A stretch of DNA of 64,000 nt from Waterburya sp. (lineage in GTDB: Bacteria; Cyanobacteriota; Cyanobacteriia; Cyanobacteriales; Xenococcaceae). Position 1 is the first letter of the stretch. Every line of letters begins with the position of its first letter. The notes below the pieces were generated by a model that saw only the letters and a list, made by a program, of their open reading frames with translations, was not told the origin of the DNA and did no database searches. The position numbers and the translations under genes were made by a program. Location: positions 2,464,001-2,528,000 of the forward strand of contig CBDCJV010000002.1 in NCBI GenBank assembly GCA_965217895.1, in the 5' to 3' direction. Below, piece by piece: positions 1-64,000 of the stretch.

Positions 1-585
1 TTTAATCATCATTTAAAAAAAGAAGATGCGCTGTATCAAGGTTCTATTCGCTATTTGGCTTCAGGTTGGCAACAAGAACAATGGACATATAATGCTTTAG
101 AAAAACAGTCTTTACCCCACAAGCTACAGGGAAAAGAAGTTACTAATTACAATAAAGCATTGCATCCTTATGAATTGTTTTGGTCTTTGTGTTTTGGCAT
201 CAAAAAGAAAACCTTTCTCGATCTTGGTGGTTTTGATACAGGATATCGTGGCTATGGAGGCGAAGATACTGACTTTGCTTTCATAATGCGATCGCAACAT
301 ATACCTTTATATAAAATAGGTGCTTTAGCCTATCATCAGTTTCATCCATCCTATACTCCTCCATTAAATTATCTAGAGGAAATAGTCAGTAATGCTCAGT
401 TTTTTTATCAGAAGTGGCAAATATTACCAATGAAAAAATGGCTTGATCAGTTTGCTGAGATGGGATATATTAGCCTACAAGATAATCAAATAGAAATTAT
501 TAAATATCCTACAGAAACAGAGATACAGACTTGTTTAAAAAATAGTAGGGGCGATTCGCGAATCGCCCCTACTAGATACGAATAA
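1..585 (+). CDS. GT2-family glycosyltransferase, C-terminal part (5' end outside the window)
   Basis: Frame is open from base 1 (FNHHLKKEDALYQGSIRY...). Motifs FWSLCF, GGFDTGYRGYGGEDTDF and HQFH are typical of the GT2/galactosyltransferase C-terminal domain. Confidence 0.85.
   Translation, partial: FNHHLKKEDALYQGSIRYLASGWQQEQWTYNALEKQSLPHKLQGKEVTNYNKALHPYELFWSLCFGIKKKTFLDLGGFDTGYRGYGGEDTDFAFIMRSQHIPLYKIGALAYHQFHPSYTPPLNYLEEIVSNAQFFYQKWQILPMKKWLDQFAEMGYISLQDNQIEIIKYPTETEIQTCLKNSRGDSRIAPTRYE
543..574. repeat. REP-like perfect 32-bp palindrome TAGTAGGGGCGATTCGCGAATCGCCCCTACTA
   Basis: Perfect inverted repeat read directly from the sequence; related copies at 35252 and 12619. Confidence 0.9.
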
Positions 586-1705
586 CATCATTTTGGATAT
601 CATGCTCAAAATTACAAACGGTTAAATAATTAGCTAACAATTTCACTTCAGATTCAATTGCTTTGGCTGCTTGTGCTGCACCGTCAACAGCCATAATCCG
701 ATCCCATTGATCGACATTGATTGTTTTTAAATTCTCTAGAGTAAAGGCTATCGAATCACTACAGGGAAAAGCTTCTCTTATCAAACACAAACCCAGCTTT
801 TCTAATAGTTGAGCTTTAATTACTTGTTCGTCAAAAGGTCTAGCTTCAGGAATACAGAGATAAGGTATTTTCGCTGTGCCAATTTCCATGACGGTATTAT
901 GTCCCCCAGAAGCGATCGCCATATCCGCAGCTTTAAGATAAATATAGGTATCCTCGCACCACCCCACAACAGAAACGTTGTCAGGTAAAACGTTATCTTC
1001 TCGATCAACTTTGCCCACTATTAACCATAGCCATGCTGGCGTAGCTAGTGCAGCAGCAGTAATATCAGCTAGAGAATGTTTGCTACCTCCTTTGCCGTTT
1101 AGCACCAAAGCCACCTGTTGCTGGGGAGATATATTTAGTGATTTTCTAGCAGCAGATTTGGTAGTTGTTCGCTGTGAATATCGAGAAAAACCAGGTGAAT
1201 ATATAGTTTTGGCTCGAATCCAGCTAGGTATACCCTCAAATTCTAAAATTTCAGGATAAGGAGCAAACAATTTATAGGCTGCATCATAACCTGCAAGATG
1301 AGGGTAGTCAGTGCGATCGCCATGTTGACGCACGGCAATTACGGGTACACCTAAAAACCGCAAATACTGGCTTATTTCGGCAGATACATCGACAATTACC
1401 GCCGTGGGGTTAGTTTTGCCTACCCATTCACTTAGCATGACTGCTCTTTGCCGATAGGCATCACTATAGTAGGGAGCATAATGAAAAGAATAAGTTTGAC
1501 AGTTTTGATTAATTGGCAAGTCAGGAACATACTCTACCTTATCTGGAGGCAAATCTAGTAGCTGGTAATTGCTCACTCCCTGCCAGTTTTGTTGACTAAC
1601 CCCCGTGCCGATGAAGGTAAGGGGGAAATTGAAGTTTTGGGCGATCGCATTAGCTCTTTGGGCGTGTCCCTTGCCGTGGAGGTGTATGTAGTAGCCAAGG
1701 TGCAT
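572..1705 (-). CDS. GT-B glycosyltransferase (GT28 C-terminal-like)
   Basis: N-terminal YYIHLHGKGHAQR; C-terminal AADMAIASGGHNTVME and IPEARPFDEQ. Confidence 0.8.
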   Translation of the reverse strand: MHLGYYIHLHGKGHAQRANAIAQNFNFPLTFIGTGVSQQNWQGVSNYQLLDLPPDKVEYVPDLPINQNCQTYSFHYAPYYSDAYRQRAVMLSEWVGKTNPTAVIVDVSAEISQYLRFLGVPVIAVRQHGDRTDYPHLAGYDAAYKLFAPYPEILEFEGIPSWIRAKTIYSPGFSRYSQRTTTKSAARKSLNISPQQQVALVLNGKGGSKHSLADITAAALATPAWLWLIVGKVDREDNVLPDNVSVVGWCEDTYIYLKAADMAIASGGHNTVMEIGTAKIPYLCIPEARPFDEQVIKAQLLEKLGLCLIREAFPCSDSIAFTLENLKTINVDQWDRIMAVDGAAQAAKAIESEVKLLANYLTVCNFEHDIQNDVIRI

Positions 1706-2748
1706 AGTTTTTCTTTATGTCGGTTAATAATTCGTTCAAAAGCCTGAATATATTTATCAATCATGGTTTCTAGGCTAAAACGTTCTAAAGCTAGCTTTCT
1801 GCATGAGTAGCGAGACAAACGTTTTACCTGCTTCATCGCCTTTGCCATGGCATCGGTATCGTTAGGAGGAACTAAAATACCTGTTTGACAATCTAAAATT
1901 TCAGACATGGCACCACGATCAAATGCCACCACAGGAGTACCACAGGCAAGACTTTCTATAACCACTAAGCCAAAAGGTTCAGACCACACAGGAGTAGAGA
2001 GAGTCATTGCCGCTGACTGCAATAAAGGCACTAACTCTTCTTGTCCTAAATGTCCTAAATATTCAACTCCTTTATTCAGGTGAGGTTCAATTTTGGTAGC
2101 AAAATATTCTCGATCGCCAATTTTCCCAGCGATAACTAACTGAATTTTTGCTTTTTGAGCAGCTTCAATAGCCAGATGAGTACCTTTATCAGGAATAATT
2201 CTTCCTATCCAAACAGCGCAGTTTCGATGATAAAAAGGTAAATAACTAAATGTTTTTGTGTCCACGCCATTATGAATTATTTCCAGGCGATCGCTATCTA
2301 AACCCCATAGTTTGGTGTTAAACTTAGAAATAGAAATATAGTAACCCCGCTTTTTCCTTTCACGATAGCGAATGGCACTCAATAGACGGGAAAAAGGAGG
2401 AGTATGTAAGGTTGTGACCAAAGGCGCAGATAAACGATCTTCTAGAATTATCGGAAAGTAGTTTAGAGAATTATCGTGTACTAAATCAAAGTCTTCAGTG
2501 CTGAGATAGTCCATAATGTTCAGATAAGCCTCATGAGATTCCTCTTCATGATTTAAACAAAAAGAAGTGTCTAAAATTGGCTCTAAAGATAGGTTAAGAC
2601 TGCGATCGCTTTCTGGATGAGCAAATAAAGTGACTTGACAACCTTTTTTTTCTAATTCTGTGACGATGCTATGGGTGAAGCGTTCAATACCTCCAGCAAA
2701 TGGCTCTTTAATTGGAAATCGACGATGCCCTAGAACTGCTATTTTCAT
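1573..2748 (-). CDS. GT4-family glycosyltransferase
   Basis: PFAGGIE, IIHNGVD, GRIIPDKG, EPFGLVVIESLACGTPV. Confidence 0.9.
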   Translation of the reverse strand: MKIAVLGHRRFPIKEPFAGGIERFTHSIVTELEKKGCQVTLFAHPESDRSLNLSLEPILDTSFCLNHEEESHEAYLNIMDYLSTEDFDLVHDNSLNYFPIILEDRLSAPLVTTLHTPPFSRLLSAIRYRERKKRGYYISISKFNTKLWGLDSDRLEIIHNGVDTKTFSYLPFYHRNCAVWIGRIIPDKGTHLAIEAAQKAKIQLVIAGKIGDREYFATKIEPHLNKGVEYLGHLGQEELVPLLQSAAMTLSTPVWSEPFGLVVIESLACGTPVVAFDRGAMSEILDCQTGILVPPNDTDAMAKAMKQVKRLSRYSCRKLALERFSLETMIDKYIQAFERIINRHKEKLCTLATTYTSTARDTPKELMRSPKTSISPLPSSARGLVNKTGRE

Positions 2749-2887
2749 TTTGATTTAGATTACTAAAAACTAATTAACAATGGCAGAGCAATTAACAAGT
2801 TCAAGCAGCTATATTTTTGTCATTTTATTTATTGAAGTTAGTCGTTAGTCGTTTGTAGTCAAAGAAACTAGTCGCCAGCCACTACTT

Positions 2888-3052
2888 ATACCATTTCTCC
2901 TTGAAGTTGCACTTAAGTATTTGAGCTTAAAACTCTCGCAAAGACGCAAAGCGGTGCGACCCCGCGTCGACGTAAGGCGCAAGGGAACGCGCACCAAGAC
3001 AGACGCTAAGGGGGTAGATTTTATTTAGTGCATTGTCATAGAGAGTTGGTAT
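2888..3052. mobile_element. MITE-like element with imperfect ~26-bp terminal inverted repeats and a nested GC-rich hairpin
   Basis: Left end ATACCATTTCTCCTTGAAGTTGCACT versus right end AGTGCATTGTCATAGAGAGTTGGTAT; internal GGTGCG...CGCACC hairpin at 2953-2995. Confidence 0.6.
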
Positions 3053-3367
3053 TACTTCCAATGAGAAGTCAACAAAGCATAGACAAAAAATAGGTGCTTT
3101 AATATACAAATGAAATTCTTAAAACTATCTTAATAGCCTGTTAATGTGCTGATTTTATTTAATCAAGACATTGAATTTGTAAATATTCTCTGTTACAAAA
3201 ATAACATTCTCAGCTGATTACCTATATCTGTCTAGATAAATATTTTTATTATTTTTGTGGTTTGTTTTTGTATCTTTTCTATAACTATTGAATGATGCAA
3301 ATTTTATGAATAAATTAAAGTTTAACTGAAGTCTTGTCATAGTTTTAGACTAACTATCTATTAGATG

Positions 3368-4570
3368 TTAGATGTCTAAAAAAACTTTAGTTACACCCTG
3401 ACGTAGTTGCTTTTGTCTTCTTAGCCATGATGCGCGGATGCCTGGACGAATTATGGTTGCAAAGGTTTTCGCACCCCAACGCAAAAAAGCATAATTATGC
3501 AATAATTCGGCTTGTCCCACTTCTTGTGCCTGTAGCTGTTGAATACGTATAATTTCGGGTTCTCTTTCTAACTGAATTTGAGGTAGTGCTGCATCAATTT
3601 TGCTTAAATTGGCTGATGATTGAGTTAATAGAGGGACTAGATGGTTGATAGCGACAATTACGTCTCGAAACGCCATATTAATACCCTGAGCGCGGATGGG
3701 GGACATGGGATGAACCGCATCTCCTAATAAAAGTAAGCCAGGCACTGACCAGCGATCGCAGCGTCCAACAACAACGGACAATAACATAGGCTTGGTCAAA
3801 CTTTGTCTGTGTTCTAAAATATGTTCTGCTAACCAAGGAGGTGAAGTGGCTGCTAATTTTTCAACCCAGTCTACCTGTTGCCAATCATAATTATCATCGG
3901 CGTGCAATCCCCAACCTATATGAAATTGACCTGATGAAGCTCGAAACAAACCAAACCTCTCACGCCCTTGCAAGATTGAATAAAAGATATTTTTTGATTT
4001 TGCGAAAACACCAGAATCCAACTTAAACCAAAGAATATCTAGATTATTTTGTAGCTTAGTTAAATTTAAGCCCGCTTTTTTTCTAATTACAGAATTCCGC
4101 CCATCTCCTGCAATAACTAAATCGGCAGTTATTTCTTGACCTGAAGCCAGTTTAACTCCAGAAACTCTCTCTGAAGAATATAAAAGATCTTGGATAGCTT
4201 CACCCTGAATAAATTCAAACGAGGGATATGTTTCGGCCTGCTCAATAATTGCTGCCAGCAAATGAGGCTGAGAAACTACTGTAGTGTGGTGTTTTCCTCT
4301 TCCTATTGGTTCATCAACTCGAAATAAAGTTCGACCAGACAATAAAAATTCCCAGGCATCTATGGCTCGATGGGGAACTTCTGCTAAAAGCTCTAATAAA
4401 TCCATTTGTTTTAGAGCATCTAAGCCACTAGGCATTAAGCCTTCTCCCCGAAACAACCGCTTAAAATCACGAGATGCCTCTACTAATTTGACTGCAATTC
4501 CCTTTTTGCTCAACAGCAGTGCCATTGTCGCTCCAGTAGGCCCTGCCCCAACAATTACAACCTGCGTCAT
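3368..4570 (-). CDS. FAD-dependent oxidoreductase/monooxygenase (UbiH-like family)
   Basis: GAGPTG Rossmann motif, DG motif (IAGDGRNS), GDAVHPMSPIRAQGINMA. Confidence 0.9.
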   Translation of the reverse strand: MTQVVIVGAGPTGATMALLLSKKGIAVKLVEASRDFKRLFRGEGLMPSGLDALKQMDLLELLAEVPHRAIDAWEFLLSGRTLFRVDEPIGRGKHHTTVVSQPHLLAAIIEQAETYPSFEFIQGEAIQDLLYSSERVSGVKLASGQEITADLVIAGDGRNSVIRKKAGLNLTKLQNNLDILWFKLDSGVFAKSKNIFYSILQGRERFGLFRASSGQFHIGWGLHADDNYDWQQVDWVEKLAATSPPWLAEHILEHRQSLTKPMLLSVVVGRCDRWSVPGLLLLGDAVHPMSPIRAQGINMAFRDVIVAINHLVPLLTQSSANLSKIDAALPQIQLEREPEIIRIQQLQAQEVGQAELLHNYAFLRWGAKTFATIIRPGIRASWLRRQKQLRQGVTKVFLDI

Positions 4571-4662
4571 GAAATAATTTTACTAATTAGGCGTAGTAAA
4601 TAAAATTGTATTTCATGTTCACCCTAAAACTGACTTAAATGCTTAATGTTTAATGCTCAATG

Positions 4663-5886
4663 TCAAATATTACTGGCTTTAATTAAAACCTGTTCGTATT
4701 TTTGCCCTACCTTATCCCAAGTGTATTCCTGCTTGACGAGCGATCGCGCATTTGCCGATAGCTTTTCTCGTAGCTTGGGTTCAGAAAACAAACGACCAAT
4801 AGCATAAATATATTCTTCTAAAGTATTAGCCCGCATAGCTCTTAGGGGAACAGTTGCCCCGTCAACCTTAAACTCTGCCAAAGCGCGATCGCTCCCCACC
4901 ACGGGAACTCCTGCTGCCATTGCTTCTAAAGTGCGGTTTCGTAAGCCATATCCTTGGCGAATGGGAATTACGCAGACAGTTGCCCAATGCAGATATTCTA
5001 CAACAGAGCTAACTTCACCCGTTACAAGTATTCCTGGTAAGTTTTTTAATTCTAAAATCTCTGCTACGGGGTTTGCGCCTACTAGCTCTAAGACAGCTTC
5101 AGGATAGCGTTGGCGAATGGCGGGAAATACCTCTAGTGCCAAAAAAAGGGCTGCATCGATATTTACAGGGCTATCCATCTTACCCACAAAGACAATTTTT
5201 TGTCCTCCCTGGTTGGTAATTCGATAGGGAAACTTGTCCAAATCAACGCCGTTAGGAATCATGGTTACTGAACATTCTGACTCTAATTCACGGACAATAC
5301 GTCTATCTTTGCTTGTTACCGTCACAATCTGGCTAAATTTTTCTAGATAGCTTTGTTCGTAGCGTTTTTGCAATCCTAAATTAATTTGATCTTTAATTTC
5401 GTTATTGGAGTCTCCTGTTGCCAGTTGCTGTTTGTATTTACCGTATTCTGAAAAGTGCAGATTTAAGACCACTCCTAGCTGTTTGTGCCATTTTGGATCA
5501 ACATAAATCTCATCGCTACTATCTTCGCAGGCGATCGCTTCAAACTTATTTTGACCAACAGCTTGATTGATCCACTCTGCCATTTCAGGAGAATAATTGT
5601 CTAAGACATCAGGTGGTGTTCGCTGCTGAATAAATACTCCTAGACGTTTGGCTTTATCGAGCAATTTTAAAGGTTCAACCTTTTTGGCTACAGGAAAAGT
5701 AACTAGCTTATGTGTCTGCTTTTGTATATTTTCTACCTCCCGATCGCTAACTTCTGCACTGCGACGAGTCACTAAGGTAACTTGATGGCGACTATAAAGA
5801 TATTGCAGTAAATGAAATGTTCTTAGCTGTTTTCTGCCTTTAGTTGGTGGATAAGGAAAAGTAGAGCAGAGAATAAGGATGTTCAT
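4663..5886 (-). CDS. GT4-family glycosyltransferase
   Basis: FPYPPTKG, IPNGVD, TLEAMAAGVPVV. Confidence 0.85.
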   Translation of the reverse strand: MNILILCSTFPYPPTKGRKQLRTFHLLQYLYSRHQVTLVTRRSAEVSDREVENIQKQTHKLVTFPVAKKVEPLKLLDKAKRLGVFIQQRTPPDVLDNYSPEMAEWINQAVGQNKFEAIACEDSSDEIYVDPKWHKQLGVVLNLHFSEYGKYKQQLATGDSNNEIKDQINLGLQKRYEQSYLEKFSQIVTVTSKDRRIVRELESECSVTMIPNGVDLDKFPYRITNQGGQKIVFVGKMDSPVNIDAALFLALEVFPAIRQRYPEAVLELVGANPVAEILELKNLPGILVTGEVSSVVEYLHWATVCVIPIRQGYGLRNRTLEAMAAGVPVVGSDRALAEFKVDGATVPLRAMRANTLEEYIYAIGRLFSEPKLREKLSANARSLVKQEYTWDKVGQKYEQVLIKASNI

Positions 5887-6268
5887 ATACAGTTACTCAT
5901 AAAAAGATGGCGTTAAGAGATACTGATTGACCAAGAATTACACTAACGATTTCTATTCTTAGGTTTTTTATTAATCGACTATGGGCAAGATCACTTACCA
6001 ACCAACATAATTAAAGCTTTAAATCATACTTTATTAAAATGAGAACTACTATATTATTCGATCTTAATTTAAATGTTAAAGACTCTCAGCAGAATATTAG
6101 GTGGATTTGGAACTGTTAGAGGTGCTACTTATCCTTTTAAAGCCTTGATAACTTTTATTAAAAATCCCTGCCTGATTAAATATATTGCAGTTGCGATCGC
6201 CCTATACGGTCGTATTTAGGAAATTATTTCCAAAATCATAGTCACGTCTGGCGACTAAGCTGTTACCT

Positions 6269-7495
6269 TTGAACAGAAAAACTATATTTGTTGAAATTTT
6301 AACCGTGAGGCAATATCTTGAATACTTAATTCCTTTTGTCAATCCTAAAATTAAGTTTTGGACATGGGAAGCTCGCTTATTGAATTGGTTAACCTGTGTT
6401 TGGTTGATTATTGGTTTGGTTACTTTAGTATCAGCGTCTTATCCTGAAGGAGTTGTAAACAACAATGATGGGCTATACATTTTAAAACGACAGCTAATTG
6501 GCGTTGGTGTGGGAATTATTGGATTCAACTTGATGGCAAATCAGCCCCTCAAAAAAACTATCAGGATTTCTCCTCTGATGGTTTTGGTTTTTCTTCTATT
6601 TATCTTTGTTACTTTGATTCCAGGTTTAGGCAAGACAACGATGGGAGCTAGTCGCTGGATTGCTATTGGACCATTTTCATTACAGCCATCAGAATTAATC
6701 AAACCTTTCCTCGTACTACAGGCAGCTTATTTATTCTCTCGCTGGGGAAGGCTAACAAATAAGATACGTCTAGCTTGGCTAGCTGTGTTTGCGTTGGTAT
6801 TAGCAGGAATTCTCAAACAGCCCAATTTAAGTACTACGGGATTATGTGGCATGAGTTTGTGGTTAATTGCTTTAGCAGCAGAATTGCCCTGGAGTCAGCT
6901 AATGGCAGTTTCTCTGGGTGGAATCAGCATCGCTAGCTTAAGTATTGCTTTAAATTCTTATCAGCTAGACCGAATTACTTCTTTTATTAATCCCTGGAAA
7001 GATTATCATAATAAGGGATACCAGCTAATTCAAAGCTTGCTGGCGATCGCCTCAGGCAAATTTGATGGTTCGGGTTTTGGATTATCGCAACAAAAATTAT
7101 CATACTTACCAATTCGCTCTACAGACTTTATTTTTGCGGTTTATGCCGAGGAATTTGGCTTTATTGGCTGTGTGCTACTATTATTGCTGATTATTGGCTA
7201 TGGAACACTAGCTTTGAGGGTAGCCATTAAATGTCGCCAAAGTATCCCCAGATTAGTCGCCGTAGGAAGTATGGTATTTATCGTTGGTCAATCATTAATC
7301 AACATTGGGGTGGCAACAGGTTCTTTGCCTACTACTGGACTGCCTTTACCCTTCTTTAGCTATGGCATCAATTCAATTATTGCCTCATTATTGCTGGCTG
7401 GATTATTGGTGCGAGTTGCCAGAGAAAGCAACACCGCTCAGGTAATTAACCTTAAAGGAATTTCTCCGACTCAGCAGCCCTTGACTAGGAGATAA
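6269..7495 (+). CDS. ftsW: FtsW/RodA/SpoVE SEDS protein (start may be the GTG at 6305)
   Basis: GASRWI, QPSELIK, QPNLST, GYQLIQS, TDFIFAVYAEEFG, TGLPLPFFSYG. Confidence 0.85.
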   Translation: MNRKTIFVEILTVRQYLEYLIPFVNPKIKFWTWEARLLNWLTCVWLIIGLVTLVSASYPEGVVNNNDGLYILKRQLIGVGVGIIGFNLMANQPLKKTIRISPLMVLVFLLFIFVTLIPGLGKTTMGASRWIAIGPFSLQPSELIKPFLVLQAAYLFSRWGRLTNKIRLAWLAVFALVLAGILKQPNLSTTGLCGMSLWLIALAAELPWSQLMAVSLGGISIASLSIALNSYQLDRITSFINPWKDYHNKGYQLIQSLLAIASGKFDGSGFGLSQQKLSYLPIRSTDFIFAVYAEEFGFIGCVLLLLLIIGYGTLALRVAIKCRQSIPRLVAVGSMVFIVGQSLINIGVATGSLPTTGLPLPFFSYGINSIIASLLLAGLLVRVARESNTAQVINLKGISPTQQPLTRR

Positions 7496-7598
7496 AAAAC
7501 GATTATACGATAGGGCATCTAAACTTAATTAAGATTAAATTAGTAATCAAAATAAATCTCATAAAAATTTCTGCCTTATTTTCTAATCTGGATTAACT

Positions 7599-10500
7599 AT
7601 GTCCACTCCCGACAGGTATTTGCTCAATTCTGCCTTTGAAGTCACTAATTCCGAGAAAAAAATGCACGTTCCAGGCTCAATTATTGGCAATCGTTATCAG
7701 ATTATTCAAAAGTTAGGTAGAGAAGAAATAAGAAAAACTTACTTAGCTAAAGATTTGCAGGCTACAGGAGATGCTAGATGTGCTGTGGAGCAGTTAAGCC
7801 CAGTCTGTAATGAGACAAATTGGCAGCTTATTAAGCAGCACTTAATCAAAGAAGTAGAGGTTCTTAAAAGACTGGGAGATCACCCCCAAATCCCGCAATT
7901 TTACAATTACTTTAGCGAAGATCGGCAATTTTATCTGATTCGAGAGTATATTGATGGGGACAATTTAGAGCAGGAAGTCGAACGAAAACTACTAGATGAA
8001 GCCGAAGTAATTCATCTAATGCAGGATGCCTTGAGAATTCTTGATTTTGTTCATAAAACAAACGTTATTCATGGTGATGTTAAACCAATCCACTTAGTTA
8101 GAAGAAAGCGTGATAACAACTTTGTTTTAATTAATTTTGGGGCTATTCGAGAGCTTGAATCAACGGCACTCAATTTTCAAGGAGAAGTAATCTCCAGCAA
8201 ATCTTTAGGTAATTGGGCTTATATTGCCCCAGAGCAGCAATCAGGAGAGTCTAACTTTAGTAGCGATCTTTATGCCCTTGCTCAAACGGCTATTTATGCC
8301 TTGACAGGAAAATCTCCTCAAGAGCTTGAGCAAGCCAATATTACTTGGTCAAGTCAGTGTCAGATAAGCTCTAAGCTAGAGGCAATTCTCAGCAAAATGA
8401 CCTTATTCAAGATTGAAGAACGATATCTCTCTGCCCTAGAAGTTTTGCAGGATTTACGACCATTACTTAGGCTGAAGCAGGTGGTAGGAGGACGTTATGC
8501 TATCACTAATTATTTAGGCGGAAAAAAACGCATAGAAACCTATTTAGCCGACAACCTGCGCCGTCAATATCAGTCTCCTTGTTTAATTAAGCAAATTGAA
8601 TTACCGAATGTTCAGGGTGATGGCGAGACAAAAATAGAAAAGCGTTTTGCTGAAGAATTATCAATTTTAGAAAGGCTGGGTTATCACGAGCAAATTCCTC
8701 AGCTTCGGGATCATTTTACCGAAAATGATGAATTTTACTTGGTTCAAGAATATATTCCTGGAGAAAATCTAGCTCAGAAAATAGAGCAGCAAGCTTTATC
8801 CACCGCTCAAATAATCAATATTTTAATTAGTACTCTAGGTGTTCTGCATTTTATTCATCAAAACCGTATTATTCATCGTAATATCAGACCTTCTAATTTA
8901 CTAATTTGCCCAGCAGATCAGCAGGTGGTAATTACTGACTTTGGAACTTTGGCAGATATTGCAACTTTGCCCAATGCTACTTTAGATCCTAGTCAAAGTC
9001 AGGATAAACAAAACTATTGCTCTCCTGAACAAATCGCTGGTAGACCAACTATTAGCAGCGATCTTTATGCTTTGGGTATGACAGCAATAGAGGCTCTGAC
9101 TAAAACTAAACCAGGTAGGTTTTCTAGAGATAGACAAACGGGTAAGCTACTATGGCAGGAAAATCTGGTGGTCGATCGCCGTTTTGCCAAAATTATTGAC
9201 AAAATGGTTTGTTTGGATTTAGGTCAACGTTATCAATCTGCTTCCAAGATTCTTGATGATCTGCAAAAAATTAAATCTGTTTCTAAGTTGGCTACTAGAA
9301 AACCGCTACAGCAGAAAAAAAGGAAAGCTGCAGGTCATCGACAGTCTCAATTTAAACTACCTGTATTACCAGCTTTAATCGGATTGTTAGGTCTAATCTG
9401 TTTATTAGGCAGTATTGAATTTGCTTTTCCTACAGTTAGACCAATTTATTACTGGTATCAAGGCAAAAAACTATTATCTAAAAAACCTCAAGCTGCTCTC
9501 AACAATTTTACAAAAGCCATCGATCTTAAACCCAGTAGTTTCCTGGCTTGGTCAGGGAGAGGAGATGCTTTATCTAATTTAGGACGTTATCCCCAAGCTT
9601 TGGGAGCATATTCTGAAGCAATTAAATTGAGTAAAGCCAACTTTAAAATTTGGAAAAAACAGGGAGACAGCTATTATCAATTAGAACAGTTTACTAAAGC
9701 GATCGCTGCTTATAATCGCGCTTTAGAATTAGAACAAAACGATGCAGAATTATATAATCACAAAGGTAAAGCTCTATATGAGTTACAGAACTATGATGCA
9801 GCTTTAACTATGCAGGACTCTGCTATAGCCTTAGATGAGTCTAATGCTGAGTTTTTGAGCGATCGCGCTAAGAATTTACTGGCATTAAATAAATATGACG
9901 ATGCTTTGACGGTGTTTAATCGAGTTCAGGCAATTAAACCTTTGGACGTAGAACTATGGCAAGATAAACCTTTGGTCTTAGCAGCTTTAAACCGTCCTCA
10001 AGAAGCAAAGCAAGTCTATCAGGAAATTATTGCCAACTATCAAAAATTGCTGCAAAAACCGCCTCAAGATGCCCAAATATGGCTGACACAAGCAGAGTTT
10101 TTTACCAATAGTCAAATGTACCAAAAAGCCCTCAATTCCTTTGAACAGGCAATTAAGTTAAAACCCGATTTCTACCAGGCTTGGCTGGGCAAAGGCAAAG
10201 TTTTAGCAGAATTAGATCGCCCTCAAGAAGCTTTAACCGCCTTGGACAAAGCTTTGCAAATTCAATCAGAATCATATCTAGCTTGGCAAGCAAAGGGTCA
10301 AGTATATCAAAATCAGCAAAATTTAGCTCTAGCGATCGCCAGCTACAATCAGGCTATTAGCCTTAACCCTAGTTATGCTCCGCTTTGGCGCGATCGCGGA
10401 TTGGCATTTAATCAGCAACAGAACTACACTAAAGGCATTGAATCTTTAACTAAAGCTAGCAAAATTGCGCCCCAAGATCAGGCTACCTGGGTCGGTTTAG

Positions 10501-10730
10501 CTACTGCATGGGATATGATTGGGGAAGATAATAAAGCCTTAACTGCTTTAGATCGCGCCCTAGAAGTTCAACCGCAAAATGTTGATGCTTGGAGTCAAAA
10601 AGGTTTGATTTACACCAAGAATGCTCAATACAATGAAGCCTGTCAGACCTATCGGCAATCTCGTTCAGCCATTCCTAATTCCCAAACAATCCTTGATTCT
10701 ATGAGAACTTTGGGCTGTCGAATTCAATAG
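7599..10730 (+). CDS. Tandem Ser/Thr kinase-like domains + TM helix + TPR array
   Basis: Two Hanks-type domains (HPQIP/HEQIP, APEQ/SPEQ, SDLYAL), a hydrophobic segment LPALIGLLGLICLLG, and many C-terminal TPRs. Confidence 0.9.
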   Translation: MSTPDRYLLNSAFEVTNSEKKMHVPGSIIGNRYQIIQKLGREEIRKTYLAKDLQATGDARCAVEQLSPVCNETNWQLIKQHLIKEVEVLKRLGDHPQIPQFYNYFSEDRQFYLIREYIDGDNLEQEVERKLLDEAEVIHLMQDALRILDFVHKTNVIHGDVKPIHLVRRKRDNNFVLINFGAIRELESTALNFQGEVISSKSLGNWAYIAPEQQSGESNFSSDLYALAQTAIYALTGKSPQELEQANITWSSQCQISSKLEAILSKMTLFKIEERYLSALEVLQDLRPLLRLKQVVGGRYAITNYLGGKKRIETYLADNLRRQYQSPCLIKQIELPNVQGDGETKIEKRFAEELSILERLGYHEQIPQLRDHFTENDEFYLVQEYIPGENLAQKIEQQALSTAQIINILISTLGVLHFIHQNRIIHRNIRPSNLLICPADQQVVITDFGTLADIATLPNATLDPSQSQDKQNYCSPEQIAGRPTISSDLYALGMTAIEALTKTKPGRFSRDRQTGKLLWQENLVVDRRFAKIIDKMVCLDLGQRYQSASKILDDLQKIKSVSKLATRKPLQQKKRKAAGHRQSQFKLPVLPALIGLLGLICLLGSIEFAFPTVRPIYYWYQGKKLLSKKPQAALNNFTKAIDLKPSSFLAWSGRGDALSNLGRYPQALGAYSEAIKLSKANFKIWKKQGDSYYQLEQFTKAIAAYNRALELEQNDAELYNHKGKALYELQNYDAALTMQDSAIALDESNAEFLSDRAKNLLALNKYDDALTVFNRVQAIKPLDVELWQDKPLVLAALNRPQEAKQVYQEIIANYQKLLQKPPQDAQIWLTQAEFFTNSQMYQKALNSFEQAIKLKPDFYQAWLGKGKVLAELDRPQEALTALDKALQIQSESYLAWQAKGQVYQNQQNLALAIASYNQAISLNPSYAPLWRDRGLAFNQQQNYTKGIESLTKASKIAPQDQATWVGLATAWDMIGEDNKALTALDRALEVQPQNVDAWSQKGLIYTKNAQYNEACQTYRQSRSAIPNSQTILDSMRTLGCRIQ

Positions 10731-10913
10731 CGCAAAACGAATCATAATAAATGGCGAGTAAAAATAGTAGTTCATCTTTTGAGATCGTTATTAATAATTT
10801 TTAAAAATAAATATAATTAATAAATAGAAACAAATCAGGTAAGCATAATAGCTGCTTGGTTATCTAGTAATTCACAATTTTTTATACATAATGTGTAGGC
10901 AGTAATTGGTATA

Positions 10914-11711
10914 ATGAGACATAAAGCTATGAGCAAACTATTGGTCCGTTGGTGTACAGCTTTAGGAATAGCAGGAAGTGCTTTCCTAGGTTCGGCAATA
11001 GCAGGTAATATGGCAGCATTAGCTTTACCTGAAGAGGAAGTATTGCAAAAATTAAATCCTGTTCCCGTATTTACAATAGCTGATGAACAGGGCGCGCCTT
11101 TAGTCGCATCAGGTGAAGGTAAAGACAAAGGTAAAGTAGCAGGGGTTTTTATCAGCCAAAATGATGCTAATCAGTTTGTTAACCAGTTAAAAACAAAGAA
11201 CCCAGAATTAGCAAGTAAGGTCAAAGTAGTTCCTGTCTCATTAGGGGAAGTACACAAATTAGCTCAATCTTCTCAAAGCCAACAAAATGCTCTAGAATTT
11301 CATTACGTTCCTCAAGAGGCAGCAGTTAATTCGGCTAAAACTATTGGCGAAGCTAATAAACAGCCATATCAGGGTGGAGTTCCCTTATTTGTAGCTAAAG
11401 GTGGAAAGGACAAGGGTTATTTAACCATTGAAAAAGACTCTCAACAGGTAATTCCTTTCTTCTTTGATAAACAACAGCTAGAAGACATGATTGCCAAGTT
11501 TAAACAGCAAAAGCCTGATGTAGCTTCTAGCGTAGATATTGAGGTTGTTCCCTTAGAAGGAGTGATTCAAACATTAGAAACTAGTGAAGACAAAATGTTA
11601 GAGAAAATTGTTTTAGTTCCTTCTGCTGAATCAATTAAGTTTCTCCAAAATGCGTCTGTGCAACCTGCACCTGGCGCAGCACCTGCTCCTGAGGCAGCAC
11701 CCGCAAAATAA
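10914..11711 (+). CDS. tic22: Tic22-family periplasmic chaperone
   Basis: Signal peptide, KLNPVPVFTIADEQGAPL, GVPLF, IPFFF. Confidence 0.85.
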   Translation: MRHKAMSKLLVRWCTALGIAGSAFLGSAIAGNMAALALPEEEVLQKLNPVPVFTIADEQGAPLVASGEGKDKGKVAGVFISQNDANQFVNQLKTKNPELASKVKVVPVSLGEVHKLAQSSQSQQNALEFHYVPQEAAVNSAKTIGEANKQPYQGGVPLFVAKGGKDKGYLTIEKDSQQVIPFFFDKQQLEDMIAKFKQQKPDVASSVDIEVVPLEGVIQTLETSEDKMLEKIVLVPSAESIKFLQNASVQPAPGAAPAPEAAPAK

Positions 11712-11717
11712 TCAAAA

Positions 11718-12605
11718 TTGAATCTTATTGCTGGCGAAAAATTATATTATTGGTATCAACAGGCGAAAAAAACGGCGATCGCCTGCAAGATTGACCCAAG
11801 TGAGGTTGATTGGCTATTACAAACACTTACTAGTTTAAGCAGTCTCTCTCTTCGCTTAGGTTCTTGGCAAAATCAAGCAGAAATTGAAAGCACTAAATCC
11901 TTATCAGAGCTAAAGCAGCTTTGGCAGCAGCGTCTTCAAGAAAATCTACCAGTTCAATATCTGGCAGAAACTGTTTTTTGGAGACGTTTTCAATTAAAAG
12001 TTACCCCTGCCGTTTTAATTCCTCGTCCTGAAACTGAATTAATTATCGATCTTGCTGCTGAAGCAGCCAAATCCAATCAGCATTTTTCGGCAACACATTG
12101 GGTAGATTTAGGAACAGGTAGTGGTGCGATCGCTTTTGGACTAGCAGATATTTTTCCTCAGGCAACTATTCATGCTGTAGATTTAAGCCAGGATGCTTTA
12201 AATATCGCTCAGGAGAATGCAGGTAATTTAAAGTTAGCAAATATTAATTTTTATCATGGTAGCTGGTGGAGTCCTTTGAAGTTTCTCAAAGGTCAAGTTC
12301 AAGGAATGGTTTCCAACCCACCTTATATTCCCACAGATCAATTGTCTCAATTACAAATAGAAGTTGCTAAACACGAGCCTCAGTTAGCTCTTGACGGCGG
12401 TAAAGATGGTTTAGATGATATTCGTCATTTAATCACAACTGCCCCCGAATATTTGGTTTCTGGGGGGGCTTGGTTAATTGAAATTATGCTTGGTCAATCG
12501 GATCTAGTTGTTGAACTTCTAAAACGACAGGGAGAATATTATGATATTAAAATATTTGCCGATCTTAATGGCATTGAGCGTTTTGCCTTGGCATATCGAC
12601 GGTGA
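11718..12605 (+). CDS. prmC: Release factor N5-glutamine methyltransferase
   Basis: VLIPRPETE, DLGTGSGAIA, SNPPY, HEPQLALDGG. Confidence 0.95.
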   Translation: MNLIAGEKLYYWYQQAKKTAIACKIDPSEVDWLLQTLTSLSSLSLRLGSWQNQAEIESTKSLSELKQLWQQRLQENLPVQYLAETVFWRRFQLKVTPAVLIPRPETELIIDLAAEAAKSNQHFSATHWVDLGTGSGAIAFGLADIFPQATIHAVDLSQDALNIAQENAGNLKLANINFYHGSWWSPLKFLKGQVQGMVSNPPYIPTDQLSQLQIEVAKHEPQLALDGGKDGLDDIRHLITTAPEYLVSGGAWLIEIMLGQSDLVVELLKRQGEYYDIKIFADLNGIERFALAYRR

Positions 12606-12618
12606 ATAAGTAATCAGT

Positions 12619-12645
12619 TAGGGGCGAACGGCCGTTCGCCCGTAC
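12619..12645. repeat. REP-like palindrome TAGGGGCGAACGGCCGTTCGCCCGTAC
   Basis: Perfect 20-bp core GGGCGAACGG/CCGTTCGCCC between prmC and tsaC. Confidence 0.75.
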
Positions 12646-12664
12646 ACTAGTAGTCAATAATGTA

Positions 12665-13264
12665 ATGGTTAGGGTTTCTCAAACGGAATTAATTAAAGGA
12701 GCGATCGCGGGTCAAGCCGTTAGTTTTCCTACGGATACAGTACCTGCATTAGCAAGCAAGCCAGAGCAAGCTAAGCTTATTTTTCAACTCAAGCAACGTC
12801 CTGATTCTAAACCGTTGATTTTGATGGGCGCATCGATCGCTGAGTTATTGAGCTATACGGTTTATACTTCTGAAGAGTTAACAGTTTGGCAACAGTTAAT
12901 CGAGCGATATTTGCCTGGAGCGTTAACTCTGATTTTGCCCGCATCACCTAAAGTACCTAAGATAATTAACCCAACCAATTCCAAGACAGTTGGCATTCGG
13001 ATTCCTAACCATCCTATAGCTCTAGAAATATTAAAACAAACTGGTGTTTTAGCTACTAGTAGTGCTAATCTTTCTGGAAAAGATGCTTTAACTACAACCA
13101 AAGCCATAAATCAAGAGTTTCCCAATGTTTTGGTCTTAGACGATGCTGATTTAAACTCAAAAACCAAAATAGCTAGTGGACTCCCTTCGACAATAGTTTG
13201 TTGGCAAGATCTCAAATGGAAAGTCTTACGTCAGGGAAGCGTGACTATTGAATCCTTGAATTGA
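12665..13264 (+). CDS. tsaC: L-threonylcarbamoyladenylate synthase (YrdC/Sua5)
   Basis: FPTDTV, KQRP..KPL, PGALTLIL, VGIRIP, ATSSANLSG, PSTIV. Confidence 0.9.
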   Translation: MVRVSQTELIKGAIAGQAVSFPTDTVPALASKPEQAKLIFQLKQRPDSKPLILMGASIAELLSYTVYTSEELTVWQQLIERYLPGALTLILPASPKVPKIINPTNSKTVGIRIPNHPIALEILKQTGVLATSSANLSGKDALTTTKAINQEFPNVLVLDDADLNSKTKIASGLPSTIVCWQDLKWKVLRQGSVTIESLN

Positions 13265-13407
13265 CACGTAATTCTCTTAAAAGGCCATGTTAAATTTACA
13301 AAAATATGTTGTGATAAACCATTAGCAGTTAAGATCTTTAGTAGACGTAAAATTGTCGATAATAGTGCATAATAGTCGGCTTGACTAAAGAATCCATCTT
13401 TTAAATT

Positions 13408-14193
13408 ATGAACGAAATTGATGAGCTAAAGGAAGAACTCAAACAGGCGCAGCTTGCTTATCAAATGGCAGCGCAAATGAGCCAATTTAAGGCGGGTTTT
13501 TTAGCTCGAACCTCCCATGAATTGCGATCGCCTCTAAGCAGCATGATTGGGTTACATCAGTTGATTCTCTCAGATCTTTGCGAAAGCCCAGAAGAACAAA
13601 AAGAATTTATTGCCCAAGCCTATCAATCTGCCTTAAAGTTGCTCAAATTAATCGATGAAATTGTAGCTGTATCCAAAACTGAATATGGCAGCAATCGATT
13701 AAACTTAGAATCTTTGCAGCTAGCAGAAATATTTAGCGAAATAGATCGCTTAACTCATCTTCAAGCAGCTAACCGCAATTTAAAATTAGAAATTGTTGCT
13801 CCCGATCCTACTACTACAGTATATGCAGATCGCGATCGCCTGATTCAGCTAATTTTTAACTTGATTGATAGTGGCATAGGTTTTATGAACAAAGGAAGAA
13901 TTAAATTATCAACAGCCGAGGTTACATCTGAGACGGTTGCTGTTGAAATAGATCTAGAATGTCCTATTGCTTTATGGCAAGAGCAAAAAAGCATTGAAGC
14001 AAATTTTGATAGCAGTGACTTAACAGAAATACGACAGTTTCTGCAAGAGATTAGCTTATCTGCAAATATGAAGCTGTTGCTATCTCAAACATTATTAGAA
14101 ACTATGGGGGGAAATTTAAAATTGCTAGATCTTTCTGGGCAAAATAATCGACAGCCATTGACTCGTATGGTTTTAAGCTGCAAGAAAGGCTAG
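13408..14193 (+). CDS. Histidine kinase-like protein (HisKA with degenerate ATPase domain)
   Basis: H-box FLARTSHELRSPL; N-box degenerate (NLIDSG); no DxGxG G1 box. Confidence 0.8.
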   Translation: MNEIDELKEELKQAQLAYQMAAQMSQFKAGFLARTSHELRSPLSSMIGLHQLILSDLCESPEEQKEFIAQAYQSALKLLKLIDEIVAVSKTEYGSNRLNLESLQLAEIFSEIDRLTHLQAANRNLKLEIVAPDPTTTVYADRDRLIQLIFNLIDSGIGFMNKGRIKLSTAEVTSETVAVEIDLECPIALWQEQKSIEANFDSSDLTEIRQFLQEISLSANMKLLLSQTLLETMGGNLKLLDLSGQNNRQPLTRMVLSCKKG

Positions 14194-14221
14194 AGATTTA
14201 GTTTTTAAGCATTTAATTTAA

Positions 14222-14277
14222 AAGGGAAAAGATTATTTAGCAAATTATAAACATTCAACTAATAATTCTTTTCCCTT
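14222..14277. terminator. Long inverted repeat downstream of the kinase gene, possible terminator
   Basis: AAGGGAAAAGATTATTTAG ... CTAATAATTCTTTTCCCTT. Confidence 0.45.
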
Positions 14278-14800
14278 ATCTAGTTGATAATTGTTCAAGG
14301 AGAAAGTGTTTTCTCAAAATAAAAAAACTAAATTTTTGATAATAGGTACTTAATATTGATGATTACTCTTTTTAGAGTATTCTTGTTCCCAGCATTTTCT
14401 AAACAAGGTAATTTGATATAAATACCAAAAATGCCTAACATTCCAAATAGAATACTTATGAAAAAGCTGCTGATTAAAATATTGCCAAATTAAATTAGTT
14501 GTAAGTTTTATTTTTCTGTTCATCGACACAAATTCCTTGATTAATAATTTAAATTGATTTTAAAGTCAAGAGATGGTGGTATTTCTCAAACTCGAAATAG
14601 CCAATAGCGTGACAAAGACAATACACTTGGAGTAAAGATCCGCGTCTTCTATGCTTAATCGGCTTGTTGAATCATCTTCCTATTATTAATTTGCCCAATT
14701 AAATAGCAATCTCCATGCTCACAAATGCCTAAAAATAATAACCTACATACTACAAATTAAGTATTGTTACCAATTGTCAAAAAGTAATTTTTCTGTATAG

Positions 14801-15160
14801 TTAAGTTAAACTTCGAGTGATGTCTAAAGTTATTTTGCCACCAAAATCAGGTATTGGTGCTGCGGGTTTAGAAAGTTTGACGCGAACCTGATTGACTTTC
14901 TCTAGGCTTAATAGCTCATCGGCGATCGCACTAATTAACTTCTCAACTAGATCAAACTTAGCGGTGGTAATTTGTGACTTGACTATGGCGATCGCTTCTC
15001 GATAGTCCACAGTATCTTTAATATCGTCGCTGTGACCGGCAGTAGCCAAATCTACCCAAAGAGTGAGATCCACCTCAAACCACTGCCCTAAAACTCTTTC
15101 TTCGGGTAAATAACCCACATAACCATAGGCACGAATACCATTTACTTGAATTGAATCCAT
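14801..15160 (-). CDS. folB: Dihydroneopterin aldolase
   Basis: GYVGYLPEERVLGQWFEVDL, DTVDY, FDLVE, KPAAPI. Confidence 0.95.
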   Translation of the reverse strand: MDSIQVNGIRAYGYVGYLPEERVLGQWFEVDLTLWVDLATAGHSDDIKDTVDYREAIAIVKSQITTAKFDLVEKLISAIADELLSLEKVNQVRVKLSKPAAPIPDFGGKITLDITRSLT

Positions 15161-15189
15161 TTTTGATTACTGATTACTAATTTTTAACT

Positions 15190-16338
15190 TCAATTCAGCA
15201 AAACCTCACTTATTTTTCCTGCTTCAACCGATAAGATTTGGGAGTCTTTGAGCCAATCATAATTAAAGCTATCAATATGGGTAGTGGTAATCATAGTTTG
15301 AAAGCGATCGCCAATTGCTTCTAAAAGTTGCTTTTGACGATTAGGATCGAGTTCGGCTAAGACATCATCCAAAAGCAGCAAAGGTGGTTCGCCAATGACT
15401 TCTTCAATTAGCTTTAATTCTGCTAACTTCAAAGCTAAAACCAAAGTACGCTGCTGTCCTTGAGAACCATAATAGCGAGCAGGTGTCTGATTAATTATAA
15501 AATCTATTTCATCGCGGTGTGTGCCTACAACCGTCTTGCCTTGGAACTGCTCTGCAACACGACGCAATTCAATTTTATGCAAAAAAGCCTGCTGTACTCT
15601 TTCAGGTTCATCTTCTGTCCATTTTACGTTAGGAAGATAGCCGATCTCTAGCCGTTCAGTCTCCCCACTGATCCATTGATGACAAGCTTGAGCAAGAGGT
15701 GCTAGTCGAGCGATTACCCTAGCGCGTCTACGAGCTACCCTTGAGCCTGCTGCTGCTAACTGTTTATCCCATAATCTAAGCTGAGGTTCATAAGCATCAA
15801 TAGATCCTGTTAACTCATCCTGTCTAATGGCACGCATTTTTTTGAGCAGAGCGTTACGCTGCCGTAATACCTGATTGTACTCTTGTAAGATGCTGGCATA
15901 TATTGGTTCAAGTTGAATCAATAAGCCGTCAATCCAGTTACGGCGAGTATCTGGCGCACCTCTAACTAAATCCAAATCCAGGCTAGAAAACTGTACTGCA
16001 TTAAGTACACCCAGAAAATCTAGCTGGCGACGTAAAGACTCTCGATTAAGAGCAACAGTTCGTCTCCCTTGTTTGCGAAAAATAATGCTTAGTTCACTAG
16101 TGCCATAAGCACGTTCTAGGGTAGCTTCAATTTGCCCAGCAGTGGCGGTATCCAAAACAAATTCGCGATCGCGACTGGTACGATGGCTCTTAAGACTGGC
16201 GAGTAATTCTACTGCTTCTAATAAATTAGATTTTCCCTGAGCATTATTGCCAACTAAAATAGTTTTTTTGGCAGTAAATTCTATCTGGCGATCGACATAA
16301 TTCCGAAATGAGCGCAGATGCAGTCTTTTTAAAAACAT
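15190..16338 (-). CDS. recF: DNA replication/repair protein RecF
   Basis: MFLKRLHLRSFRNY (ATG at 16338), Walker A GNNAQGKSN, YGSQGQQR, LLLDDVLAELD. Confidence 0.97.
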   Translation of the reverse strand: MFLKRLHLRSFRNYVDRQIEFTAKKTILVGNNAQGKSNLLEAVELLASLKSHRTSRDREFVLDTATAGQIEATLERAYGTSELSIIFRKQGRRTVALNRESLRRQLDFLGVLNAVQFSSLDLDLVRGAPDTRRNWIDGLLIQLEPIYASILQEYNQVLRQRNALLKKMRAIRQDELTGSIDAYEPQLRLWDKQLAAAGSRVARRRARVIARLAPLAQACHQWISGETERLEIGYLPNVKWTEDEPERVQQAFLHKIELRRVAEQFQGKTVVGTHRDEIDFIINQTPARYYGSQGQQRTLVLALKLAELKLIEEVIGEPPLLLLDDVLAELDPNRQKQLLEAIGDRFQTMITTTHIDSFNYDWLKDSQILSVEAGKISEVLLN

Positions 16339-16487
16339 TAGCTCCTTCCCCAAAGATAAAGATATTATCATCTTTATCCTTTTTATCCTTTAACGAGCCT
16401 GATGGTGATTGACTTATTGATGATATCCTGAATCAGCTTCTGATTTTAAAGGAGTGAATTGTTTAATTTGTGGGGAGTTTATTAACA

Positions 16488-17540
16488 ATGAATATTTCAA
16501 AACTAAATATTTGGCTAATCTTTATAGCCAATTTAGGATTGGCAACTATGACTGCTGATTCGACTATGGCAGAAGTAACAAAAAAGAGCGATCGCGCCGA
16601 GGAAAAAAATACTCAATTGTTGACACGCAACAAGACTTCAACTAAAGCGATCGACCTAATCATATTGCCAAATCAAAAGAACTCGATTGACTCCTCGTTA
16701 AAAAGCCAAATTGCCCAACGAGATTTAGTCAAATTTTGCCAAGACTATCCATACAATTCTCAATGTGCAGGCACTAGTCCATCTAATCCCAACTCACCAG
16801 GAGTAGAAACCATTCCTGTACCAGCACCACCTCCCACATCAGAAACAGAAACCAATGATAGTAACTCTAGTGGTCAAAAAACTGGTTGGGCGATCGTGCC
16901 AGAGATTAGTACCTTGGGTTTTGGCGGTAATATAGTCAGGAAAATAACTCCTGCACTTAACGCTAGGGTGGGAATTAATGCTTTTGGAGTTGGTATTAAT
17001 CTAAATGAATCACAGTTTGATTACGAAGGAGATTTAAATCTGTTTAATGTTTCTAGCATTGTTGATGTTCATCCTTTCAAAAGCTCTGGCTTTAGAATTA
17101 GTGCTGGTTTAATTTTCGGCAATAATAATATTCAAGGAACAGCAGATGTATCCGAGCAAGTTGCTGATGAAATAGGACAAGTTGAAGTGAATGGACAGAC
17201 AGTTGATATTAGAGATTTAAATATTAATGAATTAGCTACATTAGATGCAGATGTTGATATTAACAATAGTGTTTCTCCCTATGTGGGCATTGGCGGTGGC
17301 AATCCTGTAAGAGAAGGCAAAGGTTTGGGGTTTTGGTGGAATACAGGAGTAGTCTTTGGTGGTTCGCCTGATGTTACAGTCACTCCTAATATTTCTAATA
17401 ACGTTCCCGCAGAATTGAGAAATGAAGCCGAACAAGCTGCTAATACATTAATTGCAAATGAAGAACAAGAGATCGAAGATCAGCTAAACTTTATTAATAT
17501 CTATCCAGTTGTGTCTTTAGGAATTTCTTATCAGTTTTGA
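16488..17540 (+). CDS. Secreted/outer-membrane beta-barrel-like hypothetical protein
   Basis: Signal-like N-terminus, Pro/Ser linker, amphipathic beta-strands, C-terminal YPVVSLGISYQF ending in Phe. Start uncertain (16470 or 16488). Confidence 0.65.
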   Translation: MNISKLNIWLIFIANLGLATMTADSTMAEVTKKSDRAEEKNTQLLTRNKTSTKAIDLIILPNQKNSIDSSLKSQIAQRDLVKFCQDYPYNSQCAGTSPSNPNSPGVETIPVPAPPPTSETETNDSNSSGQKTGWAIVPEISTLGFGGNIVRKITPALNARVGINAFGVGINLNESQFDYEGDLNLFNVSSIVDVHPFKSSGFRISAGLIFGNNNIQGTADVSEQVADEIGQVEVNGQTVDIRDLNINELATLDADVDINNSVSPYVGIGGGNPVREGKGLGFWWNTGVVFGGSPDVTVTPNISNNVPAELRNEAEQAANTLIANEEQEIEDQLNFINIYPVVSLGISYQF

Positions 17541-17755
17541 GCTGTTTCTAGTGGATTATCTTTCGTTTAAATTTATTGGTTTTAAGCTTCAAGCTATTAG
17601 CTGTTTAAGTTGTATGGGCAGAATACTACTTTGACCATACAACGTATTAAATATTTTTCCATTACAAAAGTTTGCATCTTTTGTAATGCTCATGACTATT
17701 GTTTTAAGCTAAAAATCATTACCTATAACTGCAATCGATAAATTTTCTCTTATAT

Positions 17756-18946
17756 ATGACTGTTTCTCCTCACAAAAAAGCCAAGGCACTTAAGCCAGGT
17801 AGTCGTCGTCCAGCTAAAGAACTGTGTAGTGAATGTGGACTCTGCGATACATATTATGTTCATTATGTTAAAGAAGCCTGTGCTTTTCTCAATCAACAAA
17901 TTGCTGAATTAGAAACAGTTGCTCATGGACGTAGCCGTGACTTAGATAATGAGGATGAATGGTATTTTGGTGTTAGTCAAGAAATGATGGCTGCACGGAA
18001 CTCCGAACCGATTGAGGGAGCGCAATGGACGGGAATCGTCAGTGCGGTCGCCTGTGAAATGTTAGAACAGGGTATGGTTGAGGGGGTAGTTTGTGTACAA
18101 AACACCCCCGAAGATCGTTTTCAACCAATGCCAATAATTGCTCGAACTCCCCAAGAGGTTTTAGCAGCCAAGGTCAACAAACCCACCCTTTCTCCTAACC
18201 TAAATGTCTTAGAGCAAATCGAACAGTCGGGGATGAAACGTTTATTGGTCATTGGCGTAGGCTGTCAGATTCAGGCATTACGAGCCGTAGAAAAGGAATT
18301 AGGTCTAGAGAAACTCTATGTCTTGGGTACACCCTGCGTGGATAATGTCAGTCGTCAAGGGTTGCAGAAGTTTCTCGATACTACCAGTCGTTCTCCAGAA
18401 ACAGTAGTGCATTATGAATTTATGCAGGACTTTCGGATTCATTTTAAACATAAAGATGGCTCGATTGAAAAAGTCCCTTTCTTCGGATTGAAAACCAATC
18501 AGCTAAAAGATGTCTTTGCTCCTTCCTGTATGAGTTGCTTTGATTATGTCAACTCCTTGGCAGATTTGGTTGTGGGCTATATGGGTGCGCCTTTTGGTTG
18601 GCAATGGATTGTAGTTCGCAACGATACTGGTAAAGAAATGCTAAATCTAGTTGAAGATCGGCTAAATACTCAGCCTGTAATGTCTCAAGGCGATCGCACT
18701 TCTGCTGTACAGCAAAGTATTCCTGCTTATGATAAGGGAGTCACCTTGCCTATGTGGGCTGCAAAAATGATGGGAGTTGTCATCGAGCGTATTGGTCCTA
18801 AAGGATTAGAATATGCCCGTTTTTCGATTGATTCTCACTTTACTCGCAACTATATTTATCTTAAACGCAATTATCCTCACAAGTTGGAACAGCACGTGCC
18901 TGATTACGCTAAAAAAATTGTTGAGCAATATAAGTTGCCTGAATAA
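17756..18946 (+). CDS. bciB: Ferredoxin-dependent divinyl (proto)chlorophyllide 8-vinyl reductase (FrhB/FdhB-like)
   Basis: CSECGLC Fe-S motif, GAQWTGIV, GVGCQ, GTPCVDN, SCMSCFDY; recognised as the cyanobacterial BciB/CvrA type. Confidence 0.88.
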   Translation: MTVSPHKKAKALKPGSRRPAKELCSECGLCDTYYVHYVKEACAFLNQQIAELETVAHGRSRDLDNEDEWYFGVSQEMMAARNSEPIEGAQWTGIVSAVACEMLEQGMVEGVVCVQNTPEDRFQPMPIIARTPQEVLAAKVNKPTLSPNLNVLEQIEQSGMKRLLVIGVGCQIQALRAVEKELGLEKLYVLGTPCVDNVSRQGLQKFLDTTSRSPETVVHYEFMQDFRIHFKHKDGSIEKVPFFGLKTNQLKDVFAPSCMSCFDYVNSLADLVVGYMGAPFGWQWIVVRNDTGKEMLNLVEDRLNTQPVMSQGDRTSAVQQSIPAYDKGVTLPMWAAKMMGVVIERIGPKGLEYARFSIDSHFTRNYIYLKRNYPHKLEQHVPDYAKKIVEQYKLPE

Positions 18947-18970
18947 TATTCTGGTGAAGATAAATTCACT

Positions 18971-18998
18971 AGTAACGAGTAACGAGTAATGAGTAACG
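18971..18998. repeat. STRR heptamer (AGTAACG)x4
   Basis: agtaacg agtaacg agtaatg agtaacg. Confidence 0.9.
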
Positions 18999-19074
18999 AA
19001 AATAGATTGTAATATTTTGCTTACGCTTGTCTTACATTTAATTTCACCCACTCACTTAATTAAATTATCAACGG

Positions 19075-19413
19075 CTAAGACTGACATATATCTTCCCTGA
19101 TTTTAAGTTGATTAACGTTTTCTGGTTGTTTTTCAACACAAAAATCTTCAATTTCTTCGCTCAATTCTTCTAGCTCTTTACTAACTTCTACTATTTCTTT
19201 ATTTACTTCTTTAGCTTTACTGATATCTATTTCTTCTGTCATGTCGTTTAATCTTTCTTTAGAGATATCAATACACTTACTATCAAGGCGAACATAGGTT
19301 TCGTAAGGGCAGCCGTTTTCTGCCGTGACATATTGTTTGACAAATAAAGGTAGACATAAGGCTATTAAGGGTAAGGTAATTATGTAATTATGAACCCGTT
19401 CTTTTTTGGCCAT
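19075..19413 (-). CDS. Small hypothetical, probably secreted, protein with a coiled coil
   Basis: Hydrophobic N-terminal segment, Cys pairs, heptad-like EVNKEIVEVSKELEEL. Confidence 0.55.
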   Translation of the reverse strand: MAKKERVHNYIITLPLIALCLPLFVKQYVTAENGCPYETYVRLDSKCIDISKERLNDMTEEIDISKAKEVNKEIVEVSKELEELSEEIEDFCVEKQPENVNQLKIREDICQS

Positions 19414-19584
19414 ATCATCAACCCTAGCTGAATACTATTTATAGTTGTTTTCTTCTATAATTGTGGTTGATTTTAAGCTATTTTTACTTGACCTAGATCA
19501 CAATAAAATGTGATAAGTAGGCGGTTGCAATTAAATATAATCTAGAAAAGCGATCGCTGTAAATTTAAATGAAGGATAGATCTA

Positions 19585-19770
19585 ATATCAAGTTCGGATA
19601 ATTGCCTTAATACAATATGTATCCATGAAATAATTAAAACTAGGTCTAAAAAACTTGCTATCTGCACACGCTGGAGCGTGTCGCCATCGCGAAGCGATGT
19701 CGGCGTTCTCCAGAACGCGCTACTTGCTACTTTACCTACCTAAATTTAACTCTTCATCCGAACCTAATAT
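19585..19770. mobile_element. MITE with 15-bp TIRs, carrying a nested three-hairpin element
   Basis: ATATCAAGTTCGGAT ... ATCCGAACCTAATAT (13/15 inverted match). Confidence 0.7.
19666..19718 (+). repeat. Three-hairpin structured element, copy 1
   Basis: ACACGC-TGGA-GCGTGT CGC CATCGC-GAA-GCGATG TCG GCGTTC-TCCA-GAACGC. Confidence 0.85.
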
Positions 19771-19791
19771 AATTCTACGCTTGAAGTGAGC

Positions 19792-21666
19792 TTAGGTTAA
19801 TTGTTTAGCAGTTGTCATCAATAAATATCTATCTACCGCATCTTTATCTAAAAGTTTAGAAATCAAATATCCTTGTCCTTGATCGCAACCCAAGTTTTTA
19901 AGCAAATTTAGTTGAAAATTGTTTTCGATGCCTGTGGCTGTAACCACCATATTCATTTGATGAGCGATCGCAATAATTTGCTTTAACAGTAGCGTGGTCG
20001 ATTTTTCCTGTTCTAAATTAGGAGTTGCTTGACCAATGTGAGCAATTAAAGAGCGATCTATCGACAATTCATCAAAGGGAAAACGATGGAGGCAGGTTAA
20101 AGACGAATAACCCGAACCAAAATTGTCTAAACAAAGTTTTACGCGACGTTTTTTTAACTCCCGCAAAATACTCAAGGTATTTTGAGGCTGTTCTAGCAAA
20201 ACCGTTTCAGCGATATCAAATTTAATCTGCTTTCCCTGAATTTTGATTTTGCGCAAAATCATATCAACTTTATCAACCAAACTAGAATGAAAAAGCTGTT
20301 TAGCCGATAGGTTAATACAAATTCCTAAGTCGTTTTGATTTTTATGGTTATGTTGCCAATGTTTAATATGTTGACAGGCTTGTTTTAAAACTAAATTGCC
20401 GATCGCATTCATCAATCCCATATCTTCGGCTGTAACAATAAAATCTTGGGGCAGAATAACTCCTTGTTGGGGGTGATGCCAACGAACCAAAGCTTCTAAT
20501 TCCACAATTTGCTGGTTTGCTAAAGATATGATGGGTAGATAATAATTGACAAATTCCTGGCGTTGAATTGCCTGTTTTAAGCTCATTTCATGATTTGCCA
20601 ACTCCCGATCTTCTTGAAGCTGAATATACATCTCTGGCTTAAACACCTGATAGCGATCGCCTTCTAAGTCTTTTGCCTGCTGCATGGCAATATCAGCATC
20701 ATTAAATAGACGATCTATATCTTGATAATCTTGATTGCCAATTACTATACCCATGTTGGCATTGATTAAGATTTTTCTTTGTTTAATTACAAAGGGAGTA
20801 GTTAGCTTTTGTCTAATTTTTTCAACTACAGCGATCGCCTCATTCACATTACGAATATTATCTAAAAAAATAGCAAACTCATCTCCTTCTAAGCGACTAA
20901 GTAAGGCTGAATCAGGTAAGCAAGAGTCTAGTCCATGGGCGATCGCCATTAACAGTTGATTGGTTTCAACATTACTGATGGTGCGTTTAATGGTCTTAAA
21001 GCGATCGCATTCTAATAAGATTACGGCAAAATAATAATTAGGCTGCTGTCCCGTAACTTTCAGTGCCTGCTTAAGACGACTGACAAGAGAATTGCGATTG
21101 CCAAAGCCAGTGATCGGATCATTTAGAGCCATTTTCAACAGTCGATCCTGAGCCTGTTGACGGCGATTGACCTCTTCTTGTAACTGCTGATTGCTGTTTT
21201 CGAGTTCAGCAGTACGCTCTTTTACCTTTTGCTCTAGTTGATTATTAAGCTCAATAATTTTACTATTGTTGGAGTTGATGGTAATTTGATTGGCAACTCT
21301 AACTACTACCTCTTTGATTTCAAAAGGCTTATTAATGTAGTCTACGCCACCAACTTTAAAGGCTCTTTTCTTGTTGGCAAAATCATCTAAAGCACTGATA
21401 AAGATGACAGGAATATCTTTAGTTTGAGCATCAGCTTTAAGTTGCTCACACACCTGATAACCATCCATTTCTGGCATCTGAATATCTAATAAAATCAAAT
21501 CAGCCCAACCAGATCGAGCAATTTCTATTGCTTCAGAGCCATTGTTAATACAACGAGTTTGATAACCTCGCTTATTTAGAATAGCGGCGAGTAACTCTAA
21601 ATTATCTAGAGTATCATCAACAATCAAAAGATTTGCTTGGGGTTTTTCAGTCTGATTAGTGTTCAA
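19792..21666 (-). CDS. Response regulator with REC-GGDEF-EAL domains (degenerate motifs)
   Basis: REC (LIVDD, LLDIQMP, KP); GGDEF motif reads EGDEF; EAL present but DNFGSGYSSL. Confidence 0.9.
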   Translation of the reverse strand: MNTNQTEKPQANLLIVDDTLDNLELLAAILNKRGYQTRCINNGSEAIEIARSGWADLILLDIQMPEMDGYQVCEQLKADAQTKDIPVIFISALDDFANKKRAFKVGGVDYINKPFEIKEVVVRVANQITINSNNSKIIELNNQLEQKVKERTAELENSNQQLQEEVNRRQQAQDRLLKMALNDPITGFGNRNSLVSRLKQALKVTGQQPNYYFAVILLECDRFKTIKRTISNVETNQLLMAIAHGLDSCLPDSALLSRLEGDEFAIFLDNIRNVNEAIAVVEKIRQKLTTPFVIKQRKILINANMGIVIGNQDYQDIDRLFNDADIAMQQAKDLEGDRYQVFKPEMYIQLQEDRELANHEMSLKQAIQRQEFVNYYLPIISLANQQIVELEALVRWHHPQQGVILPQDFIVTAEDMGLMNAIGNLVLKQACQHIKHWQHNHKNQNDLGICINLSAKQLFHSSLVDKVDMILRKIKIQGKQIKFDIAETVLLEQPQNTLSILRELKKRRVKLCLDNFGSGYSSLTCLHRFPFDELSIDRSLIAHIGQATPNLEQEKSTTLLLKQIIAIAHQMNMVVTATGIENNFQLNLLKNLGCDQGQGYLISKLLDKDAVDRYLLMTTAKQLT

Positions 21667-21764
21667 GAAACCATTTATAAGGAATGTTTTTTAGGTGTGT
21701 AAATTTATAGTTCCCGAAAATCATTTGAAGCTATCATCATATTGGTTATAAGTTTTAGTTTATG

Positions 21765-21792
21765 AGCGTGGTTCAGAATCTAGAACCACGCT
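21765..21792. terminator. Hairpin between queA and the REC-GGDEF-EAL gene
   Basis: AGCGTGGTTC-N8-GAACCACGCT, adjacent to a second stem GCTGATTGG...CCAATCAGC. Confidence 0.45.
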
Positions 21793-21837
21793 GATTGGGT
21801 CGTAAGCAGGCGAGCCAATCAGCCTCACTGTCCCAAC

Positions 21838-22947
21838 TTAATCTTGTACGGCTATAGCCGTGGGTAAAATTAGCATTCCATCGCCAAAGGAATAAAAACG
21901 GTAATTAAGAGCGATCGCCTGCTGATATAGATCCAGTAAACGTTTCCTGCCAATTAAGGCACTTACCAGCATCAATAAGCTAGAGCCTGGTAAATGAAAA
22001 TTAGTAATTAAACCATCTATTATCTGCCATTGATAACCTGGATAGATAAATAAATCAGTCTTGCCTCGAAAAGGCTGTAAAATATTTCCCGACTCGGCAG
22101 CTATTTTGGCTGCTCCTTCTAATGCCCTAGTTGCGGTTGTTCCTACGGCAAATACTCTCCCGCCTCTGGCTTTTGTCGCTAAAACTCGATCGACCGTAGC
22201 TTGGCTAACTTCAATCCATTCTTGGTGCATGGAGTGCTGGAGAATATTTTCCGACTCTATAGGGCGAAAAGTACCAATTCCTACGTGGAGAGTAATAGAA
22301 GTTTGAGCAATACCCTGCTGCTGTAATCTGGATAATAATTCGGTCGTAAAATGTAATCCCGCAGTGGGAGCAGCGATCGCTCCTAGCTGTTGAGCATATA
22401 CTGTTTGGTAGCGATCGCGATCGGCTTCTCGATCGGTAATATAGGGCGGTAAAGGTAGCTCTCCGTAGTCCTCTAAAAAATGCCACAATGACTTGTTTTC
22501 AGGTAGCTCAAATCGCAAAATTCTCCCCCCTGTTGCTTCGTCTGTGGCAACTACAGTCGCTTTTAGCTGAAAACCTGCTATTGCCTGATTATTATTCTGT
22601 GGCTCGAAAATAAATTTTGCCCCAGGAGTAAAGCGTTTACCTGGCTTAACTAAAGCCAACCAGCAGTTGTCTAATCTTTCTTCAATTAGTAAAATTTCAA
22701 CTTTAGAACCACTAATTTTATGACCGTGTAGACGAGCAGGAATTACACGGGTGTTGTTGAGAACCAATAAATCCCCTGATTTAAGCCAATGGGGCAAATC
22801 GTGAAAATTTTTATGAACACAAGCTGTCGGTGAATCTACTATCAGCAAACGAGAACTGTCTCTGGGAATTGCAGGCGTTTGCGCAATCAGCTTTTGAGGT
22901 AGATGATAATTATAATTAGACAGTAAAAAATCCTGATTCATTTTCAT
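21838..22947 (-). CDS. queA: S-adenosylmethionine:tRNA ribosyltransferase-isomerase
   Basis: [48 protein letters not shown]. Confidence 0.97.
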
Positions 22948-23082
22948 TTATTAGTTCATTTTAAGCGATCGCTATTGGGTAATATCCCCCATAAGAAATT
23001 TAAAAGATCGGGTGCTTTTCCCCTAGCGCAACTGACCTATTCATTGTCAAACTATAGATAAGCCTCAGTGAAAATGGTGTTT

Positions 23083-23472
23083 ATGGATTATCTTTTTTTT
23101 CTGGCAAATGCCAGCGTAACTCTCAGAACGATTGATTATCTCCTCAATATGGAGCATACATCAAACGCTTGTTTAACTGTAATTCATCAAATAGACGGTT
23201 GGATTGTTAAAATTCGTTTTCCCCAAGCTCTTGAACCTAGACTGCATGGAAACTTTAAAGCTTTTATGTCCGAACTAGGTATTGCTTATGAACCAGAGAT
23301 GCGAATTAAAATGGTGTTTTGGAGCTTAGAAACAGGTCAATCTCCTGTAGAAGTAATGCGTCGCTACCAGGTGGCAGTGGTTTCTCACGGCAAACCCGAT
23401 ACTAAAGATATCGAGGCATTCCGTCAGCAGTTTACCAGGGGATTGGGTTACTGTCCAGAAACTTTAGCTTAG
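23083..23472 (+). CDS. Conserved cyanobacterial hypothetical protein
   Basis: MDYLFFLANAS...GLGYCPETLA; compact ORF followed by a terminator. Start 23068 or 23083. Confidence 0.75.
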   Translation: MDYLFFLANASVTLRTIDYLLNMEHTSNACLTVIHQIDGWIVKIRFPQALEPRLHGNFKAFMSELGIAYEPEMRIKMVFWSLETGQSPVEVMRRYQVAVVSHGKPDTKDIEAFRQQFTRGLGYCPETLA

Positions 23473-23501
23473 ATAATTTGTCTCGCGCAAAGAAAACAAC
23501 C

Positions 23502-23538
23502 AATAAAAAAGGTGAGCTAATTACTCACCTTTTTTATT
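23502..23538. terminator. Bidirectional rho-independent terminator
   Basis: AATAAAAAAGGTGAG-CTAATTA-CTCACCTTTTTTATT between convergent genes. Confidence 0.85.
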
Positions 23539-23579
23539 AATTTATCAAATGATTGACCACTAACTACTAACTTTTTTAT

Positions 23580-25940
23580 TTAACGAGTTGCTTCTACCAA
23601 AACTTGCTCTTGTACAGCAGAGACGGTAGTATTGCCATCTTCATCAATATCAACTAAGGCATTATCGCCATCGTTGACGCGACCTGTAAGAATCGCTTCG
23701 GCTAAACTATCTTCCAATAGACGCATAATTGCTCTACGCAGAGGTCTTGCACCATAGCTAGGATCGAAGCCTTGGTCAATTACCTTATCTTCAAAGGCAG
23801 AGGTTACACCAATGGTAATTTGTCTTTGTTCTTCTAGTCTGCTCGATATCTCGTCAAGCAAAATACTGGCAATTTGTCTGACTTCGGGTTTGGTTAACTG
23901 ACGGAAGACAATAATTTCATCCAGACGGTTAATAAATTCAGGACGGAAATAGTTTTTCAATTCCTGATTAACTAAATCTTTGATGCGGTTGTATTGTGCG
24001 TCATCTTTATCGCCAGAGAAATCGAAACCTAAACCAGTACCACCTTTTTCGATTACTTTAGAACCGATATTAGAGGTCATGATAATTACAGTATTCTTAA
24101 AGCTAACCACCCGTCCTTGAGCATCGGTCAGACGACCATCATCAAGTAGCTGTAGCATTAAGTTAAAGACATCGGGATGAGCCTTTTCAATCTCATCAAA
24201 TAAGACAATCGTGTAAGGTTGACGACGTACTGCTTCAGTTAGCTGTCCACCTTCGTCATAACCGACGAATCCTGGAGGAGAACCAATAAGCTTCGATACG
24301 GTATGGGATTCCATGTACTCAGACATATCTACCCGCACGATTGCCTCATCAGAACCAAACATTTGTACTGCTAAAGCTTTTGCTAGTTCAGTTTTACCTA
24401 CCCCTGTAGGACCAGAGAAGAACAGACTAGCAATAGGTCTATTGCGATCGCCTAATCCAGAACGAGAGCGACGTAAGGCACGAGAAACGGCTCGTACAGC
24501 CTCATCCTGACCAATTACTCTCTCGTGTAAGTTGTCTTCTAAGTACATTAAGGCTTCGGATTCTGTTTCCGTCATTTTAGTGACGGGTACGCTAGTCCAA
24601 GCAGCAACTATCTTAGCGATCGCTTCTTCATCAACCACAGGAGTCAATGCCTGGGGATTAATAGTCGGCACATCAGATTTTTCTTCATCCTGCTGCAAAC
24701 AGTGATTTAGATGAGTCCGAGAACCAGCTTCGTCAATTAAGTCAATTGCTTTGTCGGGTAAAAAGCGATCGCTGATATATCTTTCAGAAAAAGTTACCGC
24801 AGCTTCGATAGCTGCATCGGTATATTTGACCTTGTGAAAATCTTCGTAAGTTTTGCGTAAACCCTGAAGAATAGCGATCGCATCTTCGACTGAAGGCTCA
24901 CCAATCGTTACTTTTTGGAAACGACGTTCTAAAGCAGCATCTCGCTCGATGTGCTGACGAAATTCATCTAGAGTAGTGCTACCAAGACATTGAATTTCGC
25001 CTCTGGCTAAAGCTGGCTTGAGCATATTGGCAGCGTCCATTGCCCCGCCCATTGCTCCGGCACCTACAATAGTATGGATTTCGTCAATTACCAGAATTAT
25101 ATTGCCCGCAGCACGAACTTCTTCGACAATTGACTTAAGGCGTTCTTCAAATTCACCTCTAAACTTAGTCCCTGCTAGCAGCGAACCCATGTCCAAACTG
25201 ATAACTTCTTTATCTTCTAAAAGAGAAGAAACATCACCATCGACAATGCGTTGAGCAAGTCCTTCGGCGATCGCCGTTTTGCCTACGCCTGGTTCTCCAA
25301 CTAGAATCGGGTTGTTTTTAGTGCGTCTGCCCAATATTTGAACTGCGCGTTCGATTTCTGGATATCTGCCGATCACAGGGTCTAGTTTCCCCTCTCTAGC
25401 CAGTTCAGTCAGGTTGATACTAAACTCTTTGAGCTTGGTAGCTTTTTCTCTACCCCCACCAAAACCGAAGGGATTTTCTTTAGTAGCCGTCGCTGCGACT
25501 GTCTCGGCTTCACCTAACTTTTTGATAATGTCTGTGCGTAGCTGTCTGAGATCGACATCTTGTTTGGTCAACAGCTTGGCAGCCATATTATCAGGATGCT
25601 TAACAATTGCCAGTAAGATATGTTCTGGACTGATAAAATTACTCTTTAACTGACGTGCTTCATTAAAAGCTTGCTCGAGAATTCTTTTGGCTTTTGGTGT
25701 AAAGGGAATATTAGCAGGGATAAACCCAGAACCTTTGCCCACAAACTCAATGGCTAGTTCTCTGGTTCTTGCCGAATTAACGCCAAAATTTGCCAGTAAT
25801 TCTGCTGCCTTAGATGTTCCCTCCCCAATCACCCCCAACAAAATATGTTCTGTCCCGACAAGATTGTGTCCAGTATTTCTGGCTTCCTCTTGGGCGAGTA
25901 CAACGTTTTTAATAGCTTTCTCATTGAAGTATTCAAACAT
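23580..25940 (-). CDS. clpC: ClpC-family AAA+ chaperone (paralog with a short middle domain)
   Basis: Clp_N repeats, [29 protein letters not shown] ClpP-docking loop, YGARPLRR. Confidence 0.85.
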
Positions 25941-26107
25941 CGTTTAAAAGACTCCTCTTCTTTAGTATTAACATTTCTTTATCTTCTCTATTTAATTTAT
26001 CTTTTTTAGTTATCAATATGTAGTGGTAAAAGCCGTAACCTTTATTCTACATTTTGCTTAATTAATCGTAATATCTTCAATTATTGTAGACTACCAAACC
26101 TCACCCT

Positions 26108-26716
26108 ATGTACGACGAAGGATATATCAAATATCAATGCCACTGGCAAAATCAACCATCGATTAATGAAAAGGAAATTGTCGAGTTAAATCAATGGCGA
26201 AACCAGCTATATCAGCTAGGTTTAATCGGCAAATACGATAACGGAATTGGTTTTGGTAATCTGAGTGTTCGTATTCCTCAATCTCAAAATATCATCATTT
26301 CAGGCACCCAAACGGGGGGAATTGCCGAACTCACCGCGCGACACTATACCAAAGTTACTGATTTTAACTGGCACAAAAATTATGTCACCTGTAAAGGTCT
26401 AATTAAAGCCTCTTCTGAGACTTTAACTCATGGTGCAATTTACGTTGCCCAACCTCAAGTAAATGCTGTAGTTCATGTTCATCATGCAGACTTATGGCGT
26501 AAATTAATAAATCATGTCCCCACTACCAATTCCAATTGCGCCTATGGCACACCAGAAATGGCAGAGGAAATTATTAGGCTGTGTCAGCAAAAAGAAGCTC
26601 AAACACAGAAAATTATCGTTATGAGTGGTCATAAGGAGGGCATTCTCACCTTTGGCAAAAGCCTCAGCGAAGCAGGTAATGTGCTGTTAAACTTTTTTGG
26701 CGTGCAAGATCTTTAA
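26108..26716 (+). CDS. Class II aldolase/adducin-family protein
   Basis: GFGNLSVR, ASSETLTH, VVHVHH, YGTPEMA. Confidence 0.85.
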   Translation: MYDEGYIKYQCHWQNQPSINEKEIVELNQWRNQLYQLGLIGKYDNGIGFGNLSVRIPQSQNIIISGTQTGGIAELTARHYTKVTDFNWHKNYVTCKGLIKASSETLTHGAIYVAQPQVNAVVHVHHADLWRKLINHVPTTNSNCAYGTPEMAEEIIRLCQQKEAQTQKIIVMSGHKEGILTFGKSLSEAGNVLLNFFGVQDL

Positions 26717-26731
26717 AAAATTAACCTAAAT

Positions 26732-27463
26732 TTGGCTAGAATAAGCAAAACTCAATATTCTAATATTACTAAATACTACAAATTGATTAATAAATTTTAT
26801 CGACGAAAATATCAGCTAGGAATATTTTCGTTTTTGATGGCGATCGCCTTAATTTCAAGTGTTGTATTTAGTCCTGTAGCTACAGCTAGACTGTTCGATG
26901 GGCCAGTAGATATTTTGCCTTTGGAACAGAGGGTTTCTTTGCGAGACGGCGAAGTTGTTTTTTTGGGAACAGACGGTAAGTACACCTGTCGTATACTCGT
27001 AAAATCTTCAGTAGATACTGCTTGGAAAGTTATCACTGATTACGGTCACTTTGCCGAATTTCTGCCAGGGGTTATAAGTAGCCGAGTGGTGGAAAAACTT
27101 GGCGATCGCCAAGTTTTTGAACAGATTAATAAAATCAAGACTTTTGTTTTTAGTATTGAGTCGCGAGTGAAAATTGCCACCAGGGAGTATTATCCCAAGC
27201 AAATTACTTTTCAGGCAGTAGGTGGAGATTTAAAAACCTTAAATGGAGAATGGATTTTAGAGCCAGTAGCTACTTCCCCCAGCCTTCCCCCCGACAAAGT
27301 TTTAATGACCTATAAGGTAACGGTAAAACCTGCTAAAGTACCTAGTGATATATTTTTCGGCATCTATGAAAAACGCTTGCAAGAAACCATAATAGCAATT
27401 AAACAAGAAACAGAAAAACGTTCAGGTAAGGAGGAAGAATCCATCAACTCAACCAAAAGTTGA
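26732..27463 (+). CDS. SRPBCC/polyketide cyclase-dehydrase family protein
   Basis: AWKVITDYGHFAEFLPG, GDLKTLNGEW; N-terminal hydrophobic segment; start uncertain. Confidence 0.75.
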   Translation: MARISKTQYSNITKYYKLINKFYRRKYQLGIFSFLMAIALISSVVFSPVATARLFDGPVDILPLEQRVSLRDGEVVFLGTDGKYTCRILVKSSVDTAWKVITDYGHFAEFLPGVISSRVVEKLGDRQVFEQINKIKTFVFSIESRVKIATREYYPKQITFQAVGGDLKTLNGEWILEPVATSPSLPPDKVLMTYKVTVKPAKVPSDIFFGIYEKRLQETIIAIKQETEKRSGKEEESINSTKS

Positions 27464-27802
27464 CTCATTCCAGCCCCACATATAGCCTTTGGCATCAGCA
27501 AATTCAATATAGATGCGGCTAGTTGGAACGCTTAATTTCTCACTAATTTGCTGACAAAAATCTTGGCTCATGGTTTTGGTTTGAGATGAACTCATATTGC
27601 CAACACTTTTGATCTCCACATAGCAAACAGGCTCGAATGTACCTGCAAAAGTCATGGGTACATCGGCTTCAAAAGCTGTCATCACATAAGATTCTGGCTT
27701 GCCAAGGTGTTCGGCTAGCTTTGCCGATAGTCCCGTTAACAAGCTGGCAACTGCTGTACTTTCAGGCTGGGAGACAGAAGACTGAACTTTTATTAAAGGC
27801 AT
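27449..27802 (-). CDS. MIF/phenylpyruvate tautomerase-family protein
   Basis: Catalytic Pro after Met (MPLIKV), LGKPESYVM, EIKSVG, WGWNESTF. Confidence 0.9.
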   Translation of the reverse strand: MPLIKVQSSVSQPESTAVASLLTGLSAKLAEHLGKPESYVMTAFEADVPMTFAGTFEPVCYVEIKSVGNMSSSQTKTMSQDFCQQISEKLSVPTSRIYIEFADAKGYMWGWNESTFG

Positions 27803-27813
27803 AATAATTTTTT

Positions 27814-27927
27814 GGCGTTAATGATTAAAAGTATGAAACCGCTAATAGTACTATTCGTAGCTTTTGGCTTTCGATCATTATCATAAGAACGATGATTTAG
27901 ATCATCATACCTCGATTCCCCAACGCC
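27814..27927. mobile_element. MITE with GGCGTT...AACGCC termini just upstream of the MIF gene
   Basis: Left GGCGTTAATGATTAAAAGTATGA, right TCATACCTCGATTCCCCAACGCC. The right end matches the reverse complement of 61727-61749 at 20/23. Confidence 0.6.
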
Positions 27928-28111
27928 GATTTTCTTACTTTAGATCCTGGGTTTCGATCTTGTCATAATTGATAAATTAATGTGGTCTACCCAATTGAAA
28001 ATTGCTGTAAAAGCGATCGCTGCTAGGCGAGCAAACAAAAGTGAAATTAAAATGTCTATTTCAGTAGTTAAAAGTAAAGTAGGGAATAGAGAATAATTAA
28101 ACAATCATTAC

Positions 28112-28678
28112 TTAACGACAATTATCTGCCCTCGCATCTAATAAAGTTTGGTTTACTTGGTATTCTTCAAGGTTCACTTGGCGATCGAGTAAAGCAATAC
28201 TGGCTGCTTGAGAAAGTGCTGTTGTTGCTACATCTGCATCTAAGTCTTTGACTAAGCGATCTATAGACTCATCCAGTCCTAGTCTCTGTAACAGAAAATG
28301 AATTTCTGACCACTCAATAGCGCGGTCGGGATTACTTATTTGAATAGCATAGGCAAGAATACGTTGATATTTCGTTTCTTGGTCGGGGGGAATCAAACTA
28401 GAGTGAAAATCAGCAGTTATTTCTGTTGTTTCTGAAGAGTCTTGACTAAGATTGACCAAGATTTCTTGCCAGTCAGTGCGATTGCTATTCTCAGGCTGAT
28501 CTACAGTGATTGACACTTTAATTTTGTCTTTTACTGCATCTAGTTGAGTAACTTTGGCTTCTACTCCTAAAAAACCTAATCATTTGGCAATAGTTTTGAT
28601 CAAAGTTATTTTGGTTGCTTTGCTTTTAGCCAACAAACTGATTTGAGTGACCATCGGACGGACTATTTGGGAAAGCAT
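28112..28678 (-). pseudogene. Hypothetical protein gene interrupted by an in-frame TGA
   Basis: ATG at 28678 is in frame with the 134-aa ORF: MLSQIVRPMVTQ...TIAK*LGFLGVEAKV..., single stop at 28580-28582. Confidence 0.7.
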
Positions 28679-28828
28679 ATATCGTAGTTTTCTCTAGTTT
28701 TAGAAAGTGATGGAGTTTGATTGAGTAGTAAATACGAGGAATGGATAAATTGCTTTCATTTTATGTTGAATTGAAAATTAATATATTAATATCTTGATAA
28801 ATCTCGATCAATAATTATCAGTTCTTTA

Positions 28829-29053
28829 TTATTTACTACGCGAACCTTTAGTTAAGTAAGCTAAAGTAAATGTGCTTAAAAATATCATAGACATAGAATA
28901 AAAATTATTGATGCTGGCAGCAGTAATTAATACTACAAAAACTACTAAATATTTACATTTAAGATCAAAAATTGTAATATTACCTAATAATGACCCATCT
29001 TTTTGCTGACGAAAATTGCAATTTAATCTACTAATTATTTTTTCTCTCTTCAT
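28829..29053 (-). CDS. Small hypothetical membrane protein
   Basis: Two hydrophobic segments, same strand as the RND operon; very AT-rich, weak support. Confidence 0.4.
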   Translation of the reverse strand: MKREKIISRLNCNFRQQKDGSLLGNITIFDLKCKYLVVFVVLITAASINNFYSMSMIFLSTFTLAYLTKGSRSK

Positions 29054-29104
29054 TTTTTATTTATTTCTTACTTTGATACATTCATTACGTTTACTAAGTG
29101 ACAA

Positions 29105-29302
29105 TTAGTCTGTCTCTTCGCGATCGCGATTTTGCTGCATTGCTTCATAACCAACGCCGATCGCAAAACCCAGCCCAGACCCCACTACAATGGCAGCGGG
29201 TCTTCTAGACTCTTTCTCGGCAATATGGGCAACTACTAATCCTAATAAAGCACCACACAAGGCGGTCATGATTCCTGAGAAAATTAGCATTCTAATATTC
29301 AT
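29105..29302 (-). CDS. Small two-TM membrane protein downstream of the RND genes
   Basis: MNIRMLIFSGIMTALCGALLG...GLGFAIGVG, Gly-rich helices. Confidence 0.7.
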   Translation of the reverse strand: MNIRMLIFSGIMTALCGALLGLVVAHIAEKESRRPAAIVVGSGLGFAIGVGYEAMQQNRDREETD

Positions 29303-29425
29303 AGTTTTAAAAAGTTATAAAAATACAAACGAACAAATTAAGATGACAATTGTTAGAAAAAACAAGCCATTATTCATCCAGTCATTAAGATTCCATTCTT
29401 TAAACATTTTGTTAATTGTTAGCTG

Positions 29426-32400
29426 TTAGTTATTAGTTGTTGATTCTTGTTCTGCATTTTCTTCTTGTCTGTTACTCCCATTATGATTACTATTAGCTCG
29501 GTCTTCTGATTCTTGCTGTGTCTCTTCCCGTCTTTCTTGCTCCTTGTCTTTCTTTCTACCTCCTTTTAAGAAAGACTCTTCAAAATCTTTAATAACGATG
29601 TAAAGAATAGGTACAAAGATTAGACTCAAGACAGTTGCCACTATCATTCCGCCAAAGACCGCCGTACCCAACGACCAGCGACTTACCGCCCCAGCACCAG
29701 AGGCAATCACCAGCGGCATAAAACCGAATATAGCAGCAATTGCAGTCATTAAAATTGGTCGAAAACGTTGCTCCGAAGCGTAAATAGAAGCTTTTGTGAT
29801 ACTCATGCCCAAATCGCGGTTTTGATTGGCAAATTCCACAATTAGAATCGCGTTTTTACTCGCTATACCGACCAACATAAGCAATCCTACTTGGACATAG
29901 ATATTGTTGTCCAAAACGGGATAAACGCCTCCAGCCTGTAAAAAAGTCGCCCGAAGCCAAGTTGCACCCAATGCACCTAAGACAGACAGAGGCACGGTGA
30001 GCATGATAATTAAAGGGTCGATATAACTTTCGTATTGGGCTGCTAGCACCAAGAAAACCATCACAAAACTTAAGCCAAACACTAAAGGTGCAGAACCCCC
30101 AGAAGTTTTTTGTTCGGCGGCGGTGCTTGTCCACTCATAACCGAAACCTGGTTGCAGAGTAGCTGTAGTCGCTTCTTCCATTGCTTTGATTGCCTGTCCA
30201 GAACTGTAGCCATCGGCAGGAGAGACATTGATCTTAATCGCTGGGTATACATTGTAGTGGGTAAGAATCGGGGGAGAGGAAGTTTTCTGAGCCTTTAACA
30301 GTTCACCTATTGGAATTGAATTCCCATCACGAGAGCGCACATAGAGGCTGTCGATATCATCAGGATTACTACGACTTGCTGCTTCTGCTTGAGCATATAC
30401 GCGGTATAGCCTGCCATCTAGCACAAACTGATTGACATAGTTAGAACCAAGATAGGTTTGTAGAGTGCTAATGATTTCGTTGACATCGACATTTTGCGCA
30501 TTAGCTTTGTCGCGATCAATATTTGCTTCGAGCATCGGACCGTCAAAGGTAAAGGTGGTTATTGCTTGACCAATTTCGGGTCTTTTGCTGGCTGCGGCAA
30601 TTACCTGTTGAGTATTAGTAATTAGACCATCAATTCCCTTTCCCTGACGGTCTTCGATGTAAATTTCCGAACCACCAAAGTTACTCAAGCCATCTACAGG
30701 AGGAGCATTAACGCCAATCACTCTGGCACCACCAATATTTTGTTGAAACTCTTGGTTTACTTGTTGCAAAAGTCCAAACACCGAGCTAGAATTTCCAGTT
30801 CGCTCATCCCAAGGAATAAGCTTGGCGAATACAATCGCTTTGTTGCTATTTTGACCTTCAAAAGAAAATCCCGTCAGTCCCACAGAGTTCTGCACTTTTT
30901 TATGTCCCATAACTATCTTTGCTACCTGTTTAGTAATGTTATGGGTGTAGCTCAAGGAAACTCCTGGAGGTGCTTCAATAATGTTAATGAAATAGCCCTG
31001 ATCCTCTTCGGGAATAAATCCTTGGGGCAAACTAATATAAGTCCAGCCTGTCAGTACTAAAGCACCAATAAATACCGCGATGACCAATAGCTTTAAGCCA
31101 GTCAAAAATTCAATCAAACCTCGGTAACGATCTTTGATCCAGTCAAAGCCACGGTTAAACCGAGGAAATAGCCAGCCTAAAGGTCCTTTTACGGGTTCTG
31201 GGGGACGCAGAAATATCCCTGACATGGCAGGAGAAAAACTTATCGCATTAAAGAAAGAAAAAATCATTGCAAAAGCTATAGTCAAGCCAAACTGTTTGTA
31301 AACAATTCCCGTCGTACCAGGAAAAAAAGTCACGGGAATAAACACAGCTAATAAAACTATCGAGGTAGCAAATATTGCTCCCGCCAATTCTCCCATTGCA
31401 TCTAAAGCTGCCTGTTGAGGACGCATTCCCCGAGATAATTTACTTACTACTGCTTCGACAACAATAATACCGTCATCTACCACCAAACCCGTTGCTAGTA
31501 CACAGGCAAATAAGGTTAATTGATTGAGAGTAAACCCAAAAGCTTCTAGGGCAATCATTGCCCCAACTAGAGATACAGGAATAGCGATCGCGGGAATTAG
31601 AGTAGTACGCCAGTCCTGGAGAAAGAGAAAGATAATTAATATTACTAGGGCGATCGCTTGGATTAGAGTTATTACTATGTCTTTGAGAGAAGCATTGATA
31701 AATGAGGTGTTATCAGTAACCACTGCTGCTTTTAAACCTCTAGGAAAACTTGTTTCTTTTAATTCTGCCATTTTCGCTTTAATCGCCGAGGCAGTATCCA
31801 GGGCATTTGTCCCAGGAAGCTGATTAATAACCAATGCCACTGCGGGATCTTTTGCATCAAATACGGCTTTGGTAAAATAATTTTCTACTCCCAGTTCGGC
31901 TCGTCCAATATCTTTAACTTTAATGAGCGTACCGTCTGTTCCTACTTGTACGACGATAGCTTCTGCTTCTTCGGCTGTAGTAAAACGCCCGTTGACCTGC
32001 AACGGTAGCTGATACTGTTGTGAATCTGGTACTGGTTCTTGCCCTATCCCTCCTGTACCGACTTGAAAGTTTTGATTAGAAATTGCATCAACCACATCGC
32101 TTGAAGTTAATCCTCTAGCAGCCAATTTATCAGGATCGAGCCAAATTCGCATTGAATAGGTAGCCGAACCAACTAAGCGGAGACTTCCTACTCCTTCAAT
32201 TCGCTTGAGTTCATTCCATAAATAGCGATCGGCGTAATTATAAAGAAATACGGGGTCATAATAATATTCCCCCGCTTCATTTTTTTCGGAGTACAAAGCA
32301 TAAACCAGAGTAATACTGGGGGATTGTTTCTCAGTAGTTACTCCCGTAGAAGTTACGGTTTGCGGTAGGTTAGGCTGTGCCTGAGCAACTCGGTTTTGCA

Positions 32401-32725
32401 CCAACACTTGAGAGATATTGGCATCTTTCATAATCGGAAAAGACACATTGATAGTTGCGTTACCGTTATTGTCGGTATTGGAGTCAATCCACTTTACGTC
32501 CTCGGTACCGTTAATTTCTCGCTCCAATACGGTAGTTACATTATCTACGGTAGTTTTAGCATCCGCACCTACGTAGTTAGCACTTACCGTAATTTGCTTT
32601 GGTGCAATCTGAGGGAGTTTATCTAAGGGCAATAATGCTAGACAAATAGCTCCCAATAGCACAATTACAATCGAACAAACGGTAGTTAATACAGGTCTTT
32701 TAATAAATGGGGTTGAGATAGACAT
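29426..32725 (-). CDS. RND efflux permease (AcrB/HAE1 family)
   Basis: FIKRPV, GLVVDDGIIVVE, KNAILIVEFA, RFRPILMT. Confidence 0.95.
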   Translation of the reverse strand: MSISTPFIKRPVLTTVCSIVIVLLGAICLALLPLDKLPQIAPKQITVSANYVGADAKTTVDNVTTVLEREINGTEDVKWIDSNTDNNGNATINVSFPIMKDANISQVLVQNRVAQAQPNLPQTVTSTGVTTEKQSPSITLVYALYSEKNEAGEYYYDPVFLYNYADRYLWNELKRIEGVGSLRLVGSATYSMRIWLDPDKLAARGLTSSDVVDAISNQNFQVGTGGIGQEPVPDSQQYQLPLQVNGRFTTAEEAEAIVVQVGTDGTLIKVKDIGRAELGVENYFTKAVFDAKDPAVALVINQLPGTNALDTASAIKAKMAELKETSFPRGLKAAVVTDNTSFINASLKDIVITLIQAIALVILIIFLFLQDWRTTLIPAIAIPVSLVGAMIALEAFGFTLNQLTLFACVLATGLVVDDGIIVVEAVVSKLSRGMRPQQAALDAMGELAGAIFATSIVLLAVFIPVTFFPGTTGIVYKQFGLTIAFAMIFSFFNAISFSPAMSGIFLRPPEPVKGPLGWLFPRFNRGFDWIKDRYRGLIEFLTGLKLLVIAVFIGALVLTGWTYISLPQGFIPEEDQGYFINIIEAPPGVSLSYTHNITKQVAKIVMGHKKVQNSVGLTGFSFEGQNSNKAIVFAKLIPWDERTGNSSSVFGLLQQVNQEFQQNIGGARVIGVNAPPVDGLSNFGGSEIYIEDRQGKGIDGLITNTQQVIAAASKRPEIGQAITTFTFDGPMLEANIDRDKANAQNVDVNEIISTLQTYLGSNYVNQFVLDGRLYRVYAQAEAASRSNPDDIDSLYVRSRDGNSIPIGELLKAQKTSSPPILTHYNVYPAIKINVSPADGYSSGQAIKAMEEATTATLQPGFGYEWTSTAAEQKTSGGSAPLVFGLSFVMVFLVLAAQYESYIDPLIIMLTVPLSVLGALGATWLRATFLQAGGVYPVLDNNIYVQVGLLMLVGIASKNAILIVEFANQNRDLGMSITKASIYASEQRFRPILMTAIAAIFGFMPLVIASGAGAVSRWSLGTAVFGGMIVATVLSLIFVPILYIVIKDFEESFLKGGRKKDKEQERREETQQESEDRANSNHNGSNRQEENAEQESTTNN

Positions 32726-32809
32726 TTTTTAGAAGAAGATAGTATTTATGTATTAAATAGCGAGTTAGGAACAAGTGATTGTTTATTTGTTGTAACTTAC
32801 CTACTTTGT

Positions 32810-34297
32810 CTACTGGTTTGCTTTTGTCCCCGCCTCAGAAACGGCTTGATTTTTATTTGCTTTATTTTGTTCGGCAGTCTGGATAGACGTGCCGTCTTTG
32901 AGACTAAGAATATTAGAAACCGCAACCCTGTCTCCTGGTTTGAGACCAGAGACAACCTGATAACTTTGATTTTGGATACTGCCTAACTTAACTGGTTGCT
33001 GCTGGGCAATCAAAGATGTGCTTGAAGACTTGGTATTATTTTGAGACTTAGCATTATCTTTCGGTTGAGAATTGTCCTTTTTGGCTGAAGATTGAGGATT
33101 ATTTTTTGGTTGAGAATTATCCTTTTTGGCGACATAAACAAAATCTTGTCCTCCCAAGGTCGATATAGCGGTAGTGGGGATTAATACTCCTGGCTTTTTA
33201 TCCCAAATAACTTTAACTCGCACATATTGTCGATCTCTAAGACTTGCTTGATTGGTAAAAGTAACTTTAGTCAGTACAGATTGAGTGTTTTGTTGAACTA
33301 AGGGTGCAATATAGGTGATTTTTCCTTCGACTCCTGGGCTACCATCTTTGTTGATGGCTTGTACTAGTAGTCCTAGCTTGAGGCGATCGCGATATTCCAC
33401 GGGGATCTGAATATTGAGGTCGAATAATTTATTATTAGTGATGGTGGTCAACTCTTCTCCAGCACTAACATAATCACCAACTTTCGTAGTATCAAAACTA
33501 CCGACAACACCATCTATAGGTGCAGTTATCTGGTGATAAGCCAAATTTTGTTTTGTAGAGCCTAGTTGTGCTTCTGCCTGTTTGATAGCTGCCATTTGCC
33601 CATCCACATTGGCTCTAGCTTGATCTACCTGTTTTTCCGCTGCCCGCAGGGATTCGATTTTGGCATTAAGAGTTTCTTGCTGAGAATTACGTTGAGCAAT
33701 ACTAGTTTTAAGAGTACGATTTTGGTTGTCCAAATTCTGTTGGGGCAATGCACCGCCCTTGACTAGAGTTCTGGTTCGCTTAATATTAATTTTTGCTAGT
33801 TCTACTTGTGCCTGTGAGTCCTCAACATCAGATCTAGCAGCCTTTACGTCGGCAGCAGCAGCAGCGCGGTTAGCTTCGGCTGTACTCAATGCAGCTTGAG
33901 CTTGACCTAAGGAAGCTCTTTGAACATTAACGTTTTGAGCAGCTGCATTAACATTTTCCTGTTGTTGAGTTGGTTCAAGCTCAACAATAGGCTTCCCCAG
34001 ACTAACGGTATCGCCTTGGCGAGCATATATTTTTAGGATTCTGCCCTGGGTACGAGGTGCTAGACTAACGCGAGTTCTAGCCTCTAAAGAGCCAACATAT
34101 TGGCTACTATCAATTATGGTCGCTGATTTTATAGTTTTTAATTTAACGGCGATCGCTGGCGGTTTACTACTGGCTTGTTTTTTTTTGTCACCACCGCAGC
34201 CACCAAGACCAATTGATAGTAAAGTAACAGCTACAGCATAGCTAGCTGCACGTATTAAAGAAGCAGATATAAATTGAGGCTTTTTTAGACAAATCAT
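32810..34297 (-). CDS. RND periplasmic adaptor (MFP), lipoprotein
   Basis: Lipobox-like LGGC, long alpha-hairpin, ITAPIDGVVG, VVSGLKPGDRV. Confidence 0.92.
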   Translation of the reverse strand: MICLKKPQFISASLIRAASYAVAVTLLSIGLGGCGGDKKKQASSKPPAIAVKLKTIKSATIIDSSQYVGSLEARTRVSLAPRTQGRILKIYARQGDTVSLGKPIVELEPTQQQENVNAAAQNVNVQRASLGQAQAALSTAEANRAAAAADVKAARSDVEDSQAQVELAKINIKRTRTLVKGGALPQQNLDNQNRTLKTSIAQRNSQQETLNAKIESLRAAEKQVDQARANVDGQMAAIKQAEAQLGSTKQNLAYHQITAPIDGVVGSFDTTKVGDYVSAGEELTTITNNKLFDLNIQIPVEYRDRLKLGLLVQAINKDGSPGVEGKITYIAPLVQQNTQSVLTKVTFTNQASLRDRQYVRVKVIWDKKPGVLIPTTAISTLGGQDFVYVAKKDNSQPKNNPQSSAKKDNSQPKDNAKSQNNTKSSSTSLIAQQQPVKLGSIQNQSYQVVSGLKPGDRVAVSNILSLKDGTSIQTAEQNKANKNQAVSEAGTKANQ

Positions 34298-34554
34298 TTA
34301 TTTTAGTTATTAGTTCCGATTTAGCAGTGTCCGAACTAGAAATAGAATTAAAATCCAAATTTATGTTATGGTTATTAATCAAAATATAGGTTTTGATTAA
34401 TACTTTGCCTTGTATGGGATTGCCGGAGTTTCAGTTGAACATTTTGGTAGTGATTATGAGTATTTATCTTTAATTTTAGAAAGTAAAAAGAAGAGCTACT
34501 GTATCAACTATGGATTTGTCCGCAAGTAGCGATCGATGATTTCGCAACTCAGGA

Positions 34555-35112
34555 TCAAATTTGACAACTCATCAATCGTGCTAAAAAGTAATTAGTCATT
34601 TTAGATCCATAGGGAGAATTCCACCAAAGACCAGGAAGTCCTCCTTTTGCTGCATCCTGAGAATAGTTAAGATCGCTGCATTTAATCCAATTTCCATTTT
34701 CTCGCCATCCCAAGCGATCGCCCCACTTCTCTAATACTTGATTATTTTGTTCGATAGTAGTTTGCTCGCTACCGCCTGAGTCTTGATATATCTGTACCTG
34801 AACACTAAAACCAAAACGATTATCGCTGTAATTAAGCCATAAACGATCTATTACCTGTAATTCGCTACAGTCAATCTGTTTTATTTCATCAGGACGTAAA
34901 TTTTCTATTTCTGTTTGACCAGCAATTGCTAAAATTAGCTGCACTGTCTCTTTGTCTGCTTCTAACCATTTTCCTTCTTTTAAAAGATTTTGCAGAGTTT
35001 CGTAACGGTAGATATTGCTAACCCGCAGCAGTTTTTCTTCTAGACTATTTATTCTTTCCTTGAGTTGTTCGACTTCAGTATTTGAAGAAGATTGAGTATC
35101 TGTTTGGGACAT
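34555..35112 (-). CDS. GUN4-like domain protein
   Basis: YETLQNLLKEGKWLEADKET, IDRLWLNYSDNRFGFSVQ, DRLGWR. Confidence 0.88.
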   Translation of the reverse strand: MSQTDTQSSSNTEVEQLKERINSLEEKLLRVSNIYRYETLQNLLKEGKWLEADKETVQLILAIAGQTEIENLRPDEIKQIDCSELQVIDRLWLNYSDNRFGFSVQVQIYQDSGGSEQTTIEQNNQVLEKWGDRLGWRENGNWIKCSDLNYSQDAAKGGLPGLWWNSPYGSKMTNYFLARLMSCQI

Positions 35113-35251
35113 AAAGAGAACCTAGCTGACCTAAATTTATCTTATCGAAATAATAGATAATAATCACGCTATCAAAACTAAATAGGGTTTGACTTCTCAA
35201 ATGTTGCCAAAAATCGTCTAATCTTGTCCTGAAATAAAAAAATAGTAATTT

Positions 35252-35279
35252 GTAAGGGCGATTCGCGAATCGCCCTTAC
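35252..35279. repeat. REP-like perfect 28-bp palindrome GTAAGGGCGATTCGCGAATCGCCCTTAC
   Basis: Same core as 543-574 with one compensatory pair change. Confidence 0.9.
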
Positions 35280-35304
35280 GAGATATCTGTAGTTAAGTAA
35301 CCTA

Positions 35305-35447
35305 CGCCAACAGGATTTAGTCTGAAACGAAATTAAGATCGTCATGATTTCACTCAGCCTTAATTTTTTTTGGCGATCGCGACGGCATTTTACGCTTGAC
35401 ACCAATTGTCTGTGCCAAGCAGGTTCAAATTCGAGACAAAAATCATC
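35305..35447 (-). pseudogene. IS982-family transposase N-terminal fragment
   Basis: Translates as DDFCLEFEPAWHRQLVSSVKCRRDRQKKLRLSEIMTILISFQ. DDFC..F and LSEIMTILI.F are IS982-type N-terminal motifs; no DDE domain follows. Confidence 0.75.
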
Positions 35448-35687
35448 CTACTCTTTTTCTTATTATTTGTTCTCCCTCCCAGAATTGGGGGGTTGGGGGG
35501 CGAAAATCAGTAAAAATTCAGCCTGAATAACTTTTCAGATATCCTCTAAAGGATTAGCTTCGCGTCCTTCCCATCTGATTGACTACTAACTACTAACTAC
35601 GAACTTTTTTATTTTGTCCAAAGTCCAAGCTATTTAAAAGCTTTTGTTAAATATGTAACAGGAAGAACAAAACCTCAAAGGTTATGA

Positions 35688-36995
35688 TTGCTTAATATCC
35701 GCCAGTATAGCTATTTAATGCCAAAACTAAGCAAATCCCTGAGGCAAGCCAAATTTAACGCTAATAAATTTGAACTAAGTAATGGATTAACTATCATCCA
35801 TCAGCATTTGCCTGCTACTCCTGTAGTCGTTGCAGATGTCTGGATAAAGGCAGGAGCGATCGCCGAGCCTGGAGAATGGTCGGGAATGGCACATTTTTTA
35901 GAACACATGATTTTTAAGGGTTCTCCCAACGTGATGGTGGGAGAATTTGACTCGTTGATTGAGAATACGGGAGGTGTAGCTAATGCAGCCACTAGCTATG
36001 ATTATGCTCATTTTTATTTGACCACCGCAGCACCACATCTAGAGCAGACCTTACCCTGTTTGGCGGACATTTTATTAAGGGCGACTATTGCTGAGGATGA
36101 ATTTATTCGGGAGCGAGAAGTAGTTTTAGAAGAGATATATTCTAGCAACGATAATCCCGATTTTGTTGGGTTTCAGGCTTTGTGTCAAAATATTTATCAG
36201 CATCATCCATACCGACGCTCAATTTTGGGAGACAAGGAACTATTGTTAAAACATACGCCTAATCAAATGCGGTGTTTTCATCACACCCATTACCAGCCAG
36301 AAAACATGAGCGTAGTGGTTGTGGGTGGTATTGAACAGGAAAAAGCCTTGACTTTGATCGAGCGAAATTTTAGCGACTTTAGCGTACGTTCAGAATGTCC
36401 GCCTACAGCGATCGCAGCAGAACCACCGACGTTGGATATTCGTCGCCAAGAATTGTATTTGCCCAGAATCGAACAGGCACGCTTATTGATGGCTTGGATT
36501 TGTCCTGGTGCAGAGTCTTTAGAAGAGGCGATCGCTTTGGATTTAATTGCTCTAATTTTTGCTGGAGGACGCAGTTCGGGTTTAGTTAGAGAACTAAGAG
36601 AAGAAAGACAGTTGGTGATGGATATTGACTGTAATCTGTCTTTGCAAAAAGACTCAAGTATGTTTTCAATTAGTGCTTGGTTGGCAGTAGAACACTTAGA
36701 GATGGTCGAAAACATTATCCGCGATCGCCTGCAAAAACTACATCACGAGCTTATCCCTACAGCAGAAATTAACCGCGCCAAACGGCAGTTAATCAATGAT
36801 TATATCTTTTCTAGTGAAACCCCTAGCCAGCTAGCTAGCATCTACGGATTCTATAATATTGTCGCTACAGCTTCTGATTCAGCACTATACCCCCAGATTA
36901 TCAATCAACAACAGCCAGAGCAGCTACGACAAATCCTGAGCCGATATTTATCTCCCGAACGCTATGCTGTGACGATCTTGAAGCCAATTGTTTAG
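35688..36995 (+). CDS. M16 (pitrilysin-like) zinc peptidase
   Basis: Inverted zincin motif HFLEH, NAATSYDY, EREVVLEE. Start may be the ATG at 35718. Confidence 0.92.
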   Translation: MLNIRQYSYLMPKLSKSLRQAKFNANKFELSNGLTIIHQHLPATPVVVADVWIKAGAIAEPGEWSGMAHFLEHMIFKGSPNVMVGEFDSLIENTGGVANAATSYDYAHFYLTTAAPHLEQTLPCLADILLRATIAEDEFIREREVVLEEIYSSNDNPDFVGFQALCQNIYQHHPYRRSILGDKELLLKHTPNQMRCFHHTHYQPENMSVVVVGGIEQEKALTLIERNFSDFSVRSECPPTAIAAEPPTLDIRRQELYLPRIEQARLLMAWICPGAESLEEAIALDLIALIFAGGRSSGLVRELREERQLVMDIDCNLSLQKDSSMFSISAWLAVEHLEMVENIIRDRLQKLHHELIPTAEINRAKRQLINDYIFSSETPSQLASIYGFYNIVATASDSALYPQIINQQQPEQLRQILSRYLSPERYAVTILKPIV

Positions 36996-37009
36996 TAATC
37001 AGTAACGTT

Positions 37010-38353
37010 CTAAATCGAACCTGGAGATGCACTCAAGCTTGGCAAAAAACTAACTATTGGCGGAAAAATAATAATAAGTGTCAAAACCAGAAGCTGCAAC
37101 AAAATAAAAGGAATTGCTCCGCGATAAATTTCTACGGTTTTAAGCTCTGGTGGTGCTACCCCTCTCAAATAAAACAAAGCAAAACCAAAGGGAGGAGTTA
37201 GAAAAGAAGTCTGCAAATTTGCCCCAATAATTACTCCATACCAAACCAGATCTAATCCTAGCTGTTGGGCAACGGGAGCAAATATGGGAATCACAATAAA
37301 GGCAATTTCAAAAAAGTCAATAAAGAAGCCCAGGAAAAAAATCACCAGCATATTAACCAGTAAAAAACCAAACGTTCCCCCAGGAATATTAATCAGGAGA
37401 TCTGCCATAAACCTATCTCCCCCTAAGCCACGAAATACTAAACTAAAGGCAGTTGAACCGAGCAGAATAAGCATTACCATAGTGGTAATTTTCATAGTTG
37501 CATCACAGACTTCTCTTAAGGCTGCCCAGTTTAACTGACGATTAATCGCCGCTAAAATTATTGCCCCCACTGAACCTAATGCACCAGCTTCCGTTGGGGT
37601 GGCGATACCTAAGAAAATACTGCCTAACACCACTAGAATTAGCAACAAAGGAGGAAACATTACCGTTACCACTCTGATCAAAAGTTCTCTACCCCCAATT
37701 CTGACGCTAGCGGGCAAAGCGGGTGCAACTTCAGGCTTAAGATAAGCAACAATTAAAACGTGCAGAGCAAATGCACCCGCCATCATTAATCCAGGAATTA
37801 ATGAACCAAGGAATAGATCGCCGACGGGAACACCCAACTGATCTCCTAAAACAACCAGCACTACACTAGGAGGAATAATTTGTCCGAGAGTACCAGAAGC
37901 CACAATTACTCCTGCTGCCAACTCTTTGCTGTAGCCATAGCGCAGCATAATTGGTAGAGATATTAAGCCCATCGCCACCACCGTAGCTGCCACAACTCCC
38001 GTAGAAGCTCCCAGTAATGCACCGACAATTACCACCGCCAAAGCCAAACCACCCCGCACTCTGCCGAAGAGAATGCCCATGGTTTCTAACAGCTTTTCGG
38101 CAATGCCTGTTTTTTCGAGCATCGAACCAAGAAAAATAAAGTAAGGAATAGCCAGAAGAGTATAATTAGCCATGATGCCAAAAATACGGCTAGGCATAGC
38201 GTTAAAGAAACTAAAGCTAAATTCTCCTACTGCTGTACCAATCAAGGCAAATAAAAGAGCCACTCCTCCCAAGGAAAATGCCACAGGAAAGCCGATGGAC
38301 AGTAAGATTAATGCTCCTGCAAACATTGTTATACTTAACCAGTCGTAATTCAT
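37010..38353 (-). CDS. dctM: TRAP transporter large permease (DctM; GtrB-like)
   Basis: LLAIPYFIFLG, ASGTLGQIIPPS, ATPTEAG, SFLTPPFG. Confidence 0.92.
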   Translation of the reverse strand: MNYDWLSITMFAGALILLSIGFPVAFSLGGVALLFALIGTAVGEFSFSFFNAMPSRIFGIMANYTLLAIPYFIFLGSMLEKTGIAEKLLETMGILFGRVRGGLALAVVIVGALLGASTGVVAATVVAMGLISLPIMLRYGYSKELAAGVIVASGTLGQIIPPSVVLVVLGDQLGVPVGDLFLGSLIPGLMMAGAFALHVLIVAYLKPEVAPALPASVRIGGRELLIRVVTVMFPPLLLILVVLGSIFLGIATPTEAGALGSVGAIILAAINRQLNWAALREVCDATMKITTMVMLILLGSTAFSLVFRGLGGDRFMADLLINIPGGTFGFLLVNMLVIFFLGFFIDFFEIAFIVIPIFAPVAQQLGLDLVWYGVIIGANLQTSFLTPPFGFALFYLRGVAPPELKTVEIYRGAIPFILLQLLVLTLIIIFPPIVSFLPSLSASPGSI

Positions 38354-38892
38354 TGATTATCCTCCTGACTGGGATTGGTTTGTTGATAGATATTCCAGTT
38401 TTTTATCGCTTCGGAAATTCCTTGTAAGATTAATAAAATAAAAGCAATAATAATCGCTGATTTAATTGGATAACGGGGTAATCCGCCAGGATCGGGAGAC
38501 ATTTCGCCTATGCTCCAAGAACTGACCACTGTTCCCCAAGAATAATAAATTATTAAAAAACTGAAGGGAATTAGAAATAAAATATTACCCAAAAAGTTGG
38601 CAAGAGCCTGGCGACGGCGACTCCAGCCTTTATAAAAAATATCGACTCGCACGTGTTCATTATATTTGAGGGCATATGCAGCCCCTAACAGAAATACCAG
38701 ATCGAAAAGATACCACTGTATTTCAATTAGAGCATTAGAAGTAAGATTAATACCGATAATGCGTCCTATGTACCTACCAATAACGTTCCACGCGCCTACT
38801 GCAACCATTAGCAATACGAGCCAGTAGGTGATGCGTCCAATCCATTCATTAATTAGATCGATTACATCGGCTATTTGTAATAGCTTTCTCAA
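38350..38892 (-). CDS. dctQ: TRAP transporter small permease (DctQ; GtrA-like)
   Basis: EIQWYLF, HVRVDIFY, SPDPGGLP; 4-bp overlap with dctM. Confidence 0.9.
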   Translation of the reverse strand: MRKLLQIADVIDLINEWIGRITYWLVLLMVAVGAWNVIGRYIGRIIGINLTSNALIEIQWYLFDLVFLLGAAYALKYNEHVRVDIFYKGWSRRRQALANFLGNILFLIPFSFLIIYYSWGTVVSSWSIGEMSPDPGGLPRYPIKSAIIIAFILLILQGISEAIKNWNIYQQTNPSQEDNQ

Positions 38893-39197
38893 ACTCTTTC
38901 CTCTACACAGTTTTTTGCTTAGTAGCTAATGCTAAGGGCTTTAGAGCATGAAGTCTAGATGTATTTGATTAATCGTTATGTTTCACCAACGTATTTTGCT
39001 TAACTGACCAATTAAAAACAGTTCTGGATAACCATGAATTAGCCAGACACAAAGATACAGAATAAGCTGAAATTCTGGTTGTTTCGTCAGTTGAAATAAC
39101 AATTCTTGGGTAAAATAATCCTCGAAATCGTCTTAACCTGAACCGATATTAAGCTGAAATATTTACCAACTCCGAAGGAGTTGAAGTAGCAAGTAGA

Positions 39198-39251
39198 AGC
39201 CGCGTGGAGCGGCTCGCCTGCACAAAGTGCAGTCGGCGAACTCCAGTTCGC
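39198..39251 (+). repeat. Three-hairpin structured element, copy 2
   Basis: AGCCGC-GTGGA-GCGGCT CGC CTGCAC-AAA-GTGCAG TCG GCGAAC-TCCA-GTTCGC. Confidence 0.85.
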
Positions 39252-39388
39252 GCAGATAGCAATTAAGAAAAACTCCGAAGTTGGATATGCAGCCTCCTCA
39301 TTCATGAGGAAAAGGTGAAAAAATAATTCAATTCTTGAATACATGCGGGCAAGCCCTTTGTCTGACTTCAGGCAGAGGTTGAACTTGC

Positions 39389-39442
39389 AGACGCGCTTCG
39401 CGTCTGGCCGTTGCGGAGCAACGTCGGCAGCCTCCAGGCTGC
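39389..39442 (+). repeat. Three-hairpin structured element, copy 3
   Basis: AGACGC-GCTTC-GCGTCT GGC CGTTGC-GGA-GCAACG TCG GCAGCC-TCCA-GGCTGC. Confidence 0.85.
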
Positions 39443-39450
39443 GCTACTTG

Positions 39451-41262
39451 CTATCTGCTACTTGTGAACCGTTCTTCTCCTCCTAAACCAAAAGCCTCGT
39501 GAACTGCATTTAAAGCTTTGATTCCTTCAGATTCGGCAATCACACAGCTAATTTTAATCTCAGAGGTAGTAATCATTTGAATATTGATTTTTTCATGAGC
39601 TAAAGCAGCAAAAAATTTAGCTGCTACCCCTGGATGCCCGATCATTCCTGCACCAACTACGCTTAATTTGGCGATCGCTGTATCCCCTGTAACGGTGCCA
39701 CAGCCAATTTGTTGATTTAGTTCGCTAATTAGCTTACAGGCTTGCTCTGCATCTGCTTGCTCGACGGTAAAAGCAATGTCGCGAGTCGGCACATCATTTA
39801 CAATATGACAACGCTGAGATTGAATAATAGCGTCAACGCTAATATTCTTTTTCGCCAGGAGGGAAAATATTTGCGCTGCCATCCCTGGAGTGTCTGGGAC
39901 GTGGCGGATGCCAATTTGAGCCTGTTTGGTGTCTAGAGCCACTCCCCTTACGGGGGGATGTTTTCCTGGATACTTATTAACAGCTATTTCTTTTTGAGAG
40001 CTTAGATCGATGTCAAAAGCCTGAGAAAGCAAGTGTAAAGCGCGATCGCATTCTGATTCATCAATGACGCAGCTAACTTTAACTTCAGAAGTGGAAATCA
40101 TCTGAATATTAATCTTGGCATCAGCTAGAGTCTTAAACATCTTCGCCGCAATACCAGGACGACCAATCATCCCCGCACCAGAAATAGCAACTTTAGCAAT
40201 TTTGCGGTCAACCATCACTTCCGCTTCTGTAGTGGCAGCGGGATGAGTACGCAAAGAAGGAGCGATCGCTTCTGCTACTGCTTCTGCCTGTTGCAGTACT
40301 CGATTAACGACGGTAAAGGCAATGTCGTTACTGTTCCCCTCATGAATTGACTGAATAATTAAATCTACGTCAATATTACGCTGGGATATTTCCCCAAACA
40401 GACTAGCTGCCACACCAGGAAAATCTGGTACTCTTAATAAGGCAATTTTTGCCTGATCTCGGTCTACTTCTACACCGTCAACCGCCTTGGCAATTTCCAT
40501 TCCCTGTAAAGAACGAGGTTGAGGTAAACGGGATACTACTTTTGTTCCAGGGCGATCGCTCCAGCTAGATAAAACTATTAGAGGCATTCCATAATTACGA
40601 GCAATTTCCACGGCGCGGGGATGTAATACTTTTGCTCCTAAACTAGCTAACTCTAACATCTCATCAGCAGTAATTTCTGACATCAGTTGTGCAGAGGGAA
40701 CAAGCCGAGGATCGGTAGTCAAAATTCCAGGTACGTCGGTATATATTTCGCAACGATCTGCTTTGAGTGAAGCTGCTAAAGCCACGGCTGAAGTATCTGA
40801 GCCACCTCTACCTAAAGTCGTAATTTCAAAATCTTTGATGCTGCTAACTCCCTGAAAACCCGCAACTACAACCACTTCTCCTTTATCAAGGTGTCTCTGT
40901 AGGCGATCTGTAGATACCTGCAAAATTCTGGCACGATTATGTTCAGCTTCGGTGACAATTCCTACCTGCGCTCCTGTCAAGGAAATAGCTGGCTGTCCCA
41001 ATTCCTGTAACGCCATACTCAAAAGAGCAATAGTAACCTGTTCTCCTGTAGATAAGAGCATATCCATTTCCCGACGGGAAGGATTATTTGATACACCCTT
41101 AGCAAGCTTGACCAAAGTATCTGTGGTTTTTCCCATCGCCGAAACCACAACTACTAAGCTGTTTCCTTGCTTTACGGTTTTTTGCACCCTATTGGCAACA
41201 GCTTGGATGCGCTCTATTGAACCAACAGATGTTCCGCCGTATTTCTGAACAACTAAAGCCAT
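39451..41262 (-). CDS. lysC: Aspartate kinase (cyanobacterial type, four ACT domains)
   Basis: [28 protein letters not shown], duplicated ACT pairs (STSEVKVS / TTSEIKIS). Confidence 0.97.
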
Positions 41263-41384
41263 AATCTTTTCTTTCTATCCCACAGGAAGCATCGCTTATA
41301 TTATCAGTTATTTGTCATAAGTTACCATGTATTAATCAGAATTGGGTGTTTGAGCAATAGCGATCGCATCACCTAAAATCTACT

Positions 41385-41538
41385 TAACTGATGTTACGCA
41401 TTTATCGATCTGTGAAGACTGGGTAGTGGGGTAATTGGGGTAGTGGGGTGTTTGGGGTAGTTTGGCTTCACTATCTCCACCACTCCTCTATACTGCTTAC
41501 TCACTACTCCATGACTGCATGCTGCGTAACATCAGTTA
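41385..41538. mobile_element. MITE with perfect 16-bp TIRs (including flanking TA) and a G-rich interior
   Basis: TAACTGATGTTACGCA (41385-41400) / TGCGTAACATCAGTTA (41523-41538). Confidence 0.85.
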
Positions 41539-42897
41539 CTTAACTTTAGTGGCTTTATTCGCGCCTCTTTCCAATTCACGCATCTTTTTACCACGCCAAA
41601 TAAGTCTGACTGGCGTACCCGTAAAGCCTAGCTGATCGCGAAATTGGCGATCGATATAACGACGATAGTTATCGTTAAAACGCTTAGGCTCGTTGACAAA
41701 TAGAGCAATTGTGGGCGGTTGTGCGCTTACCTGTGTGCCGTAATAGATTCTGCCCTGTTTTCCCTGACGAGTAGTTGGGGGCGAGTGCCAGCTAACGGCT
41801 TCTTCTAAGACTTCGTTAATTACAGAGGTGCTAACGCGACGACGATGTGCCTCGGCTGCCGTATCTACTAGATCGAGTATTTTATTGACTCGTTGACCAG
41901 TCATGGCACTAACAAAAATTGTTTGCGCCCACTCCATAAAGTAGAGACGAGCCATTATTTCTTTTTTATATTCGTTGATTGTGCCAGTGTCTTTTTCAAC
42001 CGCATCCCATTTATTGATGACTAAGATAACTGCTCTACCTTCATCAATAATGCGTCCTGCCAATTTGAGATCTTGTTCGGTAACGCCATCGAGAACATCA
42101 ATTACGAATAGCACCACATCTGAGCGACGAATAGCTTTAAAAGCACGGTTAATGCCAAAGAATTCTGCACCATAGTCAACGTTCTTTTTGCGTCTAATAC
42201 CTGCCGTATCAATCAAACGATAGGTTTGTTCTCCCCGTTGGACAATCATATCGATCGCATCACGAGTTGTGCCAGACACAGGACTAACAATCGAGCGTTG
42301 TTCTCCTGTTAAAGCATTTAGCAAACTTGATTTACCCACATTCGGGCGACCAATTATAGCTACTTTGATCTCGTTATCTTCTATTAATTCATCTGGTGGA
42401 GGTAAATGAGTCACCAGTTCATCTAATAATTCTCCTGTCCCGCTACCGTGTATGGCGGAGATGGCATAAGGTTCACCCAAGCCTAATTCCCAGAACTCGG
42501 CAGCTTGAGCCAAACCCTGCTCAACCGACTCACATTTATTAACCGCCAATAAAACGGGAACAGATTGACGACGTAACCATTCAGCAATTTCGCGATCGCC
42601 AGCCGTTAAGCCCAATTGACCATCGACGACAAAAATTGCAGCAGAAGCATCTACCAAGGCAGCCATAGCCTGCTGGCGAATCATGGGTAAAAATTCAGTA
42701 TCATCATCAAAGACAAGTCCGCCTGTATCGACAATTTGGAAGTCTCGGTCTAGCCAAAATGCGGGACGGTAAGTGCGATCGCGGGTGATGCCTGGTTCAT
42801 CATGAACGATCGCCTGTTGATCTCCAGCCAAACGATTAACGAAGGTAGATTTCCCAACGTTGGGTCTACCAATAACAGCTACAATAGGTAATTTCAT
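41536..42897 (-). CDS. der: Ribosome biogenesis GTPase Der/EngA
   Basis: Two G-domains (GRPNVGKS twice, DTGG/DTAG, NKCE/NKWD) plus a KH-like C-terminus. Confidence 0.98.
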
Positions 42898-43069
42898 ATT
42901 CTGTTGAGACGCTACACATTACGCCTGTAAATTTAATTGAGAATGAAGCGATTATTTTGCTTTTACACAAGTTAATACCAATTTAATCATAGTTCATTTA
43001 GGCTTTGGCCAAATGTGTAATTCTTAATAATGATTTTGTTAATTTACTTCCAAGTAAACAATGTATTTT

Positions 43070-43372
43070 TTATCTTAGAAACCCACCTTCACTAGCTATA
43101 GTTTGACCTGTAATCCATTTTGCATAATCACTGTGGAGAAATAGATCGCTTGGGGCGATCGCTTTTAAATTGTGTTTTTTGGCTAATTCTGTATAAAAGC
43201 TTGTTGAAGCGTCTGAATATTTCCTGTCAACATCATACTGAGAATTTCCGTGAGTCACAACGTTAGCACCCGCTTGTACGCATATTTTAGCGATCGCTGC
43301 ACCGATACCAGATGCTCTACTGACACCTGTTACGAGTATGTTTTGATTTTTTAAAGATAAACTATCCTCCAT
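43070..43372 (-). pseudogene. SDR oxidoreductase with a large in-frame internal deletion
   Basis: N-terminal LVTGVSRASGIGAAIA and C-terminal FLHSDYAKWITGQTIASEGG in only 100 aa; no NNAG or YxxxK. Confidence 0.8.
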
Positions 43373-43594
43373 GTTTTATTTCCTTAAGGTTAGTTAATTT
43401 ACTAGAGTATTTGACCTATCGCGATCGCATCTTGGAGATAATTAAGTTGGGCAGACAAGAAAAAACGATCCCGATTTAAAGTTACCTATAATCGGGTTTA
43501 ATTGTCTATATTTCTCATTTTCTGTCAATGCGTAAGTCCTATGGGTATACTGCAAGATGGTTATATAGATTGTTGAAAAAATACTGCACAACAG

Positions 43595-44869
43595 ATGAAC
43601 AGTGAAAGCTCTGATTCTACCCTCAATAATAATTTAGAAAAAATAACGGAACCAAAAAACTCTCAAACAGAAATAGATGAACAATCTTTATCTTTGGTAA
43701 CCCCAGAATCAGCAGAACCATCGGTAACGCCAAGACCTCAAATTCCCAAGAAAAACTATGGTCGCAAGATCAGCTTGTCCCAATCCCAGTTAATTGTCAT
43801 TGCTCTTTTGTTAATGGGATTGGGCTTGTGGTTTAGGCTTCCCTGGTTGGGTCTTACCAGTTCTATTGCTGCTTTATTGCTTTGTTTGGGGGTAGTTTTT
43901 AATTCTGTTAGGAGTTGGATCAAAAAGTTTTTAACAACCCAAGAGAGAAGAAGTATCTTAGCGTTTACTGGCTTTATACTGGCGATCGCAGGATTATGCA
44001 ATTATTTAGGTATTTATAGCAACATTGGCAGTTGGCTTACCCAGTTCAAATATGATGAATTTGGCTCTTGGGCAGAGTGGATCGGCGCGTTGGGGCAAAT
44101 TTTAATTGCTATGTTGGCGGTATATGTGGCTTGGGCGCAATATGTAATTTCTAAAGATCTAACTATTCAACAAAACCGTATTACTCAACAACAAACCATC
44201 GATACTTATTTTCAGGGAATTTCCGATCTAACTTTAAATGAAGAAGGTCTACTAGAAGATTGGCCTCAAGAAAGAGCGATCGCCGAAGGGAGAACTGCTT
44301 CGATCCTCTCCAGCATTGATGAAAATGGTAAGTCAAAAGTAATCCGTTTTTTGTCTCAATCACGCTTACTAACTCCTCTTCAAAGAGATAATCGTCTAGG
44401 TAGAGCGATCCTCGATGGTAGTGGAGGATATGCTGAAGATCGTCCCTATGGAACTAGAGTAGTTGACCTTGGTGTCATGTTAGCAGGAGCATATTTAGTG
44501 GAACAAGATTTGCGCTGGACAGATTTGAGTGATGCTAATATGGTTCGAGCCAATCTAAGTCATTGCGACTTGGTAAAAGCTAATCTTGCCCGTACAGTAT
44601 TATACGAGGCTAATCTAGCGGGAGCAGATCTAAAAGGTACTCGCCTATTTTATGGTCTAGTAGAAACTTCTACTCCTCGTAGTATTACCGCCCCGCCAGA
44701 CTATCAAACAGGCAAACATACGGGAGTTGTCGTCGAAAAAGCCAACCTTTCAGGAATCAAGCGACTGAGTGAAGAACAACGCTATTATTTGTGTGCTTGG
44801 TGTGGCGAAAAGTCAAGAGCTACTGTCCCAGGAGGTTGTGAAGGTATTCCTAATAAATTGGGTAGATAA
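43595..44869 (+). CDS. Membrane pentapeptide-repeat protein
   Basis: Several TM helices, then (A/T)(D/N)Lxx repeats (TDLSD ANMVR ANLSH CDLVK ANLAR). Confidence 0.88.
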   Translation: MNSESSDSTLNNNLEKITEPKNSQTEIDEQSLSLVTPESAEPSVTPRPQIPKKNYGRKISLSQSQLIVIALLLMGLGLWFRLPWLGLTSSIAALLLCLGVVFNSVRSWIKKFLTTQERRSILAFTGFILAIAGLCNYLGIYSNIGSWLTQFKYDEFGSWAEWIGALGQILIAMLAVYVAWAQYVISKDLTIQQNRITQQQTIDTYFQGISDLTLNEEGLLEDWPQERAIAEGRTASILSSIDENGKSKVIRFLSQSRLLTPLQRDNRLGRAILDGSGGYAEDRPYGTRVVDLGVMLAGAYLVEQDLRWTDLSDANMVRANLSHCDLVKANLARTVLYEANLAGADLKGTRLFYGLVETSTPRSITAPPDYQTGKHTGVVVEKANLSGIKRLSEEQRYYLCAWCGEKSRATVPGGCEGIPNKLGR

Positions 44870-45156
44870 AAAAACTGTAGCTAGAGTAAATTTAAAACAA
44901 GCTAAACTTTTGTTATGGGTGCAGATAATAATAGCATCGAGCCTAGATATAGGATGACCATCATCTAAAGCGATCGCTCTAATCTTATCAGCTTCAATAT
45001 AAATAAAAGTAAGGTGGGTGAGAATATCATAAATTTCTGCCTGTAGAGTTAATAAAGCCTCACTCAAAGCTCTGGCGATGGCAATTGTTATGAGATTTAG
45101 CAAATATTAGCAGCCATTGCCAAAAAACATGATTAGGTTAAGGGGTAGAGGTAGTC

Positions 45157-46230
45157 CTAGGTTCTGAGAGGAAAGTCTGCAAAGATTTTATTCCAAGCAG
45201 CGTCGCATCCTTGCATCGCCGATGTTCTAGGAGCAAAGTAAGGAAAATATCCGTTAATTAAATATGGATTTTTCCACTGAGGCTCGGCAAACTTTTCTAA
45301 CTGAAGACATAGAATTTGGAAATTATGATTTTCATAATTATTGTGGAAAAGTTCACATAATTTAGAAACCATATTTTCAGTTAAATATTTTTGATCGGAA
45401 TCATTTTTCAAAATGAACAGAATTCTTCTTTCTGACTGCATCATTTGATTCCACTTTCCTATTAGATAGTTTATTTTATTGGTTTCGCTTTGAAATACTT
45501 TTTCAAAATCATAGGTTGACGAAAACTCTTGATTACCTTTTTGATCTATTTTTGAACTGAGTTGAGAATGAAAAGCAATTCCATACTTGTTATTGACAAC
45601 CATGCTTTTACAGTTAGGACGTGGAAAAATATATTTACGCTCAAATACATCTTTAAAATTATTATTAATAATTTTGAATGTAGTATTAAATTTTGAAGAA
45701 GTGAATCTAAAAAAACTACTTTCTTTATAGCCTATTCTCACAAATTGAATACCAGCTTCACAGTTGTCACCCAAAGAAACATAAGCATCAAAAGATTTTT
45801 CTTTTTCGGTATTTGTAAGCTGATTTAAACTAAACTTTTTGTGTAGAGCTTCAAATTCTTGATGTACTTTGGTCGATAAATTAGGATTGATTTCAAAAGC
45901 CTTTTGATAGGAAGCGATCGCACTATAAATTTTATTCTTTTTTTTTAATACTCTTGCCAGCTTGATATAGAAGGATGATTTTTTTGGTTTGATGCGAGTC
46001 AAACGCTGATAGTATTTGATAACTTGAGTCCATTTTTTTTGAGATTTATAGTACTCTGCTAATGCAATCAATGGTTCTACATAATCAGCCTTAATAGCGA
46101 TCGCTCTTTTATAGCTTTGAATAGATAATTCTAAATTGCCCTGTTGCTGTAATTTGACACCCTGTTCAAATTCAAGTTTAGCCTTTTGAGCAATTTGTAT
46201 GGGAGTGATTTCATCTAATAGCTTTGTCAT
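45157..46230 (-). CDS. TPR + putative papain-like (DUF1796-like) domain protein
   Basis: Three N-terminal TPRs; SLGDNCEAG and a later FH resemble the DUF1796 Cys/His motifs. Confidence 0.6.
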   Translation of the reverse strand: MTKLLDEITPIQIAQKAKLEFEQGVKLQQQGNLELSIQSYKRAIAIKADYVEPLIALAEYYKSQKKWTQVIKYYQRLTRIKPKKSSFYIKLARVLKKKNKIYSAIASYQKAFEINPNLSTKVHQEFEALHKKFSLNQLTNTEKEKSFDAYVSLGDNCEAGIQFVRIGYKESSFFRFTSSKFNTTFKIINNNFKDVFERKYIFPRPNCKSMVVNNKYGIAFHSQLSSKIDQKGNQEFSSTYDFEKVFQSETNKINYLIGKWNQMMQSERRILFILKNDSDQKYLTENMVSKLCELFHNNYENHNFQILCLQLEKFAEPQWKNPYLINGYFPYFAPRTSAMQGCDAAWNKIFADFPLRT

Positions 46231-46306
46231 TTTTTGCCAAATGTTTAATAGTTAGTAGTTTTTAAAAAGCATAAGTCTAGCTTATTTTCTTTATTTTAAA
46301 AAAGCT

Positions 46307-47362
46307 TTACAGGTTAGAATTCATCATTAGACTCTCTCTCGCTATCCTGATTTTTTTCTTCAATGAGACTTTATTAGGACGACCATGACCTTCTACGCCA
46401 TAATAGCTGTCAAAAACAGACTGATTCTCTTGACCTCTAGCAATAAACAATTTTTGATATAGCTGATAAAATTTGTAATTTCTTTGATATAAGGGATCGT
46501 TAACGTTAGCCAATAGATAAATGTTTGGGACATGATTGAGATTCTGCTTGAATCGATGTAGACACGAAACGCGATCGCCAAATTTCTTGACCAAGGTTTG
46601 ACGATTATCTGTTCCTAAGAGAACTTTCATAACCCTAGATAAATTGTGGGTGTAAATTTGAGTATTAACTGATAAAACCTGGACTTTACTATCAAAGTAA
46701 GTACTGCTTAATAAAGCTCCCATGCCACCAGCGGAAGAGCCAAACAAAAGGGTGTTTTCTAGCTTAATTTTTGCACTACTACAAATTGCTTCAATAATAT
46801 TGCTGATTAAGCTAACGAAATTGATACTTTGGGTACCTACATAGAAGCTGGATTTTAATCCTGGAATAAAATGACCAGGATCGCTAATACAAATTACAGA
46901 TTCTGGTTCTGTAAAGGCAGACATAATCCCCTCAAAAGCAATTTTCCCCTGAGATATGCCGTAGTCTTTTTGTTTTAATGAATTGCTGATAACCATTGCA
47001 CTTTGAAAATAAACGTTCAAATTACAAGGATTTTCTTTGATATAGCAAAAAAGATAGAAAAAGGGAATGCCCCTCATTGATTGTTCATGAGGAAAACTAA
47101 TTTTAAAAATAACAGGTTCACCTATAGGTAAGCTCGAACAATTAAAGACACCATCGTGCCAATTATTGAGCTTGATTTCTCTAAATAGACTTGGTATGTA
47201 ACCAAATACCTGGCGGTTTACTTTGCTTGAATTATGATTTAGGGAAGATGATAGAAATTGAGCTATTTCAGGGTAGGCTGATTTGCCTTGAAGAGTGTTA
47301 AGCTTTTCTAGCAAATATTGCTGTACATTATCTTGCTTGTTAAGGTTATTAATTAAGAGCAT
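46307..47362 (-). CDS. Alpha/beta-hydrolase-fold protein
   Basis: ISDP, nucleophile elbow FGSSAGG, candidate Asp (NVND) and His (EGHG). Confidence 0.65.
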   Translation of the reverse strand: MLLINNLNKQDNVQQYLLEKLNTLQGKSAYPEIAQFLSSSLNHNSSKVNRQVFGYIPSLFREIKLNNWHDGVFNCSSLPIGEPVIFKISFPHEQSMRGIPFFYLFCYIKENPCNLNVYFQSAMVISNSLKQKDYGISQGKIAFEGIMSAFTEPESVICISDPGHFIPGLKSSFYVGTQSINFVSLISNIIEAICSSAKIKLENTLLFGSSAGGMGALLSSTYFDSKVQVLSVNTQIYTHNLSRVMKVLLGTDNRQTLVKKFGDRVSCLHRFKQNLNHVPNIYLLANVNDPLYQRNYKFYQLYQKLFIARGQENQSVFDSYYGVEGHGRPNKVSLKKKIRIARESLMMNSNL

Positions 47363-47440
47363 AAATTATTCTAGCTAGGCTTTACTTAAAATAATAAAAC
47401 ATACAACTGTTGCCTATCAATAAAATGAGACTTAGACAAA

Positions 47441-48214
47441 TTAATTAAATTTCTTTAATAGATTATCTTTAAGTATATAATTAGCATTTTTTTTAATGTA
47501 ATCTATTTGTTGAGCGTTCAGACTGGTTGAAGAATTCAAAGAATAACCTTGTTTGCTGAGCCAATCTTTTTTCATCTCATCAAAATAAATTTTAATACTA
47601 GATTCAATCTCAACCTCAAGGAAATCTAAGATTCTATTTAAGTATTCCAAATCATAGCTAAAAAGCTTCTCATATTCGCATATAAACAAATTTGAATTTG
47701 GGTTTTGCTTTTGATACTTCCAGGTTTCAACTAAAGATTCATTCCAGTGATCTACTGCTTTTTTAAAATCAGCTTGTTCTGACCAAGTATCATTGGGATC
47801 GGCAGCTCTGGCATTGTAAGATTTAGCGATACTAGTAATATCTCTGACTATGAAAATCCATTTTACCTGAGTTAAATTTTGATTAATCCGATTGTAAAAA
47901 CGATAATAATGAGGATACTTGTCACCTAAGTACTTTACTTTAGATTGATATTTGTCTCTTAGTCGATTATAAAAATATTTCCACTGAATATTAGTTTGAT
48001 TGTTTTTTAAATCAAAGAAAAAATCTGATGTAAATGAATCTTGATTAATCCGATTTATGTTTTTTCTATTTGCATAATATTTATATCTTTCCATCCCGAT
48101 CGCAAATGAATGATGAGAATTTAGTAATTCTACTAAAGCAGTGGTGCCAGAACGAGGACAGCCACAAACAAACAGATAATTTTGATTCATCCTATTTTTT
48201 TCTTCAATAACCAT
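47441..48214 (-). CDS. Sulfotransferase-family protein
   Basis: 5'-PSB-like GCPRSGTT, GDKYP, 3'-PB-like IVRD...S, YE.L. Confidence 0.8.
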   Translation of the reverse strand: MVIEEKNRMNQNYLFVCGCPRSGTTALVELLNSHHSFAIGMERYKYYANRKNINRINQDSFTSDFFFDLKNNQTNIQWKYFYNRLRDKYQSKVKYLGDKYPHYYRFYNRINQNLTQVKWIFIVRDITSIAKSYNARAADPNDTWSEQADFKKAVDHWNESLVETWKYQKQNPNSNLFICEYEKLFSYDLEYLNRILDFLEVEIESSIKIYFDEMKKDWLSKQGYSLNSSTSLNAQQIDYIKKNANYILKDNLLKKFN

Positions 48215-48327
48215 AATATATTATGTATACGATAAAGGACTTTGCTATAGCTAATAGCTAACGGCTACAAGCTTTTGGATCAAAAAATTTGCAAATGACA
48301 TTATCTACATTTTTTTTCCTAAGTTTT

Positions 48328-48356
48328 GTACCATTGGAATTTCATCCCAATGGTAC
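48328..48356. repeat. GTAC-bounded palindrome (REP-like or terminator)
   Basis: GTACCATTGG-N9-CCAATGGTAC. Confidence 0.6.
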
Positions 48357-48439
48357 TGAGACAAAAATTCAGAACTCTCTAAAATAGTTTTAGCCAAGGC
48401 ATGACTTTGACAATTCCCAAATATTACTAAGTTTTTCAT

Positions 48440-49537
48440 TTATTTTTTATTTGACTCAAGATTTTGCAACATTTTTAAAGCATTTTCACAGGTTGGATCT
48501 ACTTTTAAACATTCTTGAAGATGATCTACAGAGCGAGTAAAATCTTGCTTAGCTTCGTAAATTTTGGCAAGCTTAAAATGGCTCGCGAGAAAAGAACTAT
48601 TGATTGCCAAAGATTTTAGTAATAACTTTTCTGCTTCTTCTGGTTGATTTTCGCTTAAAACTCTTCTGGCTCTATCAAATAGTACACCTTCTTCTTTAGT
48701 GTTAATTTCGCCATGATGATATAGAGGAACTAGATTTTTGTTTCTATATTCATTGATAATTTTGGTGGTATAATCGTATGTTATTTCAGCAGATAATGCA
48801 GCGGAGTCTTCTTCATGGTTAGAGATACAATCATGATCGAATGTATATCCAAACATACTATGAAAACTTTCAAATATTGTCGAACTAGTTTTTAGTTCAT
48901 TTTTTAAAAACCAAGCTTTATAATTATCAAAACTTTTACTTCTCTCGGTTCTTCTGAATTGTTTAGAAACCTTGATCTTGTTAGATATTTCGCGATTTAA
49001 AAAATCACTTAAGCTATCTAAATTGTTTTGAATAAAATCTTCGTATTTGAGTACCAAGAAATCTTGGGCGTAAGAGCTTTGATAAAAATCTTGAACGTTT
49101 TTTGACTGTTCTTCAACGGCTTTAATTAGAGAACCTCGACCACTAACATCGATATCGCTATAGCATTTATCAATATCGAATATTCCAACCGAATCAGGTT
49201 GTTCTACTTTTTTCTTGAGAAGATTTATATATGTTTGAGTATTGCGGTCATCAGAAAAACCGTCCCCATTATAAGGCATATATAATAAATAGCTGATAAT
49301 TCTATCTAAAGGATTTCTAACCAGCAGAATGCTTTTGTCAAATTTCTCAAAACAATCTCGATCTTTCTTCCAGCGATTAGCAAATATTGATTTAACAATT
49401 AAATTTTCGCGATTATAATCAACGGCACTTAACTGACTAGGTTCTAAAACCAATTCATAATTATCAAAAGCTTTATTAATTGAGTAGGCTAGTGCGGTTG
49501 TTCCGCTTTTTCCCAAGGAATAAATTAGGATTTTCAT
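48440..49537 (-). CDS. Sulfotransferase-fold protein with C-terminal TPRs (paralog of 60578-61684)
   Basis: SLGKSGTT, RNPLDRIISY, KYEDF; two TPRs at the C-terminus. Confidence 0.7.
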   Translation of the reverse strand: MKILIYSLGKSGTTALAYSINKAFDNYELVLEPSQLSAVDYNRENLIVKSIFANRWKKDRDCFEKFDKSILLVRNPLDRIISYLLYMPYNGDGFSDDRNTQTYINLLKKKVEQPDSVGIFDIDKCYSDIDVSGRGSLIKAVEEQSKNVQDFYQSSYAQDFLVLKYEDFIQNNLDSLSDFLNREISNKIKVSKQFRRTERSKSFDNYKAWFLKNELKTSSTIFESFHSMFGYTFDHDCISNHEEDSAALSAEITYDYTTKIINEYRNKNLVPLYHHGEINTKEEGVLFDRARRVLSENQPEEAEKLLLKSLAINSSFLASHFKLAKIYEAKQDFTRSVDHLQECLKVDPTCENALKMLQNLESNKK

Positions 49538-49588
49538 AGTCGATTTCTTTGTATAGGATAGATGTTTGAACTCTGAGATGGCTTCTAT

Positions 49589-52500
49589 TTAATCGATCTG
49601 ATTCAAAGCCTGCTCAAAAATATTGACATAACAATCTGCGTAGTTAGACATTAAATATTGGCTAAATACAGTTTTCTTGGCTGTTTCTGCTAATAGCTGC
49701 AATTTATCTCGATTACCTATACATTTAGATATTGCCTGATGCCAAGATTCTGGAGTATTCTCACTAAGAATGCCATTTAGTCCATCTGTAACAACCTCTT
49801 TATAGGGAGTACAGTTGCTATAGATTGCAGATAAGCCGACGGCAGAATATTGGAGAAACTTTAGAGGACTTTTGTATTGGTTAAACTCATTGGCTACTAA
49901 AGGAGCGATCGCTAAATCACAGGACTCAGCAATTTGACGAAACCACGGTATAAACTGTTGATAGGACTCGTATCCTTTAGGTATAGAAAGACGAGTGTAC
50001 CAATCGGGAGCATTTTCGGCTACTTCAGATTCACCACCAACCATTAGCAGTCTGACATTATGGTTTTCTCTATATAGTCTTTCAAACACAGGCTCGATCA
50101 TTGCCAAGTCTTCTCCATGTGAAGAATTGCCCATATAAAGTATTTTGAAAGTTCCTTTAGCAATGTCTAGTAACTGTTGAGGCAATTGGCTGACTTCAAT
50201 CGGCTTAAGCCAAGCAGATTCAGCTATTACATTAGGGATAACTGTAACCTGAGTGTTAAACTGACGCATCTCTCTTGCTAAAGGCTCGGTACTAACAACC
50301 ACTTGGGTTGCTGCGGTGACTAAGGTTTTGATTGTGGGGGCAGTTCGAGCATATACCCCCTTACGATCCTTGTCTGGAGGAACATTTAAGAGGTTGTCAT
50401 CAATTTCATAAACTATGGGTAAATTACGCTCACGGCAAATATCAATCAAGGGCTGAACCTTATCGGGTTGAATAATGTTGCGCTGGATTAAGATTACATC
50501 AAGCTCAAATATCTGATGTACATCATTAATAAAGGCATCGATATCTAGGAATTGCGTGTCCAGGCGATCGCAGATTAGAGGATGCTGTAGCCATTCTAAG
50601 ACTCGAATATGAGCCGTAGGCGGTAGCTGGGAATTAACAAATACTCCTACCCTCAGATAATTTTTAGTCTGCTGCGGTAACTCGAAGGGGCGAGATTGGG
50701 CGATTACCTGTTGATAAAGCTGATGATATTGAGCCGCCATCGTCGCAATATTGTTTTGTCTGGCATAGGTTAACTGCCACTGATTGAGGTAAGACATTTT
50801 TTCGCTATAGCCCTCTGTATCATCAGCAATTACTAATAGCCTGTCATAAATTACCTGAGGATCGACCTCATCAATTAACCAGCCACAACCATGACGGGCA
50901 ATTCGTTCGCCGACAGCACCTTTATTAATTGCCACTACAGGAACACCACTTGCCCAAGACTCGGTTAGGGTATGACAATAAGTTTCTGGCCAAATTGAGA
51001 AAATACCTACACAGTGGGGTTTAATTTTCTGCATCCACCGATCAAAATCAGCACGGGTATAAGTGCCGTGAAGCTTACCTATCGGCTTAAGGAAGTGTCT
51101 GGTATTGCCAAGAAAATGAAATTCCAAACGATTATCTACGTCTAGCTTTTTGATGGCGACGATTAACTCTGCTCCTTTAGATGAGCTTATATTACCTGGA
51201 AAAAGAACCTTCAAGGGTTTATTCGGCTTCGGTGGACTAAAAACAATTGGCTTAGTTTGGAGATGGGGAAAGTCCCTACCGTGAGGAATAACTTTAAAAT
51301 TAGCCTGTTCTAGTTGAGGATAAATTTTAGTCATCATTTCTCTAGCCGAGGGCGCGGTAGTTACAAAAGCATCAATGTATTGAAACATCTTTGCCATATT
51401 ATGCTGCCAAGTCTTAATAAAATTATGCTTCAGGTTCACTAAGCGATATTCTGACCAAATCGGCGTAGGACAACGCCCATCGGTGGCTGTACACTCTCCA
51501 CCACAAAAGGTTAGATTTTCATCCAAGAGATTTACCGTAGGGCAAATAGTATAAAAATCATGGATAGACAGAATAGTAGGGATATCAAGCCTGCTGGTCA
51601 AACTCGCTAGAGAAATACTGTGCCAGGCTATATGACGAATATGTACCAGTTCAATTCCGTAGCGGATTAAAAGATCGCCAACGATGTTGTCGTATTCTTT
51701 AGAAGTATGGGCGGTAGGATTGATCGGCGAACTTAGCTTAATTTCTTCTAAGAGAAGATGCTCTTTTGGACGAGCATCGTAGAAGCTAATTTCTTTAGCG
51801 TTGCAAATCAATAACATTGGCTGATAGCGATCGCCCAAACCAGTCATCAAGTCCTGATTAGTCTGGGGTGTGCCGCCTGTTTTGGTTGAAATGACAAATA
51901 GTACACGGGGGCGGGGGTTTGGTAATTTAGGAGAGTTTTCTAGTAGTTTTCTAATTCGATAGCGCATCATGTCCATTTGCGGAGAATGGACAAAATGAGT
52001 TACCAGTGCTTTATATTCAGGGTAGCGTTTGTCCACTACTTCTCTACCTGGTTTGTAAAGAGCCGTTTTCTCTCCTTGAAAGCTAGCCGAACGCACATGA
52101 TAAACCAGGGTGCGGTCATCGACAATATGTCGCCATCCCGCCCGCAGCGATCGCATACAAAAGTCATTTTCTTCACCGTAGCCTCTGGGAAAAGCCTCTT
52201 CATCAAATAAGCCAATATCATCTAGCAATTGACGACGAATATAGATGCAGAAGCCACTACCTGTTGGAGTTTCGGGATAGATTTGAGGACTATGTTGATT
52301 AATCGTTCTCGCTATCTCGACTGGCTGTAACCAGACAGGAAAATCATTTGCCTGACCCATTGTCGGTACCGAAAAAGCACCAGAATTATCCGAGATTGCC
52401 GTTACCGTCCCAATATCCTGTTCACGATAAGCAGCAATTCTGATGTTCTGCAACCAACGAGGCCCGACTGAAGTATCGCTGTTGAGCAGGATAATATCAT

Positions 52501-54682
52501 CCCCTGAAGCAAGATTAATACCTTTATTGATGGTTTTTGTATAGCCTAAATTTTGCTCATTAGTAATTAGCTGCACGTTAGGTCGATTAGCTACCGCCTT
52601 CTCTAGCATTGGCCCAACGCGATCGTCAGGACTAGCATCATTGATGATAATCAGCTTTGCATCTCTAGAAGTTTGTTGAAACACTGAGCTTAAACATTGC
52701 TGTACCGCATCGTAAGCATTGTAAACAGGAATTAAGATCGTTACTTGCTGAACATTTGGCTGGGGTTGGCTATGGAGTTGAGAGAATTGACCAAACTGAC
52801 TAGATAGCTTATCTGAGTCATAGGTAATGGTGGCTGGGCTTCTTTTAAGGTTTTGCCTCGTGCCTTTGAAGAAAATTTCCACCTCATATTTTGTTTCTGT
52901 TCCAGGAGGAGTTGGCAAAGCAATTTCAAAGCCGTTTTCGCCCTTGGCACTAATGCGGTGCTTAATTAAATCTCGGCGTAAAATATTTGCTTTGACTTCT
53001 TTATAAAAGGTGCCGTCGATATGGACATCTAGCATGGCAGCTACATCAACATGATTATCGGGCAATACCCATCCTTGCAAACAATTGCCATTCCACTTAT
53101 CAATTACGCCAAAACCTCGGCGAGGGATGATCGTCGAAAAAGAAATTGGCGTCAGGTTTTCTTGAGTTTTGCTGATTGGAATTAAAGAAATAGAGTGTTC
53201 TTGGTCATCAAGCAAATCTATGGATAGCTGCACCTCAAACTTTCTGATAGTAATCGGCAGCAATCGATCGCTGCGATCGAGAAAAAATTGCGTAGTTTCG
53301 ACTACAGCAATCTGCTTCTGGTCAATAATTACCTTGAGGTTAACTGAGGGATCTACCTTGTTAGAAACAATCAACCACCCTTGCAGGATTCCTCCTAAGG
53401 CAACTTCGCAAGCTTGATGAGATAAGCTATTTAATTCGTCATAGCACTGTCTAAAAGCACTGTCTAATTCCAACGCCTGTAAATAAGCACTAGCTGCTTC
53501 TTCAATTCGATTGAGCTTAGATAATCTTCTTCCTCTTAAAAAATGACCTCTGGCGGAATTTAAATCATACTCTCTTTTCTCTTTTTTACTGTGGAGCAAA
53601 AAATGCCGAATAGCTTGATACTTATTACCTTTGTAGTTTTGGTTTACATCAGGATTTAGATATAGATAGTTTTCTGGTTTAAAATTTTGGGGTAAGTTCG
53701 CTATTTTGTCAGCAAATCTTTGATAAAAATCTGATTCGTTACAGCACAGACTTCTCTTTTGTTTATTTTCTTGCCAATGTTGATATGCTGCTTCAGGCTC
53801 AAGACTTCCAATTTCATTTTGGTAATATCCAGAGTAAAACTGCCAATTAAAATCTTTTTGCAGCAATAATTCTTTTAGCTTATTACGACACGGCTGTAGG
53901 GTACTATCTAGCTGTAATGCTCGGCAATAAGCAGCGATCGCCTCGTCTACCAGATTGAGCTTAACCAGCTTTTCCCCTCTTATAAAATGACCTTTAGCAG
54001 AATTTAAACCGTATTCTCTTTGTTCAGCTTGACCGTAAAGTAGAAAATGCCTAGTAGCACGATACTTGTTATTACTATATTTTTTAGCTAGGTTAGGATT
54101 TAAATATAAATAATTCTCTGGCTCAAAGTCTTGAGGTAAATCAGATAATTTATCTTCATATCTTTGATAAAAATCAGCTTCATTGCGACAAAAATCTTTA
54201 TGCTTACCCACTGTTAACCAGTGCTGAAAAGCACTTTCAGGGCTAAAATCTCCTATTTCGTCTTGATGATATTCACAGTAAAATTTCCAGTCTAATCCTT
54301 GCTGAGTTAAGATTTTTTCTAATTTACTTCTACACGGATCGAAAGTATTATCCAATTTTAATGCCTGGCAATAAGCATCAACTGCATCCTCTTTCTCTCC
54401 TAATTCTTCAGAAGCAAGTCCAAGATAGTAATACGCTTTTGCTACACCCGCTTCATAAGCAAGAGAACTTTGAAGATATTCCTTGGCTAATTGCCACTGA
54501 TCTTGTTCGAGTAAAGCGTTACCAAGCTTTAGATAAGTATCGGCAGATTCAGGAACTAATTCAATCGCCTGTAAATAGTATTCTACTGACTTGACCAAAT
54601 CACCTTGTTGATAAAAATTATCTCCTTCTTGAATACAGTTATGGAAGCGTAAATCAGAATCTGCAAACATTAATTTTGCCAT
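49589..54682 (-). CDS. Giant TPR + GT2 + two GT-B glycosyltransferase (1697 aa)
   Basis: TPRs; GT2 (IPVYNA, NDAS, LLNSDT, GYGEENDFC); GT4-like (PHG, WPETYCHTLTE); third GT-B module (YEIDD, DLAIAPL, KSPLKFLQY). Confidence 0.9.
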   Translation of the reverse strand: MAKLMFADSDLRFHNCIQEGDNFYQQGDLVKSVEYYLQAIELVPESADTYLKLGNALLEQDQWQLAKEYLQSSLAYEAGVAKAYYYLGLASEELGEKEDAVDAYCQALKLDNTFDPCRSKLEKILTQQGLDWKFYCEYHQDEIGDFSPESAFQHWLTVGKHKDFCRNEADFYQRYEDKLSDLPQDFEPENYLYLNPNLAKKYSNNKYRATRHFLLYGQAEQREYGLNSAKGHFIRGEKLVKLNLVDEAIAAYCRALQLDSTLQPCRNKLKELLLQKDFNWQFYSGYYQNEIGSLEPEAAYQHWQENKQKRSLCCNESDFYQRFADKIANLPQNFKPENYLYLNPDVNQNYKGNKYQAIRHFLLHSKKEKREYDLNSARGHFLRGRRLSKLNRIEEAASAYLQALELDSAFRQCYDELNSLSHQACEVALGGILQGWLIVSNKVDPSVNLKVIIDQKQIAVVETTQFFLDRSDRLLPITIRKFEVQLSIDLLDDQEHSISLIPISKTQENLTPISFSTIIPRRGFGVIDKWNGNCLQGWVLPDNHVDVAAMLDVHIDGTFYKEVKANILRRDLIKHRISAKGENGFEIALPTPPGTETKYEVEIFFKGTRQNLKRSPATITYDSDKLSSQFGQFSQLHSQPQPNVQQVTILIPVYNAYDAVQQCLSSVFQQTSRDAKLIIINDASPDDRVGPMLEKAVANRPNVQLITNEQNLGYTKTINKGINLASGDDIILLNSDTSVGPRWLQNIRIAAYREQDIGTVTAISDNSGAFSVPTMGQANDFPVWLQPVEIARTINQHSPQIYPETPTGSGFCIYIRRQLLDDIGLFDEEAFPRGYGEENDFCMRSLRAGWRHIVDDRTLVYHVRSASFQGEKTALYKPGREVVDKRYPEYKALVTHFVHSPQMDMMRYRIRKLLENSPKLPNPRPRVLFVISTKTGGTPQTNQDLMTGLGDRYQPMLLICNAKEISFYDARPKEHLLLEEIKLSSPINPTAHTSKEYDNIVGDLLIRYGIELVHIRHIAWHSISLASLTSRLDIPTILSIHDFYTICPTVNLLDENLTFCGGECTATDGRCPTPIWSEYRLVNLKHNFIKTWQHNMAKMFQYIDAFVTTAPSAREMMTKIYPQLEQANFKVIPHGRDFPHLQTKPIVFSPPKPNKPLKVLFPGNISSSKGAELIVAIKKLDVDNRLEFHFLGNTRHFLKPIGKLHGTYTRADFDRWMQKIKPHCVGIFSIWPETYCHTLTESWASGVPVVAINKGAVGERIARHGCGWLIDEVDPQVIYDRLLVIADDTEGYSEKMSYLNQWQLTYARQNNIATMAAQYHQLYQQVIAQSRPFELPQQTKNYLRVGVFVNSQLPPTAHIRVLEWLQHPLICDRLDTQFLDIDAFINDVHQIFELDVILIQRNIIQPDKVQPLIDICRERNLPIVYEIDDNLLNVPPDKDRKGVYARTAPTIKTLVTAATQVVVSTEPLAREMRQFNTQVTVIPNVIAESAWLKPIEVSQLPQQLLDIAKGTFKILYMGNSSHGEDLAMIEPVFERLYRENHNVRLLMVGGESEVAENAPDWYTRLSIPKGYESYQQFIPWFRQIAESCDLAIAPLVANEFNQYKSPLKFLQYSAVGLSAIYSNCTPYKEVVTDGLNGILSENTPESWHQAISKCIGNRDKLQLLAETAKKTVFSQYLMSNYADCYVNIFEQALNQID

Positions 54683-55291
54683 TTTAGATTTTTGAATTTT
54701 AAAGTTTTATCTTAATTACTTAGGCTTTGAATACAATCTTTAAACTCTCAGTAAAAATAACATGATATTTTTACAAATCGGTTCAGTAAAATTACTGAAG
54801 TTAATCTTTCTTTGGCAAATATTTACCAAAGCTTTTAAAGCTTAGTTGTCAAAGCAAAAAAAGCAGTTTGTTCATGGGTAACTCAGTAATTCTACTTAAG
54901 CTCTTTTGTTTAAAGACGATCTTTTTATCAATGTATTTACTCATATCAAAATGTTTTAAGCAATGCTATCTTGATTTGCAACTATGGTTTTTAAAAATAT
55001 GTGGTATTTTTGTAATTTTAACAGTTAAGAGATTCTTTAAAGAAGATTGATAAAATATCTAATTTTTAACTGTGGTCTTAAAGTATAGCTTTTAAAAACT
55101 TATCAAAGACGTATTTATTTAATTGCTTAAGCTAAAATAGACAGGCGATCGCCAGCCTGAATTGTTGATAACAACTATTTTATAGCTACGAAACTTTGGG
55201 TTTAGTCAAACAAAAGCCAAAGATGCTTTTACTAGTAAATAACTAACGTTTAAAATTGTCATCTAATTCTCTGTAATTACTACCAAAAGAT

Positions 55292-58200
55292 ATGAATAGC
55301 TCAACTGAAACTGAACCAAACCTATCGGAACAGATTGATTATTTACATACTCAAGCAGTAAAAAAACATAAGCAAGGTGAATTGGCTTCAGCAGTAGATT
55401 TCTATTTACAGTCTATCAAGGTAGATCAAAAGCAGCCACCATGGATTTATGGAAATGCAATTACTCTACTTAATCAGTTGGGAAAAGTAAATGAGGCATT
55501 AGAAGTTGGTAAAATAGCCTTAAAAGTTGATGCCAATAGTGACGAAATATTGCGTGCTTTAGGTAGCGTCTATAAAAGTAATGGAAACTCCCTTAATAGT
55601 ATAAGATTTTACCGACAGGCAATTGAAAAAAATCATAGCCAACCAATCTGGGTATATGAACATTTAATCGAGAGTTTGATTCAACAAAACGATTTGTCAC
55701 AAGCACTTGAATATGGAACGCTAGGTACTCAAATTAATCCTGAATCCTGTTGGTTAAAATATCATTTAGGAAATATTTTTTTCGAGCAAGAAAGATGGTC
55801 AAAAGCCTGTGAACTATATATCCAAATACTAGAAGTTGAGCCAGATTTTCTGAATGTAGCCGATAAACTAAATGAAGCTACAGGGTATCAGGCAAACAAA
55901 GTATTAAACCTAGATGCTCAAGTAGCAAACGCTACGGTAGAAAAAAAGCCTGAGTATAATTTAGAAGATTTAGAAAGCACTATTACTAACTCAGGCAGTA
56001 GCTTTGTAGCTGAAATTACTCAAGTAGGCTTAGGTGGATTTATTCAAGGTTGGGCAATAGATAACTATAATCCTGAAGCAGCTTTAGAAATCAAGCTGGT
56101 TGTGGATGGACAACCGATTGGCGTAGTCAAAGCCGAGCCAAAAATTGTGGTAACAACTAAGCAAGATCTTAGAGGAATACCCAGAGAATTTGAATTTTCT
56201 ATTCCTGCCACTTTATTAGACGATAGGAAACATCAATTTGAATTAATCTATCTTAGAGATAAGCAATCAACTACTGCTCATTTGACAGTTCCTCGCCGTG
56301 GTGTAGGGCGTATTACTGGGTGTCAAAATAACTGTATATCGGGATGGGCTTTAGCTGACGGTCACTTTGGTTCTTCAGCCAACCTAGATGTATATATTGA
56401 TAATATTTTTTATACAGAAATCCAGGCCAACAAATCTCAAGCGGACTTACTAAAATATGGTTTGGGTAATGGCAAGAATGGATTTGAAATTCTTTTGCCA
56501 TTTCTACCAGAAGCAAAACCTTATCAAATAGATGTATTTTTTCAAGGGACTAAAACCCATTTACAAAAAAGCCCCCTTTATCTAGAAAACAAAAACTCTA
56601 GCATTCCTACTCAAGCTCATTTTTTAGCAGGTATTGATCGTGTAAGTACAGGAGGAATACTAAACGCTTGGGCAATTGATAGCGTCAATCTTGATAGCCA
56701 ACTTAAAATTAAAATTTATGCTGATGGTAGTCCTATTGGTGTAGTTAAAACTACTCAAGACTATCCAGAGTCTATGTCTGTTCATGGACTTTGCCCCAAA
56801 ACACCTAAAAAACTGCAAATACAGCTACCATATACGTTACTAGACAATCGAGAACATCAGTTTGAATTATTTTTGCTAGACGAAAAGCACAATGAAACGC
56901 AGTCAATCAAATCAAGAATTGTAGTTCCTCGTCTTAGCACTGGTCGTATTGACAACTGGAGTGATAATTGCGTTACAGGTTGGGCAATACCAGAAGGACA
57001 CTTTGGTGCTGCTGCAATGTTAGATGTTTATATTGATGGAACTTTTTATCGAGAAATAAAGGCTAATACCCCTAGAAAAGATTTACTTAAATATAGCTTG
57101 GGCAATGGCAATAATGGATTTGAATTTGCTTTACCTTTGCCACCAGAAAACAAACAAGCCTATAAAATAGATATATTTTTCCAGGGAACGTCACAAAAGC
57201 TGCAAAAAAGCCCAATAAATATTAGCTTTGCCCCTGATGTCACTTTAGATAAGCAGCAAAAAGGTCAATTTTCTCTTCTTTATCGAGGTAAAAATCTTCT
57301 GCATCGTCATTTAACAATTGTCATTCCCGTATTTAATGCCTATGAAGAACTGTGTTTATGCCTCAAGTCGGTATTTAAATACACTTCTATTAAAGTCAAG
57401 CTGGTAATTATAAATGACTGTAGTACAGATCGAAGAATCCCTGAACTTTTAGTTTGGGCAGGTAGCCATCCTCATGTTACCGTCATGTCTAACGAAGAAA
57501 ACATTGGCTACACCAGAACTATTAATCGGGGCATAAACTTTGCCGAAGATGACGATATTGTTTTGCTAAATAGTGATACGGTGGTTGGTCCGCACTGGCT
57601 ACAAAATTTAAGTTCGGCGGTTTATCATCAACCAGATATTGCCACTGCAACCGCTATTTCTGATAACTCTGGAGCATTTTCTGTACCTGATGTGGGACGC
57701 GCCAACGACTTTCCCCTCTGGTTAACTAAAGAAGAAATGGTTCGCGCTATTAGCCAAAACAGTAAGATAATTTATCCTGAAACACCGACTGGAAGCGGAT
57801 TTTGTATTTATATTCGACGGGAGGTCTTTCAAGAAATTGGTATTTTTGATGAAATTAATTTTCCTAGAGGCTATGGGGAAGAAAATGATTTCTGTATGCG
57901 TGCAGTGCGTGCTGGCTGGAGAAACATAGTTGACGATCGCACCTTAGTATATCATGTGCGCTCGGCAAGCTTTCGTGATGAAAAAACTAATCTATACGAT
58001 ACGGGTCGCGGTGTAGTGGACGAACGTTATCCTGACTATCGAGGAAGAGTTAGCGTATTTGTTCATTCCCCTCAGATGAACGTCATGCGTTATGGAGTGA
58101 GGAAGCTAATTGAGGGAAAATGGTCAACTCCCGTCTATCAGCCTCGTCAAAGAGTTCTCTATGTTATTTCAACGCAGACTGGAGGCACACCTCAAACTAA

Positions 58201-60517
58201 TCAGGACTTGATGAACGGCTTGAGCGATCGCTATCATCCTTTGGTTTTGCGCTGTAGTGCTACAGAAATCTTTCTTTACGATACTAGGAATGAAGCAGAA
58301 GTTGCCCGTGAAACTGCCCAACTGCGATCGCCTATAACCTTAACGGCGCACCAATCTAGCGAATACGAGGACATCGTTGGTGATTGGTTAATTAAGTACA
58401 GTATCGAGATTCTGCACGTGCGTCATATAGCTTGGCATAGTCTTTCTTTGTGTCGTGTAGCTAAACGGCTAGGAATTACGGTAATCTTTTCTTTTCATGA
58501 TTTTTATGCTGTGTGTCCCACAGTTAACCTGCTGGATGAGAACCAGGTTTTTTGTGGTGGTAACTGCACAAATACCGCAGCCGACTGTGAAGTATCGTTA
58601 TGGAAAAAGCACAATCACGTACCTAAGTTAAAACACTCATTTATCAAAGCCTGGCGAGAAATGATTGCGGATATGCTGCCCTATGTAGATGCCTTTGTTA
58701 CCACTTCAGCTTCTACCAAAAAATTACTTGAGGATATTTATCCAGAATTAAAGCAGCGAGATTTTGCAGTTATTCCCCACGGTCGAGACTTTCACCAACT
58801 AACAACTAAAGGCAATACCTTTTCGGTTAGTTATCCTCTAGACAGTGAACCTCTACGTATTCTCTTTCCAGGTAATATTCAGTCTGCCAAAGGAGCAGAT
58901 TTAATCGCCCAAATCAAAAGCTTGGATCTTGAAAACAGGTTAGAGCTTCATTTTTTAGGAACTAAAGCTGATGTTTTAGATGCTCAGGTTGGTACTTATC
59001 ACGGTCGCTATCAGCGAGAAAATTTTAGCCAATTAGTTGGTCAAATTAAGCCTCATTATATTGGCATCTTTTCTATCTGGCCTGAAACCTATTGCCACAC
59101 CTTGACCGAATCTTGGGCGAGTGGCATACCCACAATTGCGATCGCCCTGGGGGCAGTTGAAGAACGAATTAAACAACATGGCGGTGGCTGGCTAATTGAA
59201 CCTAGTTTAAAAGCTGAATTAATCTATGCCAAACTGCTGGAGATAGCTGCTGATAGCGAAGCATATATGAGAAAAGTAGAAGAAGTCAATCGCTGGCAGC
59301 TAGCCTATGGACGACAAAACAGCATTGCCACCATGGCACAAAAATATCACCATCTTTATCAGCGCGTTTTGCAATCATCTCTACCATTTGTCGATCGCTC
59401 AGCAACTAAGTCGCAGTACCTGAGAGTCGGGGTTTTTGTTTATCGCAATGCCAACCAGGAATCAAATCCCTCTACTCATGTTCGAGTTTTAGAGTGGTTA
59501 AAATGTCATGCCGTAGCTCAAAAAATACACTTTCAGTTGATTGAGATTGATTCTTTTTTGTATGACAGCTTAAACACCTTAGAAATAGATCTGGTATTGG
59601 TACAGCGCAACATAATTAAGTCTTACCTTGCAGAGAGATTTATTCAGCAATGTCGAGAGCGCAACTTACCTATTATCTTAGAAATTGATGATGATCTAAT
59701 CAATGTCCCCGTAACAAAAGATCCTCTAGGGGTTTATGCTCAAACTGCGGTGGGCATCAAAGCGATCGCGATCGCAGCAACTACTGTAATAGTTAGTACC
59801 CCACCTTTAAAGGCAAAAATAAGCCAATACAATAGCAACATTGTAGTAATTCCTAACGTTATCCCTGAATACACTTGGTTCAAACCCGTAGAAGCAAAAG
59901 CTCTAAATCAGGCTGAAGGTGAAGAAGATGTTTCTCAAGAAATCAAAATTCTTTATATGGGTAATCCAACTCATGGAGAAGATTTGGCTTTGGTCAAACC
60001 AGTATTTGAACAGTTAGCAAAAGAAGGGTATCCTCTGAGGCTATACGTCATCGGTGGTGAAACCCCAGCCCCAAACAATGAATCAAGCTGGTATAAGCGA
60101 ATCGATATTCCTCCCCAGTGTCGTCACTATCCTCAGTTTGTAGACTGGTTTCGCAGTATTGCTAATAACTTTTGTTTGGCGATCGCACCTTTGGTAGAAA
60201 CAGAATTTAATCAGTGCAAAAGCCCGCTTAAGTTCCTTCAGTATGCTGCTATTGATTTACCGAGTATTTCTAGCAACTGTACCCCTTACAAAGAGGTAGT
60301 TGAATCTGGTGTTAATGGTATTTTAGTTGACAATGACGAAGACGCATGGCGTAATGCAATTATTCAATCTATCGACAATCTGGAAAAATTAAATAAAATT
60401 GCAGTCAATGCCAAAAAGTTAATTTTGGACAAATACTTAATGTCCCACTACGCTGAGTCTTATATCAACATTTTTCAAACTGCATTTAATCTAGCTTCAA
60501 CAAGTAAGTTAAAGTAA
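55292..60517 (+). CDS. Giant TPR + GT2 + two GT-B glycosyltransferase (1741 aa)
   Basis: Same three catalytic modules in the same order as 49589-54682, with a different N-terminal region. Confidence 0.9.
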   Translation: MNSSTETEPNLSEQIDYLHTQAVKKHKQGELASAVDFYLQSIKVDQKQPPWIYGNAITLLNQLGKVNEALEVGKIALKVDANSDEILRALGSVYKSNGNSLNSIRFYRQAIEKNHSQPIWVYEHLIESLIQQNDLSQALEYGTLGTQINPESCWLKYHLGNIFFEQERWSKACELYIQILEVEPDFLNVADKLNEATGYQANKVLNLDAQVANATVEKKPEYNLEDLESTITNSGSSFVAEITQVGLGGFIQGWAIDNYNPEAALEIKLVVDGQPIGVVKAEPKIVVTTKQDLRGIPREFEFSIPATLLDDRKHQFELIYLRDKQSTTAHLTVPRRGVGRITGCQNNCISGWALADGHFGSSANLDVYIDNIFYTEIQANKSQADLLKYGLGNGKNGFEILLPFLPEAKPYQIDVFFQGTKTHLQKSPLYLENKNSSIPTQAHFLAGIDRVSTGGILNAWAIDSVNLDSQLKIKIYADGSPIGVVKTTQDYPESMSVHGLCPKTPKKLQIQLPYTLLDNREHQFELFLLDEKHNETQSIKSRIVVPRLSTGRIDNWSDNCVTGWAIPEGHFGAAAMLDVYIDGTFYREIKANTPRKDLLKYSLGNGNNGFEFALPLPPENKQAYKIDIFFQGTSQKLQKSPINISFAPDVTLDKQQKGQFSLLYRGKNLLHRHLTIVIPVFNAYEELCLCLKSVFKYTSIKVKLVIINDCSTDRRIPELLVWAGSHPHVTVMSNEENIGYTRTINRGINFAEDDDIVLLNSDTVVGPHWLQNLSSAVYHQPDIATATAISDNSGAFSVPDVGRANDFPLWLTKEEMVRAISQNSKIIYPETPTGSGFCIYIRREVFQEIGIFDEINFPRGYGEENDFCMRAVRAGWRNIVDDRTLVYHVRSASFRDEKTNLYDTGRGVVDERYPDYRGRVSVFVHSPQMNVMRYGVRKLIEGKWSTPVYQPRQRVLYVISTQTGGTPQTNQDLMNGLSDRYHPLVLRCSATEIFLYDTRNEAEVARETAQLRSPITLTAHQSSEYEDIVGDWLIKYSIEILHVRHIAWHSLSLCRVAKRLGITVIFSFHDFYAVCPTVNLLDENQVFCGGNCTNTAADCEVSLWKKHNHVPKLKHSFIKAWREMIADMLPYVDAFVTTSASTKKLLEDIYPELKQRDFAVIPHGRDFHQLTTKGNTFSVSYPLDSEPLRILFPGNIQSAKGADLIAQIKSLDLENRLELHFLGTKADVLDAQVGTYHGRYQRENFSQLVGQIKPHYIGIFSIWPETYCHTLTESWASGIPTIAIALGAVEERIKQHGGGWLIEPSLKAELIYAKLLEIAADSEAYMRKVEEVNRWQLAYGRQNSIATMAQKYHHLYQRVLQSSLPFVDRSATKSQYLRVGVFVYRNANQESNPSTHVRVLEWLKCHAVAQKIHFQLIEIDSFLYDSLNTLEIDLVLVQRNIIKSYLAERFIQQCRERNLPIILEIDDDLINVPVTKDPLGVYAQTAVGIKAIAIAATTVIVSTPPLKAKISQYNSNIVVIPNVIPEYTWFKPVEAKALNQAEGEEDVSQEIKILYMGNPTHGEDLALVKPVFEQLAKEGYPLRLYVIGGETPAPNNESSWYKRIDIPPQCRHYPQFVDWFRSIANNFCLAIAPLVETEFNQCKSPLKFLQYAAIDLPSISSNCTPYKEVVESGVNGILVDNDEDAWRNAIIQSIDNLEKLNKIAVNAKKLILDKYLMSHYAESYINIFQTAFNLASTSKLK

Positions 60518-60577
60518 ATATGGCTCAATTAAATCCCTTAAATTACTAAAACTACACCCTAGCAATATCATCACTAT

Positions 60578-61684
60578 ATGAGAATTTTAATCTATTCTTT
60601 GGGCAAAAGCGGTACAACTGCTCTGGCTTACGCAATTAATAATGCTTTCGCTCATTATTCCCTGATTTTAGAGCCTGAACAGTTAAATAACGTCGATTAC
60701 AGTGATGATAATTTAATTGTCAAATCTATTTATGGCGATCGCTGGAAAAAAGACGTAGATTATTTTACAAAATTTGACAAAAAAATTCTTCTGCTCAGAA
60801 ACCCTTTAGATAGAATTATTAGCTATCTACTGTATATGCCCTACAATGGAGACGGTTTTTCTGATGATCGTAATGCTTATAAATATATCGATCTTTTAAT
60901 GAAAAAAGCTAACGCTCCTGAATTAGTTGGTGTTAATGATATCGACCGTTGTTTTAAAAATGTAACGGAGCGAAGTTCTTTAATTAGAGCAGTTGCCAAA
61001 CAATCAAATAGTATTTATGACTTAGCTCAAAATACTCAAGAATTTTTTCTGCTAAAATATGAAGATTTTATTCAGAACAACCTGCAAGGATTAAGTGGTT
61101 ACTTGGGCAGAGAAATATTTAACCAGGTTAAAGTTTCTAAGCAATTTGCCAGAACAGAACGAAGTAAAAGTTTTGATAACTATAAATATTTTTTTTTAAA
61201 TCAGGAAATTCACTCTATTTTAGAGCCGCTTAAGAGCTTTAATAATATGTTTGAATATGCCTTCGATCTCGATCATTTAAATTCATCTGTTGGCGAAAAA
61301 CCATCGGCTCTATCGGCGGAGTTAACTTATAATTATACAATAAAAGTAATTAACGAATATAGAAGTAGACATTTAATTCCCTTGTACAATCATGGACAAA
61401 TTCAGGTAAAAGAAGAAGGAGTTTTGTTTGACAAAGCAAAAAGGTTTTTGGCGAATGAAAAGCTAGATGAAGCGGAAAAGTTGTTTTTAGAATCTGTCAG
61501 TTTAAATAATTCTTTTTTAGCCAGCTATTTTAAGCTTGCCAAAATTCACGAAGCCAGAGAAAACTTCGATCTATCTAGTCATTATCTTCATGAATGCCTG
61601 AGAATAGATCCTCAATGCAAAGCTGCTTTACAAATGCTACAGCATCTTGAGCGTGTAAAGTTAGTCAATCGAGTTTCCCATTAA
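60578..61684 (+). CDS. Sulfotransferase-fold protein with C-terminal TPRs (paralog of 48440-49537)
   Basis: MRILIYSLGKSGTTALAY; RNPLDRIISYLLYMPYNGDGFSDDRN is identical to the paralog. Confidence 0.7.
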   Translation: MRILIYSLGKSGTTALAYAINNAFAHYSLILEPEQLNNVDYSDDNLIVKSIYGDRWKKDVDYFTKFDKKILLLRNPLDRIISYLLYMPYNGDGFSDDRNAYKYIDLLMKKANAPELVGVNDIDRCFKNVTERSSLIRAVAKQSNSIYDLAQNTQEFFLLKYEDFIQNNLQGLSGYLGREIFNQVKVSKQFARTERSKSFDNYKYFFLNQEIHSILEPLKSFNNMFEYAFDLDHLNSSVGEKPSALSAELTYNYTIKVINEYRSRHLIPLYNHGQIQVKEEGVLFDKAKRFLANEKLDEAEKLFLESVSLNNSFLASYFKLAKIHEARENFDLSSHYLHECLRIDPQCKAALQMLQHLERVKLVNRVSH

Positions 61685-61726
61685 ATTAAAACAGTTATTA
61701 CAAACAAGAAAAAAAATAAAATTATC

Positions 61727-61749
61727 GGCGTTGCTGAATCGAGGTGTGA
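61727..61749. mobile_element. Isolated MITE terminus GGCGTTGCTGAATCGAGGTGTGA
   Basis: Same family as the ends of 27814-27927; partner end not clearly seen. Confidence 0.5.
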
Positions 61750-61839
61750 TTACGTAAAAATTTATTTCCTGATTAATATTTGAAAAGCTTAAAGTTTAGA
61801 GTCCTTAGTTATTTGAAAATACTATATTTACGCCCACGT

Positions 61840-63183
61840 CTACTGATGTATTTTAATTTCTAGCTGATCTTGTATTTTAGAAGGTTCATAGACAGGCGCG
61901 ATCGCACTTTTTTCAGGAGTTATGTCCCAGTCATAGTGACGCAGCAGCAAAGACATAAATATTTTCATTTCCATCTGGGCGAACTGATAACCCAGACAGA
62001 CATGAGAACCGCCACCAAAACCAACTAGGGAAAAAGGATGCTGTTTGTCTTCTTCGCGGGGAGGGGCAAAACGATCTGGATCGAAAGAATCTGGGTTAGC
62101 ATATATTTCTGGTAGGCGGTGAGTCAGCATGGGGGATACATCCACCATCCAGCCAGCAGGAATACGATAGCCGTTGTATTCGATATCTTTGACTACACCG
62201 CGAGATATATTTTGCACTGGAGGATAAAGTCTTTCTACTTCTTTGAGAGCGTAGCCCAGGTAAGTAAACTGTTTTAAATGAGATAGATGCAAAGGCTCAT
62301 CGCCGACAACCTCTTTTTGTTCGTTAAGCAAACGTTCTTTCCATTCAGGATTTGCATTTAGTTCCAACAGTAACCAAGAAATTAAGACGGCGGGGTTTTC
62401 GTGTCCTGCAAACAAAACCATTAACAATTGGTCGATAATTTCCGTATCGCTTAACGGATCGCCGTCTTCGGTAACGGAAGCCAAAAATAAGCCTAAAAAG
62501 TCTTGAGACTCTTTGAGATCGCCATTTCGGCGACGAGTAGCTATTTTTTGCTGCAAAAATGTTTTCAGTTTACGACGGGCTGACTGAGAACGTCCATACA
62601 GGGTAAAAGGCAAGTCTAGATTTAATTTTGCTCTACGCCCAACCAACATAGTTAGAAAATATTGAAGAGATTCTGCAAACTCGGCTTTTGTTTCTGTACC
62701 CAAAATTAGCTGAAGTGCTACGGTTAGGGAAAATTCTGTAAAAGCGTCGATCGCGGGTAAAATTCCTTCAGTGGCTTTTTCTGCCAGAAAATTCTCGGCA
62801 AGCAGATGGATGGTAGCAAAATAATTATTAAGTGCCTGTCCGTGCATTGCAGGATGGATCAGGCGACGAATGGCTTTATGTCTTTTGCCATCTTGAAGCA
62901 GTACCCCGCTTCCAAAAATTGGTTTAAGAAATATCCAACCTTGTTCTGCCGACAGATGATCTGCTTTATCCATCAACACTAGCTTGTTGGCTTCGGTGCC
63001 GATCAAAAAAGCAAACTTTTTACCAAATATGCGCGATTTGAAAACTGAACCATGACGCTCAAAACGCTGGCGATAAAACATTTCCTCTCCAGCAAAGAGT
63101 TCTTTAGTCTCACCTTTAGAACTACCAAAACTTCCTGGCATTTCTTCGGCGGATTTTAGCTTCGATCTTTGTTGTAATACCAT
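61840..63183 (-). CDS. Cytochrome P450 (CYP120-like)
   Basis: ExxR (KEVERLYPP), FDPDRF, heme motif FGGGSHVCLG; I-helix AGHENP. Confidence 0.95.
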   Translation of the reverse strand: MVLQQRSKLKSAEEMPGSFGSSKGETKELFAGEEMFYRQRFERHGSVFKSRIFGKKFAFLIGTEANKLVLMDKADHLSAEQGWIFLKPIFGSGVLLQDGKRHKAIRRLIHPAMHGQALNNYFATIHLLAENFLAEKATEGILPAIDAFTEFSLTVALQLILGTETKAEFAESLQYFLTMLVGRRAKLNLDLPFTLYGRSQSARRKLKTFLQQKIATRRRNGDLKESQDFLGLFLASVTEDGDPLSDTEIIDQLLMVLFAGHENPAVLISWLLLELNANPEWKERLLNEQKEVVGDEPLHLSHLKQFTYLGYALKEVERLYPPVQNISRGVVKDIEYNGYRIPAGWMVDVSPMLTHRLPEIYANPDSFDPDRFAPPREEDKQHPFSLVGFGGGSHVCLGYQFAQMEMKIFMSLLLRHYDWDITPEKSAIAPVYEPSKIQDQLEIKIHQ

Positions 63184-63243
63184 TTATAGTTATATTTATT
63201 AGTTTTTACACGCGGGGTAATAGAAGTTACCTTCATTCTTGGT

Positions 63244-63278
63244 TAAAAGCTAAAAGCTAAAAGCTAATAGCTAATAGC
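63244..63278. repeat. STRR heptamer (TAAAAGC/TAATAGC)x5
   Basis: Read directly from the sequence. Confidence 0.9.
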
Positions 63279-63315
63279 TTTATCAATACCGATCAATGTA
63301 AATCGAAGTAATTTA

Positions 63316-64000
63316 TCAAACAGGTACAGCTTCAATAATGCTGTTTGCCGTTTGGGTGGGAATGATTCGGGCAATTTTAAAACCTGCTTTGATTAACAAA
63401 TCTCGATATTCATCTTCTTTGCGTTCGCGTCCCCCAGGAGTAGTCAGGAGAGATTCTAGATCGATTAATTTACCGACAAAAGGTTCATTGCCTTCAGGCA
63501 TAATCATTTCTACTAGTAAAAGCTTGCCTGTGTCTGTAATTGCCTCGCGACAGTTTTGCAGGATTTTGATTGCTTGTTTGTCGTCCCAGTTATGAATAAC
63601 GAACATCAAAATATAGGTATCTCCACCCCTAGGAACTGTCTCGACACAGTTACCTGAAACTAGCTGACAGCGTTCTGTTAGCCCAGCTTGCGCGATCGCG
63701 GGTTGAGCCACAGCGATCGCACTTTCAAAGTCTAATAAAATTCCCTTCATTTCTGGATAAGCTTTGAGCAAGGGAATAATCGTACTTCCCGCCCCAGCAA
63801 AGATTCCTAGTTCCACTAATGTAGATGTGCTAGAAAAATCGTAGTTAGCCATTAAAGAATTAGAGGCGCGACTAGAAATACTAACTTTAGAATTGCTGGC
63901 AGTTTTGGCTGCTTCAGGATCTAAATAATATTCAAACAAGCCCTGTCCAAAAAGGCGATCAAATGCTGGCTTTCCAGTCTTAATACTGTAGGGAAGTTCT
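63316..64000 (-). CDS. SAM-dependent O-methyltransferase (Methyltransf_2/COMT-like), 5' end outside the window
   Basis: Frame open to the window edge (ELPYSIKTGKPAFDRLFGQGLFEY); YDFS, DTYILMFVIHNWDD, GGRER. Confidence 0.9.
   Translation of the reverse strand, partial: ELPYSIKTGKPAFDRLFGQGLFEYYLDPEAAKTASNSKVSISSRASNSLMANYDFSSTSTLVELGIFAGAGSTIIPLLKAYPEMKGILLDFESAIAVAQPAIAQAGLTERCQLVSGNCVETVPRGGDTYILMFVIHNWDDKQAIKILQNCREAITDTGKLLLVEMIMPEGNEPFVGKLIDLESLLTTPGGRERKEDEYRDLLIKAGFKIARIIPTQTANSIIEAVPV

Follow-up and report, generated by a model that had tools for sequence, protein, structure and literature searches.

The window analysed here, a stretch of 64,000 nt, carries three copies of a short three-hairpin element: copy 1 at 19666..19718 (plus strand, 53 nt), copy 2 at 39198..39251 (plus strand, 54 nt) and copy 3 at 39389..39442 (plus strand, 54 nt). 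The neighbouring genes, which include a response regulator with GGDEF/EAL-type matches, a TRAP permease and an aspartate kinase, are bystanders, and copies 1 and 3 sit just 3' of genes. Each copy consists of two outer hairpins around a central arm, located at 19666-19681, 19682-19702 (the arm) and 19703-19718 in copy 1, at 39198-39214, 39215-39235 and 39236-39251 in copy 2, and at 39389-39405, 39406-39426 and 39427-39442 in copy 3. The stems, loops, linkers and Watson-Crick pairing described for the three copies in the initial annotation were all reproduced from the sequence. The 3-nt linkers, understood there as separating the hairpins, are indeed present, but they pair with each other: CGC and TCG form two base pairs and a 1x1 mismatch at the base of the middle arm and extend this hairpin, so that the three hairpins abut without a spacer. 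The mismatch is a fixed C.T, found at 19684/19700 in copy 1, 39217/39233 in copy 2 and 39408/39424 in copy 3; in copy 3, the first base pair of the middle arm is broken. When folded as DNA, the window copies gave three hairpins in 5 or 6 of 6 cases and the full extended arm in 3 of 6, and as RNA the three hairpins formed in 5 of 6 strands.

A covariance model based on 28 variants of 53 nt matched exactly these three copies in the window, with 51-73 bits (next best match, 10.7 bits). In the genome to which the window belongs (5.29 Mb, 39% GC), a descriptor search gave a total of 52 copies, to which the covariance model added three or four degenerate ones; the scan for further copies that the initial annotation had proposed was thus productive, in this genome as well as in its relatives. 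Independently of sequence, a genome scan for three abutting hairpins found 43 loci, of which 36 are family members, 6 are AT-rich and one is a distant relative. Three block shuffles of the genome yielded 4, 2 and 4 such loci, all AT-rich and none GC-rich, and a reversed-pattern control had 0 matches in the genome. The three-hairpin copies are not a chance product. Comparison with Rfam assigned the element to no family: the window gave 0 matches at gathering thresholds, and in four loci the element itself remained without a match at E values up to 0.5.

The window copies are not independent insertions into unique DNA, since all of them lie within host repeats. Copy 1 is found in a repeat of ~190 nt (19584..19773, strand unassigned, ends approximate from BLAST) that has inverted ends and an internal heptamer run. 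This host has six copies in the genome, three filled, one with a 16-nt collapsed element, and two empty; the exact sequence of copy 1 occurs 10 times in the genome, distributed over two kinds of host repeat. Copies 2 and 3 were both carried in by a single repeat of 303 nt (39167..39469, strand unassigned), further genomic copies of which are 93-94% identical. The entire 303-nt host is missing from this site in a contig of run X3, where a single letter separates 39166 from 39470. At 39451-39469, the repeat covers the final 19 nt of the aspartate kinase frame (39451-41262, minus strand), and the C-terminus of the kinase may therefore be altered. Next to a 303-nt host copy, at ~500 nt, we also found a glutamine riboswitch (RF01739, L010:897-971, 56.6 bits).

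Host repeats account for much of the abundance of the element: the 52 genome copies collapse to 15 host clusters, so that most of the copy number is passive and primary insertions are much less numerous than copies. Many of the 52 stem from the multiplication of a ~1.1-kb composite repeat (G000 C2:1192280-1193418 and about six copies, 92-99.8% identity), which holds two elements and an apparent transposase fragment. One host site carries different middle arms between the same outer arms, pointing to conversion in place. A second three-hairpin unit of ~58 nt, with different linkers, often adjoins the host repeat of the 53-54-nt element (G000 C1:45800, C2:723191, 2109982, 4116173, 4960826 and 5170406). 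Short heptamer runs free of the element are also present in the window (63244-63279, 18971-18999, 29409-29441, 4638-4662).

The genome and the fetched loci together provided 138 distinct element sequences in 100 distinct contexts of 7+7 bases, which are mutually related, so that counts overstate independence. Elements are 49-56 nt long, mostly 53-54. The outer hairpins measure 16-17 nt in 136/138 and 137/138 elements, a constancy partly built in by the descriptors, which required 6-bp outer stems, and the middle arm 17-24 nt, with 21 nt in 110 elements. Watson-Crick pairs fill 1812 of the 1880 stem cells in 94 distinct sequences (versus 68.7% when shuffled), the others being 9 G.T and 59 other mismatches, 6 of these A.C; in the same sequences, stems 1-3 occur as 18, 13 and 9 different perfect stems. 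The stems covary strongly, in line with the pairing noted from the three window copies: in alignment A2 (28 sequences, selected for ≤1 mismatch), two-sided changes affect 15 of 20 pairs in all three stems, and amount to 122 cells versus 31 in shuffled and 5 in slid alignments. Both the constancy and the pairing figures are inflated by the demand for 6-bp outer stems and by the selection of A2 for ≤1 mismatch.

Of 101 distinct elements, taken with both mismatch bases left free, 97 retain the C.T/A.G mismatch two pairs above the foot of the middle arm; the exceptions are one correction to A.T and three other mismatches, and the 94-sequence pairing set has one C.G case at this position. The middle loop, read on the C.T strand, is GAA, AAA or GGA in 77/110 elements. 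Such purine triloops are specially stable in single-stranded DNA; this bias could be due to ancestry alone. The loops and the entire middle arm are found in both orientations, and outer hairpins trade ends between elements. Flipped 4-nt outer loops were seen in 0/138 elements. The inner side of the outer hairpins has invariant feet: read on its own strand, each outer hairpin follows G-(T/G)-C-G, and the two hairpins are in inverted arrangement. The complementary loops TGGA and TCCA, in which the initial annotation saw a possible kissing interaction, show no two-sided change across the four proposed pairs, and only 67/138 distinct elements carry both. Their complementarity is better read as a two-fold symmetry of the element ends, since each end, on its own strand, reads as the same hairpin; it also permits a rod-like alternative fold (copy 1 as RNA). 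Collapsed alleles of 16-17 nt, made of the first arm, one loop and the last arm, occupy seven genome sites (G000 C2:978264, 1812536, 2747203, 2426747, 2547777, 4116287 and 4524074), and their breakpoints show CT/AG microhomology, with CT on one strand. Flipping an outer loop would give rise to a direct repeat through which the interior is lost; these alleles could be slippage products after such a flip, or processing scars.

Among the 60 relatives of the family, a pattern search found the element in 11 (control, 0), and the covariance model in 18, i.e., 17 of 38 in the genus and one in another genus. It was not found in 42/60, absence being weak evidence because many non-carriers are fragmented; well-assembled non-carriers are G060, G061, G057 and G058. 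All five genus genomes assembled in one or two contigs carry it. Outside the family, the model was positive in 1/144 order genomes (best 38 candidates per genome), and an order-wide pattern search stayed at control level except for one genome, among the matches listed. A scan of one genome per species gave 10 matches, six of them real and all cyanobacterial, and four due to chance, without hairpins; in metagenomes, 9 stretches matched, of which 5 are real, and there was no element match in viral contigs, phages and plasmids. Records of Waterburya sp. and Pleurocapsa sp. contain the same element. The sole carrier outside the family (L151, G096:C8) holds a pair of copies separated by 1.5 kb on the same contig, one of them within a gene labelled IscB-like from its translation; this suggests that the pair came along with a mobile element, or that the contig was misbinned.

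Empty alleles were sought as the initial annotation had advised, and were found. In heptamer runs they show gaps of -2, 5, 12 and 19. These runs present GC, five bases and GC in each unit, and because the target repeat is 7 nt long, a 5-base loss and a 2-base duplication are indistinguishable there. GC does flank the window copies, though not as the target duplication that had been proposed: in non-periodic targets, the footprint is a loss of ~5 target bases. Empty look-alikes, searched in the genome and the loci, exist for 28 of 70 non-heptamer contexts, with a best gap of 5 in 18, of 4 in five, of 6 in four and of 8 in one, and a gap of 0 or negative was never the best among these 28 non-periodic contexts. 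With flanks matched to within one mismatch (12 contexts), the gap is 5 in 11 and 4 in one, and in one abundant host 93/94 empty look-alikes give a gap of 5. For copy 2, the empty paralogous site holds five other bases where the element sits. Nested insertions into another element copy, a host of fixed geometry, likewise cost it 5 nt (L037, L067, L265 and L274; also L089, read by eye), while the footprint of a further one (L273) did not resolve. The flanking dinucleotides are identical in just 6/65 non-heptamer contexts.

Insertions into genes lead to the same footprint. The genes hit are TnpB-like, IscB-like, relaxase-like and reverse transcriptase (RT) genes, labels that we presume from the translations. 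In L003, a 53-nt copy adds 16 codons in frame to a TnpB-like gene when compared to an 81% identical homologue, and the TnpB-like gene of L099 has 16 added codons versus 3/5 homologues, and 17 versus 2/5. Open frames cross nine 53-nt copies and one 54-nt copy (38 contexts each); as a 2-nt duplication or a blunt insertion would break the frame, the in-frame 53-nt copies favour a 5-base loss. The two 49-nt copies (L239 and L278), whose middle arm is short, each take the place of 4 nt within an open frame, that of an RT-like and of a TnpB-like gene, respectively, L278 at nearly the same site as the independent 53-nt insertion of L003. The footprint is not strictly five bases, as 10/28 contexts have another best gap, mostly with poorly matched flanks, and one well-matched 49-nt copy clearly replaces four. 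We have high confidence in the element being a mobile cassette whose footprint is the replacement of 5 bases.

The specificity for heptamer repeats that the window copies seemed to display does not extend to the family: heptamer runs make up only 27/100 target contexts, and insertion sites also include other repeats, genes and the element itself. The target preference is weak and symmetric, of the form C-N5-G, with C at -1 in 77/100 and G at +1 in 78/100 contexts. A polarity imposed by the middle arm was rejected, as target information is equal in either orientation (3.88 bits), and the mutual information between element and target (52 related contexts) revealed no clean base-pair rule. We also discarded a hairpin loop as the target: the excess of flank complementarity (positions 3, 4, 6 and 7; at position 3, 31 vs 20 in 65 contexts, p 0.002) is only modest, the contexts are related, and nested insertions hit stems. 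HIP1, present at 5798 sites on the main contig of the genome, is not the target either, GATC occurring in 0/52 joined flanks.

These observations support the view, already put forward in the initial annotation, of a structure-conserved, sequence-variable, non-autonomous mobile element, with further copies, empty alleles, covariation, and no enzyme found in the window. For its movement, we propose a scheme that, taken as a whole, has about an even chance of being right: folded DNA would be pasted by a two-fold symmetric enzyme into a target cut five bases apart. Recognition would act on folded DNA, probably on the C.T-mismatch strand, and a protein dimer would read the two outer hairpins and the mismatch, and not a guide sequence. 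The fixed spacing points to a measuring enzyme, and the symmetry of both the C-N5-G preference and the element ends suggests a dimer. The target would be nicked after C on each strand, giving a 5-nt 5' stagger; the element ends would then be joined to target 3' ends, and the 5-nt flaps trimmed by repair. A loss instead of a duplication is expected if a 5' stagger is combined with joining to, or building on, target 3' ends, and such a stagger leads to target deletion in target-primed elements (PMC6895275, in excerpt). The enzyme would be encoded elsewhere, and the element copied and pasted. Paired stem changes and loop flips may arise in one step through template switching during replication, known to yield paired changes and inverted loops (PMC8794818, in excerpt), and covariation alone is therefore no proof of selection. 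Yet, the mismatch stays uncorrected and the footprint fixed, which argues for selection for mobility that would maintain the arm geometry and the mismatch; there are hairpin-binding enzymes that require a stem mismatch (PMC8266576, in excerpt).

A DNA intermediate seems to be favoured over an RNA one, yet the 5-nt deletion is equally compatible with target-primed reverse transcription, and the assembled contigs examined showed no free intermediate. An RNA copy could be primed on the nicked target by a borrowed RT, e.g., that of a group II intron, and a second-strand cut upstream of the first nick would delete five bases, an alternative that we find unlikely. An RNA route was reportedly proposed by Elhai in 2008 for the small dispersed repeats (SDRs) of Nostoc and relatives. 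RT genes are at hand, with 8 matches in the genome (three of identical scores, in 516-codon frames) and matches in 54/60 relatives, the three hairpins also fold as RNA, and target-primed reverse transcription with a 5' stagger deletes target bases (PMC6895275, in excerpt). However, RT genes are as common in genomes without the element, their near-universal occurrence in the family being uninformative, both ends of the element are precise, and half elements are rare (3 lone right hairpins). The lack of G.U-type enrichment, the loops flipped both ways together with the whole middle arm, and the purine triloops speak for DNA.

A passive spread, in which the element has no mobility of its own, larger repeats and gene conversion disseminate it and template switching keeps its stems, is doubtful. 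It would agree with the collapse of 52 copies to 15 host clusters, the arrival of copies 2 and 3 with their 303-nt host, and the exchange of middle arms at one host site; loop flips are a signature of template switching (PMC8794818, in excerpt), and flank recombination moves the yeast GC42 cluster (PMC4478555, in excerpt). On the other hand, the 100 distinct contexts have unrelated flanks, genes and the element itself included, with a near-constant loss of five bases; homology-driven conversion yields no fixed spacing, and template switching would repair the mismatch that is kept in 97/101 elements. For primary insertions, passive spread is already largely refuted. Our preferred scheme of pasted folded DNA leaves this process its part in multiplying the host repeats.

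A REPIN- or PATE-like nature of the element is rather improbable; in that case, a Y1 HUH transposase (RAYT, or TnpA of IS200/IS605) would mobilise it, guided by the four inner-foot bases of each outer hairpin. The two inverted hairpins, each after G-(T/G)-C-G, would suit such an enzyme, Y1 enzymes read hairpins and stem mismatches, and the collapsed alleles break at CT, the dinucleotide cut by RAYT (PMC8266576, in excerpt), yet these breakpoints are equally plain microhomologies. A RAYT-like gene is present in the genome, but this sole Y1 match is frameshifted and lies beside its own, different, GTAG-footed palindrome. Its relatives occur in 6 of the 12 clear carriers (G000, G002, G009, G011, G013, G019, G020, G023, G056, G069, G071 and G073) and in 19/49 other genomes, and Y1 in general, matched in 52/60 relatives, is uninformative, with no match in carrier G020, a single-contig genome. 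The element has no GTAG tag, and none of its bases cleanly predicted a target base in the 52 related contexts. IS200/IS605-type insertion removes no target bases, unlike the loss of ~5 seen here. Finally, an RNA structure repeated for a host function, as a terminator or mRNA stabiliser, is very improbable in spite of the strong folds and the position of copies 1 and 3 just 3' of genes, as Rfam gave no match, the element was not found in 42/60 relatives, copies 2 and 3 are missing with their host repeat from the same site in another sample, and copies lie within other mobile elements, genes and the element itself.

The SDRs provide a first comparison among known systems. SDR1-8, reportedly described by Elhai in 2008, are said to be 21-27 nt long, to keep their structure through compensatory changes, to be inserted in heptamer runs, minitransposons and themselves, and to have no known enzyme. 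In these features, our element resembles them as a tiny, gene-less cyanobacterial repeat whose structure is kept by compensatory changes, and which sits in heptamer runs, host repeats and itself. The SDR catalogue may describe something closer. Folded single-stranded DNA is read by shape in integron attC sites, IS200/IS605 ends and PATEs, which have fixed unpaired bases and a variable tip, and neither integron attC nor IS200/IS605/PATE insertion removes target bases. The shape recognition proposed here, the fixed mismatch and the variable middle arm are reminiscent of these systems. Unlike these systems, the element ends at the hairpin foot without a subterminal linker, and IntI was found in 0/12 clear carriers; PATE insertion takes place beside a short target, without base loss or gain, whereas that of the element costs ~5. 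It differs from class II MITEs by the absence of target-site duplication (28 non-periodic contexts) and by its two ends, each a hairpin of its own: these vary in sequence (18 and 9 stem types) and are symmetric in shape and loop only. From hitchhikers of IS110, which are guided by a bridge RNA, it is distinguished by its varying ends, and the queried IS110-like subfamily does not track with it.

Further differences from SDRs lie in the size of 53-55 nt, the three hairpins and the fixed mismatch, SDR5 having 21 nt (PMC13756078, in excerpt), in an almost complete confinement to another family, and in the lack of a link to HIP1 (GATC 0/52), within which SDR5 inserts precisely, between bases 3 and 4 (PMC4390886, in excerpt); SDRs are also cited in PMC3116915 (in excerpt). 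REP/REPIN sequences mobilised by RAYT are likewise short, non-autonomous palindromic units with an inverted hairpin pair (PMC3116915, PMC8266576, PMC3733652, all in excerpt) and a conserved stem mismatch, needed for recognition in their case (PMC8266576, same excerpt). In contrast to them, judging from these excerpts, the element has no GTAG or CGTC tag, its stems vary freely and five target bases are lost; moreover, it was not found flanking the RAYT-like gene of this genome, and genes of that kind do not track with it. The GC clusters and double-hairpin elements of fungal mitochondria (GC42) are GC-rich multi-hairpin islands of 40-55 nt in AT-rich DNA, structure-constrained, with shuffling of units and, as far as the excerpt goes, no identified enzyme (PMC4478555). 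They differ in having direct repeats (AG or ACT) on either side, interpreted as duplications (PMC4478555, same excerpt); the element is bacterial, deletes target bases and changes both sides of its stems. R2-type retrotransposons leave the same kind of target deletion, by way of a 5' stagger and attachment to the 3' ends of the target, but these eukaryotic RNA elements are kilobases long, encode an RT-endonuclease and use a single fixed site (PMC6895275, in excerpt), whereas the present element is gene-less, has a weak symmetric target and shows no sign of RNA-type pairing. A literature search found no description of the element, within a coverage that leaves out most subscription papers and the SDR catalogue. 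We conclude that it is real, a new member of the cyanobacterial class of tiny mobile repeats encoded by structure, and that its replacement footprint is unusual. Genes gain 16 residues in frame through its insertion, and its copies form nested mosaics of repeats that escape sequence searches.

For the study of how gene-less repeats below 100 bases move in bacteria, the 138 natural variants define the relevant features; together with the fixed, unusual footprint, they make the enzyme findable. The HUH, RAYT and RT genes whose co-occurrence the initial annotation had suggested examining do not track with the element. IntI was dismissed for the absence noted above, no telomere resolvase was found in the genome, and no IS91-type Y2 enzyme was found, in a search whose control likewise matched nowhere; the genome also has ten tyrosine recombinases, outside the families profiled. 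An autonomous partner with the same ends was looked for among 3 lone right and 18 lone left-like hairpins, none of which bounds a gene-bearing element, the three right ones being degenerate or internally deleted copies. No partner protein recurs beside copies (genes between close pairs; 150 loci), and the only gene types standing out near them are TnpB-like, often the target, and IS110-like. A tentative possibility, for which we would give clearly less than even odds, is an undescribed kind of DNA transposition. Here, a 53-base cassette defined by its three-hairpin shape and one mismatch would take the place of five target bases through an enzyme not belonging to the DDE-free candidates examined (Y1, RAYT, IntI, RT and IS110). 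If true, this would make the target a branched junction, a 53-nt copy adding 16 codons in frame. An enzyme of low target preference that exchanges five bases for a short DNA coded by shape would represent a new integration chemistry, and a possible tool.

The frameshifted RAYT-like gene (L001:1462-1960) is followed by its GTAG-footed palindromes at 1990-2050, forming a separate REP system. The IS110-like genes belong to a distant subfamily, rejected as candidates with 8/12 carriers versus 16/49 other genomes and no match to the query in carriers G073 and G056. Three of the seven IS110-like loci of the genome lie <1.5 kb from a copy (17 of 20000 random draws, a post hoc test), with a host gene intervening in each of the three neighbourhoods, and across genomes 1/30 IS110-like loci carries a copy. 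Distant IS110-family recombinase genes at L298:595-1815, L299:1345-2670 and L213:1710-2891 have a conserved small frame and a structured non-coding leader upstream, and in L213 the element is a plain insertion into this leader, upstream of the IS110-like gene.
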